Source: Thermococcus kodakarensis KOD1 (GTDB taxonomy: Archaea; Methanobacteriota_B; Thermococci; Thermococcales; Thermococcaceae). Taken from it: 32,000 bases of DNA. The stretch lies in assembly GCF_000009965.1 (NCBI RefSeq), contig NC_006624.1, positions 1,620,001 through 1,652,000 of the forward strand, read 5' to 3'. The notes under the pieces are model-generated. The model did no database searches, was not told where the DNA came from, and worked only from the letters and a program-made list of their open reading frames with translations. The position numbers were made by a program, and so were the translations under genes. Below, piece after piece: positions 1 through 32,000 of the stretch. Position 1 is the stretch's first letter. Every line of letters starts with the position of its first letter.

Positions 1-693
1 CCAGCCCTTCTCGTAGACCCACTCGTAGGTTCCGGGCCAGACCCCGAACTTCTCACCGTCATCGTGGAAGACCGCAACCTTGCTCTCATCACCATCATCG
101 AGGGAGTGTAGGTATTCGAGGGTCTTATCAACGGGGCGGAAGGGGATCAAATACCTGAGCTTCTCGTCTATCGGGAAAACCGTTATGACTTCACCGCCAT
201 CCTCGGTGTAGTACGGCCAGAACAGCTCATCCTTTGAGAGGCCCGCGCTCATGAAGTGGTAGTCGTCAACTATGACGTAATCTATTCCAGCAGCGCGGAG
301 GCTTTTCACGAGCTCCGGCTGCCAGACCCTCTCAGTGAGCCAGACGCCCCTCGCTTCGTAGCCGAGATTCCTGGCGAACTCCTTGAGCTTCTCGATCTGG
401 ACTATCCTATCTTCCTTCGGAATCGAGGCAAGAACGGGCTCGTAGAAGCCAGCCACCACTATCTCAAGCTGTCCCCTCTTGACGAGCGAGCGGAGCAAAT
501 CGAGGTGTTCTGGCTTGTTGTCGCGTATCCACTCAAGGAGCGGGCCGGAGTAATGAACGGCCACCTTCATGTTAGGGTACTCCTCAAGGGTCTCCATGAA
601 GGGCCTATAGGACCTCTCGTAGGCGCTCTCCATAACCCATCCAAAGTTTCCAAGGGGCTGATGGTTGTGGATACCAAATATGAAGTTCACCAT
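1..693 (-). CDS. GH57 4-alpha-glucanotransferase / alpha-amylase family, first 231 codons (gene runs off the window start)
   Basis: Absent from the ORF track because it is open at the window edge. The reverse-strand ATG at 693-691 reads MVNFIFGIHNHQPLGNFGWVMESAYERSYRPFMETLEEYPNMKVAVHYSGPLLEW... It carries the GH57 blocks GVWLTERVW (nucleophile Glu) and AVFHDDGEKFGVWPG (acid/base Asp). It closely resembles my recollection of the Thermococcus litoralis / Pyrococcus GH57 glucanotransferase N-terminus. The + ORF 256..738 is its antisense shadow. Confidence 0.9.
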   Translation of the reverse strand, partial: MVNFIFGIHNHQPLGNFGWVMESAYERSYRPFMETLEEYPNMKVAVHYSGPLLEWIRDNKPEHLDLLRSLVKRGQLEIVVAGFYEPVLASIPKEDRIVQIEKLKEFARNLGYEARGVWLTERVWQPELVKSLRAAGIDYVIVDDYHFMSAGLSKDELFWPYYTEDGGEVITVFPIDEKLRYLIPFRPVDKTLEYLHSLDDGDESKVAVFHDDGEKFGVWPGTYEWVYEKGW

Positions 694-715
694 CTCCATC
701 ACCGACAAGCTTTGT

Positions 716-732
716 TATCACTGGAGGTGATA
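716..732 (-). promoter_or_regulatory. Thermococcales glycolytic motif (TGM) operator, TATCAC-N5-GTGATA, perfect match
   Basis: The sequence is TATCACTGGAGGTGATA. It lies between a reverse-strand TATA box (746-753) and the GH57 ATG (693), at about the expected transcription start. This is the arrangement reported for Tgr/TrmBL1-repressed sugar genes. Confidence 0.75.
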
Positions 733-745
733 TGGTAAAGAAAGG

Positions 746-753
746 CATATAAA
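746..753 (-). promoter_or_regulatory. TATA box (TTTATATG on the reverse strand) with a purine-rich BRE-like GAAAAGG upstream
   Basis: The reverse strand reads GAAAAGGTTTATATGCC, 53-60 nt upstream of the GH57 start codon. Confidence 0.5.
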
Positions 754-779
754 CCTTTTCTTCAGGACTCAGTGGAAGA

Positions 780-1409
780 TCAGGAGACAAGGAAAACCAA
801 ATACACGGCAACTGCTACTGCCAGCTGGTTTGAGAAGTTGTCGTCGGGCGGGACGTTGTAGAACTCCACAATAGTGCCGATGACTGCACCAGCTAAAGCG
901 GGAGCAAAACTCACAAGGGGGATTAAAACCAGCAGAGCCGTAAGGAAGTATGCCAAGCTCCCCTCAAGGCTCTTACCGCTTGAGAATCTGTGTCTCCCAA
1001 GGCTCTTCCCGATTATAGCGGCCAGGGCATCCCCCAGGGTTGCCACAGTTATGGCACCCACCGCCACCTTCATCGGGAAGAAATATACTACTATGAACGA
1101 AGCGGCCGCAAAGTATATGTGGGCCGCAACTCTCTCACGCTCGTGAGGTCTAGTTATGGCCTCGATATGGTTTTCTATAAGCTCAATGCTCCTACCCAGC
1201 TCGGGGGAAGGGTACATATTCAGGAGGCGGTACTTTATCCTATCCCTCCACTCTTCGATTATCCTGAATGGTTCAAGCACGACGAAGAGGACAAAGGCCA
1301 GACCTATGAAGGCGAGCGTTGTGGTCTTGCCACAGCAGAGATAAATGGCAGGCACAGTAAGTCCCGTGAGGTGGAGTGCTTTACGCTTCAACTCGCTTCT
1401 TATACTCAC
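780..1409 (-). CDS. polytopic membrane protein of the dolichol/polyprenol kinase - CdsA (CTP-dependent) family
   Basis: 209 aa with multiple TM segments. The C-terminal block LGDALAAIIGKSLGRHRF-x4-KSLEGSLAYF matches the GD..A..vG...G...-KS.EGS signature of Sec59/VTE5/CdsA-type enzymes. Confidence 0.65.
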   Translation of the reverse strand: MSIRSELKRKALHLTGLTVPAIYLCCGKTTTLAFIGLAFVLFVVLEPFRIIEEWRDRIKYRLLNMYPSPELGRSIELIENHIEAITRPHERERVAAHIYFAAASFIVVYFFPMKVAVGAITVATLGDALAAIIGKSLGRHRFSSGKSLEGSLAYFLTALLVLIPLVSFAPALAGAVIGTIVEFYNVPPDDNFSNQLAVAVAVYLVFLVS

Positions 1410-2076
1410 GCTTTATCACCTCCAGGGCCTCAAGAAGGTTATTCACAACGTAATCGGCAAACCTGACTTTTCGGGACTTGAAATAGCCCCTGCGAACCAG
1501 TATGGTGGTGGCCCCAATCGCCCTACCTCCACGCATGTCAGTCTCGTCGCGGTCACCAACAACGTAGACCTCGCTGGAAGGGAACTTTTGAAGGGCAAGC
1601 TTGAAGTTGTAATCTTCAAGCTTGCTGTGGCCTGTTTCACCGCTTATGATGACGCCATCAAAGTAATTGGAGACGCCGAGAACTTCAAGCTTTTTCCTTT
1701 GCCACTCCGTCGATGAGTCCGTCACGAGAACTATTTTTGCCCCAAGCTTCTTCAGACCGGAGAGAAACGGCAGGGCATCAGGGAAAAGGCGTAAGTGTTC
1801 GAAAAAGGCGCGCTCAACAAAGGACACAACTTCCCGGATTTCATCGTCAGAGGCATCTGGGTAAACGTCCCTAAAGACGGTTTCAACAAGCTCGTCCAAA
1901 TCCATCAGGTGGACTTCCTCAGAGCTTTCAAAACGACGGTACTTTTTTAGCAAGAAGTACGCTATGGCCCGGAACTTTCTTCTCCTGATCAGGAACAAGA
2001 GAGTTCTCAAGAGGGTCTTTTTTCCCGCCTCCCACGTATTGCAGAGGGTATCGTCGAGGTCGGTGATTACCAGCAT
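1381..2076 (-). CDS. HAD-superfamily hydrolase (phosphatase-like)
   Basis: HAD motif I is MLVITDLDDTL (DxDxT), motif II is VLVTDSS, and motif IV is VVGDRDETDMRGG. The 3' end overlaps the next gene by 29 nt. Confidence 0.8.
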   Translation of the reverse strand: MLVITDLDDTLCNTWEAGKKTLLRTLLFLIRRRKFRAIAYFLLKKYRRFESSEEVHLMDLDELVETVFRDVYPDASDDEIREVVSFVERAFFEHLRLFPDALPFLSGLKKLGAKIVLVTDSSTEWQRKKLEVLGVSNYFDGVIISGETGHSKLEDYNFKLALQKFPSSEVYVVGDRDETDMRGGRAIGATTILVRRGYFKSRKVRFADYVVNNLLEALEVIKREYKKRVEA

Positions 2077-2149
2077 ATTGGTATTATTTCTTCGGGGCTT
2101 TTAAAGGGTAATGCAAAGCTTTTAAAGACGGTAAACGAGTTCTGGATTG

Positions 2150-2395
2150 ATGAGAGGCGAAGAACTCGTACTGGCGGGAATAGCCCTGATATTCCTGGGG
2201 TTCATCCTGGTGTTCATCGGGACCCTGCTATCTGCCTTCAGCGGTGAGGCGGACGTTGAAGGCGGCGGGGTCATAATGATAGGCCCAATTCCAATAGTCT
2301 TTGGAACAGGAAGGGGTGTCACCCTGGCCATGATTCTGGCGGTGCTCCTGATGGTTCTGTGGATAATTGGTACTCTTCTCGCAAGGAGGGGATGA
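2150..2395 (+). CDS. small two-TM membrane protein (DUF131/TIGR00304-like)
   Basis: The 81-82 aa ORF has two hydrophobic helices flanking a G-rich loop (GEADVEGGGVIMIGPIPIVFGTG). ATG 2150 follows TTG 2147. The divergent intergenic region contains TTTTAAAG TATA-like elements. Confidence 0.6.
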   Translation: MRGEELVLAGIALIFLGFILVFIGTLLSAFSGEADVEGGGVIMIGPIPIVFGTGRGVTLAMILAVLLMVLWIIGTLLARRG

Positions 2396-2396
2396 C

Positions 2397-3587
2397 GTGG
2401 AGTTCCTCGGCTACCTAGCAGTCCTTCTAGTTGTGGCAAAGAGCATAGAATGGGCCTTCGAGAAGGCGGAGATACACCCGATCATCGCCCACGTTATAAC
2501 TGGCATTCTCCTCGGGCCGTTTGCACTCGGAATTGTAAAGCCGGGCAAAGAAATTGAAGTGCTGGCACAGTTTGGACTTATAATGATGATGCTCTACATG
2601 GGCCTGACCAGCAACTTCTCTGCAATAGCCCAGAACACGAAGAAAGCCACGTTTGTGGCAGTTCTCGGGGTTGCTTTCTCGTTCATACTGGGCTTTGCCA
2701 CCGTGTACCTCTTTGGAAAGGGGTTCTCCGCGGCGGTGTTCGTTGGCGTAACCCTCGGAAACACGGCAATCGAAGTCACGAGCGGCGTCCTGGTCAAGGA
2801 GAGGGTGAACAGAAGAGTCTCGGCCATACTGATGGGAGCGGCGTTCGCGGACGACATACTGGCCGTTTACCTTATAGGCATCATCACCGGCATGGCGAGC
2901 GGGAACTTCAACGCCCAGTCCCTCCTCATCCTGACGGGGAAAATCTTTGCCTTCATAGTCGCGACGCTCCTGATTTCGGAGTACATCTTCAAGCGCTCCA
3001 GATGGTTCTACAGCGTGGTCAGGAACCTCAACGTCTTCTTTACATTCACCCTCATCCTCACGTTTGCACTCGCCATAATATCGGAGTGGGTTGGCCTGAA
3101 CCAGATAATAGGGGCCTACCTGGCGGGTCTGACCATAAGCAGACTCCGCGAGAGAAAAGACCCCCTCGTCGTTACCAGGATAAAGCTCAACGAGCTCATA
3201 GGCGACCTTCAGGTTGTCCTCACGGAGTTCTTCATGCCGCTGTTCTTTATCTACGTCGGCCTGATGTTCAATCCCCCCATTAAAGACATTAACATATTCC
3301 TCATTTTGGCCCTCTACGCCTCGGCAGTGCTTGGTAAGCTGATCGGCTGCGGTCTTGGTTCAAAGCTGGTTGGTCTCCCCTGGGAAGATTCGATAGCAGT
3401 CGGAATTGGAATGGGTGGAAGGGGAAGCCTGGAGCTGGCTATCCTCACGTTCGGCCTCAGCACGGGGTTGATAGACCAGAGCATCTTCGCGAGTGTTATA
3501 ATGGTCTCAATGCTAACGGCCTTAACAACGCCGATATTCTTCAAGGCGTACCTGAAGAGGCAAAGGCTTAAAGCCGGGGAGAGCTAG
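2397..3587 (+). CDS. cation:proton antiporter (CPA2 / NapA-KefB type Na+/H+ exchanger)
   Basis: About 396 aa with 10 or more TM segments and the typical CPA fold composition. I prefer the GTG at 2397, which is preceded by GGAGGGG (2384-2390), over the track's TTG at 2367. The start overlaps or abuts the upstream small membrane gene. Confidence 0.8.
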   Translation: MEFLGYLAVLLVVAKSIEWAFEKAEIHPIIAHVITGILLGPFALGIVKPGKEIEVLAQFGLIMMMLYMGLTSNFSAIAQNTKKATFVAVLGVAFSFILGFATVYLFGKGFSAAVFVGVTLGNTAIEVTSGVLVKERVNRRVSAILMGAAFADDILAVYLIGIITGMASGNFNAQSLLILTGKIFAFIVATLLISEYIFKRSRWFYSVVRNLNVFFTFTLILTFALAIISEWVGLNQIIGAYLAGLTISRLRERKDPLVVTRIKLNELIGDLQVVLTEFFMPLFFIYVGLMFNPPIKDINIFLILALYASAVLGKLIGCGLGSKLVGLPWEDSIAVGIGMGGRGSLELAILTFGLSTGLIDQSIFASVIMVSMLTALTTPIFFKAYLKRQRLKAGES

Positions 3588-3607
3588 TACCGCAAGGCGG
3601 TGAGAAA

Positions 3608-4762
3608 ATGTTTCCAGAGAGGGGAGCGAGCGAGGAAGAAGTCCTGAGGGAGCTTGAAGAGAAGACAAGAGAAGATTTAACCTTCGATTCAGGCAAGATA
3701 CTCGGTTCTATGTGCACTTACCCACACCCCTTCGCAGTGAAGGTCGTTATGAAGTACATAGACAGGAACCTCGGCGATCCTGGTTTACATATCGGGAGCC
3801 AGAAGATCGAGAAAGAAGCCGTTGACATGCTGGCCAACCTACTTGGGCTGGAGAAGGGCTACGGCCACATAGTCTCTGGCGGGACGGAGGCCAACATTCT
3901 GGCAGTGAGGGCAATGAGAAACCTCGCTGGAATAGAAAAGCCCGAACTGATCCTTCCAGAGAGCGCTCACTTCTCATTCATAAAGGCCGCCGAGATGCTA
4001 GGGGTAAAGCTCGTCTGGGCGGAACTGAACGACGACTACACAGTCAACGTGAAAGACGTTGAGAAGAAGATAACAGACAGGACGATAGGAATAGTGGGGA
4101 TAGCTGGAACGACCGGCCTTGGAGTCGTCGACGACATCCCGGCCCTGAGCGACTTAGCACTTGACTACGGTCTTCCCCTCCACGTTGATGCAGCCTTCGG
4201 CGGCTTCGTGATACCCTTTGCAAAGGCTCTCGGTTATGAGATTCCCGACTTCGACTTCAGGCTCAAGGGAGTGAAAAGTATAACAATAGACCCTCACAAG
4301 ATGGGGATGGTACCGATTCCAGCCGGGGGAATAATCTTCCGCGAGAAGAAGTTTCTGGACAGTATAAGCGTTTTAGCCCCGTATTTGGCCGGAGGCAAAA
4401 TCTGGCAGGCGACGATAACCGGAACCAGACCGGGAGCCAATGCTCTGGCAGTGTGGGCGATGATAAAACACCTCGGCTTCGATGGGTACAAGGAAGTTGT
4501 AAAAGAGAAGATGGAGCTCGCAAGGTGGTTCGCCTCGGAACTGAAGAAGATTCCAGGGATTTACCTCATCAGGGAGCCAGTGTTAAATATAGTCTCATTC
4601 GGTTCAGAGAAGCTGGAAGAGCTTGAAAAAGAGCTTAAGGCGAGGGGCTGGGGTGTAAGCGCTCACAGGGGCTACATAAGGATCGTCGTCATGCCTCACG
4701 TGAAGAGGGAGCACCTCGAGGAGTTTTTGAGGGATTTGAGGGAGATTGCAAAAAGGCTTTAA
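3608..4762 (+). CDS. mfnA: group II PLP-dependent decarboxylase (MfnA family; L-tyrosine/L-aspartate decarboxylase)
   Basis: 384 aa with GGTEANILAV, the HVDAAFGG block, and the PLP-lysine motif ITIDPHKMG. Thermococcus homologues of this family are reported to act as aspartate decarboxylase for CoA synthesis. An RBS GGCGGTGA lies upstream. Confidence 0.85.
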   Translation: MFPERGASEEEVLRELEEKTREDLTFDSGKILGSMCTYPHPFAVKVVMKYIDRNLGDPGLHIGSQKIEKEAVDMLANLLGLEKGYGHIVSGGTEANILAVRAMRNLAGIEKPELILPESAHFSFIKAAEMLGVKLVWAELNDDYTVNVKDVEKKITDRTIGIVGIAGTTGLGVVDDIPALSDLALDYGLPLHVDAAFGGFVIPFAKALGYEIPDFDFRLKGVKSITIDPHKMGMVPIPAGGIIFREKKFLDSISVLAPYLAGGKIWQATITGTRPGANALAVWAMIKHLGFDGYKEVVKEKMELARWFASELKKIPGIYLIREPVLNIVSFGSEKLEELEKELKARGWGVSAHRGYIRIVVMPHVKREHLEEFLRDLREIAKRL

Positions 4763-4795
4763 AGCTGTCCGACAAATTGACCCATTGGTGAGACA

Positions 4796-5038
4796 ATGAC
4801 CACTGGTGTGAAGGTTTCTGTGAGACTTCCTCCGAAGCTTGCCGAGGAGATAGACTCGCTCGTCAAAGCGGGCCTCTTCAGCAACAGAAGCGACCTGATA
4901 AAGGAGGCTATACGGCACTACCTCAGGGAGCTCAGAAAGGAGCTCACGGAAGAGGAAAGATGGAGGCTGAAGGCCGTCGAGGACGTCCTCAAGGAGGACT
5001 GGGAGAGTGAGGAGGACAGCTTCTGGGACTCCTACTGA
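4796..5038 (+). CDS. ribbon-helix-helix (CopG/RHH) antitoxin
   Basis: VSVRLPPKLAEEIDSLVKAGLFSNRSDLIKEAIRHYL is a canonical RHH fold sequence. An acidic C-terminal tail (EDWESEEDSFWDSY) follows. The gene overlaps the downstream toxin ORF by 32 nt. Confidence 0.8.
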   Translation: MTTGVKVSVRLPPKLAEEIDSLVKAGLFSNRSDLIKEAIRHYLRELRKELTEEERWRLKAVEDVLKEDWESEEDSFWDSY

Positions 5039-5404
5039 AGGAGGGCCTTTCAAAGAGGGAGAGGTAATCCTCCTGCCGTTTCCCTTCAACGACCTCCAGA
5101 ACGTGAAAACGAGGCCAGCCCTCGTCCTTTCGAGCGAGAGCTTCAACAGGAAGAGCAACTCAATCATAGTGGCTCAGATAACTCCAACCTGAAAAGCGGG
5201 TTTAAAGAACTCAACGTCCTGATAGCGGACGAGGACCTTGACAGGTATCCAGGAACAAGGCCGATAATACCCAGCATTGTCAAGCCCTACGTGATTTTCT
5301 CAGTCAACAAAAGGATGGTCATCAAGAGAATCGGCCTCCTGCGGGAGGAAAAGCTAGCCGAGGTCTACGAAAGCCTCATGAAGGCGCTCGACCTCACTCA
5401 GTAA
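5007..5404 (+). pseudogene. MazF/PemK-family toxin, interrupted by a 1-nt frameshift at about 5183
   Basis: Frame A (5007-5192) reads ...FKEGEVILLPFPFNDLQNVKTRPALVLSSESFNRKSNSIIVAQITPT*. The frame shifted by one base continues SNLKSGFKELNVLIADEDLDRYPGTRPIIPSIVKPYVIFSVNKRMVIKRIGLLREEKLAEVYESLMKALDLTQ* (stop at 5402-5404). Restoring one T in ATAACT(T)CCAAC yields the family-typical ..AQITSNLK.. junction. Confidence 0.75.
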
Positions 5405-6299
5405 CGCCCTTTATGTCCACGTGGACAAAGGCCCTCTCCACCTCTGGCATCTCCTCGATCCTCTTCTTGACTTCCTCGCTGATATCGTGGGCCCCCTTGA
5501 GTGTGATTTCCGGTGGAACTTCAATGTGAAGCTCAACGTGGAGTTTGTTCCCCACGTAGTGTGCCCTGAGGTCGTGGACTCCCAGGACGTTTGGGACGCT
5601 CATGGCGCGCTTCCTAATCTCCTCGCACACCTCAAAGGGCGGGGCGCTTCCTGTGAGGTAGCCAACGTTCTCAAGGATTATCTCCGCCGAGACCTTGACG
5701 AGGAAGCCCGCAACAACCAGCCCGGCGAGGGCATCCCCATACTTGAAGCCGAGCTTCTGAAGACCGAGACCCACGAGAACCGCAACGCTGCTGAGGGCGT
5801 CGCTCCTGTGGTGGTAAGCGTCGGCAACTAAGATTTGGCTTTTGAGCTTCCTGCCGACGTAAACGGAATAGCGGAACATCAACTCTTTGGCAAGAATGGA
5901 AAGGACTGTAACCCCGAGCATTAGGGAGTTTACCTCAATGGCCGTGCCATGGAGAAGTCTGAAGAGTGAATCCCTCCCAATCTCGTAGGCCACCAGGAGG
6001 AGAGCCTCGCTTATGAGAAAGGCCACCAGGGGCTCAAAGCGGGAGTGTCCGAAGGGATGGCTTTTGTCAGGGGGCTTTGAAGAAACCCTCATCCCAAGGT
6101 AGCCGATGACGCTCGTAACCACATCGCTGAGGGAGTGAGCTCCGTCCGAAATCAGGGCTATGCTCGAGTAGAGAAACCCAACGACCAGCTTGAGCACTGA
6201 GAGGAGAAGGTTTCCAACTATCGAGACCCATATGGGGCGGTAGAGCTCCTCCAAGGGCCACCCTCCGGGGTTTAAACGAATTAAACAACCAACATGCAC
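5394..6299 (-). CDS. cation diffusion facilitator (CDF) divalent-metal efflux transporter
   Basis: It carries LISDGAHSLSDVVTS and HHRSDALSS (the CDF TM2/TM5 metal-site motifs), PFGHSRFEPL, and a C-terminal cytoplasmic domain. The start is uncertain. The options are the GTG at 6299 and the TTG at 6254, which is preceded by GGAGGGTGG and by TTTAATTCGTTTAAA; I favour 6254. Confidence 0.85.
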   Translation of the reverse strand: MHVGCLIRLNPGGWPLEELYRPIWVSIVGNLLLSVLKLVVGFLYSSIALISDGAHSLSDVVTSVIGYLGMRVSSKPPDKSHPFGHSRFEPLVAFLISEALLLVAYEIGRDSLFRLLHGTAIEVNSLMLGVTVLSILAKELMFRYSVYVGRKLKSQILVADAYHHRSDALSSVAVLVGLGLQKLGFKYGDALAGLVVAGFLVKVSAEIILENVGYLTGSAPPFEVCEEIRKRAMSVPNVLGVHDLRAHYVGNKLHVELHIEVPPEITLKGAHDISEEVKKRIEEMPEVERAFVHVDIKGVTE

Positions 6300-6304
6300 A
6301 ATGC

Positions 6305-6358
6305 GGTCAGTCCGTCACTCCCTCGTCACAGCTCGGACAAGGCTGAACTCATCATCCC
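6305..6358 (-). ncRNA. C/D box sRNA candidate 2 (2'-O-methylation guide)
   Basis: The reverse strand reads GGG-AUGAUGA(C)-GUUCAGCCUUGU-CCGA(D')-GCU-GUGACGA(C')-GGGAGUGACGGA-CUGA(D)-CC. This is the exact archaeal layout 7-12-4-3-7-12-4, with a GG/CC terminal pairing. A TATA-like TTTTAAG (6385-6379) is centred about 24 nt upstream of the 5' end. Confidence 0.7.
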
Positions 6359-6390
6359 AGAAAAGGTAGAGGATGGGACTTAAAAGGGTT

Positions 6391-6446
6391 GCTCAGCGAT
6401 CACCTTTCCTTCCTCACCGGTCGGTTCGCCCATCACTCATCATCGC
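6391..6446 (-). ncRNA. C/D box sRNA candidate 1 (2'-O-methylation guide)
   Basis: The reverse strand reads GCG-AUGAUGA(C)-GUGAUGGGCGAA-CCGA(D')-CCG-GUGAGGA(C')-AGGAAAGGUGAUCG-CUGA(D)-GC. It has the same D' (CCGA) and the same 3-nt loop as candidate 2. The second spacer is 14 nt rather than 12. A TATA-like CTTAAAC (6473-6467) lies about 24 nt upstream. Confidence 0.55.
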
Positions 6447-6450
6447 AGGG

Positions 6451-6455
6451 AAAAA
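6451..6455 (-). terminator. oligo-T tract downstream of the TasA-like gene
   Basis: The reverse strand reads CCAATTTTTCCC, about 30 nt after the stop at 6484. Archaeal RNAP terminates at T5 or longer runs. Confidence 0.35.
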
Positions 6456-6483
6456 TTGGAGAGGGGGTTTAAGTGGCTTCCGC

Positions 6484-7080
6484 TCACTGTGAAGCAGTTA
6501 TGAGCATAGCAACCTCAGAGGTATCGGTCTGGCACTCGTTTCCCGCATCGGGAGAGAGTTCTACGCGCATAGTAATTCCTATGGCTTCGCTCTCAGCCAG
6601 CTTGCCCTCAAAGAGGCGTATAAGCGTACCGTTGAGCTCTTTAAGGGATTTTCCAGCGTAGAGATCAAGTTTCATGACTGTCCCGTTAACCAAGACACGG
6701 ATGTCCTTGACTATCAGGTATTTGCTGAGCTCTCCAACGTCTGGCGTGCTGTCCACGAGTGCCTCAGCTTTAGAGAGCTTTCCATCTTCACGGTCAGTCA
6801 CGTTTAGGGTCATTGTGATCTTTGAAACAGGGTAATCTCCGCGGTTCTTGATGTAGAATCGGATCGTCTTCTCTTCTCCCGGCAGAAGGTCTCCAAACTC
6901 AAAGACCTTGTAAGCATCGTAGTACCTCCCGTCATCTCTGCTTATCCCGATATCGAACTCACCCGTGGAGAACTCGTTGCCCGTGGACTTCGCCACGTCG
7001 CTGAAGTACGAGGCACCAAACTTGACGCCAGCGAGGAAAACCAGCAGGGCCGCCAGTGTAACGCCCAGCGTTCGTTTCAT
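6484..7080 (-). CDS. secreted TasA/camelysin-like (SipW-cognate signal peptide class) protein
   Basis: From ATG 7080 it reads MKRTLGVTLAALLVFLAGVKFGASYFSDVAKSTGNEFSTGEFDIGIS. This is an h-region followed by the YFSD-x-x-x-S-x-GN-x-F-x-x-G block typical of TasA/camelysin precursors, and the rest is a beta-rich body. The track's TTG at 7092 is less likely. The reverse-strand TATA AAAAACTTATATATTC lies at about 7113-7128. Confidence 0.7.
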   Translation of the reverse strand: MKRTLGVTLAALLVFLAGVKFGASYFSDVAKSTGNEFSTGEFDIGISRDDGRYYDAYKVFEFGDLLPGEEKTIRFYIKNRGDYPVSKITMTLNVTDREDGKLSKAEALVDSTPDVGELSKYLIVKDIRVLVNGTVMKLDLYAGKSLKELNGTLIRLFEGKLAESEAIGITMRVELSPDAGNECQTDTSEVAMLITASQ

Positions 7081-7267
7081 AAATACCACCAATCATGGTT
7101 TCTCAGAAGAAGAACGCGTAAGAATATATAAGTTTTTCGGAAGTCAAGTTGTAAAAACTGGTGGCGTAATGCATTCTACTACATTATTTGGAGAGATACA
7201 ACAAAAAGCCTATCAACCGACAGATTCCAAAACCGTTTAAAGGCACGCCCAAGAAAACCGTACCGCG

Positions 7268-8812
7268 GTGAAATCCTTGGAGGGAAGCGAAGAAACTCTG
7301 GGCAAGGTCGCAAAGGGGGCTGGCATAGTCCTAGCAGGAACAGTTGTGGGAATGCTCCTCAACTTTCTCACAAAGGCAGTCCTGGCAAGATACTACGAGA
7401 GGAGCCAGTACGGGTCGTTCACACTCACCGTAACTGTTCTGAGCATTGCAATGACCATAGCCCTTCTCGGACTTCAGAACGGCCTCTCAAGGGAGATAGC
7501 CCGCCACCTCCAGAGGGATAGAGAAGTTGCACTAAAACTGGCGTCAACGGGAGTTTTGATAGGGTCTAGCTCTTCCCTGGCCCTTATACTACTCTTATTC
7601 ACCCTGGCTCCCAATCTTGGAAATGTCCTAAACGACCCGTACCTAAACCAGACTCTCAGAATAGCCTCTCCAGCGCTTCTCCCGATGGTTTTGACTATGA
7701 TAATCGTGGCAATATCCAGGGGACACGGAAGGGTTAGGGAGAACTTCTATTACAGGAACGTCCTCCCCCAGCTCATTTTCCTGGTTTTCCTGGGTATGAG
7801 TTTTCTCTTAAATCTCAGCTTCAACTGGGTGTTCATTTCTTACGTCGCCGCATGGACAATCCCAGCGCTTCTGGGCTTCTTAGATGGCATAAAGCTCGGG
7901 CTGTTGCCGAAAAAACCTGAGTTCGACTGGAATCTCGCAAAAGAACTTTTGGCGTTCTCATTCCCGCTCATGCTGACGGGCATATTGGACTATGTTCTCG
8001 GCTGGACAGACTCCCTGATGCTGGGCTACTATTTTGGGCCTGATAAGGTGGGTCTTTACAACGGGGCGGCGCCAATAGCCAGGGCACTGCCCGTGGTTCT
8101 GAACTCCCTCGGATTCGTGTTTATGCCTATGGCAACGGTGTTTTTTACAGGTGGAAACATTGAAGGGCTGAAAAGGCTATACCAGAGCACTGCAAAGTGG
8201 GGTTTCATCCTGACTTTTCCGGCCTTCCTGCTGGTTTTTGCGTTTCCAAAAGGGACAATAAACCTGTTCTTCGGGGCCAAGTACACCGAAGCGGCGACAG
8301 CCCTGAGAATACTGGCCCTAGGTTTTATGTTCCACGTGGTAATGGGGCTCAACGCTATGAGTCTGGTGGCCGTCGGAAGGACTTCAGACAACCTAATTGG
8401 CAACCTCCTTGCCGCACTCCTAAACGTGGCCCTCAACATGGCCCTCATTCCGGTGTACGGGATAAACGGGGCGGCTTTGGCAACGGCCTCCTCGTATATA
8501 GCGGCGAACCTGTACAGGGTGTCAATCCTCTACAGGACGACTGGAGTCCAACCATTTGGAAAAACCTATGTCAAGGCCCTCTTAATCGGCGCCCTAATGC
8601 TCCTCCTTGGGCTTCTCCTGGGAGATACCGGTTCGATCGTTGGAGCCATCTTAAAGACTGCCATCCTCTACGGTGGTTATCTCATCCTAATCCTTCTGAG
8701 CGGGTGCATAGAGAAAGAAGAAGCTGAAAATCTGGAAAAACTGGCAGAAAAAGCTGGTGTGAACCTAAGATGGCTCATTAGAGCTATGGAAAGGCTTTCA
8801 AAGGATGAGTGA
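7268..8812 (+). CDS. MOP-superfamily polysaccharide/oligosaccharide flippase (Wzx/RfbX-like)
   Basis: 514 aa with about 12-14 TM segments and the typical polysaccharide-biosynthesis-protein organisation. It has a GTG start. The TTTAAA TATA (about 7237-7242) sits about 26 nt upstream, which implies a leaderless or near-leaderless mRNA. Confidence 0.75.
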   Translation: MKSLEGSEETLGKVAKGAGIVLAGTVVGMLLNFLTKAVLARYYERSQYGSFTLTVTVLSIAMTIALLGLQNGLSREIARHLQRDREVALKLASTGVLIGSSSSLALILLLFTLAPNLGNVLNDPYLNQTLRIASPALLPMVLTMIIVAISRGHGRVRENFYYRNVLPQLIFLVFLGMSFLLNLSFNWVFISYVAAWTIPALLGFLDGIKLGLLPKKPEFDWNLAKELLAFSFPLMLTGILDYVLGWTDSLMLGYYFGPDKVGLYNGAAPIARALPVVLNSLGFVFMPMATVFFTGGNIEGLKRLYQSTAKWGFILTFPAFLLVFAFPKGTINLFFGAKYTEAATALRILALGFMFHVVMGLNAMSLVAVGRTSDNLIGNLLAALLNVALNMALIPVYGINGAALATASSYIAANLYRVSILYRTTGVQPFGKTYVKALLIGALMLLLGLLLGDTGSIVGAILKTAILYGGYLILILLSGCIEKEEAENLEKLAEKAGVNLRWLIRAMERLSKDE

Positions 8813-8909
8813 AGCAAAGAGGCTTTGCGAGTAAAAATCCCAACACCTCGGCAAATTTATAAGCCTGCCAAGTTAATACGCACACGAGAAATAAAAGAGG
8901 AGATGTGGT

Positions 8910-10070
8910 ATGGTCTCAACCCTCGCAGTGATCCTCGCGGGAATCGCGGTCTTCTGGATGGTTCTGTACGCCCTCTTCGGAAAGAAGGAGATAGACCCTG
9001 AAACTGGAGAACCCATAGAGAAGGAAGAGGGTCTCAGCGTTGACATGTTCATCGCAATGTGGAGAACAAAGCGCCTCTTGGGGTTCATAGACAGAGTATC
9101 ACGCATCAACCCGCGCTTCTGGAAGGTCTATGCTGACGTCGGCATAGCCCTCGGTTACATGGGTATGGTCTACGTCTTCTACGCCCTTGCAAAAACCGCC
9201 GCTCAAACGCTCCAGACCAAGGGACAGCAGGCTGGGGTTCAACTCGTGATCCCTGGCGTGACGATCCCGCTTTGGTACGGGCTTATCGGCCTCGTTGTTG
9301 TGATGGTCGTCCACGAGCTCAGCCACGGAATAGTTGCGAGGGCCGATAAGCTTCCTCTAAAGTCCGTTGGGCTTGTTCTCCTGGCCGTGATTCCTGGGGC
9401 CTTTGTTGAGCCCGACGAAGAAGAACTTGCAAAGGCGCCCCTCCGCTCGCGCCTCAGGGTGTACGGGGCGGGATCAATGGCCAACATAACAACGGCAATA
9501 ATAACGGCCCTCATAATAACCTACGCAATAAACCCGCTTCTCGTCCCCGCGGGAGTTGAGGTGAAGGGAATAATACCCGGCTCCCCCGCCGAGAAGGTTC
9601 TCCAGAAGGGTGACGTTATAATCGGCATAAACGGGCAGGAAATAAAGACCATGGAAGACTTCATGGAGTTAATGGACAAAACCAAGCCTGGAGAAACCCT
9701 GGAACTTGAAGTCCTAAGAAACGGGGAGAAGATCAGCGTTGAGCTGACCCTCGCAGAGCACCCAGACAGGCCAGGAAAGGGCTTCATAGGGATACAGCCG
9801 GCTCAGCATGTTGAATCGAAAGTCGGGTCTGCGAAGGTAGTCCTCCCGATTTTCTTCGCCCTCTACTGGATATACCTGCTCAACGTTGGGATAGGCCTTA
9901 TGAACCTCTTCCCGCTCGTGCCCCTCGATGGCGGCAGAATGCTGGACGACGTCCTCAAGGAGTACCTCCCAGAGAAAATAGCGAGGCCGGTGAGGTACAC
10001 GACCATAGGCGTTGGACTGCTTCTCCTTGCCCTGAACCTGTGGCCGGCTTTACTGAACCTCGCCGGCTGA
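8910..10070 (+). CDS. site-2 protease (M50 family intramembrane metalloprotease) with PDZ domain
   Basis: It has the HELSHG (HExxH) motif in a TM segment, an inserted PDZ-like segment GIIPGSPAEKVLQKGDVIIGINGQEIKTMEDF, and the NLFPLVPLDGG (NxxPxxxLDG) motif. Confidence 0.9.
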   Translation: MVSTLAVILAGIAVFWMVLYALFGKKEIDPETGEPIEKEEGLSVDMFIAMWRTKRLLGFIDRVSRINPRFWKVYADVGIALGYMGMVYVFYALAKTAAQTLQTKGQQAGVQLVIPGVTIPLWYGLIGLVVVMVVHELSHGIVARADKLPLKSVGLVLLAVIPGAFVEPDEEELAKAPLRSRLRVYGAGSMANITTAIITALIITYAINPLLVPAGVEVKGIIPGSPAEKVLQKGDVIIGINGQEIKTMEDFMELMDKTKPGETLELEVLRNGEKISVELTLAEHPDRPGKGFIGIQPAQHVESKVGSAKVVLPIFFALYWIYLLNVGIGLMNLFPLVPLDGGRMLDDVLKEYLPEKIARPVRYTTIGVGLLLLALNLWPALLNLAG

Positions 10071-10223
10071 ATGGGTTTTCTTTTTACTTTCTCTTCTGAA
10101 AGCCTCGCCGTTCACGGCGGGGAGGAGGTCAGAATGTTTTCCATGGCCACCACCACGTACCCAATATCAAACATCTGCATTAACAGTTTTAAATCTATCC
10201 AAGAATCCAGACCAGGTGAGGAG

Positions 10224-11195
10224 ATGAAGTGCTCCAAATGCGGTAAAACAGCGGTCTATCACGCACGCTACACGGGAAGGTATTACTGTAAGAAACACTT
10301 CAACGAGATGGTTGAGAAAAAGTTCAAGGAGACCGTGAAGAAGTATCGGCTCATAGAGAAGGGTGAGAGGATAGCCGTCGGTGTGAGCGGCGGAAAGGAC
10401 AGCGTCGTCCTCATGCACCTTTTAGCCAAGCTCCGCGAGAAGTTCCCCTTTGAGCTTGTCGCGATAACCATAGACGAGGGGATAGCCGGCTATCGGCCCC
10501 CAAGCGTCGAGATAGCGAAGAGGAACGCGAAAAAACTTGGAATAGAGCACCGCATCTATTCGTTCAAGGAGTACATAGGCTTCACGCTGGACGAAACCGT
10601 TGAGATAATGGGTAGCTTCGAGAAGGGCGAGCGCGTTGGGGCATGCTCCTACTGCGGTGTGTGGAGGCGCTGGCTGCTCAACTACGCGGCGATGGACGTT
10701 GGAGCAGACAAATTGGCGGTAGGCCACAACCTAGATGACGAGGTACAGATGTTCCTGATGAACATCCTGAGGGGAGACATAGCTAGGCTCGGAAGGACAG
10801 GGCCGTACTACGAGGAAATTCACCCCGAGCTCGTTCCGAGGATAAAGCCCCTCCGCGAGATACCCGAGAAGGAAATCGTTCTGTACGCAGTTCTGAACAA
10901 CATCGAGGTGGATTTGAGCGAGTGCCCCTACGCGGTAGAGGCGTTCAGGGCGGAGATAAGGGACTGGATAAACGAGATGGAGGAGAAGCATCCAGGAACG
11001 AAGTATCAGATACTCAGGAGCTACGACAAGCTCTTCCCGCTCATAGCGAAGACCTACACTAAGAAGACGAGCGAGCTGAACCGCTGTAAGATATGCGGAC
11101 AGCCAACGACGGGGGAGATATGCAAGGCCTGCCAGTTCAGGCTCCAGGTGGAGAAGAAGGCCAGGGAGAAGGGTCTGACTTTCAGGGTTGAGTGA
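10224..11195 (+). CDS. tRNA 2-thiolation PP-loop ATPase (TtuA/NcsA family)
   Basis: From ATG 10224, which has an AGGTGAGGAG RBS, it reads MKCSKCGKTAVYHARYTGRYYCKKHF (N-terminal Zn finger). It also has the PP-loop GVSGGKDS and a C-terminal CKICGQPTTGEICKACQF finger. TATA TTTTAAAT at 10187-10194 lies inside the track's longer ORF (10071), so the 5' extension is rejected. Confidence 0.85.
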   Translation: MKCSKCGKTAVYHARYTGRYYCKKHFNEMVEKKFKETVKKYRLIEKGERIAVGVSGGKDSVVLMHLLAKLREKFPFELVAITIDEGIAGYRPPSVEIAKRNAKKLGIEHRIYSFKEYIGFTLDETVEIMGSFEKGERVGACSYCGVWRRWLLNYAAMDVGADKLAVGHNLDDEVQMFLMNILRGDIARLGRTGPYYEEIHPELVPRIKPLREIPEKEIVLYAVLNNIEVDLSECPYAVEAFRAEIRDWINEMEEKHPGTKYQILRSYDKLFPLIAKTYTKKTSELNRCKICGQPTTGEICKACQFRLQVEKKAREKGLTFRVE

Positions 11196-11273
11196 ATTTG
11201 ATAAACAGGGATTTATAAATGGCTGTAAAGTATACTTAGCAATGTTTATAAACAAAGGAGCGAATATAAAATC

Positions 11274-12548
11274 ATGAAGGAGAGCCTTGCGAGAGTCCTA
11301 ACCGAATGGCAGGAGACCTGGACACCGGAGCTCATTGAGAGGGATTTTGATTTCTCATTAATCCCTGAAAAGCCAAGAAAGGTCGTCACCTTTGCCGGCT
11401 GCCGGAGGACGGGAAAGACGTATCTAATGTTCCAGCTGATCAACGAGCTGTCAAAGAAAGTCCCGAAGGAAAGAATCTTCTACATCAACTTTGAGGACGA
11501 GAGGCTCGAAAAGAACATTTCGACGCTTACCGGGCTGATACCAACAATCGAGGAGCTTTTTGGAACCTCAGCGGAGCTTTACCTCTTCCTCGACGAGATA
11601 CAGAACGTGGAAGGGTGGGATTCCTGGGTCAGGAGGGTTCATGATTCTGGAAAGGCGAAGCTGTTCCTAAGCGGTTCCTCCTCAAAGCTCTCTAGCAGGG
11701 AGATTCCAACTTCCCTCAGAGGTAGGGCACTAACTTTCGAGGTGTTCCCATTGAGCTTCCGGGAGTTCTTGAGATTCAAGGGGTTTGAAGTTCCGTCGAG
11801 GGTGGAATTCAGCTCAAAGAAGCCCAGACTTCTGAACCTCCTTAGAGAGTACGTAACCTACGGTGGTTTCCCAGAGGTTGTTCTGGCGGATGATCCGAGG
11901 GTGAAGAGGCTCATAGTTACCGACTATTTCAACACCATAATAGCCCTCGACGTCGTTGAACGGTACTCATTGAGAAACCCGGAGGAGCTCAGGGCGTTTC
12001 TCAGGCTGGCCCTCAATTCGGAGTACCTGAGCCTGAGCAAAATGGAGAGAACCCTCAAGAGCCTCGGCTACAGGATAAGCAGGCTGACCCTCGCCAACTA
12101 CTTGAGGTATCTGAGCGAGTCCTACTTCCTCTTCCCGGTCGAGGTACTTTCACCTAAAGTCCGCCTCAGGATCGGCCATCCCAAAAAGGTCTACTTCGTC
12201 GACAACTCGTTCCTGACGTTCCTCAGCGTCAAGTTCAGCGAGAACTTTGGAAGGCTCATGGAAAACACAGTCTTTCTGGAGCTTAGGAGGAAGGGAGAGG
12301 AAATCAACTACCTCCTCAACGAAAACTGGGAAATTGACTTCGCCCTACCTGAGAAGGAGACCCTCATCCAGGTGAGCTACGACTTAAGCGATCCAGAGAC
12401 CCTCGGGAGAGAACTTAAGGCGGTAAAAGCGGCGAGGAGGGAGACGGGATGGAAGAAAGCCTACGTTATAAACTGGGACATCGAGAAGGAAGTAGATGGG
12501 ATAAAGTTAATCCCCCTATGGAGGTTTCTGCTTGAGGAGGATTATTGA
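11274..12548 (+). CDS. AAA+ ATPase of the AAA_14/DUF4143 family (COG1373-like)
   Basis: Walker A is GCRRTGKT and Walker B is LFLDEIQ. The C-terminal half is typical of DUF4143 and ends ..IKLIPLWRFLLEE. Two TTTATAAA TATA elements lie at 11207-11260. Confidence 0.8.
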   Translation: MKESLARVLTEWQETWTPELIERDFDFSLIPEKPRKVVTFAGCRRTGKTYLMFQLINELSKKVPKERIFYINFEDERLEKNISTLTGLIPTIEELFGTSAELYLFLDEIQNVEGWDSWVRRVHDSGKAKLFLSGSSSKLSSREIPTSLRGRALTFEVFPLSFREFLRFKGFEVPSRVEFSSKKPRLLNLLREYVTYGGFPEVVLADDPRVKRLIVTDYFNTIIALDVVERYSLRNPEELRAFLRLALNSEYLSLSKMERTLKSLGYRISRLTLANYLRYLSESYFLFPVEVLSPKVRLRIGHPKKVYFVDNSFLTFLSVKFSENFGRLMENTVFLELRRKGEEINYLLNENWEIDFALPEKETLIQVSYDLSDPETLGRELKAVKAARRETGWKKAYVINWDIEKEVDGIKLIPLWRFLLEEDY

Positions 12549-12732
12549 GACTCCAATACCGCCCGAAGAGCTTGAGGAAATCCGCCGTCGGAGCGGGACA
12601 AGGGTGAGACTGGCTCTTCTTGAAGTGATTGTAAAAAACAGAATCCCGCTCAAAAGGGTGGCAATTGAGGGAGAAGACGAGGAGATAAAGAGGTTCATGG
12701 AGTTTCTGATGAGGGCGAGGGCCGGTGGATAG
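12532..12732 (+). CDS. small hypothetical protein (66 aa), charged/helical
   Basis: It has a TTG start overlapping the ATPase stop by 17 nt. The codon usage and E/R/K-rich composition look coding, whereas the opposite-strand ORF 12516..12740 is a low-complexity Ser-rich shadow. I do not recognise a family. Confidence 0.35.
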   Translation: MRRIIETPIPPEELEEIRRRSGTRVRLALLEVIVKNRIPLKRVAIEGEDEEIKRFMEFLMRARAGG

Positions 12733-13485
12733 CTACTCAATGTGGACTTGCCCCTCTCCTATCCAGAAGTCATATCCACCTTCTTTGGGCTTAAAGTCCG
12801 GCAAAGGCGACTTTCTTATTACCATTTTTTCCCTGAATGTCTTCGAGGAAGAGCAGAATTCTATGACGTACTGACTGTAGAGGGCAATCCAAGCAGTCAA
12901 CCTCTCTGAGGCTCTGCCCTTGTTCAAGAGAAAGATGTTTATCGGCCGCTTCCTCTTTTCAGTTATTCTCGCCTTTTCCTTCAGGGCAATGAGATTCTGG
13001 AACAATTTGATGAAATTGTCTTCACCAAACAAGAACGCCAGACCGTCTATCGTGAAGTCTATACCAATGGGGCGTCTGTCCTTAATCTTCTCCTCAAGGA
13101 TGCGCCGATAGAGGTAGTTGTATTTGGGCACAAAGGTTGAAGTGTCAATGCTTTTATTCGTATAAACAAAATCCAAGGGGTAATCAACACCATAAATTGA
13201 CGAGAATAAATCCACGATTGCGAGATTATTCTTTTTGCCAAATTCCTCAATGTCAAATCGAATAAGCCCCAGCTCCATTTTTAAAGGTGTGAAAGGCAGC
13301 ACTGAGTCTAAAATTACACCGAAATCGCCTTCCATTATGCGGTTTCTCAGTATTTCAAAGGCCAGAGTCCAGCCGTTTGAGTATGAATCGTACACTATGA
13401 GAATGTTACTGTCTTCCAGTAATCCTCCTCCAAGTGCGTCATCGAGGATAGGAATGCCTGTACTCAGAAGTTCCATAATCATCAC
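12733..13485 (-). CDS. KaiC/RadB-like RecA-superfamily protein with degenerate (lost) Walker A
   Basis: The N-terminus STGIPILDDALGGGLLEDSNILIVYDSYSNGWTLAFE aligns with KaiC/RadB STGIPGLDELLGGGxxxGSxxLxxGxPGTGKTxxxxQF, but YDSYSNGWT replaces GxxGxGKT. The Walker-B-like LAIVDLFSS is retained, and the C-terminus ..MVIRKSPLPD-x-YDFWIGEGQVHIE is KaiC-like. The gene is visibly AT-richer than its flanks. Confidence 0.65.
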   Translation of the reverse strand: MMIMELLSTGIPILDDALGGGLLEDSNILIVYDSYSNGWTLAFEILRNRIMEGDFGVILDSVLPFTPLKMELGLIRFDIEEFGKKNNLAIVDLFSSIYGVDYPLDFVYTNKSIDTSTFVPKYNYLYRRILEEKIKDRRPIGIDFTIDGLAFLFGEDNFIKLFQNLIALKEKARITEKRKRPINIFLLNKGRASERLTAWIALYSQYVIEFCSSSKTFREKMVIRKSPLPDFKPKEGGYDFWIGEGQVHIE

Positions 13486-13540
13486 CAGAGTATTTGGTGT
13501 GCATGGAATATTTAATGGTATCGTGTTCCCGGAGGAAACA

Positions 13541-13555
13541 CTCTGAAATTCAGAG
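13541..13555. promoter_or_regulatory. perfect 15-nt palindrome CTCTGAAATTCAGAG between two divergent TATA boxes
   Basis: It lies between the TATA of the KaiC-like gene (reverse-strand TTAAATAT, about 13508-13517) and the TATA of the membrane/wHTH operon (TATAAATA, 13567-13574). It is a candidate operator. Confidence 0.35.
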
Positions 13556-13583
13556 AAACTCCACGCTATAAATAGGAGAACGT

Positions 13584-13598
13584 CCTATTCTCAATAGG
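13584..13598 (+). promoter_or_regulatory. inverted repeat CCTATT-CTC-AATAGG between TATA and start codon
   Basis: This 6-3-6 inverted repeat sits immediately downstream of TATAAATA (13567-13574) and upstream of ATG 13609. That position is typical of an archaeal repressor site. Confidence 0.3.
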
Positions 13599-13608
13599 GG
13601 TGGTGGAT

Positions 13609-14214
13609 ATGGAAGATGTTAAGGAACTCAAGAGCGTGCTCGAGAAAGTTGAGGGCAAGCTGATAGCGGCTGGAAAGATGTACGCCGCGATGAACTTCGC
13701 GGGTTTTCTGGCGGTGATGACTCTGTTCTACGTTATACTCCGGTTCTTCAACGGCGGGCCCGCTTTCAGCATCGCATACTGGACGGCAGCCACTATCGTT
13801 GTGATTACTTTCACCTCAAAGGTTTGGAGGAGGATAGTGACCATCTCCGGAATCAAAAGGAACTCCGGAAAAAAGATCGGTCTAGAAATAGCGGGTGCAT
13901 GGGTAATCGGCGCTGCGCTTGGCTGGGTTTTGATCCCCTCATTGAATCCAGGGATAAACGAGGAAGCGGGCCTGGCCGTGGGCTTCCTGAGCTTTATCAG
14001 CGTTTCGCTCCTCGGCCAGTGGGCGGTTCTGAAGAAGTGCTGTGGGGCCGAGAACGAGATGGTTCCTGCGTTTCTGATTCCAGCACTGGCCATACCTCTA
14101 GCGTGGGGAATGGGAAGTGGAGCGATGCTCTGGGCCGGCTACGTAGTCTCACTCGGCTTTGCCACGACTATACTTCTATACCTTCACTCCGCCTTCAAAG
14201 CCGTCAAGCGGTGA
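13609..14214 (+). CDS. integral membrane protein, function unknown (about 6 TM)
   Basis: From ATG 13609, preceded by AGGGGTGGTGG, it reads MEDVKELKSVLEKVEGK, followed by hydrophobic helices. Its stop lies 4 nt before the next start, so the two genes form an operon. Confidence 0.6.
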   Translation: MEDVKELKSVLEKVEGKLIAAGKMYAAMNFAGFLAVMTLFYVILRFFNGGPAFSIAYWTAATIVVITFTSKVWRRIVTISGIKRNSGKKIGLEIAGAWVIGAALGWVLIPSLNPGINEEAGLAVGFLSFISVSLLGQWAVLKKCCGAENEMVPAFLIPALAIPLAWGMGSGAMLWAGYVVSLGFATTILLYLHSAFKAVKR

Positions 14215-14218
14215 TAAA

Positions 14219-14521
14219 ATGGAAGCCCTCAGGGAGCTGAGCTCTAACAACGTCCTGGGAAACCCCATAAGGCTCGCCATCATGCTCTACCTCCTGCCGA
14301 GGGAGAGGGCCCTCTTCAGAGACCTCCTGGAAGTGCTTGAGGTAACTCCTGGCAACCTAGACTCACACCTTAAGACCCTTGAGAGGGAAGGCTACGTTGA
14401 GGTCTTCAAGATCATAGCCGACAGGCCGAGGACTGCGGTAAAGATAACCGATAGGGGAGCAGAGGAGACGGGAAAATATTTGAAGGCCCTAAAGAAAGCC
14501 CTAGAAGAGATAGAAGGATAA
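14219..14521 (+). CDS. winged-helix transcriptional regulator (HTH_34 / ArsR-like)
   Basis: From ATG 14219 it reads MEALRELSSNNVLGNPIRLAIMLYLLPRERALFRDLLEVLEVTPGNLDSHLKTLEREGYVEV...RTAVKITDRG. This is a classic wHTH with a recognition helix and a wing. The track's 5' extension (14159) overlaps the membrane gene and is rejected. Confidence 0.8.
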   Translation: MEALRELSSNNVLGNPIRLAIMLYLLPRERALFRDLLEVLEVTPGNLDSHLKTLEREGYVEVFKIIADRPRTAVKITDRGAEETGKYLKALKKALEEIEG

Positions 14522-14523
14522 AG

Positions 14524-15753
14524 CTACGGGTCTTCCTCGCCGGGGAGCTTCTTCGTCCTCGCTATCTCCCCGTAGAGGTAGGCGCTTCCCCTCGGCCTTC
14601 TCTCGAAGGTCTCGAAGTCCACCTCTATCAGCCCGAACCTGGGCTCGAAGCCCTCCCTCCACTCGTAGTTGTCCATGAGCGACCAGTAGAAGTAGCCTCT
14701 GACGTCGAGGCCATCCTCTATCGCCCTGAGAACCTGGCGGAGGTGCTGGATTATAAACTCCTTTCTCCACTCGTCGTCGAGCGTCGCTATTCCGTTCTCC
14801 GTGACGTAGAGCGGCCTTCCGTATTCAGAGGCCCTCCTGAGAGCCAGGTAGACGCCCTCGGGGTAGACGCTCCAGCCCATCTGCGTCCTCCTCTCGCCGA
14901 TCTCTGCATCCTTGGCCTCGAAGAACATCTTCAGTGGGTTGAGGCTTCTCCTAACGGTGCTCGCGGTGTAGTAGTTTACCCCTATGAAGTCAGCATCGCT
15001 CTCCGGGACGGAGTAGGTCTTGAAGGCCCCCCTGTACTTTCCGCTCCATATGGCGTCGAGGAAGTACCAGTTGAAGAGGTTGTCGGCCTTCTGGGCCGCT
15101 TTCTCGTCGCCTTTCCTCTCCGGGAGCATCACGCGGATGTGCTTGACTATCCCAACCTGGAACTTTCCGTGAAGGAGCTCGTAGGCTATTGCGTGGGCCT
15201 TGAGCAGGTTCGCGGCGACCCTGAAGGACTTGAAGGGGCTCTTGATGAAGGGCGGCCAGTAGGCCGTGAGGTAGCCCATCGTCACGTAAACCAGCGGCTC
15301 GTTGAAGGTAGCGACGAGTTTCACGCCTTTGAGGAGCTCCGCGGCTTTATCAACGTACCCCTCCCAGTACTTCAGGTTCTCCTCCTTCAGGAAGCCACCC
15401 TTCCTCATAAACCACAGGGGCGAGGTAAAGTGGTGCAGGGTAACGTTTGGAGTTATGCCCTTCTCAAGCAGGAGCTCAATGATCTCTCTATAGCGGTTGA
15501 AGGCATCCTCGTTGAACTTTCCCTCCTCGGGGAAGAGCCTGCTCCACTCTATTGAAAAGCGGTAGGCGTTGTAGCCCAACTCTGCCATCAGCTCTATATC
15601 CTCTCTGTAAAGCTCCCAGTGATTGCAGGCCTTTCCTGATTTGTAGGGGAGTTTACCCATCTCCTCGTAGTACCACCAGTCGTTCCACTTATTGTCACCC
15701 TCAACCTGGTGAGCGGCAGTTGAAGTGCCAAACAAGAACTTCTCCGGGAACAT
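14524..15753 (-). CDS. GH1 beta-glycosidase
   Basis: From ATG 15753 it reads MFPEKFLFGTSTAAHQVEGDN.., with the acid/base motif TFNEP and the nucleophile motif YVTENG. The reverse-strand TATA TTTATA (15792-15787) lies about 35 nt upstream. The track's longer start (15840) lies across the promoter. Confidence 0.9.
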   Translation of the reverse strand: MFPEKFLFGTSTAAHQVEGDNKWNDWWYYEEMGKLPYKSGKACNHWELYREDIELMAELGYNAYRFSIEWSRLFPEEGKFNEDAFNRYREIIELLLEKGITPNVTLHHFTSPLWFMRKGGFLKEENLKYWEGYVDKAAELLKGVKLVATFNEPLVYVTMGYLTAYWPPFIKSPFKSFRVAANLLKAHAIAYELLHGKFQVGIVKHIRVMLPERKGDEKAAQKADNLFNWYFLDAIWSGKYRGAFKTYSVPESDADFIGVNYYTASTVRRSLNPLKMFFEAKDAEIGERRTQMGWSVYPEGVYLALRRASEYGRPLYVTENGIATLDDEWRKEFIIQHLRQVLRAIEDGLDVRGYFYWSLMDNYEWREGFEPRFGLIEVDFETFERRPRGSAYLYGEIARTKKLPGEEDP

Positions 15754-15813
15754 GGACAGCACCGTACAATTAAACGCACGGGTGGTATAAATCGTTTTCG
15801 GATGATGAAAAAA

Positions 15814-15820
15814 TTTTAAA
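15814..15820 (+). promoter_or_regulatory. TATA box (TTTTAAA) for galT in the divergent bgl/galT intergenic region
   Basis: AAAATTTTAAAGG lies about 31 nt upstream of ATG 15851. Confidence 0.5.
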
Positions 15821-15831
15821 GGATCGAAAAG

Positions 15832-15848
15832 AAGCACCACCGGTGATC
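15832..15848 (+). promoter_or_regulatory. degenerate TGM-like element AAGCAC-CACCG-GTGATC (9/12 match to TATCAC-N5-GTGATA)
   Basis: It lies between the TATA box and the galT ATG, which is the same relative position as the perfect TGM at 716-732. The match is weak. Confidence 0.25.
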
Positions 15849-15850
15849 AA

Positions 15851-16831
15851 ATGAGGGAACTGAGGTTCAATCCCCTAACCGGGCAGTGGATAATGGTCTC
15901 AGCGGAGAGGAAAAAGCGCCCCTGGCGACCCAAGAACTTCTGCCCCTTCTGTCCTGGCACTGAGGAGACCGGCTACGGCTGGGAAGTTCTCCTCCTTCCA
16001 AATCGCTTCCCGATGCTCTCCTTCGAGGCCCCTAAGCCGGAGAAAGTTGAGTTCTACAAAAAGGCGAGGGCCATTGGCCAGTGCAGCGTAATAGTCGAGA
16101 CGCCGGAGCACGGGCTGAAAGACCTCGACGAGCTTTCCAGGGAGGGGATGGTAAAGGTCGTGGAGCTGTGGAAGGAAGCAACCAGAACCCTCAGAGAAAA
16201 CAGGCACATAGCCTACGTCGCCATATTCAGAAACAAGGGCGAGGAGATTGGAGTGAGCCTCCACCACCCCCACGGCCAGCTCTACGCACTCCCCTTCATT
16301 CCGCTCAAGGTGAGGCTTAAGATCGAGAACTCCCGGAGGCACTTTAAGAAACACGGCGAGTGCCTCTTCTGCAGGATCCTTGAGGAGGAGCGGAAAGGAG
16401 GAAGGGTGATCTACGAGAACGATAGCTTCGCGGTCTTCCTCCCATTCTTCGCGAGCTGGCCGTTCGAACTCCACGTCTATCCGAAGAGGCACGTCCAGTA
16501 CCTGACCCAGCTCGACGGGAAGGAGAGCGAGGACCTGGCAGATGCAGTAAGGGCAACCACCGCAACGCTCAATGCCCTTTTCGACAGGGGGATGCCCTAC
16601 ACGATGATGATATTCCAGGCGCCGTTCAAGGGGAGGTATCCATTCTACCACCTCCACATCGAGTTCTACCCGATCCTTAGGGACGCAAACAAGGTGAAGT
16701 TCGCGGCCGGAATAGAGATGGGCACCTGGGAGTTCACGTACGATTCAGTTCCAGAGGAGAACGCCGAGAGGCTGAAGGAAGCCTGCGGAAAGATAAAGGA
16801 AGAAAAGGGGCTAATTGGCAGGTGCCTTTGA
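15851..16831 (+). CDS. galT: galactose-1-phosphate uridylyltransferase
   Basis: It has the Zn-site CPFCPG and the active-site HHPHGQ (HxHxQ). The 326-aa length is typical of archaeal GalT. The 3' end overlaps the convergent MFS gene by 21 nt. Confidence 0.9.
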   Translation: MRELRFNPLTGQWIMVSAERKKRPWRPKNFCPFCPGTEETGYGWEVLLLPNRFPMLSFEAPKPEKVEFYKKARAIGQCSVIVETPEHGLKDLDELSREGMVKVVELWKEATRTLRENRHIAYVAIFRNKGEEIGVSLHHPHGQLYALPFIPLKVRLKIENSRRHFKKHGECLFCRILEEERKGGRVIYENDSFAVFLPFFASWPFELHVYPKRHVQYLTQLDGKESEDLADAVRATTATLNALFDRGMPYTMMIFQAPFKGRYPFYHLHIEFYPILRDANKVKFAAGIEMGTWEFTYDSVPEENAERLKEACGKIKEEKGLIGRCL

Positions 16832-18144
16832 AAGGAGCTCTTCTGCCCTCTTCTTTAATATTGCCTTCACCGCGTCCCTGTCCTCCGGGTAGGTCTTCTT
16901 TATCCAGAGCCACGTGAGGGCGCAGGGTATCCAGAAGAGCGCGCCTATGAGCAGTGTGTACTGGTAGGCGAGGGGCTTTGAGTAACCCATGCCCCTCAGC
17001 CACTCTATCATCAGGCCGCCGAGGAGCGGGCCGGTGGCCTTTCCGACGTTGTCGAGGATGTTGAAGAGGCCGAATATTGTACCCCTGTCCTCCGGAAGGT
17101 TGACCTGTGAAACTATCGCCCTCACGTTGGGCCCGGCGTAGGACACGAACTGGATGAAGAGGAGCGAGTAGACCGCTATGAAGGCCCAGTCCTTGGCTGT
17201 GAGCTGGGAGGGAAGCGGGTAGAGGATTATGCCTATCGAGGCCAGCATTCCAATGAAGATAGCCGCCCCGGTCAGGATGGCTCTTCCTCCTCTCCACCGT
17301 GCCTCGAAGTAGTCGCCGAGGAACCCTCCCATTAGGCTTCCGAGGACGCTTGAGATGCCGATGATAAGGAGCACGAAGGTGGAGGTTGTCTTGTCCATTC
17401 CCCTCGTTACCTGGAGGAAGGAGATGAGCCAGTACATTATGATGCCCCACGGAACCGTTCCGATGATTCCCTGGAGGAAGATGAGCTGGTTTGTCTTCGT
17501 CTCAAAGGACTTCTTGACAGCTTCCCAGCTTATTCTGTACCTGTACTCGTAGCCCTTCTCAAGGACTTCTCGAAGCTCCTTTTCACCCTCGCCCCTCTTG
17601 GGCTCCTCCGCTATGAAGTAGAAGAGCGGTGCGAGGATGAAGTTGGGAACGGCGGCTAGGATAAAGGGAAGCCTCCAGCCGGCTATCATTCCGGCCATTA
17701 TCATTCCGAGGAGCGTACCAAAGCCGAAGGCCGTCTCCATGTAGGCGTAGCCCCTTCCCCTCTTGGACTCCTCGAACATGTCAGCTATGAGGGAGTAGCC
17801 TATGGGGATTATGGAGCCTATTCCTATTCCCGTGAGGAAGCGCATGGCCAAGAGCTGCCAGTAGTTCGTGACGTAGGCAGTGAGGAAGCACGGGATTTCG
17901 CCCAGGAGCACGCCTATGACGAGGAGCTTCTTCCTCTGCTTTATGTCCGACAGAAATCCCCAGATTATTGTTATCAAAGCGCTCGTTGCCACGAATATTG
18001 ACGATACAAGCCCCATCTTGGCTTCGCTTATTCCGAACTCCTCCATTATCAGCTGGTAGTTAGGGGGTAGGAGATTCTGGTCGGCCATCAAAAAGACGGC
18101 CATCAGGACAAGCAGGGCTATTGAGACCTTTCTCCTTAAATCCC

Positions 18145-18163
<19 letters not shown>
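16811..18163 (-). CDS. major facilitator superfamily (MFS) transporter
   Basis: 450 aa with 12 TM segments and MFS motif A GFLSDIKQRKKLLVIG. The start overlaps the galA stop by 19 nt, which indicates translational coupling within a galK-galA-MFS operon. Confidence 0.85.
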
Positions 18164-20297
<2,134 letters not shown>

Positions 20298-20400
20298 TCA
20301 ACTTTTCACAATAATAAGCTTTTCTGAACAGTCATATTCATAAATTCGGAGTCCAGAAGAGAGCATTAACAAAACGTTCGCAGTTGAGCATCGCGGGGTT

Positions 20401-20405
20401 AAAAA
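20401..20405 (-). terminator. oligo-T tract (reverse strand CCAGTATTTTTAACC) just after the membrane-protein stop
   Basis: This T5 run lies 7-11 nt downstream of the TAG stop at 20412-20414. Confidence 0.4.
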
Positions 20406-20411
20406 TACTGG

Positions 20412-21032
20412 CTAATCCCTCCCCAAACCGAAGGGGTACCTTCTCTTTTCTACCACCCACCACCCGAAGAGCGCTCCCAGAGTATCCATTAGGAGATCGC
20501 GGAGCTTGTTGGTGAGGCTTTCATGGATGAAGCTTATCTCGCTCTCGCTCAGCTTTTCAGCCACTTCCCAGCCGAGGGAGAGGACGTAGAAGACGATGAA
20601 GGTGTAGAGGACAACCTGTCTCTTGGAGAGTTTGATTCCAATCCCCTCAAGTTCTGATAAAATCTGAGCAACGATCAGCCAGACCGTTAGGCCGCCGAGG
20701 AAGTGGCTTATCATGTCGGCGTTTCTCCAGTCTCGATGGAAGAGGTCGTAGTGGGTGAAGGGCACGTTCACGAGGGAGACGTGGACGGCTATGAAAATCC
20801 CGAGAACCGCCATCGTCCTCTCGTCGTAAACGGGGGAGAGGAAGGGTTTTACTTTTTCAGGGGGATTCAGGAGCTTCTTGGGAAGAACCAGCGGAATAGA
20901 GAGACCGAGAATAGCTACGATAGTGCGGTATATGTGGTCGCTCCTTCCGTTGATGACGGCCGTCAGAAAGCCCAGGAAGACAACGAAGATCGAGCCCTTT
21001 ATTATCGCCCTCTCCCTGGTTATATACACCAC
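20412..21032 (-). CDS. integral membrane protein, function unknown
   Basis: 206 aa with 5-6 hydrophobic helices. It starts 23 nt downstream of the DUF460 gene on the same strand, so it is probably cotranscribed. I cannot assign a family confidently. Confidence 0.55.
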   Translation of the reverse strand: MVYITRERAIIKGSIFVVFLGFLTAVINGRSDHIYRTIVAILGLSIPLVLPKKLLNPPEKVKPFLSPVYDERTMAVLGIFIAVHVSLVNVPFTHYDLFHRDWRNADMISHFLGGLTVWLIVAQILSELEGIGIKLSKRQVVLYTFIVFYVLSLGWEVAEKLSESEISFIHESLTNKLRDLLMDTLGALFGWWVVEKRRYPFGLGRD

Positions 21033-21055
21033 CGGCCTATTTAGAACCTCAGAGC

Positions 21056-23020
21056 TTAAAACCCTTCCCTCTTCCTCCGCTTCTCCCCCTCAAGCTCCTC
21101 CCTGGCCTTCCTCTCCAGTTCTCTGGCCCTCTCAATTCTGTACTCCTCGACCAAACGGAGCAGTTTTTCCGCTTCCCTCTCGCGGTCTTCCTCTTCCCAT
21201 CTCTTGAGAAGCTCCTCAATAGCTTTCTCAAGCGTCTCCCTCTCAACAACGGCAAACTCATCCACCCTCTTGACGTCAAGCTCCTCGCTCGTGAAGAACG
21301 GTAGGTGGGCCTCACGGAGAACTTCTTTCACAACTTCGGGCAGAGGCTTTTCCGTTATTATGGCCCTTATCCCCTTCTCAACGAGCTCCTCAGCTATCGC
21401 CTTCCCAGCTCCAGCAGGGTTTATCACGAAGAGCACATCACCCTTCCTTAAGCCGACTTCTCGCTCTATCCTATCCAGCTCACCCCAGCTAAGAACCCTG
21501 AGAACTTTAAGTGGAACCGCCGAGCCGCGAACCTCTACCACGTTCATCCTCTTTACCTGGACTAGATCCCTGCTCAGCCTCTCGATGACGGCCTTCGCTT
21601 CCCTCAGCTGTTTTTCAAGGACTTCAATGCGCCTGACCTTCGCCTCCAGCTCCCGCTCGCGCAGAACCTTTCTTCTCACCTCCTCGTCGTAGTCGGCTAT
21701 CTTCCGCTCAAGCCTTCCTATCGTCTTCCTCTGCTCCTTGATTATCTCCCTCAGCTCTTCGTTCTCCCTCTCAAGGAGCTCAATCCTTCTCTCAAGCTCA
21801 CGTATCCTCTTGAGATAGGGCTCGGCATCGAAGCTTTTCTCTGTCTCGGGCTCTTCCTTCTCTTCTTCCTTTTTTCTCTCCCTCAGGGTTACCCTCTGCA
21901 TCGCCTCCCCAAGGTTGTAGCCGGCTATTACGAGAGCCTTGACCTCGTCGGACTTCTTAGTCAGACCGGCTTCTCTCAGGCGGGCATCAATGTGTTCCAG
22001 CTTGGGCTTTATCCTCAGGTAGGCTTTGTATGCAGCTGCCAGAGCATCCCGCTGGTGGTCATCGTCAACGGTTATTCCCAGATCCCTTAGGAGTTCGTTC
22101 TTCTCCTCCACGCGGAGGCTCTCCCTAGGGACGAAGAGCTGGGCCTTGAAGGAGCGGGCTATCTTTTCCACGAAGCCCGGAGCTGGAGAAACGTCCGTTG
22201 CTATTATAACCGGGTGTCCAATCTCGCTGATGAAGCGGAACACCTCTCCGACGGGCATGTTCCTCTCGCTGTGGAGAGCAACTATTCTGCCGTCGAGATC
22301 TATCGCCGCTATCCCAACGGTTATCCCGGGGTCTATGCCAACTATGATGCTCTTCCTTTCCCGTATTGCCTCCTCCTTTTTCAGCGGAGCGAAGCCGAGT
22401 TCAGCCCTCTCGACGGGCTGAATTCTGACCTCGACATCTCCACCCCTCATCGGTCTTATAAGGCCGGCGAGCTCCTCCCTGCTGGCGTATACCCTGAACT
22501 CGCCCCTGGCCAGCCCGTAGTCCTTCTCTTCGGTCTCAAGGTCGAATGGTATATCCGCCCTCCTAAGCCTGTCCTCTATCTCCCTCACCTTGTCCCTCAC
22601 GAGGTTGTGAACGCGTTTCCTGTACCTATCCTGACTCCAGCCGCCCTTCCCGTGGCTCCTGCCGCGGGTTACCTTCACAATCACCTCGTCCTCGAAGGCG
22701 AGGACTTCATAGCCGACTCCTTTGCTCGCTAGAAGAGCCGCTACTTTGGCCTCCTCGTAGGGGTCAAAGCGGTCGCCAGTCCTTATCCCGTGCTCCTTGG
22801 CGAGGCTCTGGAGGGTCCTCTGCTCCCCAGGCTTTCCAGTGACCTGGACGAGCTTTGTTCCTGGTGGGAGGGCGCGCAGAAACTTCCTTAAATCATCACC
22901 AAGTTCGGTAACACTGTCAATGGCAACAATATCCGGCCTTTTAGCCTGAATGAAGCGGATTAACCTGTAGAGTGTAAACTCACCCTTTCTCTCAAGCTTT
23001 CCGTTGAACCAGCTCACCAC
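21056..23020 (-). CDS. DUF460 / COG2433-type archaeal protein (predicted RNase H-fold RuvC/YqgF-like nuclease with long coiled coil)
   Basis: The central IIVGIDPGITVGIAAIDLDGRIV...VIIATDVSPAPG resembles the RuvC/YqgF first strand plus a later acidic residue. An E/R/K-rich heptad region of about 120 aa follows (LERRIELLERENEELREIIKEQRK...). The open frame continues upstream to 23074 (LILILGLDVVGENPKRFAV) without a canonical start codon; see findings. Confidence 0.75.
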   Translation of the reverse strand: MVSWFNGKLERKGEFTLYRLIRFIQAKRPDIVAIDSVTELGDDLRKFLRALPPGTKLVQVTGKPGEQRTLQSLAKEHGIRTGDRFDPYEEAKVAALLASKGVGYEVLAFEDEVIVKVTRGRSHGKGGWSQDRYRKRVHNLVRDKVREIEDRLRRADIPFDLETEEKDYGLARGEFRVYASREELAGLIRPMRGGDVEVRIQPVERAELGFAPLKKEEAIRERKSIIVGIDPGITVGIAAIDLDGRIVALHSERNMPVGEVFRFISEIGHPVIIATDVSPAPGFVEKIARSFKAQLFVPRESLRVEEKNELLRDLGITVDDDHQRDALAAAYKAYLRIKPKLEHIDARLREAGLTKKSDEVKALVIAGYNLGEAMQRVTLRERKKEEEKEEPETEKSFDAEPYLKRIRELERRIELLERENEELREIIKEQRKTIGRLERKIADYDEEVRRKVLRERELEAKVRRIEVLEKQLREAKAVIERLSRDLVQVKRMNVVEVRGSAVPLKVLRVLSWGELDRIEREVGLRKGDVLFVINPAGAGKAIAEELVEKGIRAIITEKPLPEVVKEVLREAHLPFFTSEELDVKRVDEFAVVERETLEKAIEELLKRWEEEDREREAEKLLRLVEEYRIERARELERKAREELEGEKRRKREGF

Positions 23021-23186
23021 CGCAAACCTTTTTGGATTCTCGCCGACGACGTCAAGCCCTAGGATTAGAATGAGTCATCACCTTCACCGGAAACTTCGGA
23101 CGTGACCTTAAAAGTTTAGGGGGTTTGAAAATCAAACCGATAGGGTCTTTAAGGTTGAATGCGTAGAACTATAGTGGTGAATCCCA

Positions 23187-23513
23187 ATGAAGCTGAGGAT
23201 AGTGTTCGACAAAGAATACGACATAATGAATGGAACCTACAAGGTAAAAGTTCGGGAGCTTGAGTTCGATGAAGAACTCCAGGAGATACTAAAGGGTATC
23301 ACGCCGACCGTCAGAATAGGCGAGGAAGATCTCCCGATATCAGAGCTAAAAGGAAGGGTCTTTGAGCTTCCGAGCAAGGACGCGGCAGAAAGATTGATGG
23401 GGGAAATAAGGGGAGCACTGGTAGAGGCCCTCAGCGGAATAATAGCAAGGTTTAGGGAAGCCCAGAGCTTCAACGGCTCGGTCTCCTACGAGATAGACTT
23501 CAACGAGCTTTAA
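23187..23513 (+). CDS. small conserved-looking hypothetical protein (108 aa)
   Basis: It has a clean ATG with GGTGA upstream and coding-like composition. I do not recognise a family. Its stop overlaps the convergent pcp stop. Confidence 0.5.
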   Translation: MKLRIVFDKEYDIMNGTYKVKVRELEFDEELQEILKGITPTVRIGEEDLPISELKGRVFELPSKDAAERLMGEIRGALVEALSGIIARFREAQSFNGSVSYEIDFNEL

Positions 23514-24130
23514 TAACCTTCTCGGGTCAAATCCTCAAAAACCATTTTAATCGCGATTTCTAGGCCTTTTCTGATGGTTTCAAGCGCCATGGAAGGCCTC
23601 GGCTTGTCGAGGGCCTGCTCATGGCTGAAGGGAACATGGATGAAACCTGCCTTTGTCGTCATTCCTGAAACTTCTATGGTATGAAGGGCGGTGAACATGG
23701 CTGCGTTGCATACGTAGGTTCCAGCGGTGTTTGAGACCGCCGCTGGAATCTTAGCTTCTCTGAGAGCTTTGACAATGGCCTTTACAGGAATCGTCGCAAA
23801 ATATGCCGCCGGAGCGCCTTCAAAGACGGGTTCGTCCTCTGGCTTGTAGCCCTCGTTGTCTGGCATAGTTGAGTCCATGACGTTGATCGCGACCCTCTCA
23901 ACTGTTATGTTTGGCCTTCCGCCCGCCTGTCCAGTTAGGATGACTGCGTCGGGACGTTCCTTGACGATCAGTCTCGGAAGAATCTCCCTCACACCGCTGA
24001 AAGTCACCGGGAGCTGGAACTTGATAATATCCGCGCCCTCAATCTCATTCGGAAGCCCCTTCACGGCCTCCCAGGAGGGGTTTATCTCCTCACCGCCAAA
24101 CGGCTCGAAGCCAGTAACTAAAACCTTCAT
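23510..24130 (-). CDS. pcp: pyrrolidone-carboxylate (pyroglutamyl) peptidase I
   Basis: From ATG 24130 it reads MKVLVTGFEPFGGEEINPSWEAV. The catalytic Cys context is GTYVCNAAMF and the catalytic His context is FIHVP. It matches the Pyrococcus/Thermococcus Pcp layout. Confidence 0.9.
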   Translation of the reverse strand: MKVLVTGFEPFGGEEINPSWEAVKGLPNEIEGADIIKFQLPVTFSGVREILPRLIVKERPDAVILTGQAGGRPNITVERVAINVMDSTMPDNEGYKPEDEPVFEGAPAAYFATIPVKAIVKALREAKIPAAVSNTAGTYVCNAAMFTALHTIEVSGMTTKAGFIHVPFSHEQALDKPRPSMALETIRKGLEIAIKMVFEDLTREGY

Positions 24131-24160
24131 CTGAACCACCAGAAAGGTTAGGTTTTTAGG

Positions 24161-24170
24161 GTTTTAAAAC
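24161..24170. promoter_or_regulatory. palindromic TATA element GTTTTAAAAC shared by the divergent pcp and reductase genes
   Basis: This is the only A/T-rich element in the 61-nt divergent spacer. It lies about 35 nt from the pcp ATG (24130) and about 27 nt from ATG 24192. Confidence 0.45.
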
Positions 24171-24191
24171 CACCCCATCCGAGGGGTGAAG

Positions 24192-25307
24192 ATGAAGTAC
24201 GATGTCCTCATAATCGGCGGCGGTCCCGTTGGAAACTACCTGGCGTCTCTTCTCGCGAGGGACTTTAACGTTGCCGTCGTTGAGAGAAAAACCTCCTTCG
24301 GCGGAAAAGCCTGCACCGGAATAATAGGGGCCGAGAACTACGAAAGACTCGGACTCCCAGAAAAGGCCGTTCTGAACCAGCTAAGGGGAGCGGTCTTTTA
24401 TTCGCGAATACAGAGCTTTGAAATCCAGAGAAAGTCCCCCCAGGCCTATGTCGTTGATAGAAAGACCCTTGAAAAAGAGCTGGCCAAAAGCGCGGTAAAG
24501 AAGGGAGCCGACTACTTCATGGGAACGACCTTCCAGGGCTTCAAGAACGGGAAGGCCGTACTGAGCCACATGAACGAGAGGCTTGAGGTAGAGGCGTCCT
24601 TCTATGTCGGTGCAGACGGGGTCGCGAGCACGGTGGCGAAGAACATTGGGGCATCGACGAAGGCAGAATTCCTGACCGGATATGAGATCGAGGTCGTGGG
24701 GGAGTTTGAAAGGACAGATTTCACTGAAGTATGGGTGAACAAGGAGATAACGCCCAAGTTCTTCGCGTGGGTAACTCCCGTCGAAGACGACCTGGCGAGG
24801 GTGGGAACCTTTGGAACCCTAGACGAGCTAAACAGGTTCTTAAGGGTTAGAATGCTTAAACCTACTTCCTCCATTGAGTTCAAAGCTGGCAGTGTCGGTC
24901 TCGGCTGGAGAAAGCCATGGATCAGGGAAAACGTTGCCCTTATTGGGGACGCCGCACTCCAGATAAAGCCGACGACCGCCGGCGGAATCGCCTACGGAAT
25001 GCTCTGCGCTCATGCCCTCAGAAAGGCACTCATTGAGGGCGCACCCGAGAGGTACTGGAACTACTGCTCATGGGTGAGAAAGCAGATAAGCTTCGGCCTG
25101 AAGTTCAGGAAGCTGTTCCTCGGACTCGACCAGGAGGCCATTGAAAAAATATTTGAAGTCCTGAAGAGCGAGGAGGCGAGGGAAGTCATAGAGAGCCAGG
25201 CGGACTTCGATGACCACTGGAGGACTGCAAAGGCCATACTGAGAAAGCCGAGCCTTCTGGCGAGGCTTATAAAGGTCAGCCCGTCCATAATCAGGGCACT
25301 GCTGTGA
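24192..25307 (+). CDS. FAD-dependent geranylgeranyl-reductase-family oxidoreductase
   Basis: It has the Rossmann motif YDVLIIGGGPVGNYLA..VVERK, plus GKACTGII and LIGDAALQIKPTTAGGI (GDAA...P.tG.GI). I prefer ATG 24192, preceded by GAGGGGTGA, to GTG 24186. Confidence 0.8.
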   Translation: MKYDVLIIGGGPVGNYLASLLARDFNVAVVERKTSFGGKACTGIIGAENYERLGLPEKAVLNQLRGAVFYSRIQSFEIQRKSPQAYVVDRKTLEKELAKSAVKKGADYFMGTTFQGFKNGKAVLSHMNERLEVEASFYVGADGVASTVAKNIGASTKAEFLTGYEIEVVGEFERTDFTEVWVNKEITPKFFAWVTPVEDDLARVGTFGTLDELNRFLRVRMLKPTSSIEFKAGSVGLGWRKPWIRENVALIGDAALQIKPTTAGGIAYGMLCAHALRKALIEGAPERYWNYCSWVRKQISFGLKFRKLFLGLDQEAIEKIFEVLKSEEAREVIESQADFDDHWRTAKAILRKPSLLARLIKVSPSIIRALL

Positions 25308-25316
25308 GGTGAGAAG

Positions 25317-25670
25317 ATGGCCAGATGGAAGATGGGCCTCCAGGAGGAGTACCTGAGGGCGATAGCCGAGGGAAAGAAGAAAATCGAGGGCAGGCTGTAC
25401 GACGAGAAGAGGCAGAAAATCAAGCCCGGAGACGAGATAGTCTTCGAGAACAAGCTCGTATGCGTCGTCAAGGACGTCAGGGTCTACTCTTCATTCAGGG
25501 AGATGCTGGAGAAAGAGGGCCTTGAGAACGTCCTGCCTGGGGTCAAGAGCATTGAGGAGGGCGTGAAGGTTTACCGGAAGTTCTATTCAGAGGAGAAGGA
25601 GAAGAAGTACGGCGTTGCGGCGATAGAGGTCGAGCCGGTTGCGTGGATAAGCGAGGAGAATAATCCCTAA
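25317..25670 (+). CDS. ASCH-domain (PUA-like) protein
   Basis: The 117-aa protein reads LQEEYLRAIAEGKKKIEGRLYDEKRQKIKPGDEIVFEN...YGVAAIEVEPV. This is the typical ASCH beta-barrel pattern. Confidence 0.7.
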   Translation: MARWKMGLQEEYLRAIAEGKKKIEGRLYDEKRQKIKPGDEIVFENKLVCVVKDVRVYSSFREMLEKEGLENVLPGVKSIEEGVKVYRKFYSEEKEKKYGVAAIEVEPVAWISEENNP

Positions 25671-25696
25671 AACAACTTTGGGGGCATTGAGAGGGT

Positions 25697-27224
25697 ATGA
25701 AGCAAAAATTAGCTGCTTTGATTCTCCTCCTCTTTGTCACTTCAGCTCTGTTCTCACCGGTTCTTGGTGGCAGTGAGACACAGATGAGAAGGATATCCCA
25801 TTTCTTATGAGGAATACCGGACGAGAACCCTCTACTCCTACCCATGGGACATCACGGAAGGCCTCTCGGGATGGAATGTCTTCAGGGACAACGAGAGCTT
25901 TTACTTGGCATGCCTGAAGGTTATAGCCCTCGCGCGGAGCGGCTATCCGCGGAACTCTTCCGAGTTTCTGGAGCTCGTTGAGTGGATAAAATCCCGGCAG
26001 AGGGGAGATGGTTCGTTTCCCGCGGTGATAACGGACGACTACCCTGAATCTGACTCGGAGTGGTTCTACTGGGAGCTTTCAAAGGCCGCCGGAACGGGGC
26101 TCGCTATTTTAGCCCTTCTCGAAGCGGGGGAGAACCCGAACTCCAAAGAGATAGAGGAAGCCGCTCAGTTCCTCCTGAAGAACGAAAGCAAGAACTACTG
26201 GACGAGCACGGTGTACCTGTACTGGGAGAAAACGGGACTTCACAAGGTAAACGAGTCGCCCAGCATAGTTGCCACTGCCTACGCCGTGGCGGCGCTATCG
26301 AGGCTCGGCTACAACGTTTCCCGGGAATGGAAATGGCTGAGGGAAAGGCTAACACGGGAGAGGCTCATAACCCCGTATCTCGACAACTTCTTCACGGGTT
26401 TCCTCTTTCCGATGCCGTACAGAGACATGAGGGCACCCTACGAGAGCATAGTTTTACCCCTCCTATTTCTCAGAGAAGAGAACATGACGCTACCGAACGA
26501 GACGCTTGAGTTCATAGCTTCACTGTTCGAAGAGACGCAGTACGCCGGAAACGCAACTTTGAGGCTGAGCTTTAAGAGAGTCACCAACTACACTGTGAAA
26601 GAGCTGGAGTACAGCATAAACGGCTGTGAAGTTAGAGAGGAATGGAAAGGCAGTGGAGAGAAAGCCAGCATTGACCTCAACCCAGGCCCATCTAAAAATA
26701 GCAGGGTATTTCTAATCATTTCTGGGGAGCCGCTTCTTTTAAATGAGTCGGGCTTTTTTAAGGGGAACCAAAGGTTGTACCCCCACCTTCCCGAGGACTA
26801 CATTGAGTTCGTGGGAGATTTTTACGCTGAGAGAAGCGTTCTTCAGTTCGAAGACGGAAGAAACTACGCGATAATCGAAGTTCCAGCCCTCGATGGCTCG
26901 TGGAACCACGACGTTTACTCAACGGCAATGGCCCTGATGTGGCTGTACCTCGCTGGAAAGAAAGACAACCACACCGAAGAAGTGCTTCGGTTCTTGGAGC
27001 TTGCAAGTTCCAAAAACACCATGGCTTTTGATGGCAGTGCTTACGCCCTGATATCGCTGAGCCTCTACAGTGGAGAATGGGAGAACGAACAGGCGACAGT
27101 TGAAAAGGAACAGAGCTCCCAACACCAGCTCCCACTGAAATTGCTGGCGGTTTTCATCCTTGGACTTCTGATAGGAGCGCTCGTGGGCGTTAAAATTGGA
27201 ATGACAAAAAAGAAAAGAAGTTAA
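25697..27224 (+). pseudogene. secreted, C-terminally membrane-anchored alpha/alpha-toroid (prenyltransferase / terpene-cyclase-like repeat) surface protein; frame broken between signal peptide and body
   Basis: ATG 25697 opens MKQKLAALILLLFVTSALFSPVLGGSETQMRRISHFL* (stop at 25808-25810). The body frame is open from 25788 (EGYPISYEEYRTRTLYSYPWDITEGLSGWNVF..). It continues through the RQRGDGSF and DGSW toroid-repeat motifs to a C-terminal TM plus basic tail, LKLLAVFILGLLIGALVGVKIGMTKKKRS. Both frames are open across 25788-25807, around a CCC run. Confidence 0.7.
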
Positions 27225-30200
27225 AGGCCTCCCAGCGCTTTTCTTAGGATTTCCACGGCTTCCTTCTCAATCAGGAACGCCTTTCTTATGTCCCAGAGAC
27301 GTGGAATCCGCCTTGTGGGCGACTCGAAGTTCCACAGGTTCGCCCTGATGTCCTCCAAGTTATCCGCTCCCCATGCACCCAACATCAAAGCCGTCGCGTT
27401 GTCATTGAGTTCCAATGCCAATTGTATGGTTTCGTTATCAACCCCCAAGACCGTTGCGTTCTCGTAGAGCTCAAAGAACTCGGTACGGTGATTGAAGAAC
27501 CAAGTGGTCCACAGGCACGACAGCTTAATCCAGATATCGTACGTGGACTGGGTGTTGACCTTTATCGTTACACTCCTGACCTCTGTGCTAAACCAGTTCC
27601 CAAGGGAATCCCTGCCCCATACCCTAAGGGTGTAGAGTCCGTTCTTTAATCCCGTCATGTTGAAGTACCAATTAGTGCCCGAAGCGTTGTTCATAGTGAA
27701 GTTCTTTCCATCCCACTCCAGTAGGGCAGACTCTAGAGGCTGACTGGACGTGACGTTAATGAAAACGCTGTCGGAGTTCAATACGTCACCATCCCCTGGA
27801 GTCGGGGGAACGAAGGACAGGGTTATCGTCCTGTTGACGGCAATCGTTCTAATACCACTGGCGAACCAGTTCCCCAAGGAATCTCTGCCCCAAGCCCTAA
27901 ACGTATAACGACCGTTTGTCAGATTGGTCACGTTTAGATACCAGCTCGTGTTCGATAGCATTTCCATGGTGAGATTCTGGCCGTTCCACTCCAGCTTGGC
28001 AACCTGTAGAGGCTGACCAGAGGTAACGTTCACTAGAACATAATCAGTGTTAACCACCGCACCGTCTTCCGGAGTCGGAGGAGCAAAGGACAGCACGACC
28101 GTTGAATTCACGGTGACGGTTCTAACCTCAGTGCTAAACCAGTTTCCAAGAGAATCTCTGCCCCAAGCTCTGAACTCATAGTGGCCGTTTGTTAGCCCCG
28201 TTATATTCAAGTACCAATTCGTGCTTGACGTATTGTGCATGGTAAGATTGTGCCCGTTCCATTCCAGTAGGGCAATCTCGAGAGGCCGGTCTGAGGTAAC
28301 GTTTACGAAAACGTAGTCGGAGTTTATTGAACTGTTATTCTTGGGAGTTGGCGAGACAAAGGATAGCGAAATCGTCCTGTTTACAGCAATGCTCCTGACT
28401 CCACTGCTAAACCAGTTCCCCAGCTGATCCTCTCCCCATGCTCTAAACGTGTAGTATCCATTCGTTAAGTTGGTCATCTCAATGTACCAGTTCGTATTGG
28501 ATGCACTCTGCATGGTGAGGTTCCGTCCGTTCCATTCCAGCAGAACAGTTTTTAGAGGCCGACCTGAGCTTACGTTTATCAGAACTCTATCGGTGTCCAC
28601 AACAGCGCCATTCTCAGGAGTCGGGGGGACAAAGGAAAGAACGACTGTTGAATTCACTGTGATTGTCCGTGCTTCACTGCTAAACCAGTTTCCAAGAGAA
28701 TCATTACCCCAGACCCTAAAGGTGTAGTGGCCGTTTGAAAGACCCGTTAGAGCCAAATACCAACTCTCACTAGACTCTCTGTGCATTGTGAAATTCTCTC
28801 CATCCCACTCCACTACGGCAGACTCAAGGGGCTGGCTTGAAGTGACGTTTATGACGACGCTATCAACATTCACCACTGCACCATCAGCCGGAGTTGGCGG
28901 GACAAAAGACAAGAAGATCGTCCTGTTCACGGTAACAGTTCTAACCTCACTGGCAACCCATTTCTCCGATAAATCCTTGCCCCAGACTTTGAAAGTGTAC
29001 TCTCCGTTTGTTAGGTCAGTGACATTAAAGTACCAGTTAGTATCTGAGGCTTTATCCATCGTGATGTTCTCACCGTTCCACTCCAGCTTTGCACTCTCCA
29101 AAAGGTTGTTGGAGGTCACGTTGACAAAAACGTAGTCCGATGTTAGCACGCTACCGTTCTCTGGAGTTGGAGACGTGAAAGATAACTCAGTGGGGCCAGC
29201 GTAGTAGTACTGGGTCTCGACTACGGCGTTCGTGTCTTGAGGGATAACGTTGGTAAACTTCTCTGAAACACTCGTATCATAGGGAGTTGGAGTATAACTA
29301 GATGAGATGGCGTTCGTGGCACCTACTATTGCATTGCTATCACTTACATGAAAACCCAAGTTCCTAATACCCTCAGAAGGGAGGTACCCATCGGGGAGAA
29401 TGCGAAGAGCCCAAACATCATAGTTACCCGCGCCGAAGCTTTCAGTAAAACCTGCTACGATAATATCTCCATTTGGGGCCATGGCAACTACATTAGCCCT
29501 ATCTCGAAGGTTCCCTCCGTAGGTTTTTTGCCATACAATATTCCCATTCCCATCGAGCCTGAGAACCCAAACATCAGACCTGCCAGCGCCAAAGCTGTAA
29601 GTGTAACCTGCTACAATAATATCCCCGCTGTTAGTTACGGCGACCGCGTTGGCCTCGTCTTCGCTGTTTCCCCCATAAGTCTTCTGCCATATGACATTAC
29701 CGTTCCCATCAAGCCTGAAAACCCAAAAATCACCATTAGTACCAAAACCCCAAGTGTATCCTGCTACAACGATGTCCCCGTTATCAATGGCAACTGAAGT
29801 AGCCTCATCTGCAGCCCTACTAATACCCCAGGATTTCTGCCACTCAAAATCACCGTTCCCATTAAGTTTGAGAACCCAAAAATCAGAATTAGTGCCAGCT
29901 ACTATAATATTCCCATTCGAATCAATAGCAACGGCGTTGATAACGGCGTAAAATCTGTAAGCTTTTTGCCATACAATATTGCCGTTTCCATCAAGCTCGA
30001 GAACCCAGGTATAGCCTCCATATGTACCAGCTACGACAATGTTCCCATTTTGAGTTATAGCGACTGCATCAGCCTCATCGTCGTTGTTTCCCCCGTAGGT
30101 TTTCTGCCATACAATATTCCCATTCCCATCAAGTCTGAGAACCCAAACATCTTTATCCCCTGCCTCAGTGCTGTTAGTGTATCCAACAACAATAATATCT

Positions 30201-30553
30201 CCGGTGGTATTATCTACGACAGCCGAGTTAGCCCAATAACTATCTCGCTCCCCGTAGGTTTTCTGCCATACAATATTCCCATTCCCATCGAGCCTGAGAA
30301 CCCAAACATCAGCGTCAGAGCCTCTCCAATCGGTTCCCCCATAGTGGCCCACTAAGATTATATCCCCGTTTGGAGCGAGGGCAACCGCGTTAGCTTCATC
30401 ATAACCGCTTCCTCCATAGCTCCGAGCCCAAGGTGTTGGTTCTTTTTGAAGTATGCCTAACGCTTCTGCGTAGTTCTCATAGAAGACTGGAACTGCACCC
30501 AAACTTACCAAAAACAAAAGAACTAGTCCAAAGCTTACCAACTTCTTCATCAC
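27221..30553 (-). CDS. large secreted surface protein: signal peptide, 7 beta-propeller-type blades, linker, 6 tandem Ig-like domains, novel C-terminal domain
   Basis: 1110 aa with the N-terminal signal MMKKLVSFGLVLLFLVSLGAVPV. There are seven W(Q)K(T)YGG...D.A.AV....G.IIVAG...D.WVLRLDGNGN units, then six 91-aa LSFxPPTP...NVTS...EWNG.NxTM...WY.N.T.LTNG.Y.FR.WG.D.LGNW....R...VN units. The 108-aa C-terminal domain has no TM anchor. The stop codon overlaps the stop of the convergent gene. Confidence 0.85.
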   Translation of the reverse strand: MMKKLVSFGLVLLFLVSLGAVPVFYENYAEALGILQKEPTPWARSYGGSGYDEANAVALAPNGDIILVGHYGGTDWRGSDADVWVLRLDGNGNIVWQKTYGERDSYWANSAVVDNTTGDIIVVGYTNSTEAGDKDVWVLRLDGNGNIVWQKTYGGNNDDEADAVAITQNGNIVVAGTYGGYTWVLELDGNGNIVWQKAYRFYAVINAVAIDSNGNIIVAGTNSDFWVLKLNGNGDFEWQKSWGISRAADEATSVAIDNGDIVVAGYTWGFGTNGDFWVFRLDGNGNVIWQKTYGGNSEDEANAVAVTNSGDIIVAGYTYSFGAGRSDVWVLRLDGNGNIVWQKTYGGNLRDRANVVAMAPNGDIIVAGFTESFGAGNYDVWALRILPDGYLPSEGIRNLGFHVSDSNAIVGATNAISSSYTPTPYDTSVSEKFTNVIPQDTNAVVETQYYYAGPTELSFTSPTPENGSVLTSDYVFVNVTSNNLLESAKLEWNGENITMDKASDTNWYFNVTDLTNGEYTFKVWGKDLSEKWVASEVRTVTVNRTIFLSFVPPTPADGAVVNVDSVVINVTSSQPLESAVVEWDGENFTMHRESSESWYLALTGLSNGHYTFRVWGNDSLGNWFSSEARTITVNSTVVLSFVPPTPENGAVVDTDRVLINVSSGRPLKTVLLEWNGRNLTMQSASNTNWYIEMTNLTNGYYTFRAWGEDQLGNWFSSGVRSIAVNRTISLSFVSPTPKNNSSINSDYVFVNVTSDRPLEIALLEWNGHNLTMHNTSSTNWYLNITGLTNGHYEFRAWGRDSLGNWFSTEVRTVTVNSTVVLSFAPPTPEDGAVVNTDYVLVNVTSGQPLQVAKLEWNGQNLTMEMLSNTSWYLNVTNLTNGRYTFRAWGRDSLGNWFASGIRTIAVNRTITLSFVPPTPGDGDVLNSDSVFINVTSSQPLESALLEWDGKNFTMNNASGTNWYFNMTGLKNGLYTLRVWGRDSLGNWFSTEVRSVTIKVNTQSTYDIWIKLSCLWTTWFFNHRTEFFELYENATVLGVDNETIQLALELNDNATALMLGAWGADNLEDIRANLWNFESPTRRIPRLWDIRKAFLIEKEAVEILRKALGGL
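27548..29185 (-). repeat. in-frame tandem array, 6 x 273 bp (91-aa Ig-like units)
   Basis: Unit boundaries fall at 29185, 28912, 28639, 28366, 28093 and 27820 (the first base of each LSF codon block on the reverse strand). I checked the CTG TCC TTT codons at 28093-28085. Confidence 0.85.
29390..30433 (-). repeat. seven degenerate about 45-50-codon propeller-blade repeats, including near-identical 59-nt DNA segments
   Basis: Segments 29519-29577 and 30254-30312 differ at 1 of 59 positions, and 30095-30151 is closely related. All three encode ..VWVLRLDGNGNIVWQKTYG. Confidence 0.8.
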
Positions 30554-30666
30554 AAGACGTCACCTTCCCGCCATATTGATTAAAAGAGCTTAAATACATT
30601 TCTAGGAACCACAAACCAGCGCACTAAGAACCGTAGAAAAACAAATCAGAAAGAGAGGAAAAGAAA

Positions 30667-32000
30667 TCACAGATACCTCTCCTTCACCCAGCGGACGAAG
30701 TAGTCTGGGTTCAGCTCCTCGCCGAGGGCCTTCTGGAGGAGCTCCTTCGGCGGGTAGATGCTTCCCCAGCGGTGTATCCTCTCCCTGAGCCAGGCCTTTA
30801 TCGGCTCGAACTCGGCCCTTGCAACCTTCTCCTCGAAGTCCGGGATGTCGCGCTTCATGTGGTAGTATATCTGGCTCGCGAGGAGCGTGCCTATGCTGTA
30901 GGTCGGGAAGTAGCCGATAGTTCCGTGGGCCCAGTGGATATCCTGGAGGATTCCCTCGGCGTAGGTCTTCGGCCTGATTCCGAGGAGCCTCTCCATCTCC
31001 TCGTTCCAGAGCTCAGGTAAGTCTTTCGCCTTAACGCCCTCGTTGAGCATCATCCTCTCGAGCTTGAAGCGGAGGAGTATGTGGAAGTTGTAGGTAACGA
31101 CATCCGCTTCAGTCCTTATGAAGTCCGGTCTGACTATGTTGAAGTAGAGGTAAACGTCTTCGGGCGTGTAGTTCGCCATGAACGGGAGGTTCTCCTTAAG
31201 CACCGGGTAGATTAAGCCGGCGAACTCCCTTGAACGGCCGATTATGTTCTCCCAGAAGCGGCTCTGGCTCTCATGGATTCCGAGGGAGACACCGCCGGCT
31301 ATCGGGCTGAACATAAACCTCTCGTCCTGCTGGAGCTCGTAGAGTGCATGCCCAAACTCGTGGACGGTGCTGAGAATGGTTCTCCTGAAGTCGTAGCCCT
31401 CGTATCTGGTAGTTATCCTCACATCCCTTATTCCGAACTCGGTGGTGAAGGGGTGAGCAGAAACGTCGAGCCTTGAGCGGACTCCAAGCGGGAAGCCGAA
31501 CTTCTGGAGTATCCAGAGGTTTACCCTCTCCATCTGCTCCCTCTCATAGCGCTCCTTCTCGAGCGGGTGCTCCCTGGGCACTTTGCCCTCTTCCATGATT
31601 TTCTCAAGGAGCGGCTTCAGCTCCTTCTCAAGCTTGTCGAACATCTTCTCGACTTCCTTCGTGGTGAGGCCCTCCTCGAAGAGGTCGAGCAGGGCATCGT
31701 AGGGCTCGTCCTCGTAGCCGAGATAGTCAGCGGCCCTCTTGGCAAGGTCTATGATTCTGTCAAGCCACGGCTCGAACTTGGAGAAGTCGTCGCTCCTCTT
31801 GGCCTCTTCCCAGGCCTTAGTGGCCTGGCTCGTGACCTCGCTCATCTCCCTGAGGAACTCGGGCGGGAATGACTTGCTTATCCTTATCGAGCGGTCGAGG
31901 ACACGAACAACGCCGCGCTCGTACTCGTTAAGGCCCTCTATCCCCTTGGCCTTCTCGACAAGCTCGACGAACTCGGGCTTGAGCAGGAACTCCTGAGAGA
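30667..32000 (-). CDS. M32 carboxypeptidase (Taq / Pyrococcus PfuCP type), N-terminus beyond window end
   Basis: It has HEFGHALYE (HExxH), GIHESQSRFWEN and IRTEADVVTYNFHILLRF. The reading frame stays open upstream of the track's ATG (31845) to the window edge (..LLKPEFVELVEKAKGIEGLNEYERGVVRVLDRSIRISKSFPPEFLREMSEV..). Confidence 0.9.
   Translation of the reverse strand, partial: SQEFLLKPEFVELVEKAKGIEGLNEYERGVVRVLDRSIRISKSFPPEFLREMSEVTSQATKAWEEAKRSDDFSKFEPWLDRIIDLAKRAADYLGYEDEPYDALLDLFEEGLTTKEVEKMFDKLEKELKPLLEKIMEEGKVPREHPLEKERYEREQMERVNLWILQKFGFPLGVRSRLDVSAHPFTTEFGIRDVRITTRYEGYDFRRTILSTVHEFGHALYELQQDERFMFSPIAGGVSLGIHESQSRFWENIIGRSREFAGLIYPVLKENLPFMANYTPEDVYLYFNIVRPDFIRTEADVVTYNFHILLRFKLERMMLNEGVKAKDLPELWNEEMERLLGIRPKTYAEGILQDIHWAHGTIGYFPTYSIGTLLASQIYYHMKRDIPDFEEKVARAEFEPIKAWLRERIHRWGSIYPPKELLQKALGEELNPDYFVRWVKERYL

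Follow-up and report, generated by a model that had tools for sequence, protein, structure and literature searches.

Expression, conservation and predicted 16S rRNA targets of the box C/D guide RNA sR60 (Tko-sR57) of Thermococcus kodakarensis

The sR60 locus and its transcript

The locus described here lies within a 32,000-nucleotide stretch of the Thermococcus kodakarensis KOD1 genome (NC_006624.1, positions 1,620,001 to 1,652,000; hereafter the window, with positions counted from its first letter), the genome being a single contig of 2,088,737 bp with 52% G+C. When the whole window was searched with the Rfam models, two minus-strand matches exceeded their curated thresholds: sR60 (RF01309) scored 79.5 bits at 6359-6305 (gathering score 50, E 2.5e-18) and sR1 (RF01152) scored 55.6 bits at 6447-6391. 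The sR60 match was full-length, covering model positions 1-55 of 55, and a search of the organism's own genome with the sR60 model returned the same single match. Comparison with published sRNA tables, which had been proposed along with the original prediction of a guide RNA at this site, found the locus present as Tko-sR57. In Table S5 of Jäger et al. 2014 (PMC4247193), a transcription start site (TSS) at genome position 1626358(-) bears the label 'sR60, TKOcandSno28, Tko-sR57' and a second TSS, at 1626445(-), the label 'sR1, Tko-sR58'; the coordinates of the flanking genes TK1817 and TK1818 also agree with that table. Since window position 6358 is genome position 1626358, the locus is the Tko-sR57 gene itself. 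sR60/Tko-sR57 is an ordinary, already known guide RNA, catalogued and known as transcribed since 2014.

Read along the minus strand, the RNA has the layout of a box C/D sRNA (Table 1). Box C lies near the 5' end and box D near the 3' end, with a short terminal stem around both; internal D' and C' boxes are separated by a short loop, and the GA dinucleotides for the tandem G.A pairs are kept. Two 12-nt guides lie between boxes C and D' and between boxes C' and D. At the outer ends, UGG and then a single G precede box C, while CCG and then CAUU follow box D.

Table 1. Features of the sR60 locus and of the adjacent sR1 gene, in window coordinates.
Feature	Position	Strand	Basis or predicted role
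sR1/Tko-sR58, 63-nt RNA	6385-6447	-	reads start at 6447 and end at 6385
TATA-like TTTTAA	6380-6385	-	22-27 nt upstream of the mapped start; read from sequence
Mature sRNA sR60/Tko-sR57, ~60 nt	6300-6359	-	raw reads, published TSS, Rfam
Box C, AUGAUGA	6349-6355	-	read from sequence
D' guide GUUCAGCCUUGU, 12 nt	6337-6348	-	predicted to pair with 16S 848-858, N+5 = G852
Box D', variant CCGA	6333-6336	-	read from sequence
K-loop spacer GCU, 3 nt	6330-6332	-	read from sequence
Box C', GUGACGA	6323-6329	-	read from sequence
D guide GGGAGUGACGGA, 12 nt	6311-6322	-	predicted to pair with 16S 1355-1364, N+5 = U1358; also fits tRNA-Asp C32-C42
Box D, CUGA	6307-6310	-	read from sequence
Terminal stem 3' half, CCG	6304-6306	-	pairs with UGG at 6359-6357

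The locus is not silent, as the original prediction had allowed that it might be: in raw paired RNA reads (2026 run), a discrete RNA covers 6359-6300 at a depth of ~12,000, with flanking depths in the same run of ~20 at 6233-6287 and ~100 at 6365-6375. The ends of the sequenced molecules were sharply placed, 3247 starting at 6359 and 2856 stopping at 6300. In contigs from a 2014 run, a poly(A) tail immediately follows minus-strand position 6300, so that both the strand and the 3' end of sR60 are settled; the mature 3' end lies five nucleotides beyond the Rfam match. sR60 is transcribed from its own start at 6358/6359 as a discrete ~60-nt RNA, and it is a genuine, expressed member of the box C/D class. 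The original prediction had named the right locus when it gave the interval 6305-6358, and its two 12-mers, which read on the minus strand, and their positions are correct; the RNA itself is slightly longer, starting at 6359/6358 and ending at 6300/6301. Non-reference read letters at 6360, 6363, 6381 and 6384 were considered as possible RNA editing. This was rejected, the positions lying just outside the RNA ends, and because the letters run on into adaptor they were taken as library linker.

sR1, which lies 25 nt upstream of sR60 and has its own mapped start, is likewise a minus-strand box C/D sRNA, with guides that differ from those of sR60. Within the 25-nt gap after sR1, overlapping the 3' end of sR1, lies the TTTTAA motif; from its sequence and position we infer that it is the putative TATA box, or promoter element, of sR60. 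A back-joint from 6448 to 6385, found in 14 reads, indicates a circular form of sR1, and none is listed for sR60. In the Rnl circularisation paper, sR60 is absent by coordinate or alias. On the downstream side, the longest open frame of the neighbouring gene (5394-6299, minus strand, 301 aa) begins with a GTG at 6299, the base next to the sRNA 3' end (6300), and the published start of TK1817 is at window position 6254. The low read depth of ~20 across 6233-6287 fits either the shorter form of TK1817 or weak read-through from the sRNA.

Guide complementarity to 16S rRNA

16S and 23S rRNA are each encoded by a single gene, that for 16S being at C1:2022864-2024352. For 16S rRNA, position 1 is the 5' end as defined by Rfam (P. 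abyssi numbers are ~+22), and E. coli numbering was taken from a MAFFT alignment of the organism's own 16S with rrsH of MG1655. The D' guide pairs with 16S 848-858 through 10 Watson-Crick pairs at guide positions 2-11, extended by a position-1 G.U, and the D guide with 16S 1355-1364, again through 10 Watson-Crick pairs at guide positions 2-11. The 16S segments to which the two guides are complementary are both universally conserved. By the N+5 rule, the nucleotide addressed by the D' guide would be G852 (E. coli G902), just 3' of the GCAA loop of helix 27, and that addressed by the D guide U1358 (E. coli U1406), at the decoding-site end, or top, of helix 44. In the 16S sequence the two targets are 506 nt apart.

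The 16S segments quoted in the original prediction were not taken from this genome. Both quoted 10-mers occur in the organism's own 16S gene (CAAGGCUGAA at 849-858 and CCGUCACUCC at 1355-1364), with the quoted flanks exact. Its assignment of the D guide to the U1406 equivalent and of the D' guide to a particular G of the 900 region is borne out by the alignment, and the 10 contiguous pairs that it described at positions 2-11 are present for both guides, the D' guide gaining the extra G.U at position 1. When the 12-mers were compared with the organism's own 16S, 23S and 44 tRNAs, their best matches were indeed at the named 16S sites, apart from a tie with tRNA-Asp in the case of the D guide.

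Among 3000 random 12-mers, 2.3% have, somewhere in 16S and 23S rRNA, a run that includes position 5 and contains 10 or more Watson-Crick pairs, and by the same criterion shuffled versions of the two guides do so in 2.9% of cases; the chance of two such guides in one RNA is ~5-8 x 10^-4. Comparison of homologues provides stronger evidence than this chance estimate. Of 97 genomes of the family, 92 have an sR60 match above cut-off; all 6 genera are represented, and the gene is essentially single copy. A set of 70 parsed sR60 sequences from six genera was compared, and both guides are 12 nt long in every one. Positions 2-11 of the D guide are invariant in 70/70 homologues, as are positions 4-11 of the D' guide. 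Variation is found at position 12 of both guides (in the D guide, G in 39, U in 19 and A in 12), at positions 1-3 of the D' guide, in the spacer and in the terminal stem. Box C reads AUGAUGA in 49 homologues, AUGAAGA in 13 and AUGAGGA in 8, and box D is CUGA in 69/70. The K-loop spacer, 3 or 5 nt long, occurs in 19 versions among the 70, and all three pairs of the terminal stem are formed in 64/70, the inner two pairs being compensatory across genera (GG/CC, CC/GG, AA/UU). On the side of the substrate, neither the two 16S target segments nor the N+5 nucleotides differ among ten genomes from five genera. Changes at guide position 12 or 1 often add a pair with 16S (U12 with A1365 or A859; C1 of the D' guide with G848), and in one genus the D' guide reaches up to 12/12 pairs.

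The T. kodakarensis RNA carries a D guide identical to the family consensus (Rfam RF01309 and Pyrococcus) and differs from it in the internal boxes, where CCGA/UGACGA stands in place of the consensus CUGA/UGAUGA. The variant is common to 22 homologues; 46 combine CUGA with UGAUGA, and two are mixed. The K-loop U of D' and the facing U of C' are both C in T. kodakarensis, and the two boxes co-vary. As the C/C forms all fall in one genus, they possibly represent one or very few evolutionary events. The D' guide differs as well: positions 1-3 are UGU in T. kodakarensis and GGA/GAA in Pyrococcus, and with UGU the 16S duplex is longer, growing from 8 to 10 Watson-Crick pairs plus the G.U. That the D' duplex of Pyrococcus-type homologues is only 8 bp (positions 4-11) counts against the G852 assignment. 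A second 16S segment, GCCAGGCUGAAG at 958-969 (C1:2023821-2023832), has the 8-mer AGGCUGAA in common with the helix 27 target. With pairing confined to positions 4-11, D' guides of the Pyrococcus type match 16S 958-969 and the helix 27 site equally well; the T. kodakarensis D' guide clearly favours helix 27.

The original prediction had also raised the prospect that the two sites belong to a different guide. A genome scan gave 619 box-flanked candidate half-units, a C/C' box being required besides the D-like tetramer, which alone is far too permissive. Of these, the two sR60 guides alone make at least 8 Watson-Crick pairs with either site, and no other comparably paired guide was found among the 619. 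One guide of the catalogued sRNA Tko-sR16 (CAUCGGUCUUGU followed by CUGA, genome C1:~316157, minus strand) places its N+5 on G852 through 7 Watson-Crick and 3 G.U pairs; with this pairing it is probably not a real second guide for G852. Exact 12/12 complements of the D' guide (two) and of the D guide (one) at other places in the genome were rejected as targets, being within chance: shuffled guides reach such complements in 8% (D') and 35% (D) of trials. Overall, we are highly confident that the locus is the archaeal box C/D guide RNA sR60 (Tko-sR57), a predicted methylation guide for 16S G852 and U1358.

tRNA-Asp as an alternative target of the D guide

The tRNA-Asp(GUC) gene lies at C1:1769612-1769689, and its anticodon arm ACUGUCACUCCC and 16S 1354-1365 are essentially one paired base apart. 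With C32-C42 of this tRNA, positions 2-12 of the D guide make 10 Watson-Crick pairs and one G.U. The total exceeds the pairing with 16S by one, and the N+5 nucleotide is U35, the middle anticodon base. tRNA-Asp could accordingly be the real substrate of the D guide, or an additional one, with a predicted 2'-O-methylation of U35 and the D' guide still acting on 16S. The tRNA segment is identical in five other genomes of five genera, tRNAs are known targets of Pyrococcus C/D sRNAs, and the Lowe snoRNA database predicts a C/D-guided methylation of 'tRNA-Asp(GUC) at U35' in P. furiosus (per Wolff et al. 2020, PMC7668247). Wolff et al. 2020 also report that U35 methylation and several other predicted sites were undetected by mass spectrometry in the tRNAs they analysed, a set that may or may not have included P. 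furiosus tRNA-Asp.

The match to the tRNA is, at the same time, a trivial consequence of the one-base difference between the tRNA loop and the 16S segment, by which any guide for the U1406 equivalent would also fit tRNA-Asp, with its N+5 on U35. Two positions of the D guide separate the substrates. Position 12 pairs only with tRNA C42, which is invariant, yet this position drifts among the 70 homologues, and where it is U it pairs with 16S instead of tRNA-Asp. Position 3 is an invariant G, which makes a Watson-Crick pair with 16S C1356 and a mere wobble with tRNA U33. Further, ribose methylation of position 35 is not known in any tRNA, which also counts against a tRNA-Asp substrate. As judged by these patterns of guide variation, 16S is favoured over tRNA-Asp as the selected target of the D guide, and we consider it improbable that tRNA-Asp is its real or additional substrate.

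Methylation and a possible role in 30S assembly

The protein partners of a C/D sRNP are encoded in the genome. PF01269 at C1:152814-153476 (336 bits) adjoins PF01798 at 153665-154342 (260 bits), marking the fibrillarin and Nop5 genes, and PF01248 at C1:1157895-1158173 (116 bits) marks the L7Ae gene. On the established mechanism of archaeal C/D sRNPs, L7Ae would bind the terminal K-turn and the internal K-loop of sR60, and a Nop5 dimer bearing two fibrillarins would span the K-turn and the K-loop. Each fibrillarin would then methylate the target 2'-OH facing the guide nucleotide at the fifth place upstream of box D' or box D, the expected products on nascent 16S rRNA being Gm852 and Um1358. The double guide may also transiently hold the helices of G852 and U1358 together during 30S assembly, because its targets are distant in sequence, yet lie in helices that pack together near the decoding centre.

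A literature search found no experimental Gm852 or Um1358, or their equivalents, and no paper on sR60 in Pyrococcus; for RiboMeth-seq of T. kodakarensis it gave only a P. furiosus study, with deposited data (GEO GSE153501) but without its methylation site list. In the P. abyssi 30S model at 3.2 Å, which was checked by LC-HRMS, the ribose methylations are Am373, Cm1376 (E. coli 1402) and ac4Cm250 only; the surroundings of E. coli 1400-1407 are described in detail, with no methyl on the U1406 equivalent, and there is none at the 902 equivalent (PMC7005279). This negative is weak, because few 2'-O-methyls are visible at 3.2 Å and far fewer were modelled than guides exist. Higher-resolution T. kodakarensis ribosome structures (PDB 6SKF/6TH6, 2.5-3 Å) include annotated Gm residues.

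Guides to the same regions of the small subunit rRNA are known or predicted elsewhere. Helix 27 is a conserved predicted methylation hotspot in archaea (PMC4644070, PMC7994747), and predictions for helix 44 have been described as 'relatively sparse' (Dennis et al. 2015, PMC4644070). Predicted S. acidocaldarius and N. equitans guides are also C/D guides to the top of helix 44, but aim at the neighbouring E. coli A1408 and not 1406; they belong to other lineages and are likened to sR60 by target only (PMC4644070). For the second site, yeast snR41 belongs to the C/D class too and directs methylation of a G within this conserved GCAAGG region (18S Gm1126; PMC4344503, PMC5199042). Human Gm1328 was rejected as the counterpart of yeast Gm1126, since it corresponds to yeast Gm1269/1271. 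Yeast Gm1126 would be the equivalent of E. coli G902 or of its neighbour, by arithmetic from E. coli 966 = yeast 1191 and an assumed 926 = 1150, and we treat this as a lead only; a literature search found no support for yeast G1150 = E. coli G926.

That neither site is among the modifications of the P. abyssi 30S model (PMC7005279) would agree with guides that act mainly as a 16S assembly chaperone, tethering helix 27 to the top of helix 44, with methylation absent or substoichiometric at one site at least. The targets, 506 nt apart, lie in helices that nevertheless pack together around eL41, which helices 27, 44 and 45 surround in that model (PMC7005279), and Dennis et al. 2015 (PMC4644070) have proposed such a role where the two targets of a double guide are far apart. 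The canonical register of both duplexes, with the target at N+5, and the intact D' and D boxes are needed for methylation and needless for tethering, and we regard a mainly chaperone function as very improbable. Tentatively, and as a possibility that we would not put higher, ribose methylation of the U1406 equivalent (Um) and of the G902 equivalent (Gm) may be real, unreported and sR60-dependent in the decoding centre of Thermococcales, with the double guide also tethering helix 27 and the top of helix 44. In a weaker variant of this sR60-dependent methylation, the D guide would be bifunctional and methylate tRNA-Asp U35 too.

Beyond annotation, the sR60 locus itself is of little import, being present in Rfam and in the published T. 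kodakarensis catalogue and relying on a textbook mechanism. The ambiguity between 16S and tRNA-Asp illustrates that a database guide-target call can hang on a one-base difference between substrates. Some value lies in the target assignment, as U1406 is in the decoding-site/aminoglycoside pocket and G902 is beside the helix 27 tetraloop. The T. kodakarensis ribosome modification map is currently dominated by ac4C, m5C and m4,2C; a ribose methyl at either site, if true, would be an addition to the modification map of the hyperthermophile ribosome.
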